In this document: piece after piece, positions 1 through 64,000 of the stretch
How positions within the stretch are numbered: the first letter of the stretch is position 1
Layout: each line of letters starts with the position of its first letter
DNA from: an uncultured Candidatus Saccharibacteria bacterium
Lineage (GTDB): Bacteria; Patescibacteriota; Minisyncoccia; Phycocordibacterales; UBA9973
Assembly: GCA_964532495.1 (NCBI GenBank)
Contig: CAZHJZ010000004.1
Location: forward strand, 4,123 to 68,122
Direction: 5' to 3'
Length of the DNA: 64,000 nt
Notes under the pieces: generated by a model
The model's input: only the letters and a program-made list of their open reading frames with translations
Database searches by the model: none
What the model was told of the DNA's origin: nothing
Translations under genes and position numbers: made by a program

Positions 1-201
1 CATAGCAATTGCCAAAGCAGAAGTAGTTACTGTATCCATCGCCGCAGAAATTAACGGAATTTCAATTTTTAAGTTCCGTGTAATCCATGTACCCGTGTTC
101 ACCTGTCTTGGTAAAACACGAGAGTAGTTGGGAGAAAGTAAAACATCGTCAAATGTCAGACCTTCCCATTTAAACTTTTGGAAGAATTTTTCTTTGTCCA
201 C
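1..201 (-). CDS. guaB: IMP dehydrogenase, N-terminal part (gene continues beyond window start)
   Basis: Reverse-strand translation of 1-201 gives [22 protein letters not shown]...[20 protein letters not shown], the IMPDH N-terminal signature. Apparent GTG start at 199-201, with an in-frame stop upstream. Confidence 0.6.
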
Positions 202-390
202 TATAATTTTTTTTGGTTATAAAATATGCACAAAAACGTGCTCGCGGCACACTCAGTACAAGACCGAGCCGCGAGCACGTTTCTATGGTTTATCAAGGGT
301 AACTGATTTGCCTAAATCTACAAGAATAATCATGAAGTGTCAAACTATGCATTGTTCGGTTTATCGTAATTTGACTAATCAGCCGATATA

Positions 391-1284
391 TTGTATTTTT
401 TAAAAAAAATACACTTATACATGAAGAACTTACATTTAGCTATGCAAATCGGCATCAGCCGTACAAAAAGACATTACGTATCGCTTATTCAAACAACGCT
501 GTATCTTACAGCCGAGTTCCTGGCAGGGTTACTGTGCATCCTTTTCATCCCAAGAGGTCTCGCGGGCATTTATACCTACCAATGGATTCGCCGCATTGAT
601 GACATCGTTGACGGAGAGATACACATTGATGAACCGGTTTTAGATTTTGTGAGAAAGAAAAAAGAAGTTCTGAAAAAAGCACTGCGCGGTGTTTATGAAG
701 GCACTGATAAATATGATGAACTTTTATTTACTGTTTGTAAAAGATACAAAAGCGAACCAGACCTGATTCATCAAATAAACGACTTCTTGGAAACGTTCGA
801 ACATGAAATTAGCATACGAAAATTTGCTCAACATGCTCCCGTTCAAGAAGAGTATTTAGATACGCTTGCCAAAAAATGGGAACTGGTTACGTTTTCATAT
901 GCATGCTTAATAGCAAAGAATAATTTCCATTTGTTTTATCTTAAAACAGAAGGCTACCATGGTTTGCTGCAAAAAATAGATTGGTTTACCGACCTTGAAC
1001 AAGACCTGACTTCCAGCTTCGTCTATTTTTCCGATATGGACCTAAAGGAAATGGGGCTTACATTCGATAAGCTGAAAAATTATGCCGACATGCATATTCT
1101 AAGAAATAGCGTTACGTACGCAACATGGCACAAGAAAAAAGCCCAGGCGTTGCTTGTTGAACTGCAGAAGCTTAAAGAAAAAGCAGGTGCTCATCCGTTC
1201 AATTCCTGGATTCTGGATACTTTATACTACCGCCTGATTATTGCCCGTTGGGAAGGCGATCTGCGCAAAGCAGCAATTGCATAA
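391..1284 (+). CDS. squalene/phytoene synthase family protein (head-to-head isoprenoid synthase-like)
   Basis: Motif YQWIRRIDDIVDGE matches the Y..R..DD..D first Asp-rich motif of CrtB/HpnD-type enzymes. A later VYFSDMDLKEMGLT resembles the second YLP.DEL..G region. The start could also be the ATG at 421. Confidence 0.5.
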   Translation: MYFLKKIHLYMKNLHLAMQIGISRTKRHYVSLIQTTLYLTAEFLAGLLCILFIPRGLAGIYTYQWIRRIDDIVDGEIHIDEPVLDFVRKKKEVLKKALRGVYEGTDKYDELLFTVCKRYKSEPDLIHQINDFLETFEHEISIRKFAQHAPVQEEYLDTLAKKWELVTFSYACLIAKNNFHLFYLKTEGYHGLLQKIDWFTDLEQDLTSSFVYFSDMDLKEMGLTFDKLKNYADMHILRNSVTYATWHKKKAQALLVELQKLKEKAGAHPFNSWILDTLYYRLIIARWEGDLRKAAIA

Positions 1285-1310
1285 GTATACTTATAGTGAA
1301 AATAATAAAA

Positions 1311-1347
1311 ATGCTTCGCTCAAAAGAGTGGAGCATTATTTTTTTAT
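1311..1347 (+). terminator. rho-independent terminator (hairpin + T-tract), shared convergent with dus
   Basis: atgcttcgctc-aaaa-gagtggagcat stem followed by tattttttt. The A-run on the other side could serve the minus strand. Confidence 0.45.
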
Positions 1348-2442
1348 TTCTAGGAATGTTTCGATGATTGCGCGAACTGACGACGCCGAATCCCCTTTTT
1401 CCATGAGCTCTACTCGAAGCTCTTTTGCTCCTGGAAAGCCGTTAATGTACGCCTTAAAATGCTTCTTCATGATAGAGAAGCTTTTGATATCACCGAGCTT
1501 TTGTTCAAAGAGTTCGCAGTGCTCGGCAAGAACGAGCAGCTTTTCCTTCATATCTACATCAGAAACCGTGTACCGCGCGTCTCCACCTCGGAGCTTGCGG
1601 GCTAAAAATCCTGGCAGCAGTTTCGAGTACCATGCTGTTTTCCAAGTTCCCTTCTGAAGAATTCTGCGATCACGATCAAAGAGCCATGGGTTGCCGAAAA
1701 TTGCGCGGCCGATCATGATGCCATCGCAGCCTGTCTGTTTTGCTTTCAATAATCCATCTTCGATAGTAGTCACATCTCCATTGCCGATGATGAGTGTTGG
1801 AACTTTCAGTGCATTGCGAATTTCCACCACGCGCTTTACCCGAGACCAATCTGCGGGAACAGCGGATAGTTCTTTGCGAGTTCGTGCGTGAATAGTCAGT
1901 GCTGCAATATTTTGGGCAAGAAGCGCCGGAATCCATTCTTCAATTTCAACTTTGTTGTAGCCAACGCGAGTCTTCACAGAGACAGGAAGATCTCCTGCGC
2001 CTTCTTTGACTGCTTTGATCATAGCAACAGCAACATCGGGAGTTTTCATCATGCAAGCGCCCGCTCCTTGTTTCTCAATAGTCTTGTCCGGACAGCCCAT
2101 GTTGATATCGATGCCGTCAAAGCCGAGCTCGGCACAGAGTCGCGCAGCTTTTTTCATATTCTCAGGATTGGATGTAAAAAGCTGCGCGACGATCGGACGC
2201 TCTCCTTCTGTATATTCCAAATCTCGTTCAAGTACTTTTCTTCCTTCGCTTGCCAATCCGTTAGCAGAAACAAATTCCGTCCAAAACACATCGGGACCGC
2301 CATTCGGCTGGCCATGACGAGAATATTTGGCAATCAATTGTCGGAAGGCAGGATCGGTAACATCTGCCATTGGAGCCAATGCAAAAAACGGCTTGTTGGT
2401 AAGCCGTGCCCAAAATCCCATGTTCGTTGGTTCTGTGCTCAT
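1336..2442 (-). CDS. dus: tRNA-dihydrouridine synthase
   Basis: FALAPMADVTDPAFR, DGIDINMGCP and GNGDV motifs of the Dus TIM-barrel flavoenzyme. Confidence 0.9.
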   Translation of the reverse strand: MSTEPTNMGFWARLTNKPFFALAPMADVTDPAFRQLIAKYSRHGQPNGGPDVFWTEFVSANGLASEGRKVLERDLEYTEGERPIVAQLFTSNPENMKKAARLCAELGFDGIDINMGCPDKTIEKQGAGACMMKTPDVAVAMIKAVKEGAGDLPVSVKTRVGYNKVEIEEWIPALLAQNIAALTIHARTRKELSAVPADWSRVKRVVEIRNALKVPTLIIGNGDVTTIEDGLLKAKQTGCDGIMIGRAIFGNPWLFDRDRRILQKGTWKTAWYSKLLPGFLARKLRGGDARYTVSDVDMKEKLLVLAEHCELFEQKLGDIKSFSIMKKHFKAYINGFPGAKELRVELMEKGDSASSVRAIIETFLEIKK

Positions 2443-2444
2443 TA

Positions 2445-3374
2445 TTATTGTGGTGCTACTTCTCCGAGCGGCGCAGTCTCTTGCTGAGTAATATCCGGTG
2501 AAGAACCGAACTTATAATACACTTTTTTGTCATATCTCAAATCAAGATACTGGAGGCTGTCGAATTCTTCCCGCAGCTGTTTTTGAAGATCTGCAGAAGT
2601 GAGCGCAAGGAGCAAGTTTTCATAGAGCACGCTCAAATCCTGGCTGGTGGTAAATACGATCTTTTGTATGCCATCGTCGAACTTTGGAGAAAGAAGAAAT
2701 CCAGACACTGTCGTTGAATACATCACAAAGCCGTATGGAATAATGCCGTGCGAAGCGATTCCTTCTTTGAAGCGAATTACATGCTTGAAATATTCATCAG
2801 AGAAAAGCTTCTTGCCAATTGGAGATTCGTTTGCGCCCCAGGTATATGTTCCGTAGAAAATAAAATAGACATTTCCGGTAAATGAAGGAGAGCGAGAAAA
2901 GATATATCCTCGATCATCGACGTAGTAGCAATTCTGATTCTGCGTATCTTTTTGAGATGGAAGCGCGTCGCACCAGAGATAGACGCTCTTTCGTTCTTCG
3001 ACATCGATTACCAACGTGCCCCAATTTTCGCGATGGAGGTGGACGCTGTCAAAGCGCGGAAATTGCTTCGCAATTTCCGCGCGAAGCTTCGCATTCGGAT
3101 ACACCAACACATTGCTCTTAGGAATAATCCATGCGTACTTCTGATCAAGTATTGTCTGTACGGATTTCTTCACATCATCAGCAGATACAATATAGTTTCC
3201 TCGAACGACAACAGACTGGATCTGAAGCTGGCGTGTCCGAGAAATAAAAATAACTGAACCCAGAATAATCACCACGGAAACAATCGCTATGCCAAGACGA
3301 AAACGCGCTTTCTTTTTGCGCTTATCCTTTAGTTCACGAATGCGGTCCCCGCCTGATACTCGTTCGATCGCCAT
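2445..3374 (-). CDS. ftsQ: cell division protein FtsQ/DivIB-like (single TM + POTRA)
   Basis: N-terminal basic region, one TM helix, then a POTRA-like stretch VVVRGN..VSADDV...VHLHRENWGTLVIDVEERKSVYLW. Confidence 0.55.
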   Translation of the reverse strand: MAIERVSGGDRIRELKDKRKKKARFRLGIAIVSVVIILGSVIFISRTRQLQIQSVVVRGNYIVSADDVKKSVQTILDQKYAWIIPKSNVLVYPNAKLRAEIAKQFPRFDSVHLHRENWGTLVIDVEERKSVYLWCDALPSQKDTQNQNCYYVDDRGYIFSRSPSFTGNVYFIFYGTYTWGANESPIGKKLFSDEYFKHVIRFKEGIASHGIIPYGFVMYSTTVSGFLLSPKFDDGIQKIVFTTSQDLSVLYENLLLALTSADLQKQLREEFDSLQYLDLRYDKKVYYKFGSSPDITQQETAPLGEVAPQ

Positions 3375-3386
3375 ACGGTTTCTCGA

Positions 3387-4706
3387 TTACGCTTTTTTGG
3401 TAATGATTGTCTTGCCTCCCATGTATTTCTGGAGAGCTTCGGGAATGCGGATCGATCCGTCTTCGTTCTGATAGTTTTCGATAATGGCAATAAGCGTTCG
3501 GCCGATAGCGACAACAGTTGCGTCGTTCATGTGTACTGGTTCGATCTTGCCATCAGCACGTTTGACGCGGGTATTGAGTCGTCGAGCTTGGAATCCCGAA
3601 GTAAGGTCGGCACTATGAGTTTCTCGGTAAGTATCCTGACCTGGCATCCAAGTATTGATATCCATCTGGCGATAGTCAGGAAATCCCATATCGCCGGTAC
3701 AGACTGAAAGAACTTGATACGGAAGTTTGAGCGTCTGCAAAACATGTTCCTGAATAGCAACAAGGAAATCTTGTTCAGAAACCGATGTCTCAGGAAGTGA
3801 GAATACTTCCATTTCCAATTTATCAAACTGGTGCTGGCGCAAAATTCCGTTTGTATCTTTGCCGTATGTTCCCGCTTCGCGTCGGAATGCTGTTGAGTAT
3901 CCTGCATATCGAATTGGAAGATCAGCTTCAGTAAATGTCTGATTCATATGCTGAGAACCGAGTGTGTGCTCAGCACTTCCAACCAGCATAAGATCATCAT
4001 TAGGAAATATGTAGTGATTTTCTGCTCCCATGAATCGCGCCATTTTTACCTGAACTACTGGACGCACAAACACTGGAGGAATTACAGGAATGAATGAAGC
4101 TACTTTTACCGGGCTGTTGATCTTATTTGCAATTGCTTGCAATGTTTCTTCGTTCGTAAGAATATCGAAACACATCTGAATCAATGCGAACTGCATCAAT
4201 ACAAGATCGCCCTTCAAATACGCGAAACGTGAAGAAGCAACTTCTGCAGCAGTTTTTGTATCAAGTATTCCGAGCTCTTCGGCAATTTCGTAATGCTCTT
4301 TTGGCTTGAATGAAAATTGCGGCTTCTCACCCCATGATCGGATAATTTGATTTGCGCTGTCATCTGCGCCTTCTGGAGTATCAAGCGATGGCATGTTCGG
4401 AACCTTGAGCATGAGCGCCTGCCATTTTTCCATGACAACCTTCAATTCTTCTTCTTTCTTTTTTACGTCTTCCTTAAGAACCTGCATTTCAGTAATCATC
4501 TGAGCACGCCTGTTTGCATCTTTTTCAATACCAATCAAATTGGAGATCTGATTTTGTTCTGCTCGAACTGTCTCATACGCATTCAAAGCAGCAATGCGTT
4601 CATCATCTGAGGCAATGAGTTCTTCAATACTAACGGAACCACGCTTTTTGGTAATTGCGGCCGCTACGATATCTTTATTTTCCCTGATGAATTTTATGTC
4701 GAGCAT
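3387..4706 (-). CDS. serS: seryl-tRNA synthetase
   Basis: MLDIKFIREN N-terminal coiled-coil followed by a class II core (FRREAGTYGKDTNGILRQHQF). Confidence 0.9.
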   Translation of the reverse strand: MLDIKFIRENKDIVAAAITKKRGSVSIEELIASDDERIAALNAYETVRAEQNQISNLIGIEKDANRRAQMITEMQVLKEDVKKKEEELKVVMEKWQALMLKVPNMPSLDTPEGADDSANQIIRSWGEKPQFSFKPKEHYEIAEELGILDTKTAAEVASSRFAYLKGDLVLMQFALIQMCFDILTNEETLQAIANKINSPVKVASFIPVIPPVFVRPVVQVKMARFMGAENHYIFPNDDLMLVGSAEHTLGSQHMNQTFTEADLPIRYAGYSTAFRREAGTYGKDTNGILRQHQFDKLEMEVFSLPETSVSEQDFLVAIQEHVLQTLKLPYQVLSVCTGDMGFPDYRQMDINTWMPGQDTYRETHSADLTSGFQARRLNTRVKRADGKIEPVHMNDATVVAIGRTLIAIIENYQNEDGSIRIPEALQKYMGGKTIITKKA

Positions 4707-4792
4707 TTGATTATAAATTTAAGAATATTTCACCCGCACCTGGTACTGTACTCTGGCGGGATGGCTTAATAACTCCCGTATCGTAGCAAAAA

Positions 4793-5674
4793 ATGTCCAA
4801 ATTTCAAAGTATGCGGCTACTTGCCGAAAATGAGATTCCAGAACGATTGCATGAGATTCCTCAGCCGCCCAAACAACTATATATTGTAGGAAACCTACCA
4901 GATCCAAAGCTGGTACATTTAACAGTTGTTGGATCCCGCAACCACACTACCTATGGCAAGGACATGTGCATACAATTAATAGAAGCCCTGGCAGGTTATC
5001 CCGTGGTGATCGTCTCCGGCCTAGCATCTGGGATCGATACCATTGCTCATACCACTGCCCTCAAAGTCGGCCTCAAAACTATTGCATTCCCAGGTTCCGG
5101 ACTTGATCCTCGAGTACTTTACCCAAAGGCAAACTTCAACCTAGCGAAACAGATCTTACACAACGGCGGCTGCCTCCTTTCCGAATTTGAACCATTAACG
5201 CAAGCAGCATACTGGGTATTCCCGCAGCGCAACCGTCTCATGGCGGGTATTTCTCGAGCAACGCTGCTGATCGAAGCCACACAAAAATCTGGTACTATGA
5301 TCACCGCAAAACTGACCACCGAATACAACAGGGATCTTCTCGTACTTCCCGGCCCAATCAATTCAGAAAATTCAAAAGGTACGAATTTTTTTCTCAGATA
5401 TGGAGCAACGCCCATTACAAAAACTGACGACCTTTTAGAAGCATTGGGCTTTGAAGTGGAATCGACATCAGGTCCGACGCAGCAACGGCTCGATGCGATG
5501 CTGGACTGCTCGCCGGAAGAAAAAAAGATCTTGGAAACACTGATCGAACCTATGGAACGAGACGAACTGAGCCGCAGAGTCGGCAAACCCATCCCTGAGA
5601 TAAACATGACGCTGACGATTATGGAATTGAAAGGATTGATCAAAGAAGAATACGGCGAGATACGGCGCATATAA
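4793..5674 (+). CDS. dprA: DNA processing protein DprA/Smf
   Basis: VVGSRNHTTYGKDMC...IVSGLASGIDTIAHTTAL Rossmann-like DprA signature. Confidence 0.85.
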   Translation: MSKFQSMRLLAENEIPERLHEIPQPPKQLYIVGNLPDPKLVHLTVVGSRNHTTYGKDMCIQLIEALAGYPVVIVSGLASGIDTIAHTTALKVGLKTIAFPGSGLDPRVLYPKANFNLAKQILHNGGCLLSEFEPLTQAAYWVFPQRNRLMAGISRATLLIEATQKSGTMITAKLTTEYNRDLLVLPGPINSENSKGTNFFLRYGATPITKTDDLLEALGFEVESTSGPTQQRLDAMLDCSPEEKKILETLIEPMERDELSRRVGKPIPEINMTLTIMELKGLIKEEYGEIRRI

Positions 5675-5728
5675 TTGTGCGAAAGTTTGCCACAAAAATC
5701 ATTACGTGATACTAATGTGTAAGCACAT

Positions 5729-7957
5729 ATGAAATTACTTATCGTCGAATCACCTTCAAAAGCGAAAACGATTGAGAAATATCTCGACGGCGCTTATACC
5801 GTTCGCGCCTCTGTCGGACACATCCGCGATCTTCCAAAATCAAACAAAGCTGCCATCGATATTCCTGGCGGCTTTATTCCCCATTACGAAATTTCCAAAG
5901 GAAAAGAAAAAGTTGTTGCCGAACTTTCAAGCCTAGCAAAAAAAGCAGATGAAATTATTCTCGCAACCGACCCGGACCGTGAAGGAGAAGCTATTTCATG
6001 GCACATTACTGAGGCGCTCAAACTCAAAGACACCAAAGCACGACCAGTTCGCCGAGCGGTCTTTCACGAAATCACCAAAGCTGCTGTAGAAGAAGCATTG
6101 AAGCATCCGAGAGATATTGACGACAAGCTTGTTCGCGCTCAAGAAGCTCGCCGCGTTCTTGACCGTTTGTTCGGTTACGGCCTTTCAGGCTTGATATGGA
6201 AAAAAGTCCGCTACGGACTTTCAGCCGGCCGAGTCCAATCGCCTGCGCTTCGCATCATCATGGAGCGTGAGCGTGAAATCCGCGCGTTCATTCCTGAAAC
6301 ATACTGGGTATTGTCTGGCCTTTTTGAAACACAGAAAAAAGTGCAGATCACGCTGACTTGCAATGAAGAACCTCGCGATAAAGCAGTCGTAGAAAAAATT
6401 CTCGAAACTGGCAATAAAAATGCTTGGACAGTAACAGACGTCAAAGCTACAGAACAGAAACGTTCACCTCGCGCGCCATTTACAACAAGTACGCTCCAGC
6501 AAACAGCGAGTTCTCGTCTTGGCTATTCGCCTTCTCGAACTATGCAGATTGCTCAAAAGCTCTATGAAGCAGGACACATTTCATACATGCGTACTGACTC
6601 GACTAACCTCGGCAAGGAAGCGCAGGACAGCATTCTTGCTTTGATCGAAAAGAAACACGGCAAACAATATGCTGAAGCCCATACCTACAAGACCAAATCA
6701 AAGAATGCTCAAGAAGCTCATGAAGCGATCCGACCAACTGATATTGAAACACTCAAAGCTGGTAACAACGACGAACAGGAACGACTCTACCGCTTGATCT
6801 GGGAACGAGCAGTTTCTTCACAAATGGCAGACGCGAAGCTTTTGAAAACAAAAGTGTCAGCTTCTATTGAATCCGAAAAAGACTTCCCAGAATTTTCAGC
6901 CAATGGTTCTCGAGTTCTCTTCCCCGGATGGCTTGCAGTGGACACTGACGCTCGTGGAGAAGATGTAGAACTTCCTGAAATCACTGTGGGAGAAAAATTG
7001 AAGCTGATCGAACTTAATTCAGAAGAAAAACAAACCCAGCCGCCTGGCAGATACTCAGAAGCTGGACTGGTGAAAGAATTGGAAGCTCGCGGCATCGGCC
7101 GACCGTCCACGTACGCTTCTATCATGCGCACTATTGAAGAGCGCGGATATGTAAGCAAAGAAGGTAAGACATTATTCCCTACTGATACAGGCGATGTGGT
7201 TTCATCTTTCCTTGAAGCGAACTTCGCAGATTATATCAGCGATTCATTCACGGCTGAGATGGAAGACAAGCTCGACGATATTTCAAACGGCGAGCGAGAA
7301 TACAAAAAAACACTGACAGATTTCTACGGACCATTTACCAAAGACGTAAAAGCTCGCGATAAGGATGCTAAGATCACCAACCTCGGCGATGCTCCGGCCG
7401 AATTCAAATGTCCTGTGTGCGGTGCCGATATGATCATAAAACTCGGCAAGAATGGAAAGTTCATGTCATGCTCTCGCTATCCAGATTGTGCTGGAGGACG
7501 AACAATCGAAGGCAAAGTAATGGAGGGGCCAAAAGAAACCGGCGAACCGTGTCCGAAATGCGGATTCGACAAAGACGGCAAACTCAAAGAACCAAGCAAG
7601 TCAGGCGGTGGCAAGCTCGTCGTTCGCGAAGGACGATTCGGAACTTTCATATCCTGTTCCCGTTACCCAAAATGTAAATACATCAAAGAAGATCCTGCAG
7701 AACTCGCTCGCAAAATGACTGATGTCACCTGTCCAACATGCGGCAAAGGTAAAATGATGGAGCGCCGCGGAAGATTTGGAGTCTTCTATTCATGTTCCAA
7801 TTATCCTGATTGCAAAAACGCAATTAAAACAAAACCAACAGGCAACATGTGCCCCATGTGCAACTCGCTCATGATGGAAGGAACAAAAACAATTCCGGAA
7901 CGCTGCTCAAATAAAATGTGCCCGAACCACCGGCCAGACAAACTGGTAAAAAAATAA
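5729..7957 (+). CDS. topA: DNA topoisomerase I with C-terminal Zn-ribbon repeats
   Basis: TOPRIM MKLLIVESPSKAKTIEKYL, the active-site region YMRTDST, and four C4 zinc ribbons (CPVCGADM, CPKCG, CPTCGKG, CPMCN). Confidence 0.95.
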   Translation: MKLLIVESPSKAKTIEKYLDGAYTVRASVGHIRDLPKSNKAAIDIPGGFIPHYEISKGKEKVVAELSSLAKKADEIILATDPDREGEAISWHITEALKLKDTKARPVRRAVFHEITKAAVEEALKHPRDIDDKLVRAQEARRVLDRLFGYGLSGLIWKKVRYGLSAGRVQSPALRIIMEREREIRAFIPETYWVLSGLFETQKKVQITLTCNEEPRDKAVVEKILETGNKNAWTVTDVKATEQKRSPRAPFTTSTLQQTASSRLGYSPSRTMQIAQKLYEAGHISYMRTDSTNLGKEAQDSILALIEKKHGKQYAEAHTYKTKSKNAQEAHEAIRPTDIETLKAGNNDEQERLYRLIWERAVSSQMADAKLLKTKVSASIESEKDFPEFSANGSRVLFPGWLAVDTDARGEDVELPEITVGEKLKLIELNSEEKQTQPPGRYSEAGLVKELEARGIGRPSTYASIMRTIEERGYVSKEGKTLFPTDTGDVVSSFLEANFADYISDSFTAEMEDKLDDISNGEREYKKTLTDFYGPFTKDVKARDKDAKITNLGDAPAEFKCPVCGADMIIKLGKNGKFMSCSRYPDCAGGRTIEGKVMEGPKETGEPCPKCGFDKDGKLKEPSKSGGGKLVVREGRFGTFISCSRYPKCKYIKEDPAELARKMTDVTCPTCGKGKMMERRGRFGVFYSCSNYPDCKNAIKTKPTGNMCPMCNSLMMEGTKTIPERCSNKMCPNHRPDKLVKK

Positions 7958-7965
7958 AGCATAGT

Positions 7966-7998
7966 AAATAGCACTCTTCATTTTGAAGAGTGCTATTT
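7966..7998. terminator. 14-bp perfect hairpin between convergent topA and psd
   Basis: aaatagcactcttc-atttt-gaagagtgctattt. A T-run follows on the minus strand. The 3' arm overlaps the psd stop codon. Confidence 0.5.
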
Positions 7999-8592
7999 AG
8001 CAATCACTGTTTCTCCATCTATTACTATGTCTCCAACTTTTACTGAAAGTTCTCGAGATTGAGGAATCACTAAGACAACCTGTGATCCGAGCGCAATAAA
8101 CCCAATCTTTTCTCCTTGCACTACCTCATCCCCTGCATGCACATAACTTTTGATACGACGAGCAAGGATGCCTGCGACTTGGATCACTGCCACCGTTTCA
8201 TCTGCGTTCTTTATAACGGTAAGATTTTTCTCATTGGCATTTACCAGCTGAGCGCGCTCTTTTCCATACAGAGCGTTTTTGAACTTGCCACTAAAATGCT
8301 CGATATACATTACTTCGCCAACAACTGGCGCGCGCTGAACATGCACGTTTCGAAGATTCATTTGTATAACAATGACATATGCTGGGAGCGTCACTCCTTT
8401 TGCGATCAGATCATTCTGAATTCCTTCCTTAAAGAACGTAACACATTCAGTATTGATCCTGTCGATATCGATGATTTTACCGTTCGCAGGAGAAACAATG
8501 TTCGCATTTGTAGGAACAGTTCGAGCGGGTGTTCGGCCAAAATAGATGACGAACGCAATAACTGCGAGTATAAAAATAAATAGTAGTGCCAT
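7993..8592 (-). CDS. psd: phosphatidylserine decarboxylase family protein (short archaeal-type)
   Basis: N-terminal TM, then a ~200-aa domain with a GS pair near the C-terminus (ALGSQVV) typical of the Psd proenzyme cleavage site. The likely start is M40 of the ORF (ATG at 8592). Confidence 0.55.
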   Translation of the reverse strand: MALLFIFILAVIAFVIYFGRTPARTVPTNANIVSPANGKIIDIDRINTECVTFFKEGIQNDLIAKGVTLPAYVIVIQMNLRNVHVQRAPVVGEVMYIEHFSGKFKNALYGKERAQLVNANEKNLTVIKNADETVAVIQVAGILARRIKSYVHAGDEVVQGEKIGFIALGSQVVLVIPQSRELSVKVGDIVIDGETVIAK

Positions 8593-8689
8593 AAGGTGGA
8601 AGAGTTTTCTTCTGGAAATATTGTAGCATAAACATGTGTAAGGGAGCAGCGATTTGCTGTTTTTCCAATTTCCCTCTACACTACGATAT

Positions 8690-10156
8690 ATGCCAGAAGT
8701 ACAAGACATTATCTCCCAGCTCCCATCCCCTCCAAAGAAAGACGTAGAGCTGATTATGAAAGCTTACGATTTCGCCCTGAAAGCCCACCAAGGCCAAGCC
8801 AGAAAGAGCGGCGAACCCTACTTTATACACGTCTTTGCAACTGCCAAGAACCTAGCAGAACTAGGGATGAGCCCAACTGTCATTGCTGCAGGCTTCCTTC
8901 ATGACACTATCGAGGACACGAAAGTCACCGCAAAGGAAATCGAAAAAGAATTCGGCAAAGAGATTCTCGATCTCGTAAAAGGCGTCACCAAGCTCGGTAC
9001 TCTTAAGTATCGAGGAGTAGAGCGCAATGTTGAAAACCTCCGCAAGTTCTTCGTAGCTATGGCCGCTGACTTCCGCGTGATTATCATCAAGCTCTGCGAT
9101 CGATTGCACAATGTCCAAACGCTGCAGCACGTCAGTCCTGAAAAGCAGCAGCGCATTGCGCTTGAGACGCTTGAGATCTATGCTCCGCTTGCCAACCGAT
9201 TGTCTATGGGTAAACTTCGCGGACAGCTTGAAGACGCTGCCTTCCCTTTCGCTTTCCCAGAAGAATATGAGAAAGTAAAAAAACTCCTCGCGGAACGAAA
9301 GGATGCTGATGAAAAATATCTCGTCGAGTTTGAAAATGCATTGAAGCTAAAATTGCGAGATGTAAAACTCAGTACTGTCAGAATGGACTACCGACTCAAG
9401 CATCTGTATTCTCTCTGGAAGAAGCTTGAAAAATACGAAGGAGATATCAACAAAGTCTACGACATCATGGCTCTTCGCATCATCGTGAAATCAATCGAGG
9501 ACTGCTATCAGGTACTTGGAGTCATTCATGGCTCGTGGAGACCGTTGCCAGGCAAAATCAAGGACTACATCGCCCTTCCAAAACCAAACGGCTACCGCAG
9601 TCTTCATACCACGGTCCTCACTGGTACTGGAGGCATTGTTGAAATTCAGATCCGAACCGAAGAAATGCATATTGAAGCTGAATATGGTATCGCGGCCCAC
9701 TATGCGTATAAAGAAAAAATTAAGCTTGAGAAAAAAGACATCCGCAAGCAGTATGAATGGATCGAGCACCTTAAAGATGCTCAAAAAAAGATTACTGACA
9801 CCGAACAATTCTTTGATTCCCTCAAGATGGATTTCTTTAAGAATCGCGTATTCGCCTTTACTCCAAAAGGCGACGTCATAGATTTGCCGGAAGGCGGATC
9901 AGTTATCGACTTCGCATACAATGTTCACTCAGATGTAGGCAATCATGCTACTGGCGCAAAGATTCATGGAAAGTATGTTTCCCTCGATACCAAGCTCCAC
10001 AACGGCGATATCTGCGAGATTGTTGTTCAAAAAAATGCCAAGCCGACGACAAAGTGGCTTGAATTTGCAAAAACATCTATTGCCCGAAACCGCATTCATA
10101 AATATTTAAAAGCTAATTCTTCACTGGCTCAAAAGTTTGAAGACTTCTTGAAATAA
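8690..10156 (+). CDS. rel: (p)ppGpp synthetase/hydrolase, RelA/SpoT family (minimal form)
   Basis: HD domain (HVFATA...FLHDTIEDT), a synthetase domain (LRIIVKS...YRSLHT) and a TGS region (VFAFTPKGDVIDLP). No ACT domain, and only ~490 aa. Confidence 0.85.
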   Translation: MPEVQDIISQLPSPPKKDVELIMKAYDFALKAHQGQARKSGEPYFIHVFATAKNLAELGMSPTVIAAGFLHDTIEDTKVTAKEIEKEFGKEILDLVKGVTKLGTLKYRGVERNVENLRKFFVAMAADFRVIIIKLCDRLHNVQTLQHVSPEKQQRIALETLEIYAPLANRLSMGKLRGQLEDAAFPFAFPEEYEKVKKLLAERKDADEKYLVEFENALKLKLRDVKLSTVRMDYRLKHLYSLWKKLEKYEGDINKVYDIMALRIIVKSIEDCYQVLGVIHGSWRPLPGKIKDYIALPKPNGYRSLHTTVLTGTGGIVEIQIRTEEMHIEAEYGIAAHYAYKEKIKLEKKDIRKQYEWIEHLKDAQKKITDTEQFFDSLKMDFFKNRVFAFTPKGDVIDLPEGGSVIDFAYNVHSDVGNHATGAKIHGKYVSLDTKLHNGDICEIVVQKNAKPTTKWLEFAKTSIARNRIHKYLKANSSLAQKFEDFLK

Positions 10157-10163
10157 GAATTGT

Positions 10164-10197
10164 AAAACCACCAGAAGGAATTCCTTCTGGTGGTTTT
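10164..10197. terminator. 15-bp palindromic hairpin terminator between rel and parB
   Basis: aaaaccaccagaagg-aattc-cttctggtggtttt, followed by tatttta. Confidence 0.6.
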
Positions 10198-10200
10198 ATT

Positions 10201-11247
10201 TTACAGTGAGAAATTTTTTATGTTATAGAGATCGGGATCTTCCTCAGCTTCTTTGATCTCTTCTTTTGAGCGATCGTCGGACACATCGAGTCCTGCAGTT
10301 TCTGGATTTTCAACTGCCATTGCAGGTGCAGTCTCAGATGAGTCTACTGATGGTACCGGCTGGAATGTGCCATTTTGCTCTTCGAACCGAGCCATCATGT
10401 TTATTTTTGTGCCATCTTGTCCCTGGCTCGTTTCTACCAATGTAACAATGCTGCGCAAATCTTCATTTGAGAAAAAGTCGATAGTAACAGATCCGCCGAC
10501 ATCTCGCTTTTCAACATGGACTCGAGTTCCCAAAGTTTCCTGAAGCTTATGCTCGATCTCAAGAATTTCTGGATCTACCAAATATTCCTTTTTGCGAACT
10601 TTGTCAGTGGCAATGCGTCGTGAGATTCGCTCTGCTTCTCGGACGCTGATCTTCTTGTACATGATCTCCTTGAAAAGAACGAGCTGCTCTTCTGGACGAT
10701 CATTTAGCATCATGAGCGGACGAGTATGTCCTTCGCTGATCTTTCCTTCTGAAAGTGCGTTCAGCATCTCTTCAGGAAGCTGTAGGAGTCGCAATGTGTT
10801 CGCAACATATTCACGGCTCTTTCCTACCTTTTTCCCAATATCAGAATGAGAGAATTTAAATTCATCCACAAATCGGAGAAATGCTCGGGCTCGCTCAACT
10901 GCATTCAAATCTTCGCGCTGAAGGTTTTCGATAATGGCGAGTTCGAGTTTTGCCATCGCATTGTCGCCCGTTCGGATGATAACCGGCACCTGCGGAATAC
11001 CTGCGAGTTTGGAAGCGCGCAGTCGGCGCTCTCCGGCAATAAGTTCATATTCAGTAACAAGCCCGCCATCTTCCTTGATGCGCTCGACGCGAGAGACTGT
11101 GAGCGGCTGGAGCACGCCGTACTGTCGAATGGATTCAGAAAGGTCGCGAAGCGGCGCTTCGTCGAATTCTCGGCGAGGCTGGTAAGGGTTTGGGACAATT
11201 TTGTCGACATCGATGAAGAAAATCGAGTTTGAGTATAGTTCTGACAT
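10201..11247 (-). CDS. parB: ParB/Spo0J partition protein with C-terminal acidic extension
   Basis: ParB N-domain GERRLRA (LIAGERRLRASKLAGI) and an HTH region (SHSDIGKKVGKSREYV). Confidence 0.85.
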   Translation of the reverse strand: MSELYSNSIFFIDVDKIVPNPYQPRREFDEAPLRDLSESIRQYGVLQPLTVSRVERIKEDGGLVTEYELIAGERRLRASKLAGIPQVPVIIRTGDNAMAKLELAIIENLQREDLNAVERARAFLRFVDEFKFSHSDIGKKVGKSREYVANTLRLLQLPEEMLNALSEGKISEGHTRPLMMLNDRPEEQLVLFKEIMYKKISVREAERISRRIATDKVRKKEYLVDPEILEIEHKLQETLGTRVHVEKRDVGGSVTIDFFSNEDLRSIVTLVETSQGQDGTKINMMARFEEQNGTFQPVPSVDSSETAPAMAVENPETAGLDVSDDRSKEEIKEAEEDPDLYNIKNFSL

Positions 11248-11283
11248 GGGGCAATTGTAGCATACTTGGAATAAGGCAAATAG

Positions 11284-11312
11284 TTGAAATCTCTGGGGAT
11301 ATTAGGTAGAAT
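11284..11312 (+). promoter_or_regulatory. sigma70-like promoter for tRNA-Leu/miaA
   Basis: TTGAAA (11284-11289), a 17-nt spacer, then TAGAAT (11307-11312). This lies 12 nt upstream of the tRNA 5' end. Confidence 0.4.
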
Positions 11313-11323
11313 ACTCTCGACTT

Positions 11324-11405
11324 GCCCAGGTGGCGGAATTGGTAGACGCGCTCGACTCAAAATCGAGTATCGAAAGATGTGGGAGTTCGACTCTCCCCCC
11401 GGGCA
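11324..11405 (+). tRNA. tRNA-Leu(CAA), type II with long variable arm
   Basis: Cloverleaf with acceptor GCCCAGG/CCCGGGC, anticodon loop CTCAAAA and T-arm GGGAG-TTCGACT-CTCCC. No CCA is encoded. Confidence 0.85.
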
Positions 11406-11407
11406 CA

Positions 11408-12337
11408 ATGAAAAAACCAGAGACTACAGAAAAGCCGAGGCTTATTGTCGTTCTGGGTCAGACTTCGACGGGCAAGAGCGATTTTGCAGTATCTTTGGCA
11501 AAATCGCTCTTGAAAACTGGAACGAAAGCGGAAATCATTTCGGCCGATTCTCGGCAGGTATATAAAGGACTTGATCTTCTTTCTGGTAAAATTACTAAAA
11601 AAGAAATGAAAGGAATTCCTCACCATCTCCTTGATGTCGTTTCGGCAAAGAAAGTTTTTAGCGTTGCGGATTTTCAAAAAAAGGCCGCAAAAATAATTAC
11701 CGAAATTTCTAAGCGTGGAAATCTTCCAATTCTTGTCGGAGGAACTGGTTTTTATATTAATGCTGTAATTTCTGGCCAAGTGCTCCCCGAAGTTCCTCCA
11801 AATAAAGCACTTCGTGAAAAGTCTCAAAAAATGACACTCAAACTACTCTTTGAAAAATTAAAGCAACTCGACCCAGCTCGAGCAAAAACTATAGACACAA
11901 AAAATAAAGTCCGGCTTATCCGCGCAATCGAAATTGCTACTGCTCTAGGTAGTGTTCCAAAACTTTCTAAAACAGAATCACCGTATAATATTCAGATTAT
12001 TGGACTTATTGTTCCAGAAGCACAACTCAAGCAACGAATTCTTCTTCGCCTTTTAAAACGGATCAAACAAGGTATGCTCAAAGAAGCAGAAGCGCTCCAC
12101 AAATCTGGAATTTCCTGGAAACGCATGCACGGTCTCGGTCTCGAGGCCCGCTACAGTGCCCTATACTTGCAAAAGAAGATAGGAAAAGAAGAAATGCTAT
12201 CGGAACTCGAAAAGGCCATCTGGCAGTATGCAAAACGGCAAATGACGTGGTTTAAGCGAGATACAACCATTATCTGGATGAACTCATCAGAACCGAAGAA
12301 AGGATTAGAAAATTCTATACAGTTTCTAAAAAAATAA
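11408..12337 (+). CDS. miaA: tRNA dimethylallyltransferase
   Basis: P-loop VVLGQTSTGKSDFAV plus the MiaA core. The ATG lies 2 nt after the tRNA-Leu 3' end. Confidence 0.85.
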   Translation: MKKPETTEKPRLIVVLGQTSTGKSDFAVSLAKSLLKTGTKAEIISADSRQVYKGLDLLSGKITKKEMKGIPHHLLDVVSAKKVFSVADFQKKAAKIITEISKRGNLPILVGGTGFYINAVISGQVLPEVPPNKALREKSQKMTLKLLFEKLKQLDPARAKTIDTKNKVRLIRAIEIATALGSVPKLSKTESPYNIQIIGLIVPEAQLKQRILLRLLKRIKQGMLKEAEALHKSGISWKRMHGLGLEARYSALYLQKKIGKEEMLSELEKAIWQYAKRQMTWFKRDTTIIWMNSSEPKKGLENSIQFLKK

Positions 12338-12339
12338 AG

Positions 12340-12410
12340 CGAGCGATGGAAGAATCGAACTTCCGCCAAAGGTTTTGGAGACCTTCGTTCTGCCACTAAA
12401 CTAATCGCCC
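12340..12410 (-). tRNA. tRNA-Trp(CCA)
   Basis: The reverse strand reads GGGCGAT-TA-GTTT..GAAC-G-AAGGT-CTCCAAA-ACCTT-...-GGAAG-TTCGATT-CTTCC-ATCGCTC-G, with anticodon CCA. Confidence 0.8.
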
Positions 12411-12509
12411 GTATGCGGCTGGGGTGCTTTTTCAGCAACCCGCTTCCCTACGTAAAAAGCCAGCCAAGGCTGACTTCGTACGTAGTATAGCAAAGTGCCA
12501 AGCTAAAAT

Positions 12510-12674
12510 CTACTTTTTAACTTCTTTGAACATGACATGCTTTCGAACTTTCTTGTCATATTTTTTGAGTTCAAGCTTGCGAGGAACGCCAGTCTTGCTC
12601 TTTTTTGGGCGACTAGTATAAATCATAGTCTTTGTCGCCTTGTTCTGAATTTTTACCAAATTATCCTGTGACAT
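12510..12674 (-). CDS. rpmG: 50S ribosomal protein L33
   Basis: C-terminal RKLELKKYDKKVRKHVMFKEVK matches the L33 signature, at ~55 aa. tRNA-Trp lies downstream, matching the classic rpmG/tRNA-Trp neighbourhood. Confidence 0.65.
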   Translation of the reverse strand: MSQDNLVKIQNKATKTMIYTSRPKKSKTGVPRKLELKKYDKKVRKHVMFKEVKK

Positions 12675-12697
12675 ATAGGGAGATAGTACCAGAAAGT

Positions 12698-12730
12698 CAG
12701 AAAAATGCAAGATAGGCCGGTAGGCCTATC
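12698..12730 (-). terminator. rho-independent terminator of alr-ddl transcription unit
   Basis: gataggcc-ggta-ggcctatc, an 8-bp GC stem. On the minus strand it is followed by ttgcattttt. Confidence 0.55.
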
Positions 12731-12821
12731 TCCGCGCCCCGCGTGATACCCCTAAAATTCCTATACCAGGGGCGTGCTGCCACTAAGCGTAAGCACAACG
12801 GAAATCTTGTTTCTAAGGAAC

Positions 12822-13958
12822 TTATAGAGCCTTCTTGCTACTTATAAACCTAGTTACCGAAGGACTTATTCGGGTTACCAATTCATAATTGATCGTATCA
12901 GCCGCCTCAGCCAATTCCTCGGCTGAAATTATTTCCTGCTTATCTTTTCCGATAAGTGTGACTGTATCGCCAATTTTCACTCCTGGAATATCAGTGATAT
13001 CTATGACAGTCATGTTCATCATGACGCGCCCGAGAATACGGGCGCGCTTTCCTTTCACTAAGACTGAGGCCTTTCCTGAAGCACTGCGAGGATAGCCATC
13101 GGCATATCCAATCGGAAGCACGGCAACAACGGTATCTCGCTGTACTCGCGCCGTAAGATCGTAGCCAACATAACTTCCCGCCTGCAATTTCTTAACCTCA
13201 TTCACTACGGTTTTCCATTCCAATACTGGTTTCAATAGCATGCCCTTTGAAAGCGCTGCAGTTTCTTTGGATGGCCACAATCCATACAAGCCAATTCCAA
13301 ATCGCGCCATTCCTAAACCAAATTCTTTTGAAAGGAATACCCCGGCAGTAGCGCTGGCATGTACCAATGGGAATATTCCGATTTCTGAGAGAATTTTCTG
13401 CCATTCAAAAACAAACGCTACTTGCATTACTGTGTACGAATCATGGAGACGGCTTTCTGAGGCAGAAAAATGAGTAGCCAATCCCACCACTTCAATATTT
13501 TTATTTCCGGAAATAAGCGCAACAACGCGAGAACTGTCATCTAGCAAAAATCCATCCCTACCCAACCCTGTATCAGTCATCAAGTGAATGCGCAGCGGCT
13601 TCTTGAGTTTTGTTTTTTTAAGTTCTGTCAAAAGTTCAAATGTTGAGACGGCAACTTCCAAATCGTACTTCTGAGCAAGGGGAATTTCATCAGCAAAAAT
13701 ACTTCGAAGAATGAGTATCGGCGCTTTAATTTTAGCTTTTCGCAGAGCTACTCCTTCTTGAATATCAAAAACAGCAAGATAGTCTGCTCCGCCCGCGATG
13801 GCTGCTTGCGCAACAGGAATCATGCCATGCCCATATGCGTCTGCTTTTACTACTGCCAAAAACTTTGTCTTAGGCAGCAATTGTTTTTTGAGTGATGTTA
13901 CATTTGACTTCACTGCCAAAAGATCTATGGTTGCCCATGTTCGTTCGATATGTTTCAT
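12822..13958 (-). CDS. alr: alanine racemase
   Basis: PLP-lysine motif AVVKADAYGHG, with N-terminal barrel and C-terminal beta domain. Confidence 0.9.
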   Translation of the reverse strand: MKHIERTWATIDLLAVKSNVTSLKKQLLPKTKFLAVVKADAYGHGMIPVAQAAIAGGADYLAVFDIQEGVALRKAKIKAPILILRSIFADEIPLAQKYDLEVAVSTFELLTELKKTKLKKPLRIHLMTDTGLGRDGFLLDDSSRVVALISGNKNIEVVGLATHFSASESRLHDSYTVMQVAFVFEWQKILSEIGIFPLVHASATAGVFLSKEFGLGMARFGIGLYGLWPSKETAALSKGMLLKPVLEWKTVVNEVKKLQAGSYVGYDLTARVQRDTVVAVLPIGYADGYPRSASGKASVLVKGKRARILGRVMMNMTVIDITDIPGVKIGDTVTLIGKDKQEIISAEELAEAADTINYELVTRISPSVTRFISSKKAL

Positions 13959-13961
13959 TGC

Positions 13962-16331
13962 TTAATACTCTGAGCTACGAATGATAGTTTCTAGAAGGTC
14001 GATCGGATACATCTGAGTCGGCTCCGCAAGCGCTTGGTGATACAACACCGTAGATGGCGTTAACCCAGGAAGCGTGTTTACTTCGATTATTTTCACATTG
14101 CCAGTTTTTAATTCCAAGAATGCGTCGATACGGGCGTAGCCTTTTATGTTAATAGCGCCAGCAACATTTGCGATGCATTCGCGAGTCCATTCCAATTGCT
14201 TTGGCTTGATCAGCGACGCAGGCGGCGGCGTGATATTCACACCGGTACCTCCTTGGAATTTTTCTTCAACTGAAAGCACCGAACCCTCAGCAACGGTAAT
14301 GCTTGGGAACAGCGCTCTCGGCTTCTTCCCTCCTTCTTCCAAAACTCCAACAGTAACTTCTACCCAGCCGCTTTTCTTTGTATGTTTCAATTTGTTTCCA
14401 CGAACTCGTACAGAGTCCGTCGTAACGAATTCTTCCAAGATAAGTTCGTCGAGCTTTGATTGCGGCATCTCTACTGCTTCTAACTGATTGGTGAAAATTC
14501 CTTTTGGAATAGTAGGCGCAGCAGTTTTTGCATAAAGCACATATTTTTCAAGATCGTGAGCACTCATGAGGCGGACGATACCTGCCGAACATCCGTCAGC
14601 GCGAGGTTTGACTATCAAGCTATCGCTTCCTGCATCAGCGATGCATTTGTCCCAAACATCAGAATAGTTTGTTCTTTCATTCAGCTGCTGGATATTGAGT
14701 AGAAGGTGGTTAGCAACACTGACGCCTGGAATATGAAGATTTTTCAAAGTCTCATTGGTCTTCCATTTGTCCATGCACAAGATCGAAGTAGCGGCATCAG
14801 ATCCGTTGTATTTTACTTTACTCTTGGTGAGCATTGCTTGCAGCGTCCCATCTTCCCCAATGCCTCCGTGGAGGGCTAGGAAGACATATGGGCGGGTATG
14901 GATGAATTCTTTAAGAGAAGTACGCTCTGGCAAGAAAAATGGCTCTGTGGCGTCACCGTCTTCGAGAGACAGCTTGTACTTTACCTTTTCAGTAAGCGAG
15001 CCGATACGATCCATATCTTTGGATGCACGCTTGGCATTGGCAATGATTTCTTCAACGGTGTGGTTCAAAATAAGCGCATACGGCAATCGCCATACTTCGT
15101 TATTGAATCCAAGAAGATACGGTGTTGGCTCGTAGTTTTTGGACATGCGGAGCTTGAGCCAAACGTTTGTGCCGCTCATGAGCGATACTTGGCGTTCTGC
15201 AGTACTTCCCCCAAATAGAACAGCTACTGGCTTCCGATTAGTAATTTCCGATGTATTTTTTTCATATGGAATGCCATAGCGTCGGCAGGCGCTCTTTAAA
15301 ACATACGTCAAAAGATCTCGATGAGAAAATCCAATACGAGCCGACTGCTGGAAAAGGAAACTGTTCTGCTCCATTCCAGAAATAGGATTGAAGTCAGAGA
15401 ACCAAATATTTCCATCTGGCATAACCCAGCCATCGAAACGCGCGAAGTCGTGCATGCCAAGAATATTCCACAGCTGCTCAGCTTGGATCTGAATCTTTTC
15501 GATCACATCGTTTGGAAATCGTGGAGGACAATGATATGCCACTTGGCGAGACGGTAGATATTTTTTACGGAAGTCGAATATCTGATGTTCGCTGTAGTCC
15601 GCTTCGATCTCTGTCGGCAAAACTGCCACTCCCTGTCCAAATCTGTTTTCAAGAACGATGACAGTAAACTCGGTACCGATGGCAAATGGTTCGATCACTA
15701 CGCGAGTGTCCATGCGCTTCGAAAAAATATGTTCGGCACTTTGTAGAGCATTCTCAATCGTATCGACTGAAAACACGCCGATGCTTGATCCGCCAGTGGC
15801 GGGCTTTACGATAGCGCGAGTAATATTGTGTTTCTTGAAAAATGCTTTGACGAGCTGCTTGTGATCCTTTCCATAAATCTTGAGCACCAGCGACGGCAAT
15901 GTATAAAACCCATGCTCGGCGATCAATTCGTTCGCTTTGTGCTTATCGAATACTTTCTTGCAAGCGCTTTCCGGAGAACCGATGTGCGGAATATTATTTT
16001 TTTCCAAAAATGCCTGGATCACGCCATCTTCGCCAAATGTCCCGTGCATGACAGGAAAAGCGATATCTGTTGTCTTCAGCAATTTAATGAGCGCTTTCTC
16101 AGTAAGCGGCTTCCCTGTTTCTGCCAGCTTGAAATCAAAATCAGATGGAGTATTGCAATACAGCTGAGAGGGAGAAATATGAAATGCCTGACGCTTATGG
16201 TCAAAATAGATCGGCACAATTTCAATTCCTTCACCGCCAAGATGATCGAGCACTGATCGAGCCGAGTTAAGCGATATTCCGCGTTCGAGTGAAGGTCCGC
16301 CGCACAGTAATGATACTTTCATATTTTGCAA
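13962..16331 (-). CDS. ddl: tandem-fused D-alanine--D-alanine ligase (two complete Ddl/ATP-grasp modules, 789 aa)
   Basis: Module 1 has SLLCGGPSLERGISLNSARSV...VMHGTFGEDGVIQ...HIGS...KPATGGSSIGV...DFNPISGM. Module 2 has AVLFGGSTAERQVSLMSGT...ALHGGIGEDGTLQ...YNGSD...KPRADGCSAGIV...EVNTLPGLTPSTV. Confidence 0.85.
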   Translation of the reverse strand: MQNMKVSLLCGGPSLERGISLNSARSVLDHLGGEGIEIVPIYFDHKRQAFHISPSQLYCNTPSDFDFKLAETGKPLTEKALIKLLKTTDIAFPVMHGTFGEDGVIQAFLEKNNIPHIGSPESACKKVFDKHKANELIAEHGFYTLPSLVLKIYGKDHKQLVKAFFKKHNITRAIVKPATGGSSIGVFSVDTIENALQSAEHIFSKRMDTRVVIEPFAIGTEFTVIVLENRFGQGVAVLPTEIEADYSEHQIFDFRKKYLPSRQVAYHCPPRFPNDVIEKIQIQAEQLWNILGMHDFARFDGWVMPDGNIWFSDFNPISGMEQNSFLFQQSARIGFSHRDLLTYVLKSACRRYGIPYEKNTSEITNRKPVAVLFGGSTAERQVSLMSGTNVWLKLRMSKNYEPTPYLLGFNNEVWRLPYALILNHTVEEIIANAKRASKDMDRIGSLTEKVKYKLSLEDGDATEPFFLPERTSLKEFIHTRPYVFLALHGGIGEDGTLQAMLTKSKVKYNGSDAATSILCMDKWKTNETLKNLHIPGVSVANHLLLNIQQLNERTNYSDVWDKCIADAGSDSLIVKPRADGCSAGIVRLMSAHDLEKYVLYAKTAAPTIPKGIFTNQLEAVEMPQSKLDELILEEFVTTDSVRVRGNKLKHTKKSGWVEVTVGVLEEGGKKPRALFPSITVAEGSVLSVEEKFQGGTGVNITPPPASLIKPKQLEWTRECIANVAGAINIKGYARIDAFLELKTGNVKIIEVNTLPGLTPSTVLYHQALAEPTQMYPIDLLETIIRSSEY

Positions 16332-16513
16332 AAGTTAGTTTCTGAAAAACGTAATAAAATAAAGCTAAAAATCACTTAGTTCTACAGAAAGTATATAGAA
16401 AGATATTCTTTTTGCAAGCAATTTGTTTACTATTTATTTACATAAACTTTAGATTTATTTTAGGCTTAATGACCACACGATCGCCAAAAATATCTTATAT
16501 AACTGATACGGAC

Positions 16514-16541
16514 GTGACAAAAAAGCTTTTTTGGCTATAAT
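16514..16541 (+). promoter_or_regulatory. near-consensus sigma70 promoter for tRNA-Tyr
   Basis: GTGACA (16514-16519), a 16-nt spacer, then TATAAT (16536-16541). Confidence 0.5.
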
Positions 16542-16565
16542 AGTCGTATTGCATACATTGCATAT

Positions 16566-16648
16566 GCGTCGGTGGCAGAGTGGTCAATTGCATTTGACTG
16601 TAAATCAAACGCCTTCGGGCTACGGAGGTTCGAATCCTCCCCGGCGCA
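16566..16648 (+). tRNA. tRNA-Tyr(GTA), long variable arm
   Basis: Acceptor GCGTCGG/CCGGCGC, anticodon stem-loop TTTGA-CTGTAAA-TCAAA and T-arm GGAGG-TTCGAAT-CCTCC. Confidence 0.85.
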
Positions 16649-16660
16649 CAAAAAGAAAAA

Positions 16661-16695
16661 AACCAAGCACAAGTGCTTGGTTTTTTTCTTTTTGT
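16661..16695 (+). terminator. rho-independent terminator after tRNA-Tyr
   Basis: aaccaagcac-aagt-gcttggtt followed by ttttttcttttt. Confidence 0.6.
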
Positions 16696-16780
16696 GTATT
16701 GTAGTAAAGGACGTCAGGACCGAATTAGTCAAAAGTGAAGCCTTGGTTCTATATTCCCTTTAAGCAATTAATTCTTAGTG

Positions 16781-17518
16781 CTAATTCTCTCGACCTGCAG
16801 GATTATATATAGGGACAAACTCATTAAAATCATTAAGCATAAAATAGTAGTTATACGAAACAGAGCCTTCAGGATTTTTTCTGAGATAGAAAATGGGAGA
16901 ATATTCGTTTTCAATCATCAAAGTAGCAAGTTTCCCATTTGCAGCAATAATAAGCTCAGAATTTTCCAGAGCTTCTTGTATTGGGTAAAGAGAATAATTC
17001 TGGCTTGAAAACCTACTTTGCAGATCTTCAGTGAGGCGATTCTTTACGGACGTGTCGCCAGTAGCTTCACTATACGATTGAAGCTGCTCCCCGACGAGGT
17101 TTAGTATTTTTTGAGTATTTTTTTCGTTAAACGCATTCCAGAGCTCTGTATATTTTGCTGCCAATTTAGATTTTGTCTCAGGAGAATTAGTAATAGTTTT
17201 TCCTTTCAACCACGGTACGCCTTCTTTTGAATCAATACCGTAGTCTTCTTGTTTAATAAGGGACAAGTCACCCGTTGAAGTAGTTGAAGAATTTAGAGTC
17301 TCTGGAATATGCTCACTCTGTTGTGATGTTGAATTATCTATTTCCGAAACTAAGTTTTGATTTGGCATATACTTTAAATAGGCAAAAATACCTGTACCAA
17401 TTATTAATACAATAACGGTCAAAAATAGAGCTAATTTTGATTTTTGACCGCCGCTCGGCTGTGGGGGTGTAACTGAAATATGCTGTAATTGTTCAGGTTG
17501 GTTATTGACTGGGTCCAT
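16781..17518 (-). CDS. hypothetical membrane-anchored protein
   Basis: One N-terminal TM helix (LALFLTVIVLIIGTGIFAYL) and no recognisable domain. Confidence 0.35.
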   Translation of the reverse strand: MDPVNNQPEQLQHISVTPPQPSGGQKSKLALFLTVIVLIIGTGIFAYLKYMPNQNLVSEIDNSTSQQSEHIPETLNSSTTSTGDLSLIKQEDYGIDSKEGVPWLKGKTITNSPETKSKLAAKYTELWNAFNEKNTQKILNLVGEQLQSYSEATGDTSVKNRLTEDLQSRFSSQNYSLYPIQEALENSELIIAANGKLATLMIENEYSPIFYLRKNPEGSVSYNYYFMLNDFNEFVPIYNPAGREN

Positions 17519-17584
17519 ATAAATTAATTTTATTATAATTAAATTAGATTAATCGCATCATATCATTATCCAATGACAATAAGC

Positions 17585-18025
17585 TTACATCTTTAATAAT
17601 ATATTCCATCCCGTCAGTTCTTCGGCAAGAGTACGGCATGCTTTTTGCTCCTCCGAATCTTTTCTCGGGGCTCCGATAGATTTTACTGTCGCGGTATGAG
17701 AAGACTCATCAAGAACGATCTCATCAACAAATATAGGATCCAGTGCGCTTTCTATAAGCTGCTTTGGATCCTCGCTCCATATAAAGAGAGAAATTTTATC
17801 ACCACCAAGCTGGTCTTTTATTTCTTCTAATATAGAAAGATTTTCTGAAAGTACACCAAGAGCACTTGTATTTGTGTCTTTTGAAAAAACTGCAACTACG
17901 ACTCTTCCAAACCCTCGAGCGATTCCTCGGATTTCTATCGTACCGTCCCTAACGAGAGGGAATGCTTTGGAAAATATCTCATAAACCTCATTGTTTTTTT
18001 GAGTATCTTTGAACATAAAATACAT
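17585..18025 (-). CDS. NusA-like KH-domain fragment (S1-end + KH1 + KH2-like, degenerate GXXG)
   Basis: Aligns to the E. coli NusA stretch EVPEIGEEVIEIKAAAR...KIAVKTND...[21 protein letters not shown]...ASIVVDEDKH...RLASQLSGWEL. Here the matching sequence is IFSKAFPLVRDGTIEIRGIARGFGRVVVAVFSKD...GGDKISLFIWSEDPKQLIESAL...DEIVLDESSH...TLAEELTGWNI. The GxxG loops are replaced. Confidence 0.45.
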   Translation of the reverse strand: MYFMFKDTQKNNEVYEIFSKAFPLVRDGTIEIRGIARGFGRVVVAVFSKDTNTSALGVLSENLSILEEIKDQLGGDKISLFIWSEDPKQLIESALDPIFVDEIVLDESSHTATVKSIGAPRKDSEEQKACRTLAEELTGWNILLKM

Positions 18026-18095
18026 TTTATTATTACTAATATGGTGTAATTATAGGATAGTTAGGTTCCCTTGTAAAGCAAAGATATAATCAACT

Positions 18096-18144
18096 TTTTC
18101 GATCTAAAACACCTCTCATTTAGAGAAGTGTTTTAGATCGAAAA
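18096..18144. repeat. 22-bp inverted repeat (1 mismatch) with 5-nt loop
   Basis: ttttcgatctaaaacacctctc-attta-gagaagtgttttagatcgaaaa. Confidence 0.6.
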
Positions 18145-18166
18145 TCTATTTGCGCGCCGGGGAATT

Positions 18167-20473
18167 TTAGAGTTCAAACGTCTCACTGATCACGCCTTTA
18201 GCCGCATGGAAGGTATTGGAAGTATAGATCTTTGTATACGTACCGTCAGCATTCTTCGTCTCAACAGTCACATAGACATCTGATCGAGGAACGAGAACAT
18301 AGTAGTGCCCTTCTTCATCTGTAATGCGGTGAGCGATCTCATGATTGAGCGCTGCACTCCAGACTCGGACAATGCCATGCACCACAGGCAAGCCATTCTG
18401 TGTCACCTTTCCAGTTTTTATCGGACCGAGACCAAACGACTGCATAACAACTATGACAACATAGAGCGCAAGCATGAGGAAGTTCCACCACACTGGAGAA
18501 ATAAAGGTAATGACAATCGAAGCGATGAAACCGCCGATAAAGAAGAGGTTAAAGATTGCGTCCATAAGCGCATGGTTGCGAGTAAAATAATGGAGCAAGT
18601 TTCGCTTTCGCTTTTCATCTTGGTTCCAGTCTGTCGCCAATCGATCCATAGGAACGTTAAGAGTAATCACCTTTTCTTCCCCGCTGACAGAGAATGTTTC
18701 GCCGAAGTAAAGATTTTCATACACAGCATCGCGCATCTGTCCTGCTAATTTCTTAGATGGGAACAAATAATTGGTTTTGTTAACGACAATCTGGTATGTT
18801 CCAGTCTTCAAAAAGAATCCATAGCGTCCATCGATATCAGTAATCTGATTATAAACTTCTTTGCCAGTTGCTACGTCGATCGCAGATACATACGCAGGAT
18901 CAAGCGGTTCTTTCGTTTCTGAGTCGTATACGACGCCCCATGGACGCTTGCGGCGATAGAGAGCAATGGTGAGGAGCATGCTGCCAAAACGAGCGAGCAA
19001 GCCAGGAACTGCAGTCAAGAGACCAACTACACCGAGGGCTATCGGTATTGCATGAGGAATTTTTTCAAGCCCTGGAATTTGAAGTCCGCCTCCAAAGAAT
19101 GATGTTATCCCGCCAGTAAGACCGCCACCTGATGAATTCGAAGTAGTTCCAGTAGCGCTTCCTGATGCACTTGTATTGCCAGCCGTAGTATTTTGATCAA
19201 ACTGACATGGCAGTGGTGCTCCGATATTCAAAGCTCCAGGCTCAGTACATACTTGAGACAACGGAATACAATTCCCGTTTCCGTCGATCTGGTGATCTGC
19301 TGGAACGCTTGCTTGAACCCCGGCAATGTTCGGGCACATATCCATCGAAGGCAGCACGCAGTTTCCATTACTATCTGTCTGATATCCAACAGGAACAACA
19401 ATCTGGATTCCTGGTAAGTTGGTACACATGTCACCCTGAGGGATTACACAATCTCCATTATTATCCACTTGATAGCCGCTTGGAACTGAGGACTGCGTTC
19501 CGGCAATGTTCGGACACATGTCTTGACTCGACGTAACACAATTGCCATTTGAATTAACATGGTAACCTTGCGGAACAGTTGACTGAATGCCGCTTAGGTT
19601 CGGACACATATCGCTCGGAGGAATGACGCAGTTTCCTAAGCCATCCACTGCATATCCGCTCGGAATAGTAGCTTGGACACCAACAATATTTGGACAATAA
19701 TCTTGCGCTGGTAGAACACAATTCCCTATTGAATCTACATGGTACCCATTTGGAACGGTTGCTTGTATTCCTGAAAGGTTAGGACAAAGATCTTGGTCTA
19801 TTGGGTAACAATTGCTGTCATTGGTTCCGTAATAACCAGCTGGAACAGATATTTGCAAATCTGGAACATTCTTACAGACATCAATGTCTGGGCGGCCGTC
19901 CACAGTGCCAGGACCGCTCGTTGGTGTCGAAGTAGTGCTTGTACATCCATGCCATGTCGTATTGAGTCCTGTAAATCCGGCCTGCGCGGAAGCTAGCTGA
20001 ATATAGCCATAGTTCTGAGACCAAACCTGTCCTGTAATATCTCCGGTGGAAAGGTTGATATGTGGCGCAATAGTAGCTTGAGAAGGAGCAAAATTAATCC
20101 AGCCAGTATTTTGTCCCCACGCGTATCCGCTCAATACTCCCGAACAATTGTTCTTTACTCCGCCAGTCGGTCCAGCACTTGCAGGATTAAGGTTGATCCA
20201 GCCCACTGTTTCTCCCCAGATTGTACCCGTCACTGCTGTATCGGTAACAGAAACCGCGACACCGTTTGTTGGCATCCAATTGATCAAATCTTTTACTCCG
20301 CTAGAGTCAAGATCAATATCATAGAACTGAGAATATTTCTGCGCGGGGTTGATCGTACCAGTGGCCGCTTTTGTTGTACTTGGCAAAACGATCATGCTCA
20401 GAATGAGCATGGGCAAGAATATGTTTTTAGTAAGCTTAAAAAGATTTGCTGTGAGGCGAGCAATTTGTTTCAT
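18167..20473 (-). CDS. large cell-surface protein: signal peptide, GW-like repeats, 7x30-aa Cys-containing tandem repeats, TM segments, two CarboxypepD_reg-like C-terminal domains
   Basis: The repeat unit is CPN[IL].G[IV]Q.[ST]VP.GY.VD..GNCV.P..DM, seven copies. The N-terminus has a signal peptide (LPMLILSMIVLPSTTKA). Confidence 0.55.
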   Translation of the reverse strand: MKQIARLTANLFKLTKNIFLPMLILSMIVLPSTTKAATGTINPAQKYSQFYDIDLDSSGVKDLINWMPTNGVAVSVTDTAVTGTIWGETVGWINLNPASAGPTGGVKNNCSGVLSGYAWGQNTGWINFAPSQATIAPHINLSTGDITGQVWSQNYGYIQLASAQAGFTGLNTTWHGCTSTTSTPTSGPGTVDGRPDIDVCKNVPDLQISVPAGYYGTNDSNCYPIDQDLCPNLSGIQATVPNGYHVDSIGNCVLPAQDYCPNIVGVQATIPSGYAVDGLGNCVIPPSDMCPNLSGIQSTVPQGYHVNSNGNCVTSSQDMCPNIAGTQSSVPSGYQVDNNGDCVIPQGDMCTNLPGIQIVVPVGYQTDSNGNCVLPSMDMCPNIAGVQASVPADHQIDGNGNCIPLSQVCTEPGALNIGAPLPCQFDQNTTAGNTSASGSATGTTSNSSGGGLTGGITSFFGGGLQIPGLEKIPHAIPIALGVVGLLTAVPGLLARFGSMLLTIALYRRKRPWGVVYDSETKEPLDPAYVSAIDVATGKEVYNQITDIDGRYGFFLKTGTYQIVVNKTNYLFPSKKLAGQMRDAVYENLYFGETFSVSGEEKVITLNVPMDRLATDWNQDEKRKRNLLHYFTRNHALMDAIFNLFFIGGFIASIVITFISPVWWNFLMLALYVVIVVMQSFGLGPIKTGKVTQNGLPVVHGIVRVWSAALNHEIAHRITDEEGHYYVLVPRSDVYVTVETKNADGTYTKIYTSNTFHAAKGVISETFEL
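19247..19876 (-). repeat. 7 tandem 90-bp coding repeats inside surface protein gene
   Basis: Derived from the 30-aa protein repeats spanning aa 200-409. Confidence 0.55.
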
Positions 20474-20540
20474 GTACTAATGAGTATACCAAAACCGAAC
20501 TGCAAACTAAAGGTTTAGTGTGGAATACTTTATATTCGCA

Positions 20541-20572
20541 GCAAAAAAGCCGGGAAATCCCGGCTTTTTTGC
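20541..20572 (-). terminator. rho-independent terminator of clpB
   Basis: agccggg-aaat-cccggct, flanked by an A-run and a T-run. Confidence 0.6.
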
Positions 20573-20574
20573 TT

Positions 20575-23259
20575 TTATGACTGAGAAGTTCGTTGTCGAG
20601 TAACAACAGAGGACGCTTTTCGTGCTTTGTTTTTCTTCATTTCGATTGTCAGTTCGTTATTTTTGACACCGACTGCGACACTATCCCCTTTGCTGATATT
20701 GTTCGAGATAATAAAGGAAGCGACAGGGTTGAGAATCTTTGATTGGATAATACGGTTGAGCGGACGAGCCCCGTAGTGAGGATTGTATCCTTCCTTTGCA
20801 AGGTACGCCAATGCTTCATCTGAAACCTCAAGCGTAATTCCTTTTGCTGTAAGGCGCTCTTGAACGACTGCAACACGAATGTTTACAATCTGCTTGATTA
20901 CCTCTGGCGAGAGGACATCGAACATCACGATCTCATCGATTCGGTTCAAAAATTCTGGACGGAAATGATTCTTGAGGCTGTCCATTACTTTATCTTTCAC
21001 TTGCGTATACTGCGAGCCAGCGGCGCCGGATGAGAATCCTATGGATTCCATCTTTTCAATAAACTGCGATCCAATGTTCGATGTCATGATAATGATTGCA
21101 TTCTTGAAGTTCACGACACGGCCCTTTCCATCAGTCATGCGTCCGTCATCGAGAACCTGGAGCAATACATTGAAGACTTCTGGGTGCGCCTTTTCAATTT
21201 CATCAAAGAGAATGACTGAGTATGGACGATGGCGAATAGCTTCTGTCAGCTGACCGCTTTCGTCATGTCCAACATATCCTGGCGGTGAACCGAGGAGTTT
21301 CGAAACGCTGTGGCGCTCCATGTACTCGCTCATATCGACGCGAACAAGAGATTTTTCATCGTTGAACATGAACTCTGCGAGAGCTTTGGTAAGTTCTGTT
21401 TTTCCGACACCAGTAGGGCCAAGGAATATGAATGAACCAATTGGCTTGTTCGGATCTGAAATTCCCGCGCGTGAACGGCGGACAACGTCAGCGATTTTCT
21501 TGATCGCATCTTCTTGTCCCACGACGCGCTTTCGAAGTTCGTCTTCCATTCGTTCAAGTTTCTGGCGCTCTTCCTCTAGCATTTTAACGAGCGGGATTCC
21601 TGTCCACCGAGAAACGACTTCGGCAATGTCTTCGGCAGTAATTTCTTCTTTGAGAATGCGGCGTGACTTCTGTAATTTTTTCAAGCGCGCAAGTTTCTGA
21701 TCAAGTTCTTTCTGAAGTGCAGGAAGCCGTCCGTAGCGGATCTCTGCAGCTTTTCCGAGATCGACTCGAAGTTCAGCATTCTCAGCTTCAAGACGCATGC
21801 TATCAAGTTCTTTCTTGATGCGGTGAATGTCTCCCACAGTTCCCTTTTCGTTCTGCCACTTCAATTGAAGCTCCTGTGTTTTTTCATGCAGGTTAGCAAG
21901 TTCTTTCTCAATTTCTTTGACGCGTGATTTTGCTTCCTTGTTGTCGCCGGCTTCAACTTCGCGCTTCAGCGCCTCACGTTCGATTTCCAAACGTGTTGCT
22001 TTGCGTTCAGATTCTTCCAAAACTTCCGGCTTGTTTTCTAATGCCATGCGAAGCGCAGATGAAGCTTCATCGATCAAGTCAATTGCTTTGTCTGGCAAGT
22101 ATCTGTTCGTGATATATCTTGAAGAAAGCGTGACTGCCGCAACGATAGCGTCATCAGTGATGCGTACGCCGTGATAGATTTCGTATTTTGATTTGAGTCC
22201 GCGCAAAACAGCAACGGTATCTTCAGTTGATGGCTCATCCACATACACTGGCTGGAATCGTCGAGCAAGTGCAGGATCTTTTTCAATATGTTTCTGGTAT
22301 TCCTTGAGAGTCGTAGCGCCGATTGCTCGAAGTTCGCCACGAGAAAGTGCTGGCTTAAGCATGTTTGAAGCATCGAGAGACCCTTCAGATGCTCCAGCTC
22401 CTACGATAGTATGAATTTCATCTACGAAAAGAATGATCTTGTTATCAGACTTTTCGATCTCTTTCATGATTGCTTTCAATCGGTCTTCGAATTCTCCACG
22501 GTACTTTGTACCGGCGAGCAAAAGTCCGAGGTCGAGAGATACCAGCTCTTTATCTTTGAGAGATTCAGGAACATCACCTTTGGCAATGCGCTGAGCAAGG
22601 CCTTCGACAACAGCAGTCTTTCCAGTTCCCGCTTCTCCGATCAAAATCGGATTGTTTTTTGTACGGCGAGAAAGAATCTGCATGATGCGCATGATCTCAG
22701 TATCGCGGCCGATGACAGGATCAAGCTTGTCTTGTCGAGCAAGAGTCGTGAGGCTGCGAGTGTACTTGGTAAGCTGGCGAGTCTTTTTTGAATTTGGAAC
22801 ATCAGCACCGCCTTGCGCTCGAAATTCTTCGATCACTTTAATGACTTGGTCTTTCTGGATCTTGAATCGGGACATAATGTGATGCGCTTCACTATCTACT
22901 TCAAGAATGGCAACAAACAAATGTTCAGTGGATACAAATTCATCCTTCATCGCTGCTGCCACTTTGCTTGAAAGCTCAATAACCTGAGCAAGATCTGGAG
23001 TAAGGTAAATCTGGTATGAAGCAGAAAGTGTGCTCTGAGATCCTCCAGCTTCGATGGCTTCCAAAATAGAATCTGTCAAAAGCGTCGTATCGACTTCGAG
23101 ACGATCGAGTATTGAAAGAACCATGGATTCCTCCTGAAGAAGGAGTGCTGCAAGCAAATGAACTGAATTAACGTGGTTTTGGCCGCGTTCAATGGCCAGT
23201 TCATGGCTTTTCCTAATGGCTTCTTTGGCTTTGGTTGTGAAATGGTTGAATGGGGGCAT
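20575..23259 (-). CDS. clpB: ATP-dependent chaperone ClpB
   Basis: Two AAA+ modules ([18 protein letters not shown]), a long coiled-coil middle domain and the Clp N-domain. Confidence 0.9.
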
Positions 23260-23301
23260 ATTTATAGTATACACTATGTGTAAAGTTATAATACAATTTA
23301 A

Positions 23302-24159
23302 TTACTCTGTTGTCAATACTACCTTAGTAAACGCCATTTCTGCTATTTCTTGGGCTGAAACTATGCTTGTAGTTTCTCCGTTCATGGCGACAACTCCGGC
23401 AACAGCTCCATCTAGATTGAGGATGGGCAGTCCGACATAGTCAGTCAAGGCTCTATCAACGGTAAATTTCTTTTTGGCAGTATCTACTTTTTCAACATAC
23501 AGTTTCTTAGTTGTGGAAGTTTGTGGATCATACAATACGAGCGTCTCCCCTTCACTTGGCAATGCTTTTGCAAAGGCAAGCACATGCGGCATGGTAACTT
23601 TGATTTCTTTCGTAAGGTCTAATGCGTTATACGTAAATCCATTCGGTGCACGAAGCGAACGCGTATAGCTCAAGGAATTATTTTCTCCCGTTCCAGGATA
23701 TATGAGCGCCTTGGAAACTCCTTGTTCATTGGGGGTAGTTGTAAAGAATTGTCCGGCTTCGCTCGTAATAAATCCAAAGCTGTTTTTAAGACACGTTTGA
23801 CCTGCTAACTTATCAGCCTCTGTAAGATTACATTCATACGAGATAGTGACTGTTGATTTTTTTGCATTTTCAACGACAACTGGAACGATATCACTCTCCT
23901 TTACCATCACAACTTGATTTCCGGATGCTGCTGGAGGTGGCGTTTCATCTGAGACTTTCTCTACGGTGCGCTGAATAACTTGGTTGATAACAGAACTCAC
24001 TGTGGGAGATTGCTGCAGTAAATATACGGTAGTAATACCGGTCGCAATGGAAGTCACAAAAGACACGAGCAGTGTCAGAAGTACTAGCTGGTAATTTGTT
24101 AAATCTTTCAAATCCATGGAGAAAGTATACCATGACCTGAGAGAGAGGAATATATCCAA
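23302..24159 (-). CDS. hypothetical membrane-anchored protein with degenerate trypsin/HtrA-like C-terminal motif
   Basis: DYVGLPILNLDGAVAGVVAMNGE resembles HtrA GDSGGALVNLNGELIGINT, but the GDSGG serine is missing. Confidence 0.3.
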   Translation of the reverse strand: MDIFLSLRSWYTFSMDLKDLTNYQLVLLTLLVSFVTSIATGITTVYLLQQSPTVSSVINQVIQRTVEKVSDETPPPAASGNQVVMVKESDIVPVVVENAKKSTVTISYECNLTEADKLAGQTCLKNSFGFITSEAGQFFTTTPNEQGVSKALIYPGTGENNSLSYTRSLRAPNGFTYNALDLTKEIKVTMPHVLAFAKALPSEGETLVLYDPQTSTTKKLYVEKVDTAKKKFTVDRALTDYVGLPILNLDGAVAGVVAMNGETTSIVSAQEIAEMAFTKVVLTTE

Positions 24160-24160
24160 T

Positions 24161-25363
24161 TTACTTCAATAATTCCAAGACGTGGACTAATGATTTCAGG
24201 AAATAATCAATTTCTTTTTTTGTAGTTTGCCGTCCAAGGCTGATGCGGATACTTCCCGCTTCGCTGTCAGGATTTTCAAAACCGAGAGCTTCGATAACAT
24301 GAGAATTTTCTGGATCGGTGCTTTTGCATGCGCTTTTTGCTGACACGCAAATACCTTGTGCGTCGAGATATATAACCAGCATCTCGCTCTGATAGCCTGA
24401 AATAGTAATGTTGATGTTGTTTGGCAATCGATTTTCAGTATCACCATTTATGCGGATTGAATATGGCAGTTTAGAAAGTTTGTCCGTGGCATACTCTCTC
24501 AGTTTGGTTAGGCGTGCTGTTTCTTTCGCTCGGAGCGTTCCTGCGATTGTAACCGCCTTTGAAAATGCTGCTATCGCCGGAACTGATTCTGTTCCTGGCC
24601 GCACGCCGTATTCCTGGTCTCCGCCAAACATGATGGCCGAAACCGGCGTGCGGCGCTTGATATAGAGCGCCCCCACCCCCTTCGGTCCATACAATTTTGA
24701 ACTGTTGATAGTCAGCAAATCAACTCCCATTTTTTCTACTGAAATTTCAATGTAGTTCAGCGCTTGGCTGGCATCGGAATGCAAAAGCGGATACTGAGAA
24801 CTGACAAGTGCGTCTTTTTCTTTGTGCCTGCGCGCATGACGAACTTCTTTGGCGATTTCTTGGATAGGTTCTATGGTTCCGATCTCATTATTGGCAAGCA
24901 TGACAGATACCAACATAGTTTCCGGACGCATGGACTTGCGAACGTCTTTGGGATCAACCATACCTTTGGTGGTTACCGGAAGCACAGTGACATCAATTCC
25001 CTGAGATTGAAGTTCTTCTGACGTGGCTTTGACTGCGGCATGCTCGATAGCTGAAATAATAATATGGGGACGGACAGTCGGATACTTTTTTTTGAAAGCG
25101 GCGACAGTTCCAAGAATAGCAAGGTTGTCGCTTTCGGTTCCCCCGGAAACAAAAACAATCTCATCTGCGTGAGCGCCGATCGCACTCGCCACTTCTTGGC
25201 GTGCAGCATCAAGCACTTGCTTAGCTTTCACGCCAGGCCGATGAAGGGCGCTTGGGTTGGCAAAAATATTTTTTGAATGCTCAAAAAGCACGCGCAAAAC
25301 CCCGGGATCGACGGGAGTGGCTGACGCATAATCTAAATAAACTGTAGGTTTGGTGTTTTTCAT
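24161..25363 (-). CDS. cysteine desulfurase (class V aminotransferase, NifS/IscS-like)
   Basis: YLDYASATPVDP, SAIEHAAV and SSKLYGPKGVGALY motifs. The start is taken at MKNTKPTVY. Confidence 0.8.
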   Translation of the reverse strand: MKNTKPTVYLDYASATPVDPGVLRVLFEHSKNIFANPSALHRPGVKAKQVLDAARQEVASAIGAHADEIVFVSGGTESDNLAILGTVAAFKKKYPTVRPHIIISAIEHAAVKATSEELQSQGIDVTVLPVTTKGMVDPKDVRKSMRPETMLVSVMLANNEIGTIEPIQEIAKEVRHARRHKEKDALVSSQYPLLHSDASQALNYIEISVEKMGVDLLTINSSKLYGPKGVGALYIKRRTPVSAIMFGGDQEYGVRPGTESVPAIAAFSKAVTIAGTLRAKETARLTKLREYATDKLSKLPYSIRINGDTENRLPNNINITISGYQSEMLVIYLDAQGICVSAKSACKSTDPENSHVIEALGFENPDSEAGSIRISLGRQTTKKEIDYFLKSLVHVLELLK

Positions 25364-25407
25364 CAAAATTGCTAAAAAAGCCTTTATATTATATACTTTG
25401 TGCCTGT

Positions 25408-25863
25408 ATGGATACAAATACACTACTTATTTATATATTAATTGCAACTAACCTCCTCACTATCGCTTGGCTCATTCGAACCGAATTACGGCTCAATAAG
25501 TTCTTTGGCGGCAAAAAGGCAGGCAGTTTCGAAAGTGTATTGGTAAGCATCCAGCGCGGTTTGTCAGGTATCGAGAGCACGCATGATGAGATCAAGCGCC
25601 GATTGGTCGGTGCTGAAAAGCGCCTTGCCCGCTCAATCCGAAACGTAAAGACAATCCGCTTCAACCCATTCACCGATTCAGGAAGCAACCAGAGTTTCGC
25701 TACTGCCATTATAGACGATCATGGTGATGGCGTCATTCTTTCCAGCTTGTACTCTCGAGAACGCGTCAGCGTCTTTGCAAAGCCCGTGCTCAAAGGTAAA
25801 GCTCAATATGATTTAACAGAAGAAGAGGACACCGTCCTTAAAGAGGCATTTTCGAATGAATAA
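25408..25863 (+). CDS. DUF4446-like membrane-anchored protein
   Basis: N-terminal TM helix followed by RFNPFTDSGSNQSFATAIIDDHGDGVILSSLYSRERVSVFAKPV. Confidence 0.4.
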   Translation: MDTNTLLIYILIATNLLTIAWLIRTELRLNKFFGGKKAGSFESVLVSIQRGLSGIESTHDEIKRRLVGAEKRLARSIRNVKTIRFNPFTDSGSNQSFATAIIDDHGDGVILSSLYSRERVSVFAKPVLKGKAQYDLTEEEDTVLKEAFSNE

Positions 25864-27376
25864 ACCTACCGCAGAAACTACATCAAATATTCGTCCGCCC
25901 GTAGTAGTTATTATGGGACACATCGACCACGGAAAGTCGACGCTTCTTGACTATATCCGCAAATCAAACATTGTGGATGGCGAAGCCGGCGGCATTACCC
26001 AAAAACTTTCTGCATATGAAGTAACTCATCCTGACGAGCACAAAGTAGAACGCAAGATCACCTTCTTGGACACTCCGGGACACGAGGCTTTCTCAAAAAT
26101 GCGTGCTCGTGGAACAAAGACTGCGGATATCGCCATTCTCGTCGTTTCAGCTGAAGACTCAGTCAAAGCCCAGACACTTGAAGCTTGGGAGACAATCGTC
26201 GCAAGCGGCATTCCCTATATTGTAGCTATTAACAAAATCGACAAGCCTGGAGCAAACGTAGAAAAGACCAAACTCGATCTCGCCGAAAAAGGCATCTACC
26301 TCGAAGGATTCGGAGGCGATGTTCCCTTCGCAGAAATATCAGCAAAGCAAGGAACAAACGTGGACGGATTGCTCGACCTCATTCTTCTCGTAGCAGACTT
26401 GAACAATTTTACTGGCGACCCAAAACTTCCAGCAACCGGCGTAGTCATCGAATCTCATCTTGATCCAAAGCGCGGAATCGCAGCAACGCTTATCATCAAA
26501 AATGGTTCTATCAAAAAAGGCGACTTTATCGTTGTTGAAGATTCTATCGTAGGCACTCGCATTATCGAGAACTTCATGGGCAAAGCGATCACCGAGGCAA
26601 CCTTCTCATCCCCTATTCACATGACTGGCTTCGACAAGCAGCCAAAAGTAGGAAGCATGTTTGAAGTGTGTCACACAAAGAAAGAAGCAGAAACAAAAGC
26701 TCGCGAATGGAATGAACTCAAGCGAGAACTATCTGGTCCCGCAGAAATGCCGCAAGCAACAAGCGACGAGATCAAGCTCGTTCCCCTCATCATCAAGTCA
26801 GACGTAGCAGGAATGCTCGACGCCATCGAAAAAGAAGTCCGCAAAATAGAACTTCCAAACTCAAAATTCAAAATCCTTGATATGAGCGTTGGCGCTATCG
26901 GTGAAGGCGACATCCGCAAAGCAAGTTCAGACAAAGAAATGATCATTGTCGGATTCAACGTCAAGATGGATCCTCGAGCTCGCGACTTGTATGAAAAAGA
27001 AGGAGTCACCGTAGAAACATTCGATATTATCTATAAGCTTACTGACTATCTCAAGGAGCAGATCTATGAACGACGCCCTCGCATTACTACCCTTGAACCA
27101 AGCGGCAGTGCCAAGATCATCCGTATCTTTTCAGCGACAAAAGACAAGCAGGTTATCGGAGGCAAAGTCATAGATGGCGCGCTCACTGGAAATGCCCAAG
27201 TCCGCATCCTCCGCCGTGAAAACGAAATCGGCCGAGCTCACATTGTGGAACTTCAGCACAACAAGATGAAAGCAAAATCCGTAGAAGCAGGCATGGACTT
27301 CGGAATGCTTATCGAGTCAAAATATGAAATCGCAGTGGGAGATGTTATCGAAGCCTTTACTATAGTTGAGAAATAA
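25856..27376 (+). CDS. infB: translation initiation factor IF-2 (minimal, lacks N-terminal extension)
   Basis: G-domain [25 protein letters not shown] and NKID, followed by beta-barrel and C-terminal domains. Confidence 0.9.
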
Positions 27377-27379
27377 ATC

Positions 27380-27697
27380 ATGGATGCACACAAAGAAAAA
27401 TTGGAGGAGGTTATCCGCCGGCACGCAGCCGCTTTTTTGGAGCGTGAAAGCAACCGCGAAGCGCTGATCTCGGTCACGCACGCAATGCTTACTCCAGATA
27501 CAAAAAACGTCATCATCTATCTCTCAGTGCTTCCAGAAAACAAAGAGAAAGCTGTTCTTGATTTCGCAAAGCGATTGCGCACTGAAATGCGCACATACAT
27601 CAAGACGCACACCAAATCCCGCGTTATCCCCTACGTTGATTTCGAGATCGATCTCGGAGAGAAACATAGACAGAAGATAGATAATTTATTAAGATAA
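27380..27697 (+). CDS. rbfA: ribosome-binding factor A
   Basis: 105-aa KH-like fold (IYLSVLPENKEKAVLDFAKRLRTEMR) in the usual infB-rbfA synteny. Confidence 0.8.
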   Translation: MDAHKEKLEEVIRRHAAAFLERESNREALISVTHAMLTPDTKNVIIYLSVLPENKEKAVLDFAKRLRTEMRTYIKTHTKSRVIPYVDFEIDLGEKHRQKIDNLLR

Positions 27698-27757
27698 AGC
27701 CTGTCCTACGGAGCCCCGGCGAAGTAGGATTTGTACAAATAGAAACTGGTCAGCATA

Positions 27758-27829
27758 TGACCTAGTCGCCAAGTGGTAAGGCAAAGGTCTGCAAAACCTT
27801 TATACGGCGGTTCGATTCCGCCCTAGGTC
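27758..27829 (+). tRNA. tRNA-Cys(GCA)
   Basis: Acceptor GACCTAG/CTAGGTC, anticodon stem-loop AAGGT-CTGCAAA-ACCTT and T-arm GGCGG-TTCGATT-CCGCC. Confidence 0.85.
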
Positions 27830-27891
27830 TCAACGTTTTGTTTTACAAAATGTACACTGATGATTACATGGTAGACATTGATTACAGAATA

Positions 27892-27920
27892 TTGTTCCTT
27901 TGTCTACAAATTAGTATAAT
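27892..27920 (+). promoter_or_regulatory. putative promoter for HNH gene
   Basis: TTGTTC, a 17-nt spacer, then TATAAT (27915-27920), immediately upstream of the GTG start. Confidence 0.35.
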
Positions 27921-27926
27921 CAGCAG

Positions 27927-28415
27927 GTGAAAAAATGGAATGATGCCGACTTGGCTAAGTCAGTTAAAAATTCAAAAAGTATTAGGCAGGTTTTAGCGAA
28001 ACTATCTCTTGTGGAGGCTGGTGGAAACTACAGTCAAATCAAGCAAAGAATAATCGATCTTGGTTTAAATATTGACCATTTTCATGGCAAGGGATGGCGG
28101 ACAGGCTTACATATTCCCACAACAAAACCTAAACCATTATCGATGCTTTTAGTAGAAAACTCGAGTTACCAAAGCCATAAATTAAAAATTAGATTGTTCG
28201 CAGAAAATATTAAGAAACAATCTTGTGAATTATGCGGGTGGGCAAAGAAATCACTTGATGGTAGAATTCCAGTTGAGCTCGATCATGTAAATGGAGACCA
28301 TAGAGACAATAGGATTGGCAACTTACGAATCCTTTGTCCCAATTGCCATAGTTTGCAACCAACACATCGAGGTAAAAATATAGGAAAGAAAAGCGGAAAC
28401 GGGTCAGTGGCGTAA
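27927..28415 (+). CDS. HNH endonuclease
   Basis: C-terminal CELCGW...LDHVNGDHRDNRIGNLRILCPNCHS HNH/Zn motif. The GTG start is uncertain. The last 15 nt overlap tRNA-Leu(TAA). Confidence 0.7.
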   Translation: MKKWNDADLAKSVKNSKSIRQVLAKLSLVEAGGNYSQIKQRIIDLGLNIDHFHGKGWRTGLHIPTTKPKPLSMLLVENSSYQSHKLKIRLFAENIKKQSCELCGWAKKSLDGRIPVELDHVNGDHRDNRIGNLRILCPNCHSLQPTHRGKNIGKKSGNGSVA

Positions 28416-28484
28416 TTGGTAGCCGCAGCAGACTTAAAATTTGCCGGTCGCAAGACCATGCGGGTTCGATTCCCGCCTGACCCA
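28401..28484 (+). tRNA. tRNA-Leu(TAA), type II
   Basis: Acceptor GGGTCAG/CTGACCC, anticodon stem-loop GCAGA-CTTAAAA-TTTGC, a long variable arm, and T-arm GCGGG-TTCGATT-CCCGC. Confidence 0.85.
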
Positions 28485-28501
28485 CACAACAAAATAATAA
28501 A

Positions 28502-28583
28502 GCCGGGGTGGCGAAATTGGTAGACGCACTTGCCTTAGGAGCAAGCGAGGCAACTCATGGAGGTTCAAGTCCTCTCCCCGGCA
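28502..28583 (+). tRNA. tRNA-Leu(TAG), type II
   Basis: Acceptor GCCGGGG/CCCCGGC, anticodon stem-loop CTTGC-CTTAGGA-GCAAG, and a long variable arm. Confidence 0.85.
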
Positions 28584-28591
28584 CAACGATA

Positions 28592-29476
28592 ATGCACGAC
28601 GCAATTAAAAAACTCATCTTAGAAAATGAAAAGGATACTCGGGTTGCTCTGACCAAACAGTATCCTTTTCTTGTTATTCCCGTACTAGAAACAAAGCGAT
28701 TGATCAATAAACTGCGATACAATCTATCAAGCAGGTTCGATCTCAAACATTCGGACCCAGAACAAACCACGGCTTGGTTTAACATGACCGAACACTCTTC
28801 CCCGCTCTACCGTAAATACAACAAGCGCGAACTCGACGATGGCAAGATATTAAATATACAAAAAGCTATTCATTCGCTTGATGGCTTGGTGCTCGAACCA
28901 GGGCAGATTTTTTCGTTCTGGAAATTCGTCGGAAGAACTGGAGAGAAAAACGGCTTCTCGAGAGGCCTCGTATTATCAGATGGTAAATTGCTTGAGGATT
29001 TTGGTGGCGGGCTTTGCCAGCTTTCAAACCTCATTGCGTACATGTTTGCCTGTACAGAATGTACGTTTATTGAACGCAGGCACCATTCTCGTGACGTATT
29101 CCCTGACAGCAACAGAAGCGTCCCTTTTGCGAGCGGTGCTACCGTGTTTTACAATCTCATAGATCTTAAAGTACAAAATACCTACTCCTTCCCCATTCGC
29201 ATCAATCTTCGAACAACCGACACCCAACTTCGGGGCTCGCTTTCGGCGCCGCACCAGCTCGACTATTCTGTATCGCTGCAAGAACGCGATGCTGGATTTA
29301 TCAAATCGAAAAATTCCGGCAGCACCTATCGATACAACAAATTAGTGCGCGTATTTTACAAAAAAGGACTTCCTGATGGCAAAAAAGAAATCCTTCGAGA
29401 AGAGCCATTATGGGAAAATCTCGCTATAGTCATGTACCCTGATAGCCAGATCACGAGCCCCATCGAAACCACATAA
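28592..29476 (+). CDS. VanW family protein
   Basis: FSFWKFVGRTGEKNGFSRGL...DFGGGLCQLSNLIAYMF...ERRHHS matches the VanW core (GGG[VIL]CQ[VL]S). The ATG lies 9 nt after tRNA-Leu(TAG). Confidence 0.7.
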   Translation: MHDAIKKLILENEKDTRVALTKQYPFLVIPVLETKRLINKLRYNLSSRFDLKHSDPEQTTAWFNMTEHSSPLYRKYNKRELDDGKILNIQKAIHSLDGLVLEPGQIFSFWKFVGRTGEKNGFSRGLVLSDGKLLEDFGGGLCQLSNLIAYMFACTECTFIERRHHSRDVFPDSNRSVPFASGATVFYNLIDLKVQNTYSFPIRINLRTTDTQLRGSLSAPHQLDYSVSLQERDAGFIKSKNSGSTYRYNKLVRVFYKKGLPDGKKEILREEPLWENLAIVMYPDSQITSPIETT

Positions 29477-29545
29477 AACCCGTTCGATATTGAGTTTTTA
29501 GGATTTTAGTGTATACTTAGAAACGTTTTAGAAGAAAACAGACCA

Positions 29546-29618
29546 GCACCCGTAGCTCAGATGGTAGAGCAGCTCCCTTTTAAGGAGATGGTCGGAGGTT
29601 CGATCCCTCCCGGGCGCA
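29546..29618 (+). tRNA. tRNA-Lys(TTT)
   Basis: Anticodon loop CTTTTAA and T-arm GGAGG-TTCGATC-CCTCC. The acceptor has one A-C mismatch. Confidence 0.75.
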
Positions 29619-29770
29619 CACCCTGTGTGCGCAGCACACATACTAAATTGCGCGCCCGGAGCACTGTGCCTGCGCACAGTGCGTGAGGGATCGAAAGGGA
29701 TTTCGATGTCGCCGCTCTGGGCGACCGAAATCCACCCGCGGCGGTAGCCGAGATCCCTCTTAGGGAATAT
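29619..29770 (+). ncRNA. candidate structured RNA (GC-rich multi-hairpin element) co-transcribed after tRNA-Lys
   Basis: Three consecutive GC-rich hairpins: TGTGTGC-gca-GCACACA, GCACTGTGC-ctgc-GCACAGTGC and GAGGGATC...[GGATTTCG(at)GTCGCC-gctctg-GGCGAC-CGAAATCC]...GATCCCTC. An intrinsic terminator follows at 29800-29821. Confidence 0.3.
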
Positions 29771-29799
29771 GTCAATTTATACTTTATATCTCCAAATCC

Positions 29800-29821
29800 C
29801 CCTTACCCCATAAGGGTTTTT
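29800..29821 (+). terminator. rho-independent terminator
   Basis: ccctta-cccca-taaggg followed by ttttta. Confidence 0.5.
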
Positions 29822-29836
29822 ATCTATCCTCCTTAC

Positions 29837-29865
29837 TTGACTTTTCTACCAATATGGTGTATAAT
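29837..29865 (+). promoter_or_regulatory. strong sigma70 promoter
   Basis: TTGACT (29837-29842), a 17-nt spacer, then TATAAT (29860-29865). A leader hairpin AGGTGATT...AATCACCT follows. Confidence 0.55.
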
Positions 29866-29974
29866 GTATACAAGATCCTTAAGAACTGTTAGCTAGGTGA
29901 TTTGTGGGCAGAACAACTCGTTATGCCTAGTAATCACCTATTCCTAACTTAAATAAAACAAAAAAAACACGCAT

Positions 29975-30421
29975 ATGTCAGCACCAGCAGCAGCGGCAGA
30001 TCCGCACGCAAAAAAAGAACATCAAGACCCTAACCCAAAAACTACAATACTTAGACCATTAATGATATTGGTATCTATAGGTTTGTTGATATGGGCAGTT
30101 ACTGGAGGTTCTTCTAGTAACACCACCGGCACTATCAGTACTAATGGCAATACAACAATTATTGTTAAAGATTTATTACGGTATACGGAAACTGCAACAG
30201 TGACTATATCGCAAAGTACTACATTCAATTATACAGGTACAGATCACTTCTATACTTGCAGCAACGGCCGTGCACGTGTCACTACCGAAAAAAACACAAC
30301 CGGAATACTAAACGGTTGCGAATTTGAAGATAGAGATGTTAGCAGCCTTGACGACACCAGAATCTGGCGCATAGAGCCACTTTCAGGAACAGTAACCATT
30401 ACCTTAACTAAAAAAAACTAG
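29975..30421 (+). CDS. hypothetical secreted/membrane-anchored protein
   Basis: One N-terminal TM helix (LMILVSIGLLIWAV) and a Thr/Asn-rich linker. Confidence 0.35.
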   Translation: MSAPAAAADPHAKKEHQDPNPKTTILRPLMILVSIGLLIWAVTGGSSSNTTGTISTNGNTTIIVKDLLRYTETATVTISQSTTFNYTGTDHFYTCSNGRARVTTEKNTTGILNGCEFEDRDVSSLDDTRIWRIEPLSGTVTITLTKKN

Positions 30422-30425
30422 TGCG

Positions 30426-31457
30426 ATGAGCCACCAAGAACACAATCCCGACAAAATTGAAAACAAGGTTAGCGAATTTTTTAGCGGACTAAACGAATAC
30501 GTTCTTTCCGCCCTAAACATACTTGTTTCATTACTTTACTTCAACAATGTGTTAGCTTTGGCTGTACACTTCCTTCTTAACGCGGGCATTGCATATTTTT
30601 TTGCAACTTGGTTTGCCTCGTTATTGCATATTCCGCTTATGGAATCAATACCTGGACGACTGATACTTGTTGTACTTCAAATCGGCACGATATACCGCTC
30701 GTACGAAACCTGCATTACGGTGCCTACATACCATGGATATTTACTCCGAGTATTCGGAATAAATACCCACCTTACATTAAGAAGTGGTACTTGGCCCATG
30801 TTCCTCCACCCGCTATTCAGTATTGAGGCGCATGAGGTAGTAGATCAGCAATACAAGGCTGGCACGGTACCTCCAACAGTTATATCTGATAAGTCTAACT
30901 ACACATTCATAGTAGAGGGATTGATCCCATACCATGTAACAGAAGAAGACTCATCAGTGTTCACTAAGTCGGATGAAAAGGACATATTAAAGATGATTAA
31001 CCTGCGTGCAGTAAATGCCGCTATAAGCATCTTTAATCGAAACGAATACATCACCACCACCCCCGAAGAAAGCGAGATTCACAATATGGCTGAATTCAAC
31101 GAGTTCGTTTACTACGAAATCGGAACTGAAGCATTAAAGGAACGTGGAGTAACGGTGGATACGCCGATACTGACCTATGTGCTAACCGAAGCTACGAAGA
31201 ATGATTTCTCTCAAAAAACCAAAGCCCTTAACACGGTACTGGCAAATAAGAGCGTTGTTCTTGGACAAGCAAATGCACTAGTAGTGTACAAGCAACTTCT
31301 ACAAGATGCCGGTATGAAAATTTCCGACAGCGAAGCTGAACTCGCAGTTCAAAAAGCAATCAATGGCGTAAACATTTACGACTTTGGCGGCAAGGGCGGC
31401 GACGGAGGGGCAATCAAGCTACTCAACATAACGGCTGAAGGCTCATCTAAAAAATAG
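30426..31457 (+). CDS. hypothetical membrane protein
   Basis: Two or three N-terminal TM helices and a 250-aa domain of unknown function. Confidence 0.35.
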   Translation: MSHQEHNPDKIENKVSEFFSGLNEYVLSALNILVSLLYFNNVLALAVHFLLNAGIAYFFATWFASLLHIPLMESIPGRLILVVLQIGTIYRSYETCITVPTYHGYLLRVFGINTHLTLRSGTWPMFLHPLFSIEAHEVVDQQYKAGTVPPTVISDKSNYTFIVEGLIPYHVTEEDSSVFTKSDEKDILKMINLRAVNAAISIFNRNEYITTTPEESEIHNMAEFNEFVYYEIGTEALKERGVTVDTPILTYVLTEATKNDFSQKTKALNTVLANKSVVLGQANALVVYKQLLQDAGMKISDSEAELAVQKAINGVNIYDFGGKGGDGGAIKLLNITAEGSSKK

Positions 31458-31568
31458 CCAACGGCACTAGAAGATACACGAAGAAATAAACAGAAATAAA
31501 CACCAATGCACCAGCCTCAAAAGCTGGTGTATTTTTTTATCTCCAATGTAAATAATGAAAACAAAAAA

Positions 31569-31594
31569 CCACCCTCTCTCAGGGTGGTTTTTTG
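31569..31594. terminator. bidirectional rho-independent terminator
   Basis: ccaccct-ctctc-agggtgg with a T-run on the 3' side and an A-run on the 5' side. Flanked by convergent genes. Confidence 0.6.
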
Positions 31595-31599
31595 TATAT

Positions 31600-31926
31600 C
31601 TAGTGTGGAAACGTGATCGTTGTACCTGGCGGGCCTTGTATGCCGAAGGTGTTAACGATGAGGCGCATGATACCGAATACTGAGACCATGATCACCAATC
31701 CTATGAGACCCCAGAGAAGGTGCTGCTTGCCGCTGGCAATTGATTTCTCTTCCCCGCTGCCTTGGTTCATAAGAAACTCTACTGCTCCCCAGATAAACAC
31801 GAGGAGGGCGAGAGACATCATGAACACGATGATCGGATCAATGATCTGAGTATTGAGGCGATAGATAAGCGTATCTATGCTTATCGCGTACGCACTATGA
31901 ATGCCGGTAAACCACCACGTAAACAT
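31600..31926 (-). CDS. small membrane protein, TrbC/VirB2-like two-helix module (paralog 1)
   Basis: IVFMMSLALLVFIWGAVEFLMNQGSGEEKSIASGKQHLLWGLIGLVIMVSVFGIMRLIVNTF. Confidence 0.4.
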   Translation of the reverse strand: MFTWWFTGIHSAYAISIDTLIYRLNTQIIDPIIVFMMSLALLVFIWGAVEFLMNQGSGEEKSIASGKQHLLWGLIGLVIMVSVFGIMRLIVNTFGIQGPPGTTITFPH

Positions 31927-31932
31927 AGTATT

Positions 31933-32313
31933 TTACTGACAACCAGGAGTGGTAACATCGTTGTCGATGACACAAGGAATCTGGTTCTGGTTAAGCTGTC
32001 CACCGCCGATACCGAGAGTTGACTGGAGGAATCCAACAAGACCCCAGATCGAAACGATAACGAAGAGACCAATAATACCGTAGAGGATGACCATCTTTGC
32101 CTTTCCACGTTCTTCTTCGTTTGACTTAGTAACAAAACTAACGACACCATATGAAACATACAACACGCCGAGGATGATCAAGATCGGCATCAAGTATCCG
32201 AGTACTTTCTGCACGATGTTCAACAACGCGAACAGCTGAGTTGCATTTTGAGCAAATGCGACAGCCGGTGTGAACGCAAGAGCGACTAGTCCTATCTTCT
32301 TCAAATTCTTCAT
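31933..32313 (-). CDS. small secreted membrane protein, TrbC/VirB2-like module (paralog 2)
   Basis: Signal peptide, then ILIILGVLYVSYGVVSFVTKSNEEERGKAKMVILYGIIGLFVIVSIWGLVGFL. Confidence 0.4.
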   Translation of the reverse strand: MKNLKKIGLVALAFTPAVAFAQNATQLFALLNIVQKVLGYLMPILIILGVLYVSYGVVSFVTKSNEEERGKAKMVILYGIIGLFVIVSIWGLVGFLQSTLGIGGGQLNQNQIPCVIDNDVTTPGCQ

Positions 32314-32404
32314 AATTGTGTATGTAAACTACTAATAATTACTAACCTAATAACATGCATATAGTATATCATACCCTGCCCCGTAAAAGGCAAGCGCTGC
32401 CTGT

Positions 32405-33388
32405 TTAAAATCCAAAGAGTGTTCGCGTGAATCCAACGAGACCCCAGACTGAAACAATGACAAACATGATAAGCACTCCCCACAACATAACTTGTTTGGA
32501 CTTCTTGCGCTCTTCCACTGAATCTGATGAGAGCACGTATTGAACGACTCCCCAGATGAAGTAGACCATGGCAAAGCTAAGTGCAATTGAAACGAGGAAG
32601 CGGTTGATAATGCAGGAAGCGGCGATGAATATATCGGCGAATTTTTTGATACTTACCGAACAGCCTGTCTTGTCGATATTTTGATTGGCTGTTTTGCCGG
32701 CATTATATAGATCGGCGTTGAGATCGGTATATGATTTATTTGGATCATAAATATCAAAACCGATCTTACTATTTGCATTCTGAGCAGCAGTAGAGGCCTT
32801 TGTATTGCCAGCCTGTGCCTGCGAACTGATCCATTGGTTGTAAATAGAAGGATTTGGAAGTGAGTTGTTCAAATACAATCCATTATAGTTTGCCGCACCG
32901 GCATCGTATGATCCGGAACTGTATGCGTTGCTATTGCTCTCTGATGTTCCATTATAAATACCTGGTGCTTGGTTTGCCGCGTCAAAATTCACATTGAAGC
33001 TGTCGATACCTCCTTGGTTTGTGGCTGCATCGCTGCTCGCCTGCGTGCCGTTGAAAACTGTAGAGTTCTGATTTGAGGCGCTTGTATTATTGCTTGTGTT
33101 AGCGGCACTGCCCTGGTTTACTGATGCGTCGCTATTGGCTTGAGTGCCATCGTGTATGCTTGTATTGTCAGCAGCACCTTGGTTCTGAGCACTTGTATTC
33201 GTATCTGATGTACCAGTATAGATATCGGAGTTCTGGTTAGTTGCATTGTTATTTACTTGAGTATTATCATTTGCTCCCTGAGTCTGCGAACTGCCGTTTG
33301 GATCATAGTATTGAGCAAAAGCTCCGCTTGGTACAACCAAGGCGACCAATATCAGTGCTGCTATTATTTTGTGGCTGATGTGGTTCAT
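32405..33388 (-). CDS. secreted N/T/Q/S-rich low-complexity protein with C-terminal TrbC/VirB2-like module (paralog 3)
   Basis: Signal peptide, a ~200-aa Asn/Thr/Gln-rich region, then FLVSIALSFAMVYFIWGVVQYVLSSDSVEERKKSKQVMLWGVLIMFVIVSVWGLVGF. Confidence 0.4.
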   Translation of the reverse strand: MNHISHKIIAALILVALVVPSGAFAQYYDPNGSSQTQGANDNTQVNNNATNQNSDIYTGTSDTNTSAQNQGAADNTSIHDGTQANSDASVNQGSAANTSNNTSASNQNSTVFNGTQASSDAATNQGGIDSFNVNFDAANQAPGIYNGTSESNSNAYSSGSYDAGAANYNGLYLNNSLPNPSIYNQWISSQAQAGNTKASTAAQNANSKIGFDIYDPNKSYTDLNADLYNAGKTANQNIDKTGCSVSIKKFADIFIAASCIINRFLVSIALSFAMVYFIWGVVQYVLSSDSVEERKKSKQVMLWGVLIMFVIVSVWGLVGFTRTLFGF

Positions 33389-33390
33389 AG

Positions 33391-34059
33391 TTATGCCATG
33401 AGGGCTTCAATAGTTGCCTTAATAACAGTGGCGATCATCCATGCGCCCAAGAGAATACCTGCACCGATCAATGTATATAAAAATCGCGTCTTTGCCTTTT
33501 CCAGCTTCTCGCTGTTTCCTCGCGCAAGAACAAACATGAGACCGGAATAAATAATGAATGCGGCAACGATTGGAATAGCGATCTTGAGAATAAGACCGAG
33601 AACTGAAGCAATGAAAGATCCGAAGTCTGAAACATTGATAGGATTTTGAATCTTGCCAACGCCGTTCATTGCGGCCAAACTATTTCCATTCCCATTTCCA
33701 CCAGGAGCTGGAGCCACTCCACCGGGAGCAGGAGCAATGCCTCCTGGCGCTGGAGCTGCGTTAAAATTATTCACCTGCATCTGAGAAGCTGCTGACGGTG
33801 TGGGATTTGTATTGAGCGAAGTACTATGACTATTGGTAGATGTCTGAGATCCGGCAGGAGCTTGCGTGCCATTCAACGGAGCAGCAGGACCTGCGCCGGG
33901 AGCAGTTGTTACAGGAGTAGCTGTGTTGTTGGTCGGCTGTGCCGTATGGACTGTCGTAGTATTGACTGCGGGAAATCCGTTCTGAGCAAAAACAGTAATA
34001 CCAACAGCAGAAACTGCGACAAATGCGATACTGATAATTAAATAGTGAATTTTTTTCAT
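33391..34059 (-). CDS. secreted Pro/Gly/Ala-rich protein with C-terminal TrbC/VirB2-like module (paralog 4)
   Basis: Signal peptide, APAPGG repeats, then IAIPIVAAFIIYSGLMFVLARGNSEKLEKAKTRFLYTLIGAGILLGAWMIATVI. Confidence 0.4.
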   Translation of the reverse strand: MKKIHYLIISIAFVAVSAVGITVFAQNGFPAVNTTTVHTAQPTNNTATPVTTAPGAGPAAPLNGTQAPAGSQTSTNSHSTSLNTNPTPSAASQMQVNNFNAAPAPGGIAPAPGGVAPAPGGNGNGNSLAAMNGVGKIQNPINVSDFGSFIASVLGLILKIAIPIVAAFIIYSGLMFVLARGNSEKLEKAKTRFLYTLIGAGILLGAWMIATVIKATIEALMA

Positions 34060-34074
34060 AGGATAATGGTTAAC

Positions 34075-35289
34075 TTACAAGAAACTACTATATTCGCCGG
34101 TGACGCCAAACGCTGCTAATATTGTTTTAACTACCAATACTGCGATAAGAATAATGATTACTCCAATTGCTACGTTTATAAAAATGCCTTTTGCCTTTCC
34201 TCGCGCTTCCTCGCTTGCACCATTAGTAAGGAAGAGAAATCCTGCATATGCAAACATGCCAGCACCAATAGGAATGGTCATATAAATAATCCAGGTCATT
34301 CCTCTATTGATGAGAACAACAATCTCAGGCCACCCGCAACGAGATTGACTTGAACGCCCATCGCAAGGAACGAGTCCGCCTGAAAGATCTGGTGCTTTGT
34401 CAAAAAGGGCTTTTATTCCTCCTGCATTTTTTGGAGCAACAGTAACTACGGGAGCACCTCCCTGGGATCCACTGCTCGAAGAAGAACCGAAGTTCCCGAA
34501 AGCGTAGAGATTTAGCTCGGTATCGGTCAAATCATACCGTATGGTTGCAAGGTCAATAATAGATCCAGTTGTATCAACCACTAGCCCAGAGCTATTGGTA
34601 GGTACGGTAAATGAAAGTGTCTGTGGTGCACTAGCATCATATTGTCGTGTGCCGAAGTTTTGAATTTCTTCTCCATAGAGCGAGTTTGCACTACTGGTGT
34701 AGCTAAATACAAAATTCACATCGTCGTCATGTGTAGGATTGCCACTGATTGTAAACGTTACTGTCATCCCATCTGAACTTATCGCCTTAGAAACTGTCAA
34801 TCCATTCACCACCATGCCGGAAGGACCGCCTGCAATACCAGCGGGGGTAGTGAAACTGCCAGTATAGTAAGCAAGCCCATTCGTATCTTCGATAGAGTAG
34901 CCATATTGTGTTGCGGGCAAAATACCGACACTGTTGTACGGAACATCAAACTCCATTCGAGTCTGGGTGTTTGGAATGGTATTGTCTGCACGAATAGCCA
35001 AGGTGCCAAGTTGATGTCTCTCTGTTGGATCTGACACTGGCCACCAAAATCCTTGGAATGTAATCTGGTCAGGAGATGATCCAATTGCATAAAACTTGTA
35101 GATGAAATCTGTATTTGCTTGAGCTGGTGTTCCTCCTGGTCCGTCTGGAGTAACAATAACCAAGTTCCCTGTTTGAGCATGCGAGCTGCTAACCAGTCCG
35201 AACATAGCAACAAAAACAATCGCAAGAATTGTTGCAACAATCAAACGCTGTTTCTTTGAAAAAATAGTAGTGAATATGTGCGCCTTCAT
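34075..35289 (-). CDS. secreted protein with large N-terminal beta-rich domain, CxxxxxxxC motif and C-terminal TrbC/VirB2-like module (paralog 5)
   Basis: CDGRSSQSRCGW, then IIYMTIPIGAGMFAYAGFLFLTNGASEEARGKAKGIFINVAIGVIIILIAVLVV. Confidence 0.4.
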   Translation of the reverse strand: MKAHIFTTIFSKKQRLIVATILAIVFVAMFGLVSSSHAQTGNLVIVTPDGPGGTPAQANTDFIYKFYAIGSSPDQITFQGFWWPVSDPTERHQLGTLAIRADNTIPNTQTRMEFDVPYNSVGILPATQYGYSIEDTNGLAYYTGSFTTPAGIAGGPSGMVVNGLTVSKAISSDGMTVTFTISGNPTHDDDVNFVFSYTSSANSLYGEEIQNFGTRQYDASAPQTLSFTVPTNSSGLVVDTTGSIIDLATIRYDLTDTELNLYAFGNFGSSSSSGSQGGAPVVTVAPKNAGGIKALFDKAPDLSGGLVPCDGRSSQSRCGWPEIVVLINRGMTWIIYMTIPIGAGMFAYAGFLFLTNGASEEARGKAKGIFINVAIGVIIILIAVLVVKTILAAFGVTGEYSSFL

Positions 35290-35329
35290 GTATCTCTATA
35301 GTACCGCGAAGAGCGGTCGTTAACAAGCG

Positions 35330-36670
35330 TTAATAACCGAATATGACCGAAAATTTACTTTGTGCATCACTTACCGCCTGTGTGGCATTCGTAGCACCGC
35401 GGACCACATTATCCACTAGAGAATTGAATATTGGATCAGTCAGATCCGCACCTGGATCATACCAACCGCGAGAAATAATAGCCGAGGAATAGAGCACTGG
35501 TCCAAACAGTATTTGCGGCACTTGAGCAAGAAGATCACGTCTAGCTGGTGCAACTGGCGATACAGGTATGAGAGCGCCAATAAGTTTTGCTGAAAATTCC
35601 ACGCCGGTTAAATCAGAAGCAATATAGAGCGCTGCGTCGCGATTCTTGCTTGCCTTTACTATTGCCAATGCCTGGATTTTACCAAAAGTCATTTGCACTC
35701 CGGTTGTGCCAGACTGCGGAACTTTTGAAATATCGAAATTCAAGTTTGGGTTTTGAGCTACTATCATTGGAAGCTCGCTTGCGTATCCGATGTAGAATGC
35801 AAGTTGACCGCTTATGAATTGCGTACGTGCATTCGTAAATGAACGATTCCAAGTATAAGTATCTTTAGTAGGATCAACGAATTGCGTAAAGAATTTAACC
35901 ACTGCCTCTGCTGGCGGAGCAACCTGCGAGCTTGCTGTCTGCTGAGTAGCGCTGATGCCAATCACTGGCAAAAACTTATCTGCTTGTCGGGTAACAATGC
36001 CATTTCCAGCTTGGAATAAAAGCATTGAAAGCACATCGCGAGCATGATTAAGGTTGCTATAGATACCGAATGGAACGGCGCTTTGAACGATATTCGAATT
36101 TCCGTCACGCTTGGTAAGAAGCGGGGTCTTTTCAGTCAGTTCATTCCATGTTTTTGGCGGAGTAGTAAATCCACCTGCTTCAAGGAGATCACGGTTGTAG
36201 TACATGATCAAAGGATCGATGGTCAGCGGCAAGCCAACAATACCCTGTGTAAGCATGAACATTTCCCCTTCTCCTGCAAATGTAGATCTGAATGTTGCTT
36301 CTGAGACAGTAGTATATGGAATAGCATAGAGCTTAGATTGATTCTTCAGAATCTGATCCTGACTCAATACTACAAGATCAGGTCCTGTGCCAGAAGCAAT
36401 TGCTTCTGCGAGCTTGCTATTGAGATCGCCTGCCTGAATCGGAACATAGGTAATCGAATATCCTGCTTTTTGATGAGCAGCATTATATTCGCTCACCAAT
36501 TTATTCATTACATCTTGCGGATAAGTACCCCACAGTGTTACCTGCCCTCCAACTGCCTGTTGGCTCTGTGCACCGCCTCCTCCGATTACTCCAGTAAATA
36601 CGAGGAGTGCGAGAATGATAAAAACAACAAAGAAAATGATGACGCCAATTTGAAACGGTGATGCTTTCAT
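35330..36670 (-). CDS. extracellular solute-binding protein (ABC-type, family 1-like), orphan
   Basis: Signal anchor followed by a periplasmic-binding fold (GDLNSKLAEAIASGTGPDLVVLSQDQI, NRDLLEAGG). Confidence 0.5.
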   Translation of the reverse strand: MKASPFQIGVIIFFVVFIILALLVFTGVIGGGGAQSQQAVGGQVTLWGTYPQDVMNKLVSEYNAAHQKAGYSITYVPIQAGDLNSKLAEAIASGTGPDLVVLSQDQILKNQSKLYAIPYTTVSEATFRSTFAGEGEMFMLTQGIVGLPLTIDPLIMYYNRDLLEAGGFTTPPKTWNELTEKTPLLTKRDGNSNIVQSAVPFGIYSNLNHARDVLSMLLFQAGNGIVTRQADKFLPVIGISATQQTASSQVAPPAEAVVKFFTQFVDPTKDTYTWNRSFTNARTQFISGQLAFYIGYASELPMIVAQNPNLNFDISKVPQSGTTGVQMTFGKIQALAIVKASKNRDAALYIASDLTGVEFSAKLIGALIPVSPVAPARRDLLAQVPQILFGPVLYSSAIISRGWYDPGADLTDPIFNSLVDNVVRGATNATQAVSDAQSKFSVIFGY

Positions 36671-36673
36671 ATG

Positions 36674-37201
36674 CTAACTCTTTTTGAAAATAATCCCATA
36701 ATGGTGCGCTCCTGCTTCAAATGTTTTTTCTACGGCAAAACCGAATTGCGCAAATAATTCTTTTGCTTTCGCTTCAGTAATCACATGATCGGGATGAGGC
36801 CCCATGCCCCCGAATGCATCGCTCCAGTCGACAAAATACGCAAGACCGCCCGGCTTCAATATGCGAGCAAGCTCGGTAAGAAACGCCGGGCGGTCTTCTG
36901 TTATAAACAAGACATTTGAAACGATAGCGCCGTCCATAGACCTGTCGGCAAGCTTGGTGCCCCCAACTTTTTCAATATTTGACCAGACGTATTGGATGTT
37001 AGTTATGTGTTCTTGCGCAGCGTCATTTTTGATGCGAGTCAAAAGATCCTTTTGTACTTCACAAGCATAAACCATGCCGTTTGGAGAAACGGCTTTTGCT
37101 GCAGGAAAAGTATACGCGCCACTTCCCGCACCGAGGTCTGCAATATGCATACCAGAAGTAAGTCCGAACTGTTGCACGTTTGATGAAGGGTCTGCGAACA
37201 T
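36674..37201 (-). CDS. class I SAM-dependent methyltransferase
   Basis: Motif I IADLGAGSGAYTF and motif post-I YACEVQ. Confidence 0.65.
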   Translation of the reverse strand: MFADPSSNVQQFGLTSGMHIADLGAGSGAYTFPAAKAVSPNGMVYACEVQKDLLTRIKNDAAQEHITNIQYVWSNIEKVGGTKLADRSMDGAIVSNVLFITEDRPAFLTELARILKPGGLAYFVDWSDAFGGMGPHPDHVITEAKAKELFAQFGFAVEKTFEAGAHHYGIIFKKS

Positions 37202-37247
37202 GTATATATAGTATAGCAGGAAAAAATAAAAGATGTCGAATTAATGC

Positions 37248-39044
37248 CTACACTTTTGTGTGTTTCTTCTGATATTGATATATCTCATAAAATTTCGAAT
37301 CTTTCTTTTTCGATAATTCATTAAAGCCTCCCTCTTCGACAATTGTACCTTTGTCAAAAACAACGATCTTATCAACATTTTTCAATGTAGAAATACGGTG
37401 CGCGATGCTAATGATAGTTTTCTTTTTTAAATGAGTTTCAAATCCTTCTTGGATAAGGGACTCTGTTTTGCTATCTAACGAGGAAGTTGCTTCATCCAGT
37501 ACCAATATTTGAGGATCTTTATAGATGGCACGCGCAATTCCGATGCGCTGACGTTCACCTCCTGAAAGACGATATCCTTTTTCACCGATAAGGGTTTGGA
37601 TTCCATCTGGCAATTGCTGCACGAGTTCAGAAAGCTGTGAAATCTGAAGCGCTGTATTAAAGAGTACTTCGTCAAATTCGCGCATCAACGTTATATTTTC
37701 TTTCAATGAGAGGTTAAACATTTCTGAATCCTGGAGCACAAGCGCAACCTCTTGCGTTATCTCCGAATGTTTTATCTTTTGAAATGGAGTATCTCCTATC
37801 TTAAACTCGCCCTTGTCATAGTCATACAAGCCGAGGAATAATTTTGCAAAAGTAGATTTGCCGCTGCCGGATTTTCCAACAACGCCTATCTTTTCATATT
37901 TGCGAATTGTAATAGAAATATCCTCTAAGCCTGAATTGTGCATTCCTTCTTCTGCGCCACTTCTCTTTGGATACCGGAAGGTTGCATGCTGTATTGAACA
38001 AGTGTCCCATTTTTTTGGAAATGCGAGTAATCCTTGCTTTCGTTCTGAATTATCGTAAAAGATTGGCATCATGCGTGAAAAACCAGCTTTCACACTGATT
38101 AGTTTCTCAAGAAGGTTCGTTGATTCGCCAGCAGAGTCTGTCAATTTTTTAAAATAGTTGAAAATGATAAAGATAGAACCAAGACTGACTGTTCCAGCAA
38201 GGAAACCCTTACCCGAAAGAATTAACATTCCCCCAATCGCAAGTGCGTTAATGAACTGGAATGATTTCCATTTTGAATTCCCCAAATCAGTCATTCTAAA
38301 TTGGTAATCCCGAGAAAGCTCTTCTTTCGACATTATGTTTTTCTTGAAATCGCCTTTTGCTCCCAGTGTCTTGATTGTAAGGATATTGCTCAATCCTTCA
38401 TAGTAACTTCCACTCGCGCTTTCTAGCAGCGAGTTGTACTCGTAGTTCATCCGAACCATTCGAGAATAAAAGCTCATTTGGACTGAAATGAAAATTGCCA
38501 AGTATGCTAAGCAATAAAAGAAGAAAAGCGGCTTAATGAAAAGAAATGCGATAGTAGCGCCTATCATAGATGCCCCTGTTGGGAAAATGCCATTGGAGAG
38601 TACTTCTTGGAGCGTACCCAATGAATCGATCCCATTCTGTATTCGCTGCACTTTATTGCCAGTATTTTCGCTATCATGCCATTTGACCGAAAAGTCCAAA
38701 AGCCGCTCGAACCCTCGAACTTTTGTAAGATATACAGTTTCAGATTTGATATTAGTAAGACGTTTCTTTGTATCGAGACGAACAAACGCTACAAGAAAGT
38801 TAGTAACAACAAGGAAACCAACATAGCTAAAGAAGAGTGCGAGAGAATCGCCGGATTTGTACTGGGTAAAGAAATCAACGATCTTACCCACGATAAATGT
38901 CGGTACGAGAGTGTAGAATGAAACGCTAATTAAAATTGTTGTATATAGCAAATACTGTTTCTTCTTTGTATCAAGAAGAAACAGCACTGCTTTAAACATG
39001 TCTTTGAAACTGAATCCTGGATCGTTAGTAAGTCCCAGTTTCAT
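37248..39044 (-). CDS. ABC exporter, fused permease/ATPase (MsbA-like)
   Basis: 6-TM domain, Walker A GKSGSGKST, signature LSGGERQR and Walker B ILVLDEATS. Confidence 0.85.
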   Translation of the reverse strand: MKLGLTNDPGFSFKDMFKAVLFLLDTKKKQYLLYTTILISVSFYTLVPTFIVGKIVDFFTQYKSGDSLALFFSYVGFLVVTNFLVAFVRLDTKKRLTNIKSETVYLTKVRGFERLLDFSVKWHDSENTGNKVQRIQNGIDSLGTLQEVLSNGIFPTGASMIGATIAFLFIKPLFFFYCLAYLAIFISVQMSFYSRMVRMNYEYNSLLESASGSYYEGLSNILTIKTLGAKGDFKKNIMSKEELSRDYQFRMTDLGNSKWKSFQFINALAIGGMLILSGKGFLAGTVSLGSIFIIFNYFKKLTDSAGESTNLLEKLISVKAGFSRMMPIFYDNSERKQGLLAFPKKWDTCSIQHATFRYPKRSGAEEGMHNSGLEDISITIRKYEKIGVVGKSGSGKSTFAKLFLGLYDYDKGEFKIGDTPFQKIKHSEITQEVALVLQDSEMFNLSLKENITLMREFDEVLFNTALQISQLSELVQQLPDGIQTLIGEKGYRLSGGERQRIGIARAIYKDPQILVLDEATSSLDSKTESLIQEGFETHLKKKTIISIAHRISTLKNVDKIVVFDKGTIVEEGGFNELSKKKDSKFYEIYQYQKKHTKV

Positions 39045-39048
39045 ATGA

Positions 39049-41517
39049 TTACATCATGGTAACTGATGCCACGCCGTCTCCTGGTCGGAGCTTCATGATT
39101 GATACTCCCTGCGTCTGTCGTCCGAGTGATGGAACTGAGGAAAGCGCTGTTCGGATCACTTGGCCTTTTTTGGACATGACTATGAGCTCTTCTTCATCAG
39201 TAATAACTTTTGCGATGATAAGGTTTCCTGTTTTTGCAGTAACCTTTGCTGTCTTGATGCCTGAACCGCCGCGGTTTTGGACTTTGTATTCTCCGAGCTT
39301 TGTTTTCTTACCCAAACCGTTTGCACTCATGACAAGAACAGTTGCGTCTTTGATTGTTTCTTTTTTGACAACATCAACACCGACGAGAAGATCGTTCTTT
39401 GCAAGCTTCATGCCGCGTACGCCTCCTGCAGTGCGTCCCATTTCGCGAATGTCGCTTTCTTTGAATCGAATAGATTGGCCTCCAGAAGTCACAAGCATGA
39501 CATCGTCGCCTTTTTCTACAAGGAGGGCTGACTTGAGTGAATCATCTTTGTCGAGACGGATAGCGATCAAGCCACTGCGTCGTACATCTTTGAAGCTCTC
39601 GTATGACATTTTCTTTGCAGTACCATTTTCGGTTACGAGCATAAGAGAATGGTCTTTCTGCTTCGCAGCTTTTGAAACCGGAAGAATAGACATGACTTTT
39701 TCATTATCACCGAGTGACAAGAAGTTCATGACTGACTTTCCTTTCGTTGCACGCTTTCCTTCAGGAATATCGTACATTTTGATCTGATATGCTTTTCCAA
39801 GGTTGGTGAAGAACAAGAGATCGTCATGAGTATTCGCATTCAAGAGAATGTTTACGAAATCTTCTTCCTTTGTCTCAAGGTCGACGACGCCCACTCCTCC
39901 GCGCTTCTGAGATCGGTACTCAGTTGGATCTGTACGCTTGACGTAACCGCCAGCAGTAAAGACGAGTACTGATTCTTTTTCAGGAATAAGGTCTTCTTCG
40001 TTGATAGTCTTCACGCCGCCCTTGATGACTTTGGTACGGCGTTCGTCTGCATGCTTTTCTTTGATTTCTTTGAGTTCATCTGAAACGACTTTCAAGATCT
40101 TCTTCGGACTTGCGAGCAAGTCTTTAAGCTGCGCGATAAGCGTCTGCTTTTCCTTCAATTCTTCTTCGACTGCTTTTCGTTCAAGGCCAGCAAGCTTCTG
40201 CAATCGCATTTCCAAAATAGCCGTTGCCTGAATGTCCGAGAATTTGAATTCTTTGATCAAGTTGAATTTCGCAAGCGCTGCATCCTTAGAGCCGCGAATA
40301 ATTGTAATGACTCGATCGATATGATCGAGTGCTTTTTTGAGACCGAGCAAAATGTGCTCGCGTTCCTCAGCGCGGCGAAGATCAAATGCAGTTCGTCGGC
40401 GGATAACAGTATCGCGGTGCAAGACGAAAGATTCGAGGATAGATTTGAGCGAAAGTGTCTGCGGCGTTCCATCAACAAGGGCAACAATGTTGAAATGGAA
40501 TGTCGTTTCGAGCTGAGTATGCTTGTAGAGATAGTTCAAGACTTTCTGCGGCATCACGCCGTTTTTGAGATCGATAACGATACGAATGTCTTTTGTTGAT
40601 TCATCTCGAAGACCTTTCACTCCTTCTACTTTCTTTTCTTGAACAAGTTCTGCAATAGACATGATCAAGTCTGACTTGTTCACGCGATACGGAATAGAAG
40701 TAATGATGATCTGAGCCATTCCTGCTTTTGTTTCCGTGATCTCAGCTTCACCTCGGCAAACAACGCCGCCGCGTCCAGTTGAGTACGCATGCTTCATGTC
40801 TGTAGAGCCATACACGATTCCTCCTGTTGGGAAATCAGGGCCTTTGATGAACTGGAGCAAGTCTTCAGTCGTAGCATCTTTATTTTCAATCAAGTGAAGC
40901 GTAGCATCAACAACCTCGCCCAAATGGTGCGGAGGAATGTTAGTCGCCATACCGACGGCAATACCGAGCGTGCCGTTCAAGAGCAAGTTTGGAACTGCGG
41001 CTGGAAGGACGGTTGGTTCTTTTTTGGTAGCGTCATAGTTTGGACGAAAATCAACGGTATCTTTTTCAAGGTCTTTGAGAAGCTCCATTGAGATCTTGGA
41101 CATTTTTGCTTCCGTATAACGGTGGGCAGCAGCCGGGTCGCCGTCGATGGAACCGAAGTTACCTTGTCCGATGATGAGCGGATATCTGTATGAAAAGTCC
41201 TGCGCCATACCAACCATAGAGTCATACACGGCCATGTCGCCGTGAGGGTGATATTTACCGAGCACATCTCCAACCACTGTTGCTGATTTCTTTGTTTTAG
41301 CAGAAGCAACGAGCCCGAGTTCATGCATGGCATAGAGAATACGTCGGTGCACAGGCTTAAGGCCGTCTCGAACATCAGGTAGCGCGCGTGCGGTAATAAC
41401 CGACATCGCGTAGCTGATGTATGAGTCTTTCATTTCCTTCGTGATGTCGATAGGAATGACGTTCGCTCGAGGCGCTGCAGGTTCAATTGATGCGGATACA
41501 GATGATTTTTTTGCCAT
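39049..41517 (-). CDS. gyrA: DNA gyrase subunit A
   Basis: [28 protein letters not shown], active-site Tyr region HPHGD, a GyrA-box-like QKRGGVG, and beta-pinwheel repeats. Confidence 0.85.
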
Positions 41518-41537
41518 AAAAAATTAATGAATATGAA

Positions 41538-41801
41538 TTATTGCGTGCTTGCGGAATCAAATCCCTTTGAAGCAGTAGCGTACATTTCAACAACGCTGTC
41601 TTTGATAATAGTAAATGGACTCTCGATCGGTTTTGGAGCGACAACAATAGGAGACTCCTTCGGAGTAGCAAACGCCATGGTAGTAATCCAAATCAGAGCA
41701 ATCAAAGCGGTGATGCCGAACGATCCGATAATCAAAATAGCTTTCCGCGTTTCAAGCGATTGAGAACGAAGCGTATGAACCATTGTTGCTGCTTTATTCA
41801 T
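41538..41801 (-). CDS. small hypothetical membrane protein
   Basis: One TM helix (ILIIGSFGITALIALIWI). Confidence 0.3.
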   Translation of the reverse strand: MNKAATMVHTLRSQSLETRKAILIIGSFGITALIALIWITTMAFATPKESPIVVAPKPIESPFTIIKDSVVEMYATASKGFDSASTQ

Positions 41802-41805
41802 AGAG

Positions 41806-42432
41806 TTATATTGAAAGTACTACGACTTCCCCTTGCTTATCTGCTAAATCTTTCTTCTTTAGTACAAGCTTGTCGATGGTTTCTGTTTTCTCAGCCCCCG
41901 CTTCTTTGAGAAACGCCTTAAGGGATGCGTCAGTATAGTCGGTCGGAATAATGATACCAGGCTCAAGAGAAACCGCGAGCTTATATGCTGTCTTCGCATC
42001 CATCACTCCTTCTCCTTCGCCAACCGGTACAAACAATATGTCAGGACTTTCTGCTCCTTCTCGTTCTGATGCTTCAAGCGGCTTGCCTAGCGCTCCGAGA
42101 ACGGTAACGTTGATGCCTTCAAGCACCATGTTGTAAACAGTATTGATGTATTCTTTTTTGCCGAGCATCGTCTTTGTCATGATGCCTTTAATGAAGATAT
42201 CTTTGACTTCATAATCGCCAGGTCCAGTGATAGCAACAGGCTCCTCGGTTCCGTAGGTAACTGTTTCTATGCCGTTGTAATCTGGATGGTTTGTAGTCGA
42301 AAGTACAAGTGCTGAGCCGAAACGCGCAACTTTGCCGTCGAAATCTGATTCTTTGCTGATTGGGTTAAGGGCAACAACAGTATCCCCTTGTTGCAACTTG
42401 AAAAACTGTTTGCCGTGGTACGTGATAATCAT
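41806..42432 (-). CDS. metal-dependent hydrolase, MBL-fold (UPF0173-like)
   Basis: MIITYHGKQFF start, the short 208-aa form, and the Asp/His pattern of the beta-lactamase superfamily III. Confidence 0.45.
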   Translation of the reverse strand: MIITYHGKQFFKLQQGDTVVALNPISKESDFDGKVARFGSALVLSTTNHPDYNGIETVTYGTEEPVAITGPGDYEVKDIFIKGIMTKTMLGKKEYINTVYNMVLEGINVTVLGALGKPLEASEREGAESPDILFVPVGEGEGVMDAKTAYKLAVSLEPGIIIPTDYTDASLKAFLKEAGAEKTETIDKLVLKKKDLADKQGEVVVLSI

Positions 42433-42776
42433 GGGGCAAGTATAGCATGTTTTTAATCAAAATTAAAGGTATATCTAGCATGGTCTCGCCTGATTGCTAA
42501 ACTTTAGGTTTTCACGCGGCTCGATCCAAATTACCTTCCGGTAATTTGCATATTTGGGTAAATATGGTAATCTATGCGAGTTATCAATCGGACTTTAGAG
42601 TAACCCTTCGAGCCCACCCTTCTCACGAAGATCAAGCGAAAAGAAACTAGAGTTAAGTCCGCATTTTGGCGGATTTTTTTATTTCAACAAGCGAGGAGCG
42701 ACGTGGGAACGTCTCGTTCACATGGCGTCCGAGTGAAGTTGAAATATGCGGGATTTATCCCAAATATTACAAAAAT

Positions 42777-43871
42777 ATGACAACACAGACAGAAGAACAG
42801 GTTCATGTTTCAAGCGCAAAGGCGTTCCTCGATAAGGCACTCCCACCGCTCGAACTTGATACCCTCATCGAAGGACCAGTTATCGACATCGGCAAATCAT
42901 CAGTCTACGTAGACTTGAAGCCATTCGGTACAGGTATCATTTACGGCCGTGAATTCATGGCTGCAAAGGATATCATCAAGAAAGTAAACATCGGCGACTT
43001 GGTTAAGGCCAAGATCGTTGACCTCGAGAACGAAGACGGATATATCGAACTCTCTCTCAAGGAAGCAAAACAGGCGCTCATCTGGAGCGAAGCTGAAAAA
43101 GCTATCAAGTCGAAGACTATCGTTGAATTGCCAGTCAAAGACGCTAACAAAGGCGGTCTTATCCTCGAATGGCAAGGCATCGCGGGATTCCTCCCAGCAT
43201 CACAGCTCCGTTCTGAGCACTACCCTCGCGTTGAGGATTCTGACAAAGACAAGATCTTGAAGGAACTCCGAAAACTCATCGGCAAGAAAATCGCAGTTAC
43301 AATCATTTCAGCGCTTTCAAAGGAAGGCAAACTCATCTTCTCTGAAAAGGATTCAAATCCTGACGAAAAGAAAGAGATCATCGGCAAGTACAATGTTGGT
43401 GACGAACTTGAGACAACAGTCGCAGGCATCGTCGACTTCGGAGTATTCTTGAAGATCGAAGAAGGTTTGGAAGGACTCGTGCACATTTCTGAAATCGATT
43501 GGGGTCTCGTTGAAGATCCACGAACTATGTTCAAGATCGGCGACGCAATCAAGGCTAAGGTAATCGAAATCAAGGATGGCAAGATCTCTCTCTCAATCAA
43601 AGCTCTCCGTGAAAACCCTTGGACTGAATACGAAGGCAAGCTGAAGAAGGGCGACATCGTCAAAGGCGCTGTCATCAAATTCAACAAGCACGGCGCATTG
43701 GTAGCAATCAAAGAAGGCGTTGCTGGACTCGTCCACAACTCACTCTTCGGAGGCGAATCAAAGCTCCGCGAAAAGCTCGAACTCGGAAAGACATACAATT
43801 TCCAGGTTACGCTCTTCGAACCAAAGGAACAGCGAATGACATTGGCTTTCCTCGAAGAAAAGAAAGCATAG
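42777..43871 (+). CDS. rpsA: 30S ribosomal protein S1 (4 S1 domains)
   Basis: S1 repeats GDLVKAKIVDLEN.., GKKIAVTIISAL.., VAGIVDFGVFLKIEEGLEGLVHISEI and VKGAVIKFNKHGALV. The start is taken at ATG 42777; the in-frame upstream TTG at 42666 is unlikely. Confidence 0.75.
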   Translation: MTTQTEEQVHVSSAKAFLDKALPPLELDTLIEGPVIDIGKSSVYVDLKPFGTGIIYGREFMAAKDIIKKVNIGDLVKAKIVDLENEDGYIELSLKEAKQALIWSEAEKAIKSKTIVELPVKDANKGGLILEWQGIAGFLPASQLRSEHYPRVEDSDKDKILKELRKLIGKKIAVTIISALSKEGKLIFSEKDSNPDEKKEIIGKYNVGDELETTVAGIVDFGVFLKIEEGLEGLVHISEIDWGLVEDPRTMFKIGDAIKAKVIEIKDGKISLSIKALRENPWTEYEGKLKKGDIVKGAVIKFNKHGALVAIKEGVAGLVHNSLFGGESKLREKLELGKTYNFQVTLFEPKEQRMTLAFLEEKKA

Positions 43872-43883
43872 TCTCTCGAAAAA

Positions 43884-43904
43884 CCCGCTTCATGCGGGTT
43901 TTTT
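43884..43904 (+). terminator. rho-independent terminator after rpsA
   Basis: cccgc-ttcat-gcggg followed by tttttt. A second hairpin, CCACCGC-gcttgt-GCAGTGG at 43921-43940, serves the convergent minus-strand gene. Confidence 0.6.
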
Positions 43905-43975
43905 GTTGCATAAAAAATACCACCGCGCTTGTGCAGTGGCATATAACAGGCGTACATAGTTGTAATTAGTATAAA

Positions 43976-44308
43976 TTACAAGAGGTAATTATCTTTTGGA
44001 CCGAGCCAGACGAATTGGGCTGTAGTAACTGGCTCATTGGTGGTAAGGAGGGTAAATGTATCGTTTTTAAAAACATCGTAGTTGAATGCTTTCCATTCTG
44101 GATTTTCAGATGCAACGTTTTGCTTTTCAGTAAGTTCACCGAAAGCAAATGCGTGCGGCACCCTGCTCTGAGTTTCTCTGATTGTTTCCTGGAAATCAGG
44201 TATAACAAAAAAGGAAACATCTTTGAGGTAAACTTCATCATGTTCGGTGTAGGTGTTTCCAACATACACGCGCCACTTTCCCTTTGATTTATGTACAAGT
44301 ACTTTCAT
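43976..44308 (-). CDS. hypothetical protein
   Basis: 110-aa ORF with no recognisable motif. Confidence 0.3.
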   Translation of the reverse strand: MKVLVHKSKGKWRVYVGNTYTEHDEVYLKDVSFFVIPDFQETIRETQSRVPHAFAFGELTEKQNVASENPEWKAFNYDVFKNDTFTLLTTNEPVTTAQFVWLGPKDNYLL

Positions 44309-44366
44309 TTGAAATTTTTTCTTACCCTAGCATTATTAGATACCCGACGCAATCAGTGGCAATTTG

Positions 44367-45143
44367 CTACTTCTGCCGTCGCTTCCATTCGTACATCATG
44401 ACTGCGGCAGAAACTGACGCATTCAATGACTCCGCGCCGTTTTCCATAGGAATCTGAACAAGGAAGTCGCAGAGTTCAGCGGTCTTGAGGCGCATGCCTT
44501 CCCCTTCTGAGCCGATGACGATACAGACAGGCATATCCATATCTTGTGACCAGATAGTATGTTCGCCATGCTGATCCATGCCGATAATCCAGAATTTGTT
44601 TTCTTTGAGCGTTCTGATGGCTTCGTTCAAGTTCGTCACGCGAATAAGAGGGATCTTATCCATAAGTCCTGCTGCAGTTTTGTACGCAACTCCTCCAAGC
44701 GGAGCCTGGCGATGCTTTGGAACGATAATGCCATGAACTCCAGCCGCTACTGCGGTACGGATGATCGCGCCGATATTGTGCTGGTCTTCAAGCTCATCAA
44801 GCAGTATGACGCATGGGCGCTCGATGCCGACAATGGATTCAAGCCAGTCAGCCAGTTCCACATATGCTACTGGAGCAACGACGGCTACCAAGCCTTGGTG
44901 GATTGAACCGTCAGTCATTTCATTCAACTTGCTTTCGGCCACGAATGAGAACGTAATCTTGGCATTTGCAGCCAATGCCTTTACTTCCGATGTGAGCTTT
45001 GAATCAAGAGTATCCTTGATGAATAATTTCAACACCGACTTTGGATCGCGATTAAGCTTTTCCATAACAGGATGCTTGCCGAACATAAGAAGAGTGTTTT
45101 TTTCTTTCGCGTGATTCTGATTTTGTTTTTGCTGTGGTCTCAT
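44367..45143 (-). CDS. SpoU/TrmH-family RNA 2'-O-methyltransferase (RlmB-like)
   Basis: Substrate-binding N-domain (FGKHPVME) and the SPOUT knot motifs GSEGEGMR and ESLNASVSAAVMMYE. Confidence 0.7.
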   Translation of the reverse strand: MRPQQKQNQNHAKEKNTLLMFGKHPVMEKLNRDPKSVLKLFIKDTLDSKLTSEVKALAANAKITFSFVAESKLNEMTDGSIHQGLVAVVAPVAYVELADWLESIVGIERPCVILLDELEDQHNIGAIIRTAVAAGVHGIIVPKHRQAPLGGVAYKTAAGLMDKIPLIRVTNLNEAIRTLKENKFWIIGMDQHGEHTIWSQDMDMPVCIVIGSEGEGMRLKTAELCDFLVQIPMENGAESLNASVSAAVMMYEWKRRQK

Positions 45144-45150
45144 AAAAAAT

Positions 45151-45738
45151 TTAATTAAATAATGACATTGCTTTCGCTCTTCCTTCTGAAACCATAACTT
45201 CCAACGCTTCACCGATCTTCTTTGAAAGTTTTTTTAGCTCCGCCATTTCTGGATCGCGGAAATCTTTCATCAAGAATGCGATGCGATCATCGCCGCCCGG
45301 TCGAGGTTTCAATTTGCCGCCTGGAGTAACAGGACAGATGCCGATGCGAATGCGGGAGAATTTCTGCGACTTCACTTTTTTGATAATCGATTCGACTCCA
45401 TTGTGTCCGCCGGAACTTCTATCAAAGGAAATTTTAATGTCTCCAACGCCGATATCCAGATCATCATACAGAACAACAAGCTGATCCAATTCTTTCGGTG
45501 TTGTGATAAGCGGGGCAACACTTCCGCCGGAATTATTCATGAAATTGTTCGGCAGGACGAATTGCACTTTTTTGCCGCCAAGCTCCCCTTTTGAAACTAG
45601 CGCTTTGAGCTTCACATCGTCTTTCCAGTCTGAAAAGCCGTTCTTCTTGGCGAGTAATTCCAAAATGATCCTACCAGCATTATGGCGGTTCAGTTCATAG
45701 AGTTCTCCCGGATTACCCAGGCCAACGATAGTTATCAT
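45151..45738 (-). CDS. pth: peptidyl-tRNA hydrolase
   Basis: MITIVGLGNPG...NRHNAGR, with the catalytic His. Confidence 0.85.
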   Translation of the reverse strand: MITIVGLGNPGELYELNRHNAGRIILELLAKKNGFSDWKDDVKLKALVSKGELGGKKVQFVLPNNFMNNSGGSVAPLITTPKELDQLVVLYDDLDIGVGDIKISFDRSSGGHNGVESIIKKVKSQKFSRIRIGICPVTPGGKLKPRPGGDDRIAFLMKDFRDPEMAELKKLSKKIGEALEVMVSEGRAKAMSLFN

Positions 45739-45825
45739 GGGGACATCATACTATATATAGTCATATTGGGGAAGACCATACAATCTACCTTTGTGTCAAG
45801 AGTAAAAGCAGGTTATAATTCGCCC

Positions 45826-46410
45826 ATGGAAATCGAAACTAAACAAGTGCATGTCCAGAAGGAAGAATCCGTCTGGGACCTTATTCGCTTTGCCCTTGTA
45901 GTTTTTGTCATCGCTATGGGTATCCGGTTCTTTGTCGCCCAGCCATTCGTGGTTTCTGGGACCTCAATGGTGCCTACCTTTGCTGACAAGAACTACTTGA
46001 TCATAGATGAACTAACCTACCACTTCCGCTCCCCAGAACGAGGAGAGGTTGTCGTTTTTCATCCACCCGGCCAGCCTAAAGGTATCTACTATATAAAGCG
46101 CGTCATTGGTCTCCCTGGTGAAACCATATCTATCGATGGAGGAACTGTAACTATCATCAACAAAGATCATCCAAACGGATTTATTCTCACTGAGCCATAC
46201 ATCAGCGCTCCCACAAACAATCAGATTACCAAAACATTGGCCGCAGATGAATTCTTCGTAATGGGAGACAACCGTCCATTCAGTTCAGACTCTCGAACCT
46301 GGGGCACGTTGCCTGAAGGAAATATTGTCGGACGTGCATTCTTGCGACTCTTCCCTCTCAAATCGATCAGCGTATTGCCAGGCGCTCACAGCGATTACTC
46401 AGTGCAATAA
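45826..46410 (+). CDS. lepB: signal peptidase I
   Basis: SGTSMVPT Ser box, YIKRVIGLPGE Lys box, and GDNRPFSSDSRTWG. Confidence 0.8.
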   Translation: MEIETKQVHVQKEESVWDLIRFALVVFVIAMGIRFFVAQPFVVSGTSMVPTFADKNYLIIDELTYHFRSPERGEVVVFHPPGQPKGIYYIKRVIGLPGETISIDGGTVTIINKDHPNGFILTEPYISAPTNNQITKTLAADEFFVMGDNRPFSSDSRTWGTLPEGNIVGRAFLRLFPLKSISVLPGAHSDYSVQ

Positions 46411-46437
46411 TCACTAACAGAATTCTCACAAAATACC

Positions 46438-47730
46438 ATGGACAAAGCAAAGAAAATTTCAAAAGAATCTCCAGCAGCCCCGAAAGGAATGCGAGACATT
46501 ATGGGCGAACAGTACTATCTCTTCCAGGGCTTCTTTGAAAAGGCGCAGGAAGTAGCAATGTACTACGGCTTCTCTCCTATCGAAACACCGATGCTCGAAC
46601 ACGAATCTGTGTTTACTTCGGCAATCGGTATCGGAACAGACATCGTAGACAAGGAAATGTATACGCTCAAAACGAAGGGCGGCGATCATCTTGCCCTCCG
46701 TCCTGAACACACTGCTCCTCTTATGCGAGCATATATTGAACATGGCATGCAGAACCAGCCGCAGCCAGTTTTGTTCTACCAGTATGGTCCTTCATTCCGT
46801 CACGATAATCCTCAAGCAGGACGCTATCGTCAGTTCTACCAGTTTGATATCGACGCACTCGGAAGCGAGCGAAGCATTATTGACGCTACCGTTATCAAGA
46901 CCGCTGTTACCATTCTCCAAGAAGCAGGCGCTCAGGATCTTTCAATTGACTTGAACTCAATCGGCGATAAGGAATGCCGACCAGCATATATCCGTGAACT
47001 CGTTTCGTACTACAAAAAACACGCGAGCGATCTTTCAGCTATCGACAAGGAACGATTGAAGACGAACCCTCTCCGCATTTTGGATTCAAAAGATCCGAAA
47101 ACAAAAATCATCAATGAAGGAGCTCCGGATTCAGTTTCATTCCTCTGCCCTGCTTGTAAAAAGCACTTCAAGGAAGTTTTAGAGTTCTTGAGCGAAATGG
47201 ATATTCCCTACACGATCAACAAGAACCTTGTTCGCGGACTTTCATACTACACTCGAAGCGTATTTGAAATCATTGAACGAAAAGAAGACGGCACAGAAAT
47301 CACTATTGCAGCCGGCGGACGCTACGACTATCTCGGCAAGCACATTGGCAGCAAAAAAGACGTCCCAGCTATCGGTATTTCAATCGGCGTTGACCGAGTT
47401 GTCATGGCTCCATGGTACAAGAAGCTTTCTCCTCGCATCATGAAGAAGCCAAAGATCTACTTCATCCAACTCGGTGCAGATGCAAAGCTCAAGAGCTTAA
47501 ACATCATTGAAATTCTCCGCAAGGCGCATATTCCAATCGCGCAGACGCTCTCAAAAGACAGCCTCGGCCAGCAGCTCGCTATCGCTGAACGACTTGGTGT
47601 TCCCTACACTATTCTCTTCGGACAAAAGGAAGCACTTGAAAACTCTGTCATTGTTCGCGACATGGCAACTCGCTCACAAGAAACTGTGAAGATCGCCAAG
47701 CTCCTCGAATACATCAAAGAACTCAAATAA
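46438..47730 (+). CDS. hisS: histidyl-tRNA synthetase
   Basis: Class II motifs (FRHDNPQAGRYRQFYQFDID, GGRYD) and an anticodon-binding domain. Confidence 0.9.
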   Translation: MDKAKKISKESPAAPKGMRDIMGEQYYLFQGFFEKAQEVAMYYGFSPIETPMLEHESVFTSAIGIGTDIVDKEMYTLKTKGGDHLALRPEHTAPLMRAYIEHGMQNQPQPVLFYQYGPSFRHDNPQAGRYRQFYQFDIDALGSERSIIDATVIKTAVTILQEAGAQDLSIDLNSIGDKECRPAYIRELVSYYKKHASDLSAIDKERLKTNPLRILDSKDPKTKIINEGAPDSVSFLCPACKKHFKEVLEFLSEMDIPYTINKNLVRGLSYYTRSVFEIIERKEDGTEITIAAGGRYDYLGKHIGSKKDVPAIGISIGVDRVVMAPWYKKLSPRIMKKPKIYFIQLGADAKLKSLNIIEILRKAHIPIAQTLSKDSLGQQLAIAERLGVPYTILFGQKEALENSVIVRDMATRSQETVKIAKLLEYIKELK

Positions 47731-47744
47731 TTTTCGACACATCA

Positions 47745-48308
47745 ATGTCTCACGATCCTGAAGAAATTGTTCAAGTCGGACATCCTGTCCTTCGAAAGGT
47801 CGCGCAGCCTGTCGCGACCAAGGAAATTACCTCGCCTAAAATAAAAGAAGTAATTCGCCGAATGAAAGCATCTCTCGCCTCGCAAGATGACGGCGTTGCC
47901 ATTGCAGCACCGCAGATTGGAGAATCATTCCGCATCTTTGTCGTTTCTGGAAAAATCTTTGATGATCGTTTCAAGCGCGGAAAAGGAATTCCAAAAGGCG
48001 ATAAGCCCTCTCATGAGGATGTTGTATTTATCAACCCGGAGATCATAAAGTTGTCCACCAAGACTCGCTGGCTTCAAGAAGGATGCCTTTCTGTCCGCCC
48101 GATTTACGGCGAAGTAAAGCGTGCCTTGAATGCCACAGTAAAAGCTCATGACGAACACGGCAAGAAATTCGAACGCGGCGGCGGCGGATTGCTTGCGCAT
48201 ATCTTTCAGCACGAAATAGACCATTTGGACGGCATTCTTTTTATCGACAAAGCTCGTAACGCTCACGAAAGCACTGCCGAAGAATATTATGATGCAGATG
48301 AAGCCTAA
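47745..48308 (+). CDS. def: peptide deformylase
   Basis: GVAIAAPQIG, EGCLS and HEIDHLDG metal-binding motifs. Confidence 0.85.
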   Translation: MSHDPEEIVQVGHPVLRKVAQPVATKEITSPKIKEVIRRMKASLASQDDGVAIAAPQIGESFRIFVVSGKIFDDRFKRGKGIPKGDKPSHEDVVFINPEIIKLSTKTRWLQEGCLSVRPIYGEVKRALNATVKAHDEHGKKFERGGGGLLAHIFQHEIDHLDGILFIDKARNAHESTAEEYYDADEA

Positions 48309-49137
48309 CATTGCCTTTTGGGGCACGCCAGAACTTACCATAACCATTCTCGACTCGCTCGAAGAGAATGGTTTTTTGCCGCGCGTGATCATTACTGGAG
48401 AAGATCGACCGCAAGGCCGCGGATTAGTTCTCACTCCAACGGCTCCAAAGCTTTGGGGCGAAGCGCGAGGCATTCCCGTTCTCCAGCCAGCAAAAATAGA
48501 TGCTGCGTTTTTGGAAACGCTCAATCAATATGACCTCGATATTTCCATCGTCGTTGCATACGGAAAAATCTTGCCGCAAGAAGCAATCGATCTTCCAAAA
48601 TACGGAACACTTAATGTCCACTATTCCCTGCTTCCACGATGGCGCGGAGCGACCCCAGTCGAGTCTGCCGTCCTCGCGGGAGATACCGAAACGGGAGTAT
48701 GCATTCAGCAAATGGTATACAAGCTGGATGCCGGAGATGTTCATAAACAAGAAACTGTTACTATCGGAGAGCATGAAACTGCTCCAGATTTGCGCGCAAG
48801 ATTAAATATAATCGGCGCTCGCCTTCTCATTGAAACGTTGCATGCAATCCAGACAGGAACTGCTTCTCCTATTTCTCAAGACGAATCCGGCGTGACAAAA
48901 TGCGGAAAGATCAAAAAGGAAAACGGCTTGATCGATCCCAACGGCGACCCCATAGAAAACGACAGAAAGTTCCGCGCATACTACGGCTGGCCAGGCCTCT
49001 ACTATTTTATTGAAAAAGATGGCAAGCAGATGCGCGTAAAAATCACTGATGCAATGTTAGAAAACGGCAGATGGATAATCAAAAAAGTTATCCCTGAAGG
49101 CAAGAAAGAAATCGATTTTGCATTATTTCAAAGCTAG
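48289..49137 (+). CDS. fmt: methionyl-tRNA formyltransferase
   Basis: Formyltransferase N-domain (VHYSLLPRWRGATPV) in the def-fmt overlap arrangement. Confidence 0.85.
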   Translation: MMQMKPNIAFWGTPELTITILDSLEENGFLPRVIITGEDRPQGRGLVLTPTAPKLWGEARGIPVLQPAKIDAAFLETLNQYDLDISIVVAYGKILPQEAIDLPKYGTLNVHYSLLPRWRGATPVESAVLAGDTETGVCIQQMVYKLDAGDVHKQETVTIGEHETAPDLRARLNIIGARLLIETLHAIQTGTASPISQDESGVTKCGKIKKENGLIDPNGDPIENDRKFRAYYGWPGLYYFIEKDGKQMRVKITDAMLENGRWIIKKVIPEGKKEIDFALFQS

Positions 49138-49150
49138 CTAGAATGAGAAA

Positions 49151-49179
49151 TGCCGGGAACGCCACAAGCGTTCCCGGCA
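49151..49179. terminator. 12-bp GC hairpin between convergent fmt and hpf
   Basis: tgccgggaacgc-cacaa-gcgttcccggca. Confidence 0.5.
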
Positions 49180-49198
49180 TTCGGACATACTATTCCAC

Positions 49199-49585
49199 CT
49201 AATCTACTTTTGATGTAAACGGATTTCTCTTTGAAATCCCTTTTAGCATTTTCTTTACGCTTCGCGCTCCTCTTCGGAACACTGAGATCTTATGATCCTT
49301 GCGTTCAGTAACTTGTCGGATCAATTCAGAACTTGCTTCATCCACTGCCGCATAGATATCTTCCGATTCAGCAAACGAATGGAATTTCTCACCATCGATC
49401 ACAATATCGAAATCTGCTTTAAATACTTCTCCTTGTTTATGATGATTGGTTGAGCGCCCTACATCCACGTAAATTCGTTCGATGGTCTGAGATTGGGTGA
49501 ATTTTTCGGCCGCATCGAGCTTTTTTTCAATATGCGCTCGAAGCTCGTCGGTCAATTCGATATTCGTTGCTTTGATGTTTGTCAT
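49199..49585 (-). CDS. hpf: ribosome hibernation promoting factor / RaiA family
   Basis: MTNIKATNIELTDELRAHIEKKL ... beta-alpha-beta-beta-beta-alpha fold motifs. Confidence 0.7.
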   Translation of the reverse strand: MTNIKATNIELTDELRAHIEKKLDAAEKFTQSQTIERIYVDVGRSTNHHKQGEVFKADFDIVIDGEKFHSFAESEDIYAAVDEASSELIRQVTERKDHKISVFRRGARSVKKMLKGISKRNPFTSKVD

Positions 49586-49645
49586 AGAATGGTACTCGTC
49601 TAGGCTGCTAATATATACAGTATACACCTTTCCGAGGATGGGTAG

Positions 49646-49870
49646 TTACTCGATATTCACCGATAGGATCTTGCTCGGACTATGGTGCCCGCTTACTATC
49701 TTTACACGCCCTACTGGAGCCTTAAAATGCCCCGCCACGAGCTCTCTCACCCGAATATTAGCCAGATTGCGCTCAGCAGGCTCTCTGACTGAAATGCGAA
49801 AAGAATCCGGGGCAAGCTCTATAAACTGCTCCTTTTTGACTCCGGCTAAAACCTTAGCTTTGATATACAT
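49646..49870 (-). CDS. DUF167 (YggU) family protein
   Basis: 74 aa, with KAKVLAGVKKEQF....VREPAERNLANIRVRELVAGHF...VKIVSGHHSPSKIL. Confidence 0.5.
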   Translation of the reverse strand: MYIKAKVLAGVKKEQFIELAPDSFRISVREPAERNLANIRVRELVAGHFKAPVGRVKIVSGHHSPSKILSVNIE

Positions 49871-49875
49871 ACCCT

Positions 49876-49904
49876 TTGCATTTTAGCACCTTTTTTGCTA
49901 CTAT
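49876..49904 (+). promoter_or_regulatory. putative promoter for tRNA-Asn
   Basis: TTGCAT, a 17-nt spacer, then TACTAT. Confidence 0.3.
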
Positions 49905-49944
49905 CTTTCGGTAGTTCCACACGGTCTCGAAGCGGAACACATAT

Positions 49945-50016
49945 TCCCCGGTAGCTCAGCGGTAGAGCAATCGCCTGTTAAGCGATTGGTCGTAGGTTCG
50001 ATCCCTACCCGGGGAG
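49945..50016 (+). tRNA. tRNA-Asn(GTT)
   Basis: Acceptor TCCCCGG/CCGGGGA, anticodon stem-loop ATCGC-CTGTTAA-GCGAT and T-arm GTAGG-TTCGATC-CCTAC. Confidence 0.85.
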
Positions 50017-50022
50017 CTTCAC

Positions 50023-50079
50023 AAAAACACCTATTTTATATGGGTGTTTTTGATTGCCATACTTAGGAGTTCGAACCTG
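50023..50079 (+). repeat. type-B intergenic module copy 1: terminator ACACCTAT-tttat-ATGGGTGT+T5, then conserved tail GATTGCCATACTTAGGAGTTCGAACCTG
   Basis: The same architecture recurs at 52571, 55727 and 57676, with tail-only variants at 51029, 51693 and 53609. Confidence 0.6.
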
Positions 50080-50116
50080 TGTTACAATTTGCATATTAGC
50101 GTTAACAATATTTTTT

Positions 50117-50305
50117 ATGAAAACATTAAAGTGTGATTTGTGCGAAACAACAGCTCAAGGAGAAACATTTGAGGCATGGATGCAAAATCTTATGCCGCAC
50201 TATATGCAAGCTCATGCTGACGTTATGAATGACCCCAAGAACGGCAAGGAACAACAGATGAAATGGATGGAAGAAAATAAAAAACGATTTGAAGAAGCCA
50301 AGTAA
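50117..50305 (+). CDS. small DUF1059-like protein
   Basis: MKTLKCDLCETTAQGETFEAWMQNLMPHYMQAH fits the KC.D..C......GET.E...........H pattern. Confidence 0.4.
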   Translation: MKTLKCDLCETTAQGETFEAWMQNLMPHYMQAHADVMNDPKNGKEQQMKWMEENKKRFEEAK

Positions 50306-50311
50306 ATTAGT

Positions 50312-50680
50312 ATGACTATTTTCTTCTTCTACCTCCTTGCATACCTCGTATTGTCTTTCGCACTTGGTGCAATTTGGCACATAGTTTTGTTTAAGGAGTA
50401 TTATAAAAAACTCGCGATATATTCGAACATCGAAAAGCCTCGGTTTGCCTTCGGTTTTTCTGCGATGCTTATTCAAGGTATTGTATTTGCGTATATGTAT
50501 CCGCTCGTACAAAATCCTATTATATTTGGAATTGGACTTTTCGGATTGCTTGCAAGCTTCATGGTATTTGCAGAGGCTGGTAAACAAAATGCTACCTCAT
50601 TATCAGGATTCGTAGGTATCCAGACAGCATTTTCTGCTGTACAAGCTATTCTGGTGACACTAGCCTTTTGGTTGATATAA
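50312..50680 (+). CDS. hypothetical 4-TM membrane protein (DUF1761-like)
   Basis: Hydrophobic helices. The DUF1761 assignment is uncertain. Confidence 0.3.
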   Translation: MTIFFFYLLAYLVLSFALGAIWHIVLFKEYYKKLAIYSNIEKPRFAFGFSAMLIQGIVFAYMYPLVQNPIIFGIGLFGLLASFMVFAEAGKQNATSLSGFVGIQTAFSAVQAILVTLAFWLI

Positions 50681-50691
50681 CAGTACTTGCA

Positions 50692-51000
50692 ATGCCCGTA
50701 AGCAAAAATACATATAAGATACGCTCTGAAGTTTTTCTCTGGCCTGGGATGTCTGGGTGGCATTTTATTGGCGTTCCCAAAAAACAATCGGGGGAAATAA
50801 AAAAACGATTTGGAGCAAACGCTAAAGGTTGGGGTTCGATTCCTGTATCTATAACCCTCGACAAGACAACATGGGACACTTCTATATTTCCCGACAAAAA
50901 ATCAGGTACATACCTACTGCCCCTCAAAGTGGAGGTTCGCAAAAAGGAAGGCGTGCTCGAAGGTGATGTAGTAAATTTCTTTTTGAAGGTAAGAATATAA
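50692..51000 (+). CDS. DUF1905 family protein
   Basis: W.F..VP...........GW.S.PV...L....W.TSIFPDKKSG.YLLPLK..VRKKEG...GD.V. Confidence 0.5.
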   Translation: MPVSKNTYKIRSEVFLWPGMSGWHFIGVPKKQSGEIKKRFGANAKGWGSIPVSITLDKTTWDTSIFPDKKSGTYLLPLKVEVRKKEGVLEGDVVNFFLKVRI

Positions 51001-51028
51001 CTATTTGACCCCATTAATACTCATTAAT

Positions 51029-51067
51029 GATTGCTTTTCGAACATCATCCCAAGTTCGGAGCATTAG
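51029..51067 (+). repeat. type-B tail copy (GATTGCTTTTCGAACATCATCCCAAGTTCGGAGCATTAG)
   Basis: Contains the CGAAC-(10 nt)-GTTCG hairpin and the GTTCGGAGCATTAG box shared with copies at 52620 and 51711. Confidence 0.5.
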
Positions 51068-51094
51068 AACTAGAAACCGATCTTTGTTATACTT

Positions 51095-51688
51095 ATGCAT
51101 ATGACTCTTACAAATCTCGCAATATTGTGTTTTGCTTCTATTTCATACATCGTGGGTTTCTATGCAATTATAAAGAATGGGTATCGTCCTAACATATTTA
51201 CTCGTACCGTATTTCTTTGTTTATCCTTGAACAGTCTTGCCAGTGTTATTAAACTTGGTACCCAATCTTCTACCCTTACACTTGCATATGTTACATTTTT
51301 CGGGAGCTTACTAATATTTACTGGTTCAATTATATTCAAAAGCGAGAGATTGTGGGGTAAAAATGAAACTATTTCTACTATCCTCCTGGTTACCAGTCTT
51401 TTGATTTGGATTTTTACTGATTTTCCCTTACTTAATCTTTGTATAGGACTAATTGCACACTTGTTGGGTTCGTTACCAACCGTTACTCGTGTTATTAAAA
51501 AACCAGGAAGTGAAAATATTCCCTTTTGGTTATTATTTGCATTGGCCAGTATCATAGCTTTACTCTCCACCCATGGTAGCAATATCAAAGATTATATATT
51601 CGCTATATATTTCTGTATTTTTGATAGTGGCATGACGATACTTGCATGCAGAAAGTATTTTATAAAAAATCAATTGCTAACAATCTGA
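51095..51688 (+). CDS. hypothetical polytopic membrane protein (5-6 TM)
   Basis: Hydrophobicity pattern only. Confidence 0.35.
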   Translation: MHMTLTNLAILCFASISYIVGFYAIIKNGYRPNIFTRTVFLCLSLNSLASVIKLGTQSSTLTLAYVTFFGSLLIFTGSIIFKSERLWGKNETISTILLVTSLLIWIFTDFPLLNLCIGLIAHLLGSLPTVTRVIKKPGSENIPFWLLFALASIIALLSTHGSNIKDYIFAIYFCIFDSGMTILACRKYFIKNQLLTI

Positions 51689-51692
51689 CAAA

Positions 51693-51727
51693 GACTGTTT
51701 CGAATATCCTCCCAGGCTCGGAGCAAA
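51693..51727 (+). repeat. type-B tail copy variant (GACTGTTTCGAATATCCTCCCAGGCTCGGAGCAAATT)
   Basis: Aligns to the 51029 and 52620 copies. Confidence 0.45.
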
Positions 51728-51865
51728 TTTGACAATTTAATATTTCATGCTATTGTTCAAGCAATACTGTTTTTTGACACACAACGTTATTTTAGTTGTC
51801 TTACTCGTGGTTCTTGAAGGGGTCACTAGTAAGACAACTAATTCTTCACAAAATTTAAACACACC
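51728..51865 (+). promoter_or_regulatory. type-A promoter/leader module copy 1
   Basis: TTGACA (51729-34), a 16-nt spacer, TGcTATTGT extended -10, then TTTTTTGACACA. The hairpin is AGTTGTCTTACT-[cgtggttcttgaaggggtcact]-AGTAAGACAACT (51794-51839), and the ATG is at 51866. Confidence 0.5.
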
Positions 51866-52477
51866 ATGGGTCAACGCATCTATAAAATTATTACTGACAA
51901 GGGAATATTGTATGCCGTATTTGATAAGGTTCTTGACCAATTTGTGACTCCACCTGCTGCATCAGTATCAGCACTAGAGCACGATGCGGAAGAGGCGAGC
52001 GAGGAAGGCATACTTGACCTTACTTCTAAAACACTCAATAAAGTTGATGCTGCTATAGCAAAACTTGAAGCAGGAAAAAATCTGAATAAGGGAGAGGTTG
52101 CTACCCTCTATTCTTTTAACAAGTTTCTTGAAGGAACAGTAGCAGAGCATCAATATACGTACCCAGAAATCGATCCAAAAAAAATTGAGGGTTGGATTTC
52201 AGAACTTAATCTAAAAGAACAGTTTATTGCTCAAGGTGATGAAAACGTTAGAAATTTTATTCACGACAAAGCGCTCTACCCTTCTTACCAACAAAGAGCA
52301 TTAAACCCAAAACGACCATTAAAAGAATTAGACAAGGCGTCACCAAGTCAAAAAAAGCTTGCTGGCCGCTATCTCCGGGCACTAGTAACCATCGGAAACA
52401 TACTTGGACCTAAAAAATCAACTATCAAACAAGTACTTACCAAATTTTTCAAAAAACTCGAAGGCACAGACAATTAA
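51866..52477 (+). CDS. hypothetical protein (203 aa)
   Basis: No recognisable motif. A strong 15-bp hairpin terminator follows at 52504-52542 (AATATCTCGCCATAA-gat-TTATGGCGAGATATT+TTATTT). Confidence 0.35.
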   Translation: MGQRIYKIITDKGILYAVFDKVLDQFVTPPAASVSALEHDAEEASEEGILDLTSKTLNKVDAAIAKLEAGKNLNKGEVATLYSFNKFLEGTVAEHQYTYPEIDPKKIEGWISELNLKEQFIAQGDENVRNFIHDKALYPSYQQRALNPKRPLKELDKASPSQKKLAGRYLRALVTIGNILGPKKSTIKQVLTKFFKKLEGTDN

Positions 52478-52570
52478 TAAAAATCGTTCTGTCATTCAGT
52501 CCCAATATCTCGCCATAAGATTTATGGCGAGATATTTTATTTAGGGTTCAGAGGCTACAAAAATACTTTT

Positions 52571-52644
52571 ACACACATTTTATATAGATGTTTTTGACTG
52601 CCGTACTTAGGAGTACGAACATCGTCGCATGTTCGGAGCATTAG
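52571..52644 (+). repeat. type-B module copy (degenerate terminator + tail TGACTGCCGTACTTAGGAGTACGAACATCGTCGCATGTTCGGAGCATTAG)
   Basis: Full-length tail containing the 7-bp hairpin CGAACAT-cgtcgc-ATGTTCG. Confidence 0.55.
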
Positions 52645-52645
52645 T

Positions 52646-52785
52646 TTGACAAAAATAAAATATCGTTATAATGTGATTTAAATCACGGTTTTTTTGACAT
52701 ACCTAGTTATTGCTTATTGTGTCACCTCTGTCTCTTTATAGAAATAGTGGTGACGCAATAATTTTCTCACTTCATAACGACTACA
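52646..52785 (+). promoter_or_regulatory. type-A-like promoter/leader module (variant)
   Basis: TTGACA (52646-51), a 15-nt spacer, then TATAAT (52667-72). Next come the palindrome GTGATTTAAATCAC, the motif TTTTTTTGACATA, and a 13-bp leader hairpin TTATTGTGTCACC...GGTGACGCAATAA (52714-52761). The ATG is at 52786. Confidence 0.5.
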
Positions 52786-53151
52786 ATGAAAACAATGACT
52801 TTAACTGTCTGCGGATTTTACGTAAAACACGAAAACCTGCCAGGAATTCAGGATTTAGAAGCACAACATTGCTTAAAATACACCAGTGTGTCCAAAGAGC
52901 GCACGCATGCCTTAGACAACATGAGTGGCGAGATTACCCTAAACGCAGGGAGCCGCGAAGCAACAATGAAGCAAGGCGACAACCAATTTTCCTTTACTAT
53001 TTTGTCAGTGACAGGCTTAAGTCTGCCTGGACAAAATGAAACCTACCCTGAACTGCAATTTGGTTCAGAAGAAGATTGCGAATTCCGCCTAATCACGAAA
53101 CCAGATATAAATGTGGGACAAATCAATACATTTATTCAGAAAAACCTCTAA
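52786..53151 (+). CDS. hypothetical protein (121 aa)
   Basis: ORF only. Confidence 0.3.
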   Translation: MKTMTLTVCGFYVKHENLPGIQDLEAQHCLKYTSVSKERTHALDNMSGEITLNAGSREATMKQGDNQFSFTILSVTGLSLPGQNETYPELQFGSEEDCEFRLITKPDINVGQINTFIQKNL

Positions 53152-53161
53152 AACAAATAAC

Positions 53162-53521
53162 ATGTCTAGGAAAAGAAAAATTAAGACGGAAGCAGAAATA
53201 AATTTTGAAAACTTACAGAAATATATTGCGCCAAATACCATGGAGGAATATGTTTCATCATGCCGTAAAAGCCTTCAAAATTTCTTTGGCGAATCAAAAA
53301 TACAATTTACTCGATTGGTTTATGATGGATTAGGCACAGAAACAACAGCCACCTGTACTGTTAAACATAAACATAAAAAGACAGACCCAATCGCAACAAT
53401 CGTGTGGTCAAATGATGGGCAAACTCTTACAATTAACGATACTCAAATACCCTATTCTTTCGGCAGAATGGTTAACCTAATGAATGAATTAGGAAAATTG
53501 TTAGATAAGTTAAACCTATAA
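53162..53521 (+). CDS. hypothetical protein (119 aa)
   Basis: ORF only. Basic N-terminus MSRKRKIK. Confidence 0.3.
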   Translation: MSRKRKIKTEAEINFENLQKYIAPNTMEEYVSSCRKSLQNFFGESKIQFTRLVYDGLGTETTATCTVKHKHKKTDPIATIVWSNDGQTLTINDTQIPYSFGRMVNLMNELGKLLDKLNL

Positions 53522-53558
53522 AATATAAGTTAGTACACAACTCTAGTAAACATCTTTA

Positions 53559-53640
53559 CCATCATCTCGCAAGGGATGGTGGCTTTTTATGCCCTATCAT
53601 ATTTTAATATTGCCATTCGAACATCCCCCAAGTTCGGATC
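53559..53640 (+). repeat. type-B-like module (terminator CCATC..GATGG+T5, tail ATTGCCATTCGAACATCCCCCAAGTTCGGATC)
   Basis: Aligns with the 51029 copy. Confidence 0.45.
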
Positions 53641-53731
53641 AAAATTTCTGTATAACCGACCATCCTCATTTGATTGGTTTTAAACAACCAGTTGCTTTTT
53701 CGCCATTCCTGATTACGGTATACTAATAGTC

Positions 53732-55711
53732 ATGAAACGCAGCCATATATTTTTTGCGGTATTCTTATTAGGATGCTTGGCATTTATTGGATCATCGAGA
53801 ACCGCACATGCGAGCACACTTCCCACCCAGCAACCATTTCTTTACAATTTACGTCTTGGCGCAATGGATAGCGATGTAGCACGTTTGCAAAAATACTTGA
53901 ACGAGCACGGCGCTCTCGTAGCCACATCTGGCCCGGGATCATTAGGAAATGAAACCCAATACTACGGACCAGCGACGGCGCGTGCGATGCGGCTTTTCCA
54001 AGAAAAGCATGCGGGAGCAATCCTCTTCCCTTTGGGCCTCACCAAAGGAACAGGCAATTTTTATACTGCCACTCGAAATTTTGTAAACCAAACTCTGGGG
54101 CAAGACCCGATCTCTGAAACAGTTTCAAAAACAAGCGGCTACTATACTATCGGCGGCACACTAACAGGCATTACTGGCCAAATAATACTTCGAAATAATA
54201 CTGACACCATAACTATTAATCCCGGCCAGAGCGCTACCTTTCGTTTTCCCACTAAACTTGCTTCAGGCCAATCGTACAACCTTGCCGTAACTCAAATGCC
54301 AAATGGTCAACACTGTTTTATCGCTCCTGGTCAAAATAGCAACGGCGTCGTATATAACTCCGATGTGAACATTCCTATCCAATGTAGCAGCAATGGCTTA
54401 AACCCATTTAAACCACTTATCCCATCAAGCGGCATAGCAACATATACAATCGGCGGAACGGTTTCAGGATTGACTGATACGGTGATTCTTGAAAAAAGCA
54501 ACGGCGACAGTCTAACTATTTCAAACAATGGTGCTTTTGCATTTCCAACTGCTATCGCATCGGGCGGTTCATATTCGGTCAGTATTACATCTCAGCCAGC
54601 CGGACAGACCTGCAACATTGTAAACGACAATGGCACAAATATAAGCGCTAATATCACCAACATTGATGTCTCATGTGTCACCAATACATTCACTGTAGGC
54701 GGAACAGTTTCGGGACTTTCGGGGACTGTCATCTTGTTGAACAATGGAGGAGATGCGAACACGCTAACAAGTGATGGACCGTTTACATTTGCAACTCCGG
54801 TAGCAGAAGGCAGTCCTTACAGTGTGGCTGTACAAACTCAACCCGCAGATCAAACCTGTGTTATTACAAACAGTACCGGCATAATGGGAGGATCAAATGT
54901 GACCAATGTCAGTGTGAGTTGTTCGCTCACTCTTGTAAGCATTACAGTTACGCCAAGCAATTCTTCTCTTCCAAGGACCATTACTAAGCAATTCACTGCA
55001 ATTGGACAATATGCGGATTCAAGCACAGCAGACATTACAGCATCTGTGGCTTGGGATACGTCCAATCATAGTATTGCGACGATCAATGGCACTGGATTAG
55101 GAACAGGAGTCAGCTCAGGAACAACACAAGTCTCTGCAACATTGGATGGTGTTGTTGGAAACACAAATCTAACCGTAACCAATGCAACGTTAGTAGCCAT
55201 CACAGTCTTACCGAATAGTTCAACTCTTCCGACCGGCATCAATTTGCAATATACAGCCCAGGGTATTTTTTCCGATGCAAGCACTGTTAACATTACCAAT
55301 CAAGCTACGTGGGAGGTATCCGACCCGACTATTGCCACAATTGATGGCACACGATTGGTGACTGGCGTTTCCCCTGGAATAACACAAATTAGGGCATCCC
55401 TGAATGCTGTTCTTGGAAGTACAAACTTAACAGTAACCGATGCTATTTTGGTATCCATCACAATCTCCCCTTCAAATCCTTCCGTCGCGAGAAACTCCAC
55501 ACTCCAATTATCAGCCATCGGTACATTCAGTGATAGTTCTGCCGTAAACATTACCAATCAGGCTGCTTGGACTTCTACAGCAACAAGCGTTGCAACCGTC
55601 AATAACACTGATCACAAAGGAAAGGTTACCGGTGTCGCAGGAGGAGCATCAAGTATTCGTGCAAGCCTTACCTTTATTATGGGCACTGCTACGCTGTTCG
55701 TAGGTTCTTAA
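53732..55711 (+). CDS. secreted cell-surface protein: signal peptide, peptidoglycan-binding domain, 4x ~90-aa repeats, 3x Big_2 (bacterial Ig-like) domains
   Basis: PG_binding_1-like LRLGAMDSDVARLQKYLNEHG...YGPATARAMRLFQ. Repeats of the form YTIGGT[VL][ST]G[IL]T..VIL. Big_2 repeats such as ITVTPSNSSLPRTITKQFTAIGQYADSS..DIT..VAW.TSN..IATI. Confidence 0.6.
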   Translation: MKRSHIFFAVFLLGCLAFIGSSRTAHASTLPTQQPFLYNLRLGAMDSDVARLQKYLNEHGALVATSGPGSLGNETQYYGPATARAMRLFQEKHAGAILFPLGLTKGTGNFYTATRNFVNQTLGQDPISETVSKTSGYYTIGGTLTGITGQIILRNNTDTITINPGQSATFRFPTKLASGQSYNLAVTQMPNGQHCFIAPGQNSNGVVYNSDVNIPIQCSSNGLNPFKPLIPSSGIATYTIGGTVSGLTDTVILEKSNGDSLTISNNGAFAFPTAIASGGSYSVSITSQPAGQTCNIVNDNGTNISANITNIDVSCVTNTFTVGGTVSGLSGTVILLNNGGDANTLTSDGPFTFATPVAEGSPYSVAVQTQPADQTCVITNSTGIMGGSNVTNVSVSCSLTLVSITVTPSNSSLPRTITKQFTAIGQYADSSTADITASVAWDTSNHSIATINGTGLGTGVSSGTTQVSATLDGVVGNTNLTVTNATLVAITVLPNSSTLPTGINLQYTAQGIFSDASTVNITNQATWEVSDPTIATIDGTRLVTGVSPGITQIRASLNAVLGSTNLTVTDAILVSITISPSNPSVARNSTLQLSAIGTFSDSSAVNITNQAAWTSTATSVATVNNTDHKGKVTGVAGGASSIRASLTFIMGTATLFVGS

Positions 55712-55726
55712 TTTAATGTAACTAGC

Positions 55727-55780
55727 AAAAACACTCATTTTATATGGGTGTTTTTATTTACTCTACTTACAAGTTCCAAC
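55727..55780 (+). repeat. type-B module copy (terminator ACACTCAT-tttat-ATGGGTGT+T5, degenerate tail ATTTACTCTACTTACAAGTTCCAAC)
   Basis: Aligns to the 50023 copy. Confidence 0.5.
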
Positions 55781-55799
55781 TTTTGATATACTCATATCT

Positions 55800-56504
55800 A
55801 TGGAACAGCCAAGAATGAATCAGCCCCCTACCCCTCAGTGGTCACATTTAGAAAAAGGATACGCTCCGATACGTACCTGTATCAATGATGCTGAAAATCT
55901 CACAGAAGAAACAAAAGAAAAGATCCAGGAAATAAAAAACAACGGACTGGAAGTTCCAATGGATAGTATTTCGCAAATTGATGAAAAAGAGAAACACTCT
56001 TTGGGGTATGCTTACTGCACAGGCATTATTATGACTGGAGTTGATAAGCATACAGGAAAACAAATATCATTCATGGCACACAAGGATCCTCACGGTTTAA
56101 AATCTGACAGTTTCAGAATTGATTTGGAAAAGAGAACCAGTGAACTGTTGAGCAGATCATTACCAAGAAGCGTGGATGCTGTACTTTTTGGTGGTAGAGG
56201 CGGACATATACATGACACTGACAGGCACGAGGATTCAATGAAATATTGGTCTGAAATTTGTAAAAAAATACTGCATTTTGAACCAACAATTTTGGGAGGT
56301 CCGAATATTTGGCCATTGCGCACAGCAGACAACTGGACAGAAAAGGAGAGAAAAGAGAGAGATAAATGGACGGATGTCTATTTTGATACTGAACATCGTC
56401 GGCTCGAATTAGTTCGAGTGGAACAATATAATAGCAAGCTCAATGAGCCTTTTACTGCTGCGGACTACTCAAAACAAAAAGAACGATGGGAGGGAGCCGA
56501 ATAA
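55800..56504 (+). CDS. hypothetical cytoplasmic protein (234 aa)
   Basis: ORF only. Confidence 0.35.
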   Translation: MEQPRMNQPPTPQWSHLEKGYAPIRTCINDAENLTEETKEKIQEIKNNGLEVPMDSISQIDEKEKHSLGYAYCTGIIMTGVDKHTGKQISFMAHKDPHGLKSDSFRIDLEKRTSELLSRSLPRSVDAVLFGGRGGHIHDTDRHEDSMKYWSEICKKILHFEPTILGGPNIWPLRTADNWTEKERKERDKWTDVYFDTEHRRLELVRVEQYNSKLNEPFTAADYSKQKERWEGAE

Positions 56505-56620
56505 AATTGACAATCCAATATTTCATGCTATTGTTCAAGCAAGAGTGCTTTTTGACATTTGTTTATTAGTGACCAGAGAAGGCCTCCCCTTTTGCGGCCA
56601 CTAATAAACCGCACCGTGAA
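56505..56620 (+). promoter_or_regulatory. type-A promoter/leader module copy 2
   Basis: TTGACA (56507-12), a 16-nt spacer, TGcTATTGT, then TTTTTGACA (56552-57). The hairpin is TTAGTGACC-[agagaaggcctccccttttgc]-GGCCACTAA (56566-56604). An alternative partner TGGTCAC lies at 56648-56654. Confidence 0.5.
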
Positions 56621-56723
56621 AAACAAAAAACGATTATTCTTTCTTAGAAGTTGGTCACATTTCATACTATCTACTGTTTTATTTCTGGTAACCGCCTATG
56701 TACTAGTAATAAACAATTACAAC

Positions 56724-57128
56724 ATGAGGTATGAAAATACAGCAGTACAGGTAGTCGGCTATCATCCAGGACACACCGACAAACACAACAATATAGAAGA
56801 CTATTACCTTATTGCCCGCACAAAAGATTCAAAACTAGTCAGAATTTTAGTAAGCGAAAAGACTCGCCGGCATCTAGCTATCGGAAGCAAGTCAGTATTC
56901 CCTTTACGTAAAGTAGATATCGACCCAACAGACATTAGAGGCCCTATTTATTTCTTCAGTGCAATACTGTTGTCATTTATTTCTGTTTCGTACTTTTTCT
57001 TTTTATTCCTTTTCTATTTTGGATTGTATAAAGAATGGGATAACGTTCAGCAAAACAGTCTAGGTGGTTCAAACACACCTAGCACGCTACGACTACCCCT
57101 TTTGGGAGGATTCCTGTTTCGACAGTAA
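56724..57128 (+). CDS. hypothetical membrane protein (start uncertain)
   Basis: The ORF track begins at 56559 but runs through the leader hairpin. The first ATG is at 56724. C-terminal TM IYFFSAILLSFISVSYFFFLFLFYF. Confidence 0.3.
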   Translation: MRYENTAVQVVGYHPGHTDKHNNIEDYYLIARTKDSKLVRILVSEKTRRHLAIGSKSVFPLRKVDIDPTDIRGPIYFFSAILLSFISVSYFFFLFLFYFGLYKEWDNVQQNSLGGSNTPSTLRLPLLGGFLFRQ

Positions 57129-57263
57129 GATTAAAAAATGTAAAAAGGCTTGTAATTGTATATATACAATTACAAGCCTTTATTATTTCTCTCTTCAAAT
57201 CACCTTTAGTGACGGGTCTTTTTGATTCATACTATGAAATTCAAAGTATGATAAAATAAATAT

Positions 57264-57641
57264 ATGAAAACAAATAGCAAAAAATATGTAGACGGGTTTG
57301 TAATCCCAATAAAAAAGAAGGACTTAGCAGCATATAAGAAAATGGCAACATGGGGAGCAGGCATGTGGATGAAGTATGGCGCTCTCAGTTATTTTGAATG
57401 TGTTGGAGAAGATCTTGGAGTAAAGAACGGCATGGGAATGGGCTTCAAGAAGCTCGCTGGATTGAAGGCCAATGAGACCGTTATCTTTTCATTCATCGTA
57501 TATAAGTCGAAAGCAGACAGAGACCGAATCAATAAGAAAGTGATGAGCGATCCTTCAATGAAAGACTTTGATGAAAAATCAATGCCTGTCGATATGAAGC
57601 GATTCGTTTGCGGCGGGTTTGATACGCTCGTCGAAGGATAA
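57264..57641 (+). CDS. DUF1428 (YbaA-like) family protein
   Basis: YVDGFVIPIKKKDLAAYKKMA...YFECVGEDL...ETVIFSFIVYKSKADRDRINKKVMSDP. Confidence 0.55.
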   Translation: MKTNSKKYVDGFVIPIKKKDLAAYKKMATWGAGMWMKYGALSYFECVGEDLGVKNGMGMGFKKLAGLKANETVIFSFIVYKSKADRDRINKKVMSDPSMKDFDEKSMPVDMKRFVCGGFDTLVEG

Positions 57642-57675
57642 TACTTCAAATACCTTTAAGATCCCCTAGACGCCA

Positions 57676-57727
57676 AAAACACCCATGCAAGATGGGTGTT
57701 TTTGAATCATGATATACTTTACGAACT
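57676..57727 (+). repeat. type-B module copy (terminator ACACCCAT-gcaag-ATGGGTGT+T5; tail GAATCATGATATACTTTACGAACTT)
   Basis: Same stem sequence as the 50023 and 55727 copies, with a different loop. Confidence 0.55.
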
Positions 57728-57730
57728 TAT

Positions 57731-58675
57731 ATGAAACTTCATCCTGACAAACAGCTTGAAATTACGCAGCCCGCTATCGCTCAGATTTTAAGCTTATATG
57801 CTATTTCTGATTTCACTTTCCAGCCTATCAAGGCAGGCATCGAAAATACTTCAGTATATATCGAAACCGGAGGAAAAAAGTGCGTCCTTCGTATCTATAG
57901 TCAAGGGAAAAAACCTGACAACATCATTTTTCTTGAGCTAGAGTTTCAAGACTATCTGCGCACGCGAGGAATACCCATTCCACATATCTACCCTACTTTG
58001 CAAAACCAGCCTCTTGCTATTGTTGAGATAAATGGAAAACGCTGGCAAGCCATTTTAATGGAATTTAAAGAAGGGATGAGCACTGAAATTCACCCAAACA
58101 ATGCATTGCTCGCAGAACTAGCCCGAACCCAAGCAAACATGCATATCCTTGGAATGGAATTTGCTAAAAAGGCTGCAACGCTACAACCACCGATAGCTAT
58201 TGTGACGGTCGAAACAGCCGGGAAAATTAAAACTTCCCCGATTCAAACAAAAGAGATGCTTGATTTTATCAACCGAGCCAAATCTTTTGCTTATCGACTT
58301 GACCCTCTCCTTCCCCACGGATACAACCATCTTGATTTAGATTTCGATGGCAATGTCATAGTAACGGGAAACACTATTGCCGCCATTGTGGACTTTGATG
58401 ATTTGAAATACTCGCCTGCAGTGATGTGTCTAGGATTTACGCTATGGAAAATACTGAATGACAAAGGCATAGAAGGATTTCGGTATTATTTGAATGAATA
58501 CCAGAAGGTTCGACCCCTCACAGAGCCAGAGCGGCAAGCGCTTCCGCATATCGTTTTCTTTCGAAATTACGAAGTTGGCATCATACTGCTTTTATTATGG
58601 GAACATGATACGCCGCTTACTGACATTCTTGCTATTCTCCAGCTCGAAAAAGAGCTGCCTGAATTACTCGGATAG
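57731..58675 (+). CDS. phosphotransferase family protein (APH/ChoK-like kinase fold)
   Basis: Brenner motif region HLDLDFDGNVIV and DFDD. Confidence 0.55.
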   Translation: MKLHPDKQLEITQPAIAQILSLYAISDFTFQPIKAGIENTSVYIETGGKKCVLRIYSQGKKPDNIIFLELEFQDYLRTRGIPIPHIYPTLQNQPLAIVEINGKRWQAILMEFKEGMSTEIHPNNALLAELARTQANMHILGMEFAKKAATLQPPIAIVTVETAGKIKTSPIQTKEMLDFINRAKSFAYRLDPLLPHGYNHLDLDFDGNVIVTGNTIAAIVDFDDLKYSPAVMCLGFTLWKILNDKGIEGFRYYLNEYQKVRPLTEPERQALPHIVFFRNYEVGIILLLLWEHDTPLTDILAILQLEKELPELLG

Positions 58676-58678
58676 CAC

Positions 58679-58990
58679 CTAGTCCTTCTCCACAAAATCC
58701 TTCAATGCCTCCAATCGCTTTTCCCACTGCAATTCAAGCTTTGCGATGAACTTTTTTACAACACCCAGCGAGCGAGTGTCGAGAGACACAGTAGTATCCC
58801 TGCCGGCGGTTTTCAATATCACAATTTTTGCATCTTCTAAGATATGGAGATGCTTTCGTGCTCCCTGTCTGGTAAGCGGCAATCCTTTGACGAGAGAGCT
58901 TATGGTATACACTTTCCCGCCAGAAAGACGCTCAACCATTTCTAGCCTTGTCTCATCACCCAGCGCACGAAATAATTCAGCAGTGCTCAT
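58679..58990 (-). CDS. ArsR/SmtB family transcriptional regulator
   Basis: ELFRALGDETRLEMVERL...ISSLVKGLPLTRQGARKHLHILEDAKIV wHTH. Confidence 0.65.
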   Translation of the reverse strand: MSTAELFRALGDETRLEMVERLSGGKVYTISSLVKGLPLTRQGARKHLHILEDAKIVILKTAGRDTTVSLDTRSLGVVKKFIAKLELQWEKRLEALKDFVEKD

Positions 58991-59439
58991 TATTGCTGTT
59001 GGCTGAATACTTTCTCGAGGCGATTCATCATATAGTCCCAACCGCCAGAATTATCCTTAAAGCTTTTCTCTGCCATCTCGACAGGCAATGCGGCAAAGCC
59101 AGATTCTTTGACTGTTACCTTTGTTCCTTCTGATTGTTCTTCGATTAAAAACTCAACGAGCGTATGAGGCAGTGACATAACATCTTCTCCGCCCTTATCG
59201 TTCCCTCCTGGAATCCATCGGAATGAGAAATAATCAAACGGCGTAGCTTTTTCGATATGCACTTGGGCTTTGTTTTTGCCGCCATTGAAAATAAACAGCG
59301 GGTTTTGACCTTCTTCCAACGTTCCGTTCTCTATTGCGTCAGGAAACCACGCCACCACCTTTGCGGGGTCAGTAATTGCACCATACACTTTTTCTTTATT
59401 CGCCTTAACTATGATTTCACGGCTTATGACATCTTGCAT
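58990..59439 (-). CDS. SRPBCC (AHSA1/Aha1-like) domain protein
   Basis: IIVKANKEKVYGAITDPAKVVAWFP...IPGG. Its stop overlaps the ArsR start (TAATG). Confidence 0.6.
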   Translation of the reverse strand: MQDVISREIIVKANKEKVYGAITDPAKVVAWFPDAIENGTLEEGQNPLFIFNGGKNKAQVHIEKATPFDYFSFRWIPGGNDKGGEDVMSLPHTLVEFLIEEQSEGTKVTVKESGFAALPVEMAEKSFKDNSGGWDYMMNRLEKVFSQQQ

Positions 59440-59537
59440 ATTTTTTATATTTTTATGATTAGTATCTAACTTCCCTACTATATATCAGTATGATATTTTA
59501 TGCAACTATTTGGTTGCATATATATTTTAGTAGGCAT

Positions 59538-59655
59538 ATTTGACAAATTGATATTTCATGCTATTATTCAATCAATACTTTTTGAAAATATATATTTTGT
59601 GGTTATCAGAGAAGGGCGCTCCCCTTTTGCGATAACCACAAAATCAAAAGAACGA
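59538..59655 (+). promoter_or_regulatory. type-A promoter/leader module copy 3
   Basis: TTGACA (59540-45), a 16-nt spacer, TGcTATTAT, then TTTTTGAAAATA. The hairpin is TGTGGTTATC-[agagaagggcgctccccttttgc]-GATAACCACA (59598-59640), and the ATG is at 59656. Confidence 0.5.
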
Positions 59656-60279
59656 ATGAAACAGACATGCCTGCTAGTTATCCTGCTATTCTTATTCGGT
59701 TGCAATCAACCCAAGGTAGTACAAGAAGAAGTATTTACAGCAGAAGATACCATTTCCGTAGATACTTCTATCACACAGCGGATTACGGTATATGGTGATG
59801 TTCACGCCCTTCTCAACGAACGAGTAGTTCCTGAAGAAGTACAGCAAATCCAGCGATGGCTTTGCGATAACATCAGTGAAGAGATCGTTGTTGCGGAAGG
59901 TGTTCCCTATGGCGATTCTGTAACGATTAGATCACTTATCGCTGAAATAAAAGCTGAAGCTCCTGAAATCACTGATGCGCAGATACTAGAACGCCTTACC
60001 TCTCTCAACGAAGTAAATAACACCTACTTTACGAGTTTTTTACTGAAAGGAAACAAACTTTTATTCGGAGGTGAAAATGATTCGCTATACACCGCTATCG
60101 GGAACCTAGAAGATAGAACTTCCCCAGCCAATGTAAATGCTCGAAGTCGTGCTATTTTCTTGAATGCAGTTACGATTGCACGAAAATACCCTACGCAAAA
60201 GATTGCAATAGTAATCGGACGCAGGCATTTATCATGGTTCTCATGCAATGGCATAAAAACCATTGACCCAAAAAAATAA
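59656..60279 (+). CDS. hypothetical lipoprotein
   Basis: Lipobox LLFLFGC. Confidence 0.45.
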   Translation: MKQTCLLVILLFLFGCNQPKVVQEEVFTAEDTISVDTSITQRITVYGDVHALLNERVVPEEVQQIQRWLCDNISEEIVVAEGVPYGDSVTIRSLIAEIKAEAPEITDAQILERLTSLNEVNNTYFTSFLLKGNKLLFGGENDSLYTAIGNLEDRTSPANVNARSRAIFLNAVTIARKYPTQKIAIVIGRRHLSWFSCNGIKTIDPKK

Positions 60280-60389
60280 GCTCATTGCAAACAATATTAT
60301 TAACTCACTTCATAGTTTATCTATGGAGTGAGTATTTTTATTTATAGAGCATGATTCACAGTGATTTGAATCATGGTATACTTTTTTAC

Positions 60390-61175
60390 ATGAAATTTAA
60401 AACGCTTCAATGGAACATCAACGGCGGCAAAATAAGAACTGCCGATTCTGATCCAACAAAAGGTCCTGGGTCGTTGAAACCCAGCTATATTCACGAAGGC
60501 TTCGACTACATTGTTTCAAAAATAAAAGAATATGATGTTGATATTATTACACTTCAAGAAACTCATGCCGATACCCATACTATTCAAGCTCAAGTAATTG
60601 CCGAAAAACTAGGCTTTCCATATTGGACAAACGATAGATACGAAGAGTCCCACTTAGAAAAAGGCCAGGGCTTGTGCCAATCCATTATTTCAAAATATCC
60701 AATTTCCTATCATACATTTGAACTATTCAATAATCCTTATTTTGAAGCCGTTGCCGAAGACGGCAGCACCTGGATCTCGCATGATAAAGGATATTCTTTA
60801 GCAGAAATGACATTATCTGAAGACAAAATGCTAACTGTTATAACACTACACCTTCTACCATTCCCTCGTTTCAAACTCGCACTCGACGATAGAAGTGTTA
60901 TAGAAGTTCTCACAGAAGTTTCCAATAAATTAGTACCACATACCTCAAACCTAACTTTAATTCAGGGTGACTTTAATATCGATGATATATCGTTAAAATC
61001 ACATCTTCCGGAACTATTTACCTCCCTACAAGAAATTGAAGCGGCTCAACCTACTACCCCGGGCGACAGCAGGTTTGACCATGTGTTATATAAAAATGTA
61101 CAGTTAATTTCTACCAAGGTCTATGATACTGTACTAACTGATCATTACCCTATAATTTCAGAATTTGAAGTTTAG
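60390..61175 (+). CDS. endonuclease/exonuclease/phosphatase (EEP, DNase I-like) family protein
   Basis: WNINGG N-terminus, ITLQET, GDFNID, and a C-terminal DH..ISEF motif. Confidence 0.65.
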   Translation: MKFKTLQWNINGGKIRTADSDPTKGPGSLKPSYIHEGFDYIVSKIKEYDVDIITLQETHADTHTIQAQVIAEKLGFPYWTNDRYEESHLEKGQGLCQSIISKYPISYHTFELFNNPYFEAVAEDGSTWISHDKGYSLAEMTLSEDKMLTVITLHLLPFPRFKLALDDRSVIEVLTEVSNKLVPHTSNLTLIQGDFNIDDISLKSHLPELFTSLQEIEAAQPTTPGDSRFDHVLYKNVQLISTKVYDTVLTDHYPIISEFEV

Positions 61176-61182
61176 AATTTTT

Positions 61183-61716
61183 TCAATTAGCAATTAAAGA
61201 TACAATCTTCTCTGCAACGTCTTTAGAATCCCCATGCGCATCTACAATTACCGCTCCGCGGGCAACCATTTTATCTTCCCATGTTTTTTTCCATCCTATA
61301 ATCCAATCTTGGACTTCAATCGTTTTTCCAAAATCATTATTGTTATCTCTAGATGTAAGCCTTTCCCGGGTTGTTTTTTCATCAACCTGTAAAAGGATAA
61401 TCTTATTAAAAAATGGAAGGATATCGTGCATATTGCTTGCGCTTCCGCAATAAAACGACACACCCTCTACATCAGCTTCAATTAGTGATGAGAGCTTCGC
61501 TGTATCGCAAATCCATTCCGTCGCCCTCACTTTTCCTAGATTCGCATTATCATGACTAGGAATCGGCTCGCGTGTCTCCTTGTCGACAAGCATAAATAAA
61601 CCTCTTTTTTTATCCATATCACATGCTTGGTATCCCATTGCCTTTAATTCTGCACAGATGGTTGTTTTGCCCGAACCATTAACACCCGTAATAAGGATAG
61701 TTTTTTTCATGAACAT
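61183..61716 (-). CDS. P-loop NTPase (AAA/nucleoside-kinase-like)
   Basis: Walker A ILITGVNGSGKTT and Walker B-like IILLQVDE. Confidence 0.5.
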   Translation of the reverse strand: MFMKKTILITGVNGSGKTTICAELKAMGYQACDMDKKRGLFMLVDKETREPIPSHDNANLGKVRATEWICDTAKLSSLIEADVEGVSFYCGSASNMHDILPFFNKIILLQVDEKTTRERLTSRDNNNDFGKTIEVQDWIIGWKKTWEDKMVARGAVIVDAHGDSKDVAEKIVSLIAN

Positions 61717-61755
61717 AGTATATCAAACCAGCAACCACTTTTACGCTCGAGTGAA

Positions 61756-62907
61756 TTACTGATACTGTATGAAGCTCGGCTGCGGAGTAAACTTTAATAT
61801 CTGCGCAGGTGTAAGAAGCGCTGTTGAGGGCTCGCGCAGGTCATTCTTGTAGAACAATTTGATGCCGGTAAACTGCACCGGCTCACTGCTGACGACTGCC
61901 TTGTAAATATTACTTTTCAAGAGCGGAGGACCCCATCCATCAGCATCCATGACTATCTGCACTTCTGGAAGAGGCGTAATGTTTTCCGAATGTGTCACCA
62001 TATGTTCGGTGAATCGATGGACGACAAGAATTTTCGGAGGGAGATCGTATTTTTTAACGAGAGATGCCAAATAGTCTGCGACATAATTTATATCCGTTGC
62101 ATCCATGGTACCGATAACACTGCCGGGGCGGTTTCCTCCCTTCATTGAAAATTCCGGATCAAGCGCAAGGTGCACTTGCGGAAGCTTAAGATATTCTTCA
62201 AGTCGAGGGATTTCGCTCTCCACATCGCTTAGTCCGTTCTGGACATCAAGTATCACGATACCATTGGCCTCTTTAGCAAGCTCAATTGCCTTATCGATCT
62301 GATCAAACGGCATGCGAGCCCGATACTTGCCATCAAAGCCGGCGCTTCCCTGCGCAGTTACTGCAATATATTCTATGGCAGGAACAACAGGCGTCGATGG
62401 ATCAGCAGTATTCCATTCGGCTATCGCAGCTCTAAATTTTTGCAACATAACCTCTGGTTCATATTCTCCCAATACCCCCATTCTCGTTGAATAGAAATTG
62501 CCGTAATAAGCAACGATGCGGTTGAAAGGTAAAAGCGCTCCTGGAAGCGGATAGGCAGCTTTGACAGGCCATGGTGATGCGACGACAGGCTTTGGGGCAA
62601 CAGCTGGAGTAGGAGTGGCAGTAGCAGTACCGGTTGTCGCAGGAGTTGGAGCAGCAACCACTGGCACATTGGCGATCTGCAGCAACTTTGCATCATAGGC
62701 AGCCTTGTCTAAAACTGGCTTTGCTTTTGGAGTTGGTACCGTGATGCTTTTAACCTCCTTTGAAACTCCAGCATCATAGTGAACCGAAAAGAGACGTGTG
62801 CCGCTAATAACATACACAAACACGAAACCAATAATCCCCACCCCTACGATCCACGCAACAACCCTGAGATTCTTATTTTTGAGAACTTTTTGAGAAATAT
62901 TTTGCAT
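61756..62907 (-). CDS. hypothetical membrane-anchored protein with Thr/Pro/Ala-rich linker and C-terminal alpha/beta domain
   Basis: The start is taken at MQNISQKV. The ORF-track extension up to 63063 overlaps the next gene. Confidence 0.35.
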   Translation of the reverse strand: MQNISQKVLKNKNLRVVAWIVGVGIIGFVFVYVISGTRLFSVHYDAGVSKEVKSITVPTPKAKPVLDKAAYDAKLLQIANVPVVAAPTPATTGTATATPTPAVAPKPVVASPWPVKAAYPLPGALLPFNRIVAYYGNFYSTRMGVLGEYEPEVMLQKFRAAIAEWNTADPSTPVVPAIEYIAVTAQGSAGFDGKYRARMPFDQIDKAIELAKEANGIVILDVQNGLSDVESEIPRLEEYLKLPQVHLALDPEFSMKGGNRPGSVIGTMDATDINYVADYLASLVKKYDLPPKILVVHRFTEHMVTHSENITPLPEVQIVMDADGWGPPLLKSNIYKAVVSSEPVQFTGIKLFYKNDLREPSTALLTPAQILKFTPQPSFIQYQ

Positions 62908-63004
62908 AGTATCCGTAAATATTAACACACTTAGAGAGTAATTCGAAGATATGCGCATTATAAAAAGCGCTCTTGCAGAAGCGCTTTTTAAACATATATT
63001 ACTT

Positions 63005-63295
63005 TTATTGCTGAGCTGTCGTACCTCCAGTAGTTCCGGCGGTAGATGCTCCAGTCGCAGCACCAGTTGTTCCGCCTGTAGTATCAGGTTTTGGAATTGT
63101 TACATTGATGTTAGTTTCAGCTGGAGTCTGAGGCTGAGCTGTATTGTTTGCTCTGATCATCGGCAAGATATAGATGAAGAAGAGTGCGATCAAGACGAGT
63201 GATACGAGAACTCCAATAATAAGACCAGATCCGCCACCATCGTTGTTGTTATTGTTTGCTCCATGCTCTCCTGGATTATTGATTACTGTCGTCAT
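63005..63295 (-). CDS. small membrane protein with Gly/Thr-rich tail
   Basis: TM LIIGVLVSLVLIALFFIYILPMI. Confidence 0.3.
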   Translation of the reverse strand: MTTVINNPGEHGANNNNNDGGGSGLIIGVLVSLVLIALFFIYILPMIRANNTAQPQTPAETNINVTIPKPDTTGGTTGAATGASTAGTTGGTTAQQ

Positions 63296-63463
63296 AGCGA
63301 TAACTCTAAATTATTATATTGATAACTACACCTTTGCGTCAGAGAGACCTGTATTCAGTATACCACTGTATACGCGATTCCCTCCTGTATACAAAGACGT
63401 TTGGATGCCAGATATCGTTACATATCGCTGCTGGAGCAATAGCCTCATTGCTCGAATCTACAT

Positions 63464-63576
63464 AATTGACAAAACAGATAATTTATGCTATGATAGTATA
63501 GATATCTCTTTGACATGTTTTTTAGTGGCCACAGGAGGGCGATCCCCTATTGCGGCCACTAAAAAACCAAACCATC
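63464..63576 (+). promoter_or_regulatory. type-A promoter/leader module copy 4
   Basis: TTGACA (63466-71), a 17-nt spacer, TGcTATGAT, then TCTTTGACA (63510-15). The hairpin is TTTTAGTGGCC-[acaggagggcgatcccctattgc]-GGCCACTAAAA (63520-63564), and the ATG is at 63577. Confidence 0.5.
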
Positions 63577-64000
63577 ATGAAAAAGATCATCCTTCCTCTC
63601 ATTCCCGCTTTTTTATTTTCTTGCTCGCAGGAAAATAAGCCGAGTACGCTAACTATTGCAACGCCAATACAGAGTACCGTAACGCCACAGCCAGTGACCG
63701 TTACTGACGACTCGGTATTAGAAGAAAAAGTACGCAAAGCTTTTGCCCTTTTGCAAACATATGCAAAAACATCAAAAGTGTTACCGCGCAACTTTTCCCA
63801 TACATACATACTTCCCATTACGGGAGTAACATTTGGCATCGTTGAGCCAGGCAAAAACGGCACCACGCATCATATGGTTACAAAAAAAGGAATACTGCAC
63901 GGCGAACTGCCAATATATTTTGAAGACGTACCGATAGGTACTAGTGACCATGTCGCTCAAACAATTTCCGGCACTGTAGATATATCAAAGTTATCCAAAA
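63577..64000 (+). CDS. hypothetical lipoprotein (3' partial at window end)
   Basis: Lipobox AFLFSCS. Confidence 0.4.
   Translation, partial: MKKIILPLIPAFLFSCSQENKPSTLTIATPIQSTVTPQPVTVTDDSVLEEKVRKAFALLQTYAKTSKVLPRNFSHTYILPITGVTFGIVEPGKNGTTHHMVTKKGILHGELPIYFEDVPIGTSDHVAQTISGTVDISKLSK

Follow-up and report, generated by a model that had tools for sequence, protein, structure and literature searches.

The closest described relative of the gene that we analyse here is the DDL of plants, which has been described as two DDL enzymes fused together (PMC9954125). Knockout of this gene in moss abolishes the dimerisation of D-Ala for peptidoglycan and gives rise to macrochloroplasts (PMC9954125), while the moss pentapeptide precursor is an ordinary one with a D-Ala-D-Ala terminus (PMC9434261). 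Moss is also the only case in which a tandem DDL has been shown to be needed for peptidoglycan synthesis in vivo (PMC9954125, PMC12681378). In the searchable literature we found no description of a bacterial or CPR tandem Ddl, no enzymology of bacterial members, and no biochemistry of either half in any organism. Other fusions within the D-Ala/Mur branch are MurC-Ddl of Chlamydiae (NF011171), MurF-Alr (NF008897) and MurE-MurF (NF008896). Unlike these, a tandem Ddl joins two paralogous copies rather than consecutive pathway steps, and the protein studied here scores 157.7 bits against NF011171, for which the cutoff is 1015.

Our analysis of a 64-kb stretch of DNA (the window), whose host would be a Patescibacteria (Paceibacterota-like) bacterium, identifies a new member of the tandem Ddl family already described from plants. 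The encoded protein aligns with the DDL of Physcomitrium patens (P0290) collinearly from end to end, with 42% identity over 857 columns, and like that protein it combines a Tyr-type N-module with a Cys/Phe-type C-module. We are fairly confident that the gene encodes an old tandem form of the ligase for the D-Ala branch of peptidoglycan synthesis, a single asymmetric chain in which both modules are most likely active.

The gene occupies positions 13962..16331 of the minus strand, where the open reading frame, counted from a TTG, has 789 codons for amino acids. That length, given in the earlier note, holds for the mechanical ORF call, but the true start is probably the ATG at 16322, giving 786 aa, which fits both the homologue consensus MKIALLCGG and a database entry of 786 aa (P0001) that is 100% identical to the window protein; residue numbers below nevertheless follow the 789-aa frame. 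As had been proposed, the frame contains two complete Ddl modules: Pfam finds Dala_Dala_lig_N twice and Dala_Dala_lig_C twice (PF01820 and PF07478), at 80.8 and 94.7 bits in half 1 and at 70.6 and 55.2 bits in half 2, each above the Pfam cutoffs when the half is taken alone. Module 1, with a Ddl N domain and an ATP-grasp domain, lies at 15273..16322 (minus strand) and carries the motif DFNPISGM; module 2, at 13965..15242 (minus strand), carries EVNTLPGLT and is complete but divergent, with three conserved insertions, among whose features are a VWxLPYAxxLNHTVEE helix and a TDSVRVxGNxLK hairpin. Both motifs had been quoted correctly. The junction, which had been put near 15150, is in fact a linker at about 15243..15272 (minus strand), approximately YGIPYEKNTSEITN, as judged from an alignment of 118 homologues; between fixed flanking columns of that alignment it varies in sequence and in length (16-39 aa) while staying in frame throughout. 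Against TIGR01205 the whole protein scores 319 bits (cutoff 245.65), whereas the separate halves, at 187 bits (half 1) and 138 bits (half 2), fall below every curated NCBIfam Ddl cutoff, which is why many family members are labelled 'hypothetical'. Identity between the two halves is about 22%, and their identity to DdlB is 24-27%.

An AF2 model of the protein has a pLDDT of 88.2 and a pTM of 0.87, with low values only in the omega loop of half 2. Taken by itself, the pTM indicates that the two halves are placed confidently relative to each other and would pack rigidly. The structures that match best are monomers of Ddl and Van ligases; each module is predicted to have the same fold as canonical homodimeric Ddl (E. 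coli DdlB, 2dln; DdlA-type, 3i12), with TM scores of 0.78-0.89. As in canonical Ddl, each module has a full catalytic complement and module 1 keeps E15-S150-Y216; unlike canonical Ddl, two non-identical modules share one chain, half 1 has E270D, M259W and L282F, and half 2 has S150C, Y216F and its three insertions.

The comparison of the two active sites rests on residues mapped to validated DdlB numbering, with conservation taken over 40 + 40 CPR halves together with Bacteroidota, algal and MurF-fused members. Twelve positions (E15, H63, E68, K97, K144, S151, E180, E187, K215, R255, D257 and N272) never vary in either half, whether in CPR, in Bacteroidota or in plants. Among the positions that bind ATP, act in catalysis or ligate Mg2+ (K97, K144, E180, E187, K215, R255, D257, E270 and N272), the sole change in either half is the conservative E270D of half 1, itself invariant, in which D313 (codon 15393-15395) replaces the glutamate within DFNPISGM. 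Half 2 has the canonical E750 and N752 in EVNTLPGLT. The halves do differ at other active-site positions, as had been suspected. In ligases of the Tyr type, which make dipeptides, hydrogen bonds join E15, S150 and Y216 into a triad, which closes the omega loop. Half 1 has this triad in canonical form, as E16-S182-Y258 (codons of the latter two at 15786-15788 and 15558-15560). In half 2 the same positions are E379-C581-F692 (codons of the latter two at 14589-14591 and 14256-14258), so that Cys replaces Ser150 and Phe replaces Tyr216; this combination is invariant, and the placements of the Cys and the Phe are backed by independent HMMER alignments to PDB chains. The omega loop of half 2, EEKFQGGTGVNITPP (EEKFQGGTG), is strictly conserved.

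Half 1 had been singled out as the atypical half because of its DFNPISGM motif, but it is half 2 that is the more divergent, with its three insertions, no triad Ser or Tyr, and a mean column identity of 65% against 78% for half 1 in the homologue alignment. The identity of relatives to the window protein shows the same order, at 49-55% for half 2 and 63-75% for half 1. The asymmetry between the halves is old and fixed, to judge from the alignments, in which the same signatures recur in CPR, marine Bacteroidota and green plants. Of the earlier suggestion that one half has altered specificity, what survives is a candidate, and it is not the half with DFNPISGM: half 2, with its C150 and F216, could have an altered specificity, and since two of the three triad residues differ its product need not be D-Ala-D-Ala.

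Patescibacteria as a rule have this tandem architecture. The gene is present in at least 496 GTDB species, almost all of them Patescibacteria/CPR, and the best 120 database matches are full-length proteins, as are most of the half-2-type representatives. In related loci from independent assemblies (n = 80, each taken with 6 kb of flank on either side) the gene is in every case a single frame that runs for 740 codons or more without interruption. A covalent pseudo-dimer, which the earlier note had called unusual, is so only relative to the textbook Ddl; in Patescibacteria it is standard, and it is known for plant DDL. It belongs to the core genes of a whole superphylum and is conserved there by vertical descent.

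The likeness to plant DDL goes beyond the tandem arrangement to the half-2 insertions and to the residues, algae and plants having E-S-Y with D270 and xSGM in half 1, and E-C-F with EEKFQGGTG and ExNxxPG in half 2. The bacterial protein differs in having neither the N-terminal extension of about 100 aa (transit peptide) of plant DDL nor the eukaryote-specific inserts or SAP domains of some algae, and its gene, unlike that of plants, lies in an operon with alr. In a bootstrapped neighbour-joining tree the plant clade is nested within the CPR-type bacterial radiation, which suggests that plant DDL is nearer to the sequences of CPR than to those of the FCB group that had been proposed before. The Bacteroidota type of tandem Ddl (for example that of Bacteroidetes bacterium MED-G17, 872 aa) likewise has two modules and the same half-specific signature residues. 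Its identity to the proteins of CPR and plants is only 27-33%, however; it branches deeply as a clade of its own, and its half 1 is longer, with an extra insertion.

What does such an enzyme do in the cell? Three nucleotides after the TAA of ddl-ddl comes the ATG of alr, an alanine racemase gene at 12822..13958 on the minus strand (TIGR00492, 321.8 bits against a cutoff of 168), and about 90 nt past the alr stop a consensus scan finds a terminator-like hairpin with a 10-bp stem and a T-rich tail (12709..12732, minus strand), probably the end of a ddl-ddl-alr unit. The tight minus-strand unit that had been described is thus present, but with the order reversed: in the direction of transcription alr comes after ddl-ddl, not before it. 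Upstream of ddl-ddl there is a weak sigma-70-like promoter match (16390..16417, minus strand, 9 of 12 positions), in which we place low confidence, such matches being no more numerous than in the shuffled expectation. Among the 80 related loci alr is the commonest neighbour (35 loci, mostly directly downstream on the same strand), the other conserved neighbours being housekeeping genes only (RseP-like, M24 peptidase, frr, mreB and miaA). Two relatives carry the linkage into the protein itself: P0133 is a Ddl-Ddl-MurF fusion (TIGR01143, 323 bits against a cutoff of 288.6) and P0192 a Ddl-Ddl-MurF-Alr fusion (357 bits). Because alr follows at 3 nt and some relatives fuse the enzyme to MurF and Alr, we assign the gene to the D-Ala branch of peptidoglycan synthesis; the genetics of the moss orthologue point the same way.

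In the mechanism that we propose, Alr, encoded directly downstream, would convert L-Ala to D-Ala; the fused enzyme, which forms one family with the two-domain DDL of land plants and green algae, would use ATP and Mg2+ to join two D-Ala into D-Ala-D-Ala; and MurF would then add the dipeptide to the UDP-MurNAc-tripeptide. Each module is a complete ATP-grasp ligase whose active site is intact, and the two would be held in one rigid body; for this reason both most likely turn over. Module 1 would act as a canonical Tyr-type dipeptide ligase, and module 2 as a fixed variant that combines S150C and Y216F with three insertions and a distinctive omega loop.

Could the two modules instead make different products? 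Under a division of labour, module 1 would make D-Ala-D-Ala and module 2 would join D-Ala to D-lactate or to another D-hydroxy or D-amino acid, giving two stem-peptide termini. Such a scheme gains from the invariance of the Phe at Y216 and the Cys at S150 in half 2 from CPR to plants, and from the strict conservation of EEKFQGGTG, which implies selection for a specific function. DdlB variants Y216F and S150A reportedly acquire D-Ala-D-Lac activity (Park, Lin and Walsh, 1996). A structure of DdlB Y216F is on record (1iow), and for the ligases of lactic acid bacteria the presence of Phe or Tyr at one site sets depsipeptide or dipeptide activity, respectively (PMC5996685). Module 2 shares its Phe with DdlB Y216F and with LmDdl2, a D-Ala-D-Lac ligase of lactic acid bacteria (F261, 1ehi). 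However, it is not close to the Phe-type D-Ala-D-Lac ligases in sequence and has in addition the Cys at S150 and a unique omega loop; NCBIfam models for D-Ala-D-Lac and D-Ala-D-Ser ligases score far under their cutoffs (NF000206: 73.7 bits for half 2 and 93.5 for half 1, against 550); and Phe-type Ddls can in any case still synthesise D-Ala-D-Ala. Moreover the moss, whose orthologue has the same half-2 signature, accumulates the ordinary pentapeptide ending in D-Ala-D-Ala (PMC9434261), and a vanH-like dehydrogenase, vanX and a van regulator were not found at about 0.4-31.5 kb of the window or in the 80 loci. We therefore regard a division of labour as unlikely. Nor does the context favour a Van-type glycopeptide-resistance ligase tied to a nearby VanW gene. 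A VanW-domain ORF does lie about 12 kb away, at ~28.5-29.5 kb, as had been stated, and half 2 does have Phe at its specificity position; but the ORF is unrelated, sitting amid tRNA genes with no van operon, and between it and ddl-ddl lie ClpB, IF-2, tRNA genes and further housekeeping genes, encoded on both strands. The annotated part of the window (~0.4-31.5 kb) has no vanH/X/R/S genes or vanT context, alr scores under the VanT cutoffs, and the tandem protein falls far short of the cutoff of every Van-ligase NCBIfam model, the whole protein reaching 126 bits against 775 for VanA and, at best, 219.5 against 495 for VanG. With scores and context both placing this vertically conserved core gene of the superphylum outside the Van-type D-Ala-D-Lac and D-Ala-D-Ser ligases, a resistance role is very hard to credit.

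A different possibility is that one module is not catalytic at all, and serves as a structural pseudo-subunit in place of the homodimer partner or as a regulatory site that senses nucleotide or D-Ala. The faster evolution of half 2 (the 65% against 78% column identity above) and its large insertions would fit, as would the E270D change at an Mg2+ ligand in half 1, and Arabidopsis T-DNA lines that express the second half only have no phenotype (PMC9954125), which is compatible with one half sufficing. Yet an Asp can still ligate Mg2+, and from CPR to Bacteroidota and plants neither half shows any variation at its catalytic, ATP-binding and Mg2+-binding residues, a pattern not expected of a pseudoenzyme. 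For this reason we rejected a pseudoenzyme half as the main reading, set aside the earlier proposal that one half is catalytically degenerate, and consider a non-catalytic module improbable. As for an artefact in which a frameshift or misassembly merged adjacent ddl genes, a caveat raised at the outset, only the unusual length speaks for it. The uninterrupted frame in 80 of 80 loci, full-length homologues in the hundreds, the variable but in-frame linker and eukaryotic orthologues of the same architecture dispose of it for practical purposes, and a collapsed repeat is impossible since the halves are only about 22% identical.

We thus return to a tandem ligase with two active modules. An overlong ddl of this kind is no error: a very large bacterial radiation has it as its standard D-Ala ligase, and it is the direct bacterial counterpart of plant DDL, a gene of two-enzyme architecture that is kept in all angiosperms. 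The Cys/Phe variant of half 2 falls on the residue that decides between vancomycin-relevant dipeptide and depsipeptide synthesis, and a small, readily expressed bacterial orthologue offers a tractable route to the role of each half. More speculatively, module 2 might be a second ligase dedicated to a different nucleophile, either D-lactate or some other D-residue, and might have been fixed as such before the divergence of CPR, Bacteroidota and green plants or before the gene passed between them. In addition, plant DDL, which is kept even in angiosperms that have only the '4-PGN' gene set, might derive from a Patescibacteria-like donor and not from the cyanobacterial endosymbiont. We think this rather doubtful; were the reading of module 2 true, the walls of Patescibacteria, and possibly plastid peptidoglycan, would have an unrecognised stem-peptide terminus or D-Ala-X metabolite.

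The order of PDB matches for each half had hinted at a DdlA-like and a DdlB-like origin. We rejected an origin of the halves from different paralogues, the same generic NCBIfam models topping both. The 64-kb window holds no Ddl besides the tandem gene. Stand-alone half-2 proteins of 404-434 aa occur in the database (P0137, P0138, P0143, P0180 and P0208); P0137 and P0143 sit on contigs of 1.6-2 kb and are probably fragments, and the other three may be fragments too.

The tandem D-Ala-D-Ala ligase gene (ddl-ddl) occupies 13962..16331 on the minus strand as a mechanical ORF call, which counts 789 aa from a TTG. The bases there read ...TTG CAA AAT ATG AAA GTA..., and the ATG at 16322 is the probable start, since the database copy of the protein (P0001, 100% identical) has 786 aa and the homologue consensus opens with MKIALLCGG. 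As the earlier note had it, the ORF contains two complete Ddl modules: Pfam finds two Dala_Dala_lig_N and two Dala_Dala_lig_C domains, and both domains reach their gathering scores in either half when the halves are scanned separately. Identity between the two halves is only ~22%. In comparisons with PDB sequences, half 1 (the N-terminal module) matches DdlA-type enzymes along its whole length (E = 1e-26), and half 2 (the C-terminal module) aligns in three blocks with insertions between them (E = 3e-19). The junction lies at ~15243-15272, rather than near 15150 as previously placed.

Could the fusion be an artefact joining two ddl genes, as had been considered? This is ruled out by the reading frame, unbroken over at least 740 codons in all 80 related loci that we compared, by full-length homologues, and by a linker that varies in sequence and is 16-39 aa long and in frame in every homologue. 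Among 5.8 billion proteins searched, 2744 matched at E <= 1e-10, and the best 120 of these are nearly all 772-827 aa long, with 58-100% identity and ~100% coverage, from Peregrinibacteria, Parcubacteria, Gracilibacteria, Abawacabacteria and unclassified Patescibacteria; the exceptions among them are one 641-aa fragment and two ~1175-aa aminotransferase fusions. The tandem form is the standard Patescibacteria enzyme, and the covalent fusion, earlier taken to be unusual, is not rare: a scan of one genome per species found a relative encoded in at least 496 GTDB species.

How do the two active sites compare? We aligned 40 N-halves and 40 C-halves with E. coli DdlB, whose reference sequence was checked to be identical to 2dln/1iov. 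Residues E15, H63, E68, K97, K144, S151, E180, E187, K215, R255, D257, N272 and G276 (DdlB numbering) are kept in both halves with essentially no exceptions, apart from G276, which is Ala in 6 of the 40 C-halves; the suggestion that one half could be catalytically degenerate is therefore not supported. Half 1 retains the E15-S150-Y216 triad and shows invariant E270 to D (its DFNPISGM motif) and P275 to S. Half 2 retains E270 and N272 (EVNTLPG, present as described, like the first motif), with invariant S150 to C and Y216 to F; it further differs by S281 to T, by three insertions and by an omega loop, EEKFQGGTGVNITPP, that is strictly conserved. The C/S150 and F/Y216 positions are confirmed when PDB chains are aligned independently with HMMER. 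In the numbering of the 789-aa ORF, the minus-strand codons lie at 15786-8 (S182), 15558-60 (Y258) and 15393-5 (D313) in half 1 and at 14589-91 (C581) and 14256-8 (F692) in half 2. Members from CPR, Bacteroidota and algae, and those fused to MurF, have identical half-specific signature residues. Thus the asymmetry noticed between the halves is real, but judged by sequence it is half 2 that diverges more, and not half 1: mean column identity among homologues is 0.78 for half 1 versus 0.65 for half 2, and identity to the window protein 63-75% versus 49-55%.

An AlphaFold2 model built on a 69-sequence alignment has a mean pLDDT of 88.2 and a pTM of 0.87, with low confidence solely at residues 681-693, the half 2 omega loop. 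Given two equal-sized modules, this pTM would, by its definition, imply that their relative placement is confidently predicted. All Foldseek matches are monomers of Ddl or Van ligases, each aligned to one half (TM to target 0.78-0.89).

The family extends well beyond these bacteria, and its plant members were known before. An exhaustive phmmer search of 1.84 billion cluster representatives with half 2 gave 282 at E <= 1e-30, nearly all of them proteins of 760-920 aa that match over their C-terminal half. Marine Bacteroidota (MED-G17, 872 aa) are among those with a name, as are the green algae Tetraselmis and Myrmecia. With an algal half 2 as query, we reached DDL proteins of 940-990 aa from Physcomitrium patens, Marchantia, Klebsormidium, conifers, Brassicaceae, cereals and others. 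Over 857 collinear columns, including both modules and the half-2 insertions, the window protein shares 42% identity with the moss (P. patens) DDL, whereas it is just 28% identical to the Bacteroidota tandem form; ddl-ddl and the plant two-domain DDL are the same family. Plant and algal DDL (P0290 from moss, P0289, P0299 and others) are 43-47% identical to CPR members and 27-33% to the Bacteroidota type. Identity matrices and a bootstrapped tree (744 columns, neighbour joining only, root assumed) nest the plant/algal clade in the CPR-type radiation, far from the Bacteroidota type, its most frequent sister being the bacterial P0126 (57 of 100 NJ replicates). These comparisons hint that plant DDL had a Patescibacteria-like rather than an FCB-group origin, which differs from the published view that FCB-group homologues are the nearest relatives of PpDdl (PMC9434261). 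We did not find the conserved half-specific asymmetry or the apparent CPR affinity of plant DDL in the searchable literature, and these are the parts that merit experiment.

After the ddl-ddl stop (TAA, 13962-13964), 3 nt separate it from the start codon (ATG) of alr (12822..13958, minus strand; TIGR00492 321.8 bits, cutoff 168), so that in transcription order alr lies downstream of ddl-ddl, the reverse of the earlier note's title. For the terminator counted in this unit there is a terminator-like hairpin after alr (12732..12709, minus strand). Among the 80 loci, alr is the commonest neighbour (35 loci, mostly immediately downstream) and the remaining neighbours are housekeeping genes. Some relatives carry the association further: P0133 (1262 aa) is Ddl-Ddl-MurF (TIGR01143 323 bits, cutoff 288.6), P0192 (1638 aa) is Ddl-Ddl-MurF-Alr (357 bits), and P0089 and P0110 (~1175 aa) join Ddl-Ddl to a class I/II PLP aminotransferase that reaches no NCBIfam equivalog cutoff. 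Moss Ddl knockouts lose D-Ala dimerisation for peptidoglycan and form macrochloroplasts, and the moss precursor pool contains ordinary pentapeptide with a D-Ala-D-Ala terminus (PMC9954125, PMC9434261, PMC12681378). The alr operon, the MurF and Alr fusions, the genetics of the moss orthologue and the lack of a second Ddl within the 64-kb window together lead us to place the enzyme, as a prediction, in the D-Ala branch, feeding MurF.

What, then, might half 2 do? Since it is altered at both the S150 and Y216 positions, one may reasonably hypothesise that its nucleophile specificity is relaxed or altered, though we consider this unlikely. DdlB Y216F (structure PDB 1iow) and S150A reportedly gain D-Ala-D-Lac activity (Park, Lin & Walsh, 1996), and the Phe of half 2 sits at a known switch, the Tyr/Phe position that sets dipeptide versus depsipeptide synthesis in lactic acid bacteria (PMC5996685). 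However, the moss precursors end in D-Ala-D-Ala, the annotated window (~0.4-31.5 kb) and the 80 loci show no linked D-lactate dehydrogenase or vanX-type gene, and D-Ala-D-Lac and D-Ala-D-Ser models all score far under cutoff.

On its own, neither half reaches any of the curated NCBIfam cutoffs for Ddl (186.9 and 138 bits versus 245.65), and the protein passes only as a whole, by its summed score (319 bits). This plausibly explains why many NCBI/GenBank members are named 'hypothetical protein'. Four related loci carry non-CPR labels. One ('Rickettsiales', L068) is probably a mis-binned CPR contig, because its flanking genes are 64-78% identical to those in Paceibacterota loci; no shared neighbouring genes are seen for the other three, L049 (Thiotrichales), L051 (Parachlamydiales) and L059 ('Gammaproteobacteria', on a contig of 2.0 Mb). 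Five half-2-type proteins of 404-434 aa without half 1 (P0137, P0138, P0143, P0180, P0208) are probably fragments, but may be a natural split two-gene version; the two looked up, P0137 and P0143, sit on 1.6-2 kb contigs.

The VanW-family gene noted ~12 kb away is present, as a VanW-domain ORF at ~28.5 kb, but we see no link to the ligase: it lies amid tRNA genes, beside an HNH-endonuclease ORF (27927-28415, plus strand), with no van partner genes in the annotated window (~0.4-31.5 kb). The ddl-ddl gene is not Van-related. At 27759-29619 (plus strand), the HNH-endonuclease and VanW ORFs are interspersed with five tRNA genes (Cys, Leu-taa, Leu-tag, Lys), and the true VanW start must be further downstream, since the mechanical start, 28508, falls in a tRNA-Leu (28502-28584). 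In the miaA region (11324-12337, plus strand), the mechanical GTG start at 11330 is inside tRNA-Leu(caa) (11324-11406), and translation of MiaA probably begins at the Met of MKKPETTEK, directly after this tRNA.

The surroundings of ddl-ddl are otherwise housekeeping genes (Dus, FtsQ-like, SerRS, DprA, TopA, Psd, RelA/SpoT, ParB, MiaA, a NusA-like KH protein, ClpB, a class-V aminotransferase, IF-2 and tRNA genes), and the host genome appears to be a reduced Patescibacteria genome. The 500-aa RelA/SpoT homologue (8654-10156, plus strand) has HD, RelA_SpoT and TGS domains, with no ACT domain detected. A 768-aa ORF without a Pfam match (18167-20473, minus strand) has about nine Cys-containing repeats, CPN[IL]xGxQxxVPxGYxVDxxGNCV, as well as a stretch rich in Ser, Thr and Gly and hydrophobic segments at its C-terminus, and looks like a cell-surface repeat protein. 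Adjacent 327- and 222-aa ORFs (32405-34059, minus strand), whose neighbours are a solute-binding protein and an ABC transporter, have C-termini matching T4SS_pilin (PF18895), a pilin type characteristic of type IV secretion loci in Patescibacteria (compare PMC12102498).

Follow-up and report, generated by a model that had tools for sequence, protein, structure and literature searches.

The window analysed here is a 64,000-nt stretch of a contig from an uncultured Candidatus Saccharibacteria bacterium. It is ordinary chromosome, with genes for IF-2, RbfA, GyrA, TopA, ClpB, HisRS and similar proteins. An ORF of 789 aa (13962-16331, minus strand), located beside the alanine racemase gene, has two matches to the N-terminal and two to the C-terminal domain of D-Ala-D-Ala ligase, and looks like a tandem fused Ddl. 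A tRNA-Lys(UUU) gene, identified by both ARAGORN and Rfam, lies on the plus strand at 29546-29618/9. It does not encode CCA and includes an A3.C70 mismatch (29548/29614). Upstream of the tRNA is a promoter-like site, TTGAGT-16-TATACT (29490-29517, plus strand), and the same sequence is present in L002, a Saccharibacteria MAG that is the closest genome. The tRNA is followed directly by a GC-rich element at 29619-29770, and then by a hairpin, CCCTTA-CCCCA-TAAGGG, with a T5 tract (29800-29821, plus strand). This hairpin is the likely terminator of the tRNA-Lys/trailer transcript, and is homologous to a hairpin upstream of a promoter in the relative L029.

No run of at least four T was found between 29619 and 29799, in agreement with the original prediction that T-tracts are missing until a separate terminator is reached. 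The same prediction held that the element is co-transcribed with tRNA-Lys, which is reasonable given the promoter-like site upstream and the lack of a terminator before 29800, and that it is released by 3′ processing. The latter would be consistent with the gene content of the window, where CCA is encoded in none of the eight tRNA genes, an arrangement that fits endonucleolytic 3′ processing. With no terminator ahead of position 29800, transcription of tRNA-Lys probably runs on passively through the element, giving a 3′ trailer of ~200 nt. Over the 155 nt that follow the tRNA, the trailers of the other seven tRNAs in the window have a GC content of 0.31-0.46, tRNA-Lys being the sole exception, and terminator-type hairpins are visible within about 40 nt of tRNA-Tyr and tRNA-Asn.

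The GC content of 29619-29770 is 0.65, as compared with 0.43 for the whole window, and is the highest of any 150-nt interval. The element is also the GC-richest non-coding patch (0.66 in its best 80 nt), most intergenic regions overall having values of 0.18-0.45. The surrounding genome had been described as AT-rich, which is correct in a relative sense only, the window as such being 43% GC. The minimum free energy (MFE) of the element is -74.4 kcal/mol, versus -51.8 +/- 3.8 kcal/mol for 200 dinucleotide shuffles (z -5.9). On the minus strand, folding is nearly as strong (z -5.1) because the stems are near-perfect Watson-Crick palindromes. All pairs in the robust stems (7, 9, 8, 8+6 and 4 bp) are of the Watson-Crick type, with zero G.U pairs. 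As judged by GC content, folding energy and position, the element is indeed a GC-rich multi-hairpin structure between tRNA-Lys and a terminator.

Each of the four stems named in the original prediction (7 bp, 9 bp, an 8-bp outer stem and a 14-bp bulged stem) was found. Hairpin 1 (29624-29640) is a 7-bp perfect palindrome, TGTGTGC-GCA-GCACACA, formed by 29624-29630 and 29634-29640. In an alternative 8-bp pairing of 29614-29621 with 29625-29632, the last bases of tRNA-Lys are used. Hairpin 3 is a 9-bp perfect palindrome, GCACTGTGC-CTGC-GCACAGTGC, in which 29661-29669 pairs with 29674-29682. The outer stem of 8 bp is formed by 29685-29692 and 29752-29759, and inside it lies hairpin 5 (29698-29733), a 14-bp bulged stem of 8 + 6 bp with a 2-nt bulge and a 6-nt loop (29698-29705 and 29708-29713 paired with 29720-29733). 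A small hairpin of 4 bp, CGGC-GGTA-GCCG (29739-29750), was absent from the earlier list of stems. As judged by blastn-short, the element is single-copy within the 64-kb window.

The element is not a known RNA. Rfam 15 gave no non-tRNA match at the gathering score in the window, and a search with both gathering and E-value thresholds of the window region and of the corresponding trailers in two further Patescibacteria loci described below (L003 and L014) gave nothing, which supports the placing of the element outside known RNA families. The sole weak match, to rpfG RNA (RF03023) at 29633-29718, had 24.4 bits and E = 0.005 in a 701-nt search. It was rejected, as the gathering score of this family is 75.9, and unrelated GC-rich control DNA gives junk matches of ~25 bits to other families. 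Neither a tRNA nor a tmRNA was detected in the element by ARAGORN. A comparison by eye with the consensus sequences of group II intron domain V, dif, parS and CRP sites gave no match.

Searches for homologues were likewise negative. A 20-mer scan of JGI metagenome contigs returned only two chance matches, both inside high-GC coding DNA, and pattern scans of viral contigs gave no match to the tRNA-Lys 3′ end or to any segment of the element. Nothing meaningful was obtained with blastn against phage and plasmid collections. The 51-aa spurious translation had only low-complexity matches among 1.84 billion representative proteins. A covariance model built from the single sequence found only the element itself in the window and 23 related loci (167 kb). 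Among relatives of the VanW protein encoded next to tRNA-Lys (57-69% identity), none was followed by tRNA-Lys, and near the pilin relatives tRNA-Lys was not within reach.

Comparison with L002 defined the left boundary of the element. The two genomes are 98% identical over 28414-29620, and the match breaks off precisely where tRNA-Lys ends. In L002, the tRNA is followed only by a short terminator hairpin and then by a different gene, the element being absent. Synteny returns at the terminator of a pilin operon near 31560, and a 108-aa pilin is 71% identical between the two. The suggestion that the element is a conserved novel small RNA gene was not borne out, and failed by the refuting condition set in the original prediction: the closest genome has no such element at its orthologous locus, the collections searched gave no homologue, and covariation could not be demonstrated.

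The interval between these points is inverted relative to related genomes. In L029, whose pilin gene has 83% nucleotide identity, the pilin gene and the next gene downstream share one direction, and the upstream hairpin, the -35 and -10 boxes and the opening codons (MSAPA...) of the latter can be aligned to 29796-29990 of the window. L002, L023 and L027 are arranged like L029, and their proteins are mutually homologous. In the window, the unit points the opposite way and abuts tRNA-Lys. Therefore, a segment of ~1.8 kb (about 29771-31555), which includes the hairpin, the promoter, genes for proteins of 148 and 343 aa and their terminator, has been inverted in this lineage relative to L002, L023, L027 and L029. 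The left junction of the inverted segment is occupied by the element. No inverted repeats of at least 10 nt were found between the two ends of the segment, which argues against a site-specific invertible switch.

The 148-aa gene in the inverted segment is preceded by a strong promoter, TTGACT-17-TATAAT (29837-29865, plus strand); L029 has homologous promoter and first-codon sequences. The leader of ~110 nt (29866-29974, plus strand) differs from that of L029 and includes a hairpin, TAGGTGATT ... AATCACCTA, at about 29893-29932. No detectable homologues were found for the 148-aa and 343-aa ORFs (29975-31457, plus strand), for which the promoter and first codons alone match L029; for the 343-aa protein there was no homologue at all, and PHROGs gave nothing for the neighbouring ORFs. 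The counterpart proteins in relatives are 532-618 aa long and share 24-31% identity with one another. The region 29975-31457 is a very fast-evolving membrane or surface gene that adjoins six T4SS_pilin-like genes at 31600-35289.

From 29585 on, the window sequence recurs base for base in L001, a Logan assembly made independently for the same organism, and this holds for the 3′ part of the tRNA, the element and the downstream genes; hence the element is not an assembler artefact. The L001 contig starts at 29585, which is inside tRNA-Lys and about one k-mer before a C/T difference at 29614, and this suggests that both alleles are present in the sample. The tRNA-Lys of L002 has U70 and a normal A3-U70 pair, versus C70 in the window copy. 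The infB flank is only 80% identical to L002, versus 98% for 28414-29620, while in a conspecific JGI contig (L028) infB is 98% identical and 28401-28670 only 93%. This pattern suggests that 28414-29620 could be either a recent recombination or transfer with tRNAs as anchors, or a chimeric assembly join. The interval comprises two tRNA-Leu genes, VanW and tRNA-Lys, and both of its boundaries lie inside tRNA genes. Recombination or strain mixing may lie behind the join inside tRNA-Lys and, along with it, the A3.C70 mismatch. The link between the 3′ part of the tRNA and the element is unaffected, and is confirmed by L001. Nearby, tRNA-Cys and tRNA-Leu are separated by a free-standing HNH endonuclease ORF of 162 aa (27927-28415, plus strand; phrog_10822, E 8e-43). 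L002 and L028, in which the two tRNAs stand about 25 nt apart, lack this ORF, and it looks like a strain-specific insertion of the mobile homing-endonuclease type.

Words of the tRNA-Lys 3′ end reappear in the trailer in both orientations. The source unit, TTCGATCCCTCCCGGGCGCACA, extends from the T-loop to the 3′ end of tRNA-Lys (29599-29620, plus strand). An anti-acceptor segment, TGCGCGCCCGGAG (29649-29661, plus strand), is an imperfect reverse complement of the acceptor 3′ strand, with 10 of 11 positions complementary at 29649-29659. An anti-T-arm segment, CGTGAGGGATCGAA (29682-29695, plus strand), is complementary at 13 of 14 positions to TTCGATCCCTCCCG in the T-loop and T-stem 3′ strand of tRNA-Lys. 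Hairpin 3 is located between these two segments. A direct copy of the T-stem 3′ strand, GATCCCTC (29752-29759, plus strand), pairs with 29685-29692; its analogue is an 18-nt direct copy in L003, and the window copy, at only 8 nt, is at chance level taken alone.

The enrichment was assessed with 6-mers shared with the 37-nt tRNA-Lys 3′ part. These cover 60 of 154 positions of the element (about 40%), 27 in forward and 33 in reverse orientation, as compared with 16.5 +/- 9.3 in shuffled controls, none of which (0/1000) attained 60. The tRNA-Lys 5′ part and the terminators nearby showed no such enrichment, nor did six of the seven further tRNAs of the window. The seventh, tRNA-Asn, shows some enrichment, and its T-arm is nearly identical to that of tRNA-Lys. 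A tRNA-Lys(CUU)-like 5′ half at 29733-29766, considered on the basis of gapped alignments, did not rise above the shuffle background and was discarded.

The trailer is also predicted to compete with the folding of tRNA-Lys. Neither this competition, nor the tRNA-derived words, nor the inversion junction figured in the original prediction. A duplex of the tRNA-Lys 3′ part with the trailer has an energy of -43.4 kcal/mol, versus -30.2 +/- 3.6 kcal/mol for shuffled trailers (2/500 attained the value) and -24 to -33 kcal/mol for the 3′ ends of other tRNAs against the same trailer. For the whole precursor, the MFE is -109.2 kcal/mol, versus -103.7 kcal/mol for the cloverleaf plus a separately folded trailer, and in the MFE fold the T-arm and acceptor 3′ strand of tRNA-Lys are paired to the trailer, not in the cloverleaf. 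The predicted probability of the acceptor stem falls to 0.02 once the precursor reaches 29660 and that of the T-arm to 0.00 by 29700, all precursor folds being thermodynamic predictions that ignore tRNA tertiary structure, co-transcriptional kinetics and fast processing.

A screen of 18 tRNA genes from the window and from fetched Patescibacteria loci, in which each tRNA 3′ end was compared with its own trailer for complementarity, identified inverted copies of the tRNA's own 3′ end downstream of three: tRNA-Lys of the window, tRNA-Ser(GCU) of L003 and tRNA-Leu(UAG) of L014. The insert in L003 (2789-2944) opens with a small hairpin and an anti-acceptor segment; an 8-bp hairpin then leads to a 17-nt inverted copy, after which come a long hairpin and an 18-nt direct copy. 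The order of parts is that of the window, the inverted copy spans the T-loop-to-acceptor block, and the anti-segments match the tRNA of L003 itself, which is different from tRNA-Lys. The L003 trailer has an MFE of -75.0 kcal/mol (z -7.6), and 14-bp perfect inverted repeats surround a core of ~70 nt, with an 18-nt direct repeat of the tRNA block.

In L014, a palindrome at 2717-2803 has the tRNA in its left arm. The arms are ~43 nt long, with two parts that are 86-92% complementary, and the centre is the loop of a terminator. The palindrome spans the T-loop, the tRNA end and an A-rich non-functional spacer up to the loop of the terminator hairpin. This terminator, which has a T-run, stands between the tRNA and the inverted copy, so transcripts of the tRNA would not include the copy. 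The T-loop is where the copied block starts at each of the three loci, and the junction between plus and minus copies is centred on whichever hairpin comes first after the tRNA (in L014, the terminator loop). The three elements have no internal sequence in common. Inserts are absent from L020, which has the same tRNA-Leu as L014, and from L005 and L010, in which, as in L003, tRNA-Ser(GCU) lies upstream of VanW, though the tRNA sequences differ from that of L003. A rough calculation put the chance of finding an inverted 14-mer match within 500 nt, with one mismatch or none, at about 1e-3 per tRNA; therefore, three of 18 is far beyond chance.

These observations can be accounted for at the level of DNA. 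About an even chance is given to the element being a scar of template switching or inverted triplication that was seeded by tRNA hairpins and is passively co-transcribed. The natural hairpins at the tRNA-Lys 3′ end, namely the T-arm and the hairpin just past the gene, would have seeded the event. Repeated template switching, through snap-back or inverted duplication-triplication, would then have copied the unit in alternating orientation, and the palindromic junctions would have been remodelled later. The event would have occurred at the edge of the ~1.8-kb segment whose orientation is reversed in this lineage. It has been documented that short inverted repeats at replication forks give rise to inverted triplications, the palindromic junctions of which are remodelled later (PMC4689423). 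The tRNA-derived words, the complementarity to the tRNA 3′ half, the absence from L002, the place at an inversion junction and the comparable structures at two further tRNAs are observed; the template-switch mechanism, the transcription of the element and its lack of a selected function are inferred.

Several findings expected of such a scar were made. One local unit is copied in alternating orientation next to its source, as seen in the word enrichment of the window, in the + - + copies of 18, 17 and 18 nt in L003, and in the palindrome of L014. Unit boundaries and junction centres coincide with pre-existing hairpins at all three loci. The state is derived and lineage-specific, as the inserts are absent from L002, from L020 as compared with L014, and from L005 and L010 as compared with L003. 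GC-richness and stable hairpins would arise because GC-rich words derived from the tRNA were copied in alternating orientation, and perfect Watson-Crick stems without G.U pairs, together with equal folding of both strands, point to DNA-level palindromes rather than to an old RNA. A rearrangement scar explains the words in two orientations, the strand symmetry, the GC content, the singleton status, the presence and absence among relatives, the L014 spacer and the position at a junction.

The likeness to inverted triplications and tandem inversion duplications (ODIRA, snap-back, quasi-palindrome switching) lies in the + - + orientation of the copies, in a unit whose limits are short palindromes that were there beforehand (the T-arm and the hairpin that directly follows the tRNA), and in palindromic junctions that were apparently remodelled secondarily (PMC4689423). 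The differences are that the copies here measure tens of nucleotides, not kilobases, that a tRNA-gene 3′ end serves as the unit, and that the element has extra perfect hairpins within the inverted copy; moreover, what is seen is the presumed product and not the process. Some features sit less well with a scar. Two hairpins are not predicted by a simple inverted triplication: the extra one that separates the anti-acceptor from the anti-T-arm segment in the window and L003, and the long one that follows the inverted copy and precedes the second direct copy. A useless insert of 150 nt is unexpected in a streamlined genome, and the finding of such copies at three of 18 tRNAs could mean selective retention. 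The left junction, being inside tRNA-Lys, could also be affected by strain mixing in the assembly.

The main rival explanation, possible though rather doubtful, is that the trailer RNA is functional, either as a stable small RNA of the 3′ETS type freed by 3′ processing or as a cis-acting "anti-tRNA" switch. In the latter case, segments 29649-29661 and 29682-29695 would sequester the acceptor and T-arm 3′ strands of the tRNA, or would themselves be sequestered by the tRNA-mimicking segments 29619-29633 and 29752-29759, and so tune the maturation of tRNA-Lys. GC-rich islands in AT-rich genomes are a frequent sign of structured RNAs, and known 3′ETS RNAs are short and act through Hfq. Functional tRNA 3′ETS RNAs have been described in E. 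coli (Lalaouna 2015, as cited in PMC9514646), and known ones are reported to be conserved in Enterobacteriaceae (PMC9514646). Like E. coli 3′ETS-leuZ, the element lies immediately 3′ of a tRNA, with no terminator discernible between them, in the same predicted transcript, and would be freed by 3′ processing; the plausible transcription unit from the promoter-like site to the terminator, the duplex energy beyond that of shuffled trailers, the loss of the cloverleaf in precursor folds and the same order of parts in L003, with anti-segments fitted to its own tRNA, all favour a function. Unlike the known 3′ETS RNAs, it is a singleton of about 150-200 nt that is complementary to its own tRNA and has no known targets, and it is not conserved at the orthologous tRNA-Lys locus of L002 or elsewhere among the loci searched. 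The palindromic stems without G.U pairs and the similar folding of both strands also speak against a functional RNA, as do the location of the L014 copy past a T-run terminator, outside the tRNA transcript, and the purely thermodynamic nature of the folds. It is improbable, more so than a functional trailer in general but not negligibly so, that the elements of the window tRNA-Lys and the L003 tRNA-Ser belong to an undescribed class of Patescibacteria tRNA 3′ trailers, with self-matched anti-acceptor and anti-T-arm segments, a hairpin between them and then a tRNA-mimicking strand able to sequester these segments, for bistable cis-acting control of tRNA folding or 3′ maturation. Such a bistable device would fit the window and L003, but not L014.

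A remnant or miniature mobile element that targets tRNA 3′ ends, either a degraded integrative element with att-like copies or a MITE-like element with terminal inverted repeats derived from the tRNA, is similarly unlikely. T-loop-class tyrosine integrases reportedly cross over in the T-loop (Williams 2002), and the copied block begins there in three of three cases. As in att sites of this class, the block extends from the T-loop to the tRNA 3′ end, and synteny with L002 breaks exactly at this point, with C70 in place of U70 as if incoming DNA had supplied the 3′ end. The polymorphic presence of the inserts, and the 14-bp inverted repeats and 18-nt direct repeat in L003, would also suit a mobile element. 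However, no integrase, transposase, relaxase, other recombinase or T4SS ATPase domain was detected by Pfam in ~39 larger ORFs spread across the window, and no second copy of the tRNA-Lys 3′ end or distal direct repeat of meaningful length is present there. The main and longest copies are in inverted orientation, no more than 80 nt away from the tRNA, whereas att repeats would be direct. No viral contig scanned carries the tRNA-Lys 3′ end or a segment of the element, the element occurs only once in the window, and the three elements share no internal sequence. Terminal inverted repeats of an inner module are seen (8-bp GAGGGATC/GATCCCTC in the window and 14-bp perfect in L003). Both pairs of repeats were copied from the tRNA next to them, and a clear target-site duplication was not seen. 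An integrated island, an oriT and an invertible segment were rejected for want of such domains in the scanned ORFs and of inverted repeats of at least 10 nt at the segment ends. With REP/BIME, ERIC, Correia and RPE (MITE-like) repeats, the element shares a size of about 100-150 nt, an intergenic location, strong palindromes and the ability to fold on both strands. Those families have several copies per genome and a common consensus, whereas only one copy of the element exists in 64 kb, and about 100 kb of related loci contain no relative; an array of REP-like palindromes, the alternative raised in the original prediction, is accordingly not what is found. Very little credence can be given to a divergent member of a known RNA family, such as rpfG RNA, or to an assembly artefact. 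The rpfG match and the start of the L001 contig inside the tRNA might hint at one or the other, but the match is at junk level, far under its gathering score, and L001 reproduces the region base for base.

The element is therefore more likely a transcribed DNA rearrangement scar than a conserved small RNA gene; if so, a GC-rich, strongly folding island beside a tRNA in an AT-rich genome is insufficient to call such a gene. If the element is retained and expressed, it would represent a new coupling of a tRNA to a self-complementary trailer able to block its folding. The frequency with which tRNAs carry inverted copies of their own 3′ ends, three of 18, is high enough to merit a systematic census. 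If the scar reading is true, the element would be a small-scale example of tRNA-gene hairpins seeding inverted duplications, and tRNA hairpins would mark the limits of structural variants in the streamlined genomes of episymbionts.

Follow-up and report, generated by a model that had tools for sequence, protein, structure and literature searches.

A chromosomal array of five pilin-like PF18895 proteins in a Paceibacteria-type Patescibacterium

RESULTS

The array and its genomic setting

The window, by which we mean the whole 64-kb stretch of DNA analysed here, comes from the chromosome of a Paceibacteria-type Patescibacterium, and the genomes closest to it belong to Paceibacterota and Nomurabacteria. 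Five co-oriented minus-strand ORFs occupy positions 31600-35289 and are transcribed in the order p5 to p1, so the gene that the first-pass annotation counted as the first is the last to be transcribed. That annotation had described five adjacent minus-strand genes sharing a C-terminal module of helix, charged loop and helix behind divergent N-terminal parts, and the ORFs and PF18895 matches bear this out: every loop string it quoted is found in the translations, and the N-terminal parts are N/S/A/T-rich in p3, A/N/G/P/T-rich in p4 and beta-rich in p5. Two details need amending. The cysteine motif of p5 is C309-x8-C318, not Cx7C, and GLVGF is present in p2 and p3 but not in the other three proteins. 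The features of the array and its upstream neighbours, all on the minus strand, are:

37210..37239, minus strand: TCGACA-18-TATACT with TG, the region's best match to a sigma-70-like promoter, ahead of the methyltransferase gene
36674..37201, minus strand: class I SAM-dependent methyltransferase, in a conserved co-oriented block; the solute-binding protein gene follows after 3 nt
35330..36670, minus strand: membrane-anchored carbohydrate-type solute-binding protein (SBP; PF13416, PF01547), 40 nt upstream of p5
34075..35289, minus strand: p5 (ORF), class A pilin-like protein, 404 aa; PF18895 at residues 323-390, 24.8 bits
34849..35157, minus strand: first beta-sandwich of p5, FN3/Ig-like, residues about 45-147 (AF2, Foldseek)
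34492..34815, minus strand: second beta-sandwich of p5, FN3/Ig-like, residues about 159-266 (AF2, Foldseek)
34078..34338, minus strand: pilin module of p5, residues 318-404, with helix, loop LTNGASEEARGKAK and helix (PF18895, AF2)
33391..34059, minus strand: p4, class B pilin-like protein, 222 aa; PF18895 at residues 149-213, 29.5 bits
32405..33388, minus strand: p3, class C pilin-like protein, 327 aa; PF18895 at residues 264-320, 26.4 bits
32314..32404, minus strand: 91-nt spacer between p3 and p2, in which TGATATACT, around 32363-32371, resembles an extended -10 promoter (from sequence)
31933..32313, minus strand: p2, class D short pilin, 126 aa; PF18895 at residues 26-96, 42.2 bits
31600..31926, minus strand: p1, class E short pilin, 108 aa; PF18895 at residues 27-89, 27.3 bits
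31561..31595, minus strand: strong intrinsic terminator closing the array after p1, with a 15-bp stem, 5-nt loop and T-run (from sequence)

The array is flanked on one side by genes for the SBP, which gives weak MalE/CUT1 matches, the methyltransferase, an ABC exporter and GyrA, and on the other by two unknown membrane proteins and VanW. The block to which it belongs, gyrA-methyltransferase-solute-binding protein-[pilins]...rbfA-infB, is deeply conserved, and an array of 3-7 genes directly follows the SBP gene in 20 of the 21 related loci with downstream DNA. The annotation's remark that VirB4 and VirD4 are not nearby is true of the entire 64-kb window, where a scan of all ORFs of at least 500 aa and most of at least 250 aa found no T4SS ATPase (VirB4, VirD4) and no recognisable VirB6; VirB3 was not found in the window either. 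None of these four genes was found within 10 kb of the pilin genes in any relative inspected, so the link to a T4SS depends on homology and the literature.

Architecture of the five proteins

Kyte-Doolittle windows place two strong hydrophobic segments in each protein and an N-terminal signal-like segment in p2-p5, and the modules are 14-37% identical in pairwise comparison (mean 24%). The largest protein, p5, consists of a signal peptide, two beta-sandwich domains, a disordered G/S-rich linker, LVPC-x8-C and the module, whose helices span residues 320-355 and 360-393 in the AF2 model. It matches its own-family HMM with an E-value of 4e-35, and V307, P308, C309 and C318 are invariant among its homologues. 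The first beta-sandwich has seven strands (block pLDDT about 66-88, AF2), and the best Foldseek matches of the two-domain model are the tandem FnIII of V. cholerae RbmA, transglutaminase C-terminal barrels and FNIII pairs (E about 1e-6); the payload of p5 is, as modelled, a tandem FN3-like pair.

In p4 a signal peptide is followed by an A/N/G/P/T-rich low-complexity spacer and the module. In p3 the signal peptide is followed by an N/S/A/T-rich spacer, which contains 12 N-x-S/T sequons and leads through a Cys243/Cys259 pair into the module (family HMM match, E 1e-24). The two shorter proteins are differently built: p2 has a signal peptide ending AFA|Q, the module with helices at residues 24-62 and 66-100 (AF2), and a C-terminal tail with a Cys114/Cys125 pair, and it has thirty-four homologues with a conserved C-terminal PC...GC; p1 has a leader of just 14 residues, ending AYA and lacking a basic n-region, and its class E orthologues have leaders that are short or absent.

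Membership of the PF18895 pilin family and relationship to VirB2/TrbC

The C-termini of all five proteins match PF18895 (T4SS_pilin, "Type IV secretion system pilin") with E-values of 8.5e-11 to 2.3e-5, a resemblance far beyond chance for two transmembrane helices. The gathering cut-off of 26.6 bits is passed by p2 (42.2), p4 (29.5) and p1 (27.3), while p3 (26.4) and p5 (24.8) lie narrowly below it and are tied to the family through the family HMM and PF18895-marked orthologues. The Pfam annotation already attached to the identical public contig gives the same result, and the architecture fits, with regard to hydropathy, the AF2 helices of p2 and p5 and the short charged loops, p1 having a short leader. 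The 40-bit cut-off of NF045849 is not reached (p2 38.2, p3 23.7, p1 22.3, p4 21.3 bits; p5 no match). The annotation's main reading, of TrbC/VirB2-type pilin-like proteins, is supported by the five PF18895 matches and by the literature on VirB2-like arrays in Patescibacteria. For PF04956 (TrbC/VirB2) itself, p2 alone gives a match, which at 13.6 bits (E 0.079) falls short of the 27.9-bit cut-off and lacks significance.

Direct hhalign comparison of the window's family with VirB2 alignments is likewise weak, at 0.9% and 10.7% probability; the 10.7% alignment has a P of 0.003 and is colinear across 64 columns. A bridging set was provided by Patescibacteria proteins that match both PF18895 and PF04956. 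It aligns with authentic VirB2/TrbC over the whole mature pilin at 92.5% (E 4.8e-7), on shallow alignments in which a transmembrane-composition bias is possible, and with the window's family at 99.6% (E 7.5e-25), again on shallow alignments. Homology of p1-p5 to true VirB2/TrbC is supported, at the sequence level, through these intermediates only. The array does not lie within a virB operon, having no neighbouring virB1, virB3 or virB4, and in the authentic virB loci examined virB2 is flanked by virB1 and virB3. A Foldseek comparison of the p2 hairpin with PDB structures was uninformative (best E 0.2, generic helical hairpins), and a profile search of PDB sequences found no pilin. Transmembrane composition can raise profile scores.

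Two other kinds of pilin were considered and rejected. The G|(F/M)xxxE class III leader of type IV pilins (T4P, Tad, T2SS pseudopilins) is missing from residues 1-45 of each of the five proteins, and their module is C-terminal with two helices, not a single N-terminal helix. The LPXTG signal of sortase-assembled Gram-positive pilins, LPx[TSA]G, occurs in none of the five.

Five classes in a fixed order

At the same array position, modules are 35-43% identical across genomes, compared with 17-31% between positions within one genome (Mann-Whitney p = 6.5e-36, 14 arrays). The position-2 gene of relatives best matches p4 by a wide score margin, and their last array gene best matches p1. The comparison shows p1-p5 to represent five ancient classes in fixed order across 14 genomes, and classes A, B, D and E are shared in order by genomes whose GyrA proteins are 56-93% identical. 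This constancy is evidence against recent duplication for variation and argues that the five genes are not interchangeable as variants. Interchangeable pilins, that is, tandem-duplicated alternative major pilins used for surface variation or host-strain matching by analogy with the VirB2 paralogues of Bartonella and Anaplasma, have been proposed for Patescibacteria arrays (PMC12102498), and the low identity within the array would suit them, as would class C, which varies in copy number among genomes and is nearest to class D (42% identity). We nonetheless consider them very unlikely here: classes A, B, D and E predate the divergence of the genomes, the genes are packed in one or two transcription units with no switching elements seen, and the architectures differ systematically, class E lacking a classical signal peptide and class A having LVPC...C.

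Transcription signals

The spacer between p3 and p2 is the sole long gap within the array, and in it a short hairpin and TTTT precede the -10-like motif. An equivalent spacer of 75-124 nt is present in 13 of 13 complete arrays of relatives; 13 of 14 spacers contain TATAAT or TATACT, and nine contain a TGnTATAAT-like motif, against a shuffle mean of 0.3 and maximum of 3. These features suggest a conserved internal promoter-like spacer upstream of the last two short pilins, p2 and p1. The sigma-70-like site in front of the methyltransferase gene is called from its consensus alone, and the region holds no more sites of this kind than shuffling would predict.

Topology of the module

Each loop of p1-p5 contains 2-4 K/R and the C-tails none, and every cysteine belongs to one pair lying in a predicted outside segment. 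In some relatives the hairpin is followed by a C-terminal SLT lytic-transglycosylase domain, which must reach the cell wall and so supports a C-tail outside the cell. Other family members, too, combine a variable payload with a conserved membrane hairpin, and the annotation's fallback of surface-display anchors is accurate as a description of architecture but weaker than the pilin reading as a function. According to it, the hairpin would be a membrane anchor and the proteins would stay in the cell membrane with outward payloads (FN3 domains, glycosylatable low-complexity stalks, SLT enzymes), involving neither filament nor T4SS. Family members do have large, varied payloads on either side of the hairpin, T4SS genes are not close by in this lineage, the array is apparently co-transcribed with a membrane-anchored SBP, and single chains exist in which 2-6 hairpins are fused, which would be awkward for one-by-one subunit extraction and weighs against the pilin reading. 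Even so, we regard anchors as fairly unlikely, since they explain less than pilins do: the best conserved members, classes D and E, carry zero payload. Two helices and a conserved E-x-R-x-KAK loop are unnecessary for a simple anchor, and the transitive homology to VirB2 and the Saccharibacteria array located within a T4SS cluster, both being essential, also speak against this function.

The natural hairpin fusions are reminiscent of duplicated c-subunits as well, and hairpin units with a polar loop, together with weak Hol_Tox and holin-type noise matches, might suggest a membrane ring or pore, in which hairpins oligomerize like a holin or ATPase c-ring into a channel rather than a filament. 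We think this extremely improbable given the predicted cleavable signal peptides and outside-facing Cys pairs, the homology to VirB2, and holin and other non-pilin Pfam matches that are far under their cut-offs; by inspection, no membrane-embedded carboxylate is evident among the conserved alignment columns.

DISCUSSION

What might five such different proteins with a common membrane module be doing in one array? They are probably a Patescibacteria chromosomal pilin array, composed of PF18895 proteins distantly related to VirB2/TrbC pilins and assembled by a T4SS, and most likely would supply both major and minor pilins to a chromosomal type IV secretion system. Each protein would be exported by Sec and cleaved by signal peptidase at an A-x-A|Q-type site, and its C-terminal module would be inserted in the membrane as a helical hairpin, with the N-terminal part and C-tail exposed to the exterior and the Glu/Lys-rich loop, whose consensus is E-x-R-x-K-A-K, facing the cytoplasm. 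A monoderm-type (MPF-FATA-like) chromosomal T4SS, encoded elsewhere in the genome, would extract the hairpins of p1-p5 and stack them into a surface filament or a conduit to the host cell. The short, payload-free p2 (class D) and p1 (class E), with their own promoter-like spacer, are likely to be the bulk subunits, and p5, p4 and p3 are probably present in low abundance as minor, tip or decorating subunits touching the host surface, their outward N-termini carrying two FN3/Ig-like domains in p5 and long low-complexity, sequon-rich spacers among p4 and p3. To our knowledge, a T4SS pilus has yet to be observed in Patescibacteria, and a review goes no further than a "potential to elaborate conjugative pili".

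A gene array of this type is already described for Patescibacteria. The reported survey lists 441 arrays of VirB2-like pilin genes in 383 assemblies, with 2-11 genes that are about 25% identical, most abundant in Microgenomatia and Saccharimonadia; VirB4 was found in 2,417 of 3,035 assemblies, and a pilin gene lay near virB4 in 1,135 of 1,948 (PMC12102498). Southlakia epibionticum ML1 has an essential six-gene array inside an essential T4SS cluster (PMC10633639), and Nanosynbacter lyticus TM7x has a "Sec-secreted array" of PF18895-type pilins (arrays: PMC12102498, PMC10633639, PMC12857230). The array described here resembles these in phylum, PF18895 membership, tandem co-orientation, gene number (5, within 2-11), identity (about 24% versus 25%), and the signal peptide and two-helix architecture of p2-p5. 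Unlike arrays near virB4, it lies in the Paceibacteria housekeeping block between gyrA and rbfA-infB, and the portions of the array papers on which we draw do not describe five-class positional orthology, a promoter-like spacer inside the array, an SBP as partner or a payload of FN3 domains.

Known VirB2-type pili have both termini outward and a loop that faces the lumen and binds phospholipid. Like VirB2/TrbC (PF04956, e.g. the Agrobacterium T-pilin), the array proteins have a long leader predicted to be cut before Gln, two hydrophobic helices and a short basic loop, and their module is as large as mature VirB2, the two aligning along their full length. Unlike diderm VirB2/TrbC, they belong to a monoderm, and direct similarity is below significance; each genome has five classes instead of a single pilin with VirB5, the N-terminal extensions are up to 290 residues long, virB3 and virB4 do not adjoin, and nothing points to head-to-tail cyclisation.

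By analogy, the array is similar in logic to type IV pili and type II secretion pseudopili, which also have ancient ordered paralogues with a common assembly module, small abundant subunits alongside larger ones with extra outward domains, although fold and machinery are unrelated and p1-p5 have neither the G|FxxxE leader nor the single N-terminal helix. A bolder proposal, which we hold to be decidedly unlikely, is that the methyltransferase-SBP-[A,B,C,D,E] unit conserved in Paceibacteria would encode a fixed heteromeric filament of five non-interchangeable VirB2-type subunits and a dedicated SBP, with two bulk pilins expressed from a separate promoter and three minor pilins that bear adhesins or stalks. 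If true, the filament would be an organelle for host contact or nutrient capture, whose assembly might take place apart from the virB4 cluster or without it, and would follow a "minor pilin" logic that is not known to have been described in type IV secretion pili.

Four of the array proteins, p1-p4, are also similar, below the cut-off, to Mbov_0395/MMCAP2_0565 (NF045849) of Mycoplasma ICEs, a small two-helix protein of a monoderm MPF-FATA-type system, and p2 aligns with positions 9-77 of the 80 in this "pilin-like conjugal transfer protein" model at an E-value of 8.5e-10. Unlike the Mycoplasma protein, which belongs to a mobile element, p1-p5 are encoded in the core chromosome.

Gene array and protein architecture

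Are the five consecutive pilin-like genes of this Patescibacterium a fixed set of subunits or interchangeable variants of one protein? The genes are named p5 to p1 in order of transcription and are separated, in that direction, by 15, 2, 91 and 6 nt:

34075-35289, minus strand, p5, 404 aa
33391-34059, minus strand, p4, 222 aa
32405-33388, minus strand, p3, 327 aa
31933-32313, minus strand, p2, 126 aa
31600-31926, minus strand, p1, 108 aa

Translation of the open reading frames bore out the first-pass annotation of five co-oriented genes with a common C-terminal helix-loop-helix module, and in all five proteins the two hydrophobic helices are joined by a Glu/Lys-rich loop of 12-17 residues. The GLVGF ending given for the module is present in two proteins and lacking in the other three. 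Classical signal peptides, with an A-x-A end directly before Gln, are found in p2-p5, and p1 has a leader of only 14 residues that ends in AYA. The N-terminal parts are as different from one another as had been claimed, judged by their composition and by the p5 model: p1 and p2 have nearly nothing before the module, p3 has 235 residues, rich in N, S, A and T, that include 12 N-x-S/T sequons, in p4 this part is 126 residues long and rich in A, N, G, P and T, and in p5 it comprises 290 residues, mainly in beta-strands. In its AF2 model (mean pLDDT 68), p5 has two beta-sandwiches of seven strands each (residues 45-147 and 159-266), then a disordered linker (271-301) and the hairpin (320-393). Foldseek places the model closest (E about 1e-6) to the tandem FnIII domains of RbmA, a matrix protein of Vibrio cholerae, to the C-terminal barrels of transglutaminases and to FNIII pairs; other family members carry fn3/Pur_ac_phosph_N, DUF5018 or SLT domains.

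Family membership and relation to VirB2

All five C-terminal modules match PF18895, the Pfam 'Type IV secretion system pilin' family (E 8.5e-11 to 2.3e-5), which supports the proposed TrbC/VirB2-type pilin-like reading. The curated cut-off is passed by p2, p4 and p1, while p3 falls short by 0.2 bits and p5 by 1.8, and the Pfam marks stored for an identical public contig agree with these matches; an identical p2 also stands on an NCBI contig of 93 kb. Family membership and the architecture of the five proteins are near certain. The TrbC family suggested for the check, PF04956, gave a weak match to p2 only, at 13.6 bits. This is a very large family: a profile of p2 orthologues retrieved 22,859 cluster representatives at E <= 1e-3 among 1.84 billion. 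Type IV pilin and sortase pilin readings were rejected because their defining motifs are absent from the five proteins, and motifs and architecture led to dismissal of the holin and ATPase c-subunit readings.

The relation to VirB2 was tested against a reference set of six authentic VirB2/TrbC proteins encoded on MPF-T plasmids. With hhalign, the p2-orthologue alignment matched them at 0.9% probability, and a broader profile of the window's family at 10.7% (P 0.003), colinear across the whole mature pilin. A family-wide search found some Patescibacteria proteins that match both PF18895 and PF04956, and an alignment of ten of these matched VirB2 at 92.5% (E 4.8e-7) and the window's family at 99.6% (E 7.5e-25). 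Homology of the window pilins to VirB2 is thus supported transitively by bridging sequences, with the caution that the alignments have little depth and that transmembrane composition may play a part. Structural comparison was uninformative for p2, since its model is a plain helical hairpin, a fold too simple to discriminate: the PDB structures that Foldseek retrieved were all generic helical hairpins (best E 0.2). Nor did a p2-family profile pick out any pilin among PDB sequences (best E 0.13). Four of the five proteins match NCBIfam NF045849, the 'pilin-like conjugal transfer protein' of Mycoplasma ICEs, all below the cut-off, p2 coming nearest with 38.2 bits against 40 and near full-length coverage. 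These near-threshold matches hint that VirB2-like proteins do exist in monoderm systems of the MPF-FATA type, and the Patescibacteria pilins may therefore have come with an MPF-FATA-type system and not from diderm systems.

Membrane topology

The loops each contain 2-4 Lys/Arg residues and the C-tails of the five proteins none. Every cysteine belongs to a single pair per protein, in a predicted outside segment: C114/C125 in the C-tail of p2, kept in orthologues; C243/C259 of p3; and C309/C318 of p5, invariant in homologues. The latter two pairs lie directly N-terminal to helix 1, and the p5 pair is C-x8-C, not the motif with seven intervening residues quoted previously. Some relatives have an SLT lytic-transglycosylase or Cys-rich domain C-terminal to the hairpin, which must then be extracytoplasmic. 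From the loop charges, the cysteine pairs and the post-hairpin SLT domains we infer that both termini face outward and that the loop is cytoplasmic, the same topology as VirB2. N-terminal payloads would then lie on the outside of any filament. We give very little credence to the reading that the hairpins form a membrane ring or pore.

Five ordered classes

In the arrays of relatives, the first gene best matches p5, the second p4, the penultimate p2 and the last p1, and the p5, p4, p3, p2 and p1 types are referred to as classes A to E, respectively. Across 14 arrays, module identity is 35-43% between genes at the same position in different genomes and 17-31% between different positions in one genome (Mann-Whitney p = 6.5e-36). 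Copy number varies only in the middle class C, which resembles class D (42% identity), and class A proteins occur without a large payload (109-176 aa) or with one (413-663 aa). This positional orthology argues for a fixed multi-subunit set and against interchangeable variants, a reading that is decidedly improbable. The pilins of Paceibacteria comprise five ancient, ordered classes and not recent variants.

Promoter and terminator signals

31595-31561, minus strand, strong terminator 3' of p1
about 32363-32371, minus strand, extended -10 motif TGATATACT in the spacer before p2

The single long gap of the array precedes the class D gene, measuring 91 nt in the window and 75-124 nt in 13/13 complete arrays. 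TATAAT or TATACT occurs in 13 of 14 class D spacers, and an extended -10 in nine of the 14; 1,000 shuffles averaged 0.3 such spacers and reached 3 at most. A consensus promoter scan of the whole region gave no enrichment over shuffles; the comparative spacer analysis alone was informative. The conserved spacer with its extended -10 indicates that the two short pilins, p2 and p1, are probably transcribed from a promoter of their own, as would suit bulk subunits. In six related spacers (L003, L004, L005, L006, L009 and L018), AGGTCG(T/C)T lies ~10-45 nt downstream of the -10 box and could be a conserved 5' leader element; the motif is absent from the window's class D spacer.

Chromosomal context

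The array is flanked by housekeeping genes (gyrA, rbfA, infB, clpB, topA, relA, parB, ddl, alr, tRNAs and others) and by genes for an ABC exporter, a SAM methyltransferase, a solute-binding protein (SBP) and VanW. Of 21 related loci that extend downstream of the SBP gene, 20 have an array of 3-7 pilin genes directly after it, and the block S1-MBL-gyrA-(ABC)-methyltransferase-SBP-[array]...rbfA-infB is kept among genomes whose GyrA proteins are 56-93% identical; one further example of the block was found. Relatives of the SBP, the closest 67% identical, come from MAGs of Paceibacterota, Nomurabacteria and other Paceibacteria-type Patescibacteria. The array is core and vertically inherited in the lineage, not part of a mobile element. 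The earlier statement that no VirB4 or VirD4 is nearby holds: VirB4, VirD4, VirB3 and a recognisable VirB6 are absent within the 64 kb. A search around family members on long contigs found no T4SS machinery either, and the published pilin-virB4 linkage is therefore not reproduced in the present sample.

The SBP (35330-36670, minus strand) is of carbohydrate type, has an N-terminal membrane anchor and is co-oriented with the array; in relatives its place is always immediately upstream of the pilins. No ABC importer permease gene lies alongside, and the adjacent ABC protein is exporter-type, with fused TMD-NBD.

Concatemers and proposed mechanism

Many of the top family matches have one signal peptide followed by 2-6 complete hairpin modules with short linkers in a single chain, among them these public proteins:

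P0160, 336 aa
P0169, 231 aa
P0206, 552 aa

Such chains are natural concatemers of what the window encodes as a gene array; they bear on side-by-side packing of modules and are awkward for one-by-one subunit extraction. Together with the payloads on family members and the lack of T4SS genes nearby, they favour surface display, in which the hairpin merely anchors a displayed payload. That reading is nevertheless unlikely, given the conserved classes without payload, the conserved loop and the homology to VirB2.

A large part of bacterial diversity belongs to the Patescibacteria, which live attached to host cells. In the mechanism we consider somewhat probable, Sec would export the pilins and signal peptidase would cleave them, the hairpins would form a membrane pool, and a VirB4-type machine encoded elsewhere (in Paceibacteria usually near dnaA) would pull them out and polymerise them. 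The filament body would be p2 and p1, with p5, p4 and p3 as minor, outward-decorated subunits for host contact; both filament formation and this major/minor split we infer.

In PMC12102498, PF18895, PF04956 and CONJScan pilin profiles were run on 3,035 Patescibacteria genomes. VirB4 is reported from 2,417 of these assemblies, in a clade that falls within the monoderm MPF-FATA class, VirB2-like pilins from 1,948 VirB4-containing assemblies, and 441 arrays of 2-11 pilin genes (mean within-array identity 25%) from 383 assemblies. With five genes and a mean module identity of 24%, the window array is a further example. In Southlakia epibionticum, the sole species tested genetically, the T4SS and the pilin series within its cluster are essential for epibiotic growth (PMC10633639); the role of that T4SS is described in the literature as completely unknown. 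A 2025 review singles out the Southlakia pilins as the sole exception to the rule that monoderm systems lack VirB2, and writes of a 'potential to elaborate conjugative pili'. Categorically the locus is nothing new. It sharpens the question of array function through its five ordered classes, core chromosomal setting, upstream SBP and what seems to be a split between a promoter-driven short pair and payload-bearing subunits. These features yield testable predictions on the bulk subunit, the tip subunit and SBP association with the filament; positional orthology, SBP linkage and the probable internal promoter give testable structure to the question of what such arrays do.

A second pilin site in relatives and other features of the window

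In related genomes a further conserved pilin site lies immediately downstream of clpB (order infB-aminotransferase-(protease)-clpB-[pilin]):

L033, 10001-11026
L035, 10001-11518
L037, 10001-10450
L038, 10001-10402

At this site the module in some cases continues into a C-terminal SLT lytic transglycosylase, which gives a VirB2-VirB1-like fusion. The window has no pilin at the corresponding position downstream of clpB (about 18167-20574) and instead encodes a secreted 768-aa protein (18167-20473, minus strand) with about eight tandem ~27-residue repeats, CPN(L/I)xG(I/V)Q..VP.GY.VD..GNCV, a Cys pair in each and membrane helices C-terminal to them. Because its position matches that of the pilin-SLT fusion it was examined as a hidden pilin, but no module was found; its only match is a weak one to DUF2207_C.

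Two plus-strand genes converge on the array's terminator:

29975-30421, plus strand, membrane protein of 148 aa
30426-31457, plus strand, membrane protein of 343 aa

Their products have no Pfam or NCBIfam match, and the genes are kept only in very close relatives or near-identical contigs (L001, L026) and are therefore not counted as part of the system. An HNH endonuclease ORF (27927-28415) lies within a tRNA cluster (Cys, Leu-taa, Leu-tag; 27759-28584). The VanW ORF is listed with a GTG start at 28508, which overlaps tRNA-Leu (28502-28584), and the true start is thus probably further downstream. In an otherwise housekeeping context, a 110-aa ORF (43976-44308, minus strand) matches PF25735 (Mycobacterium phage L5 gp82-like) at E 1.8e-9.
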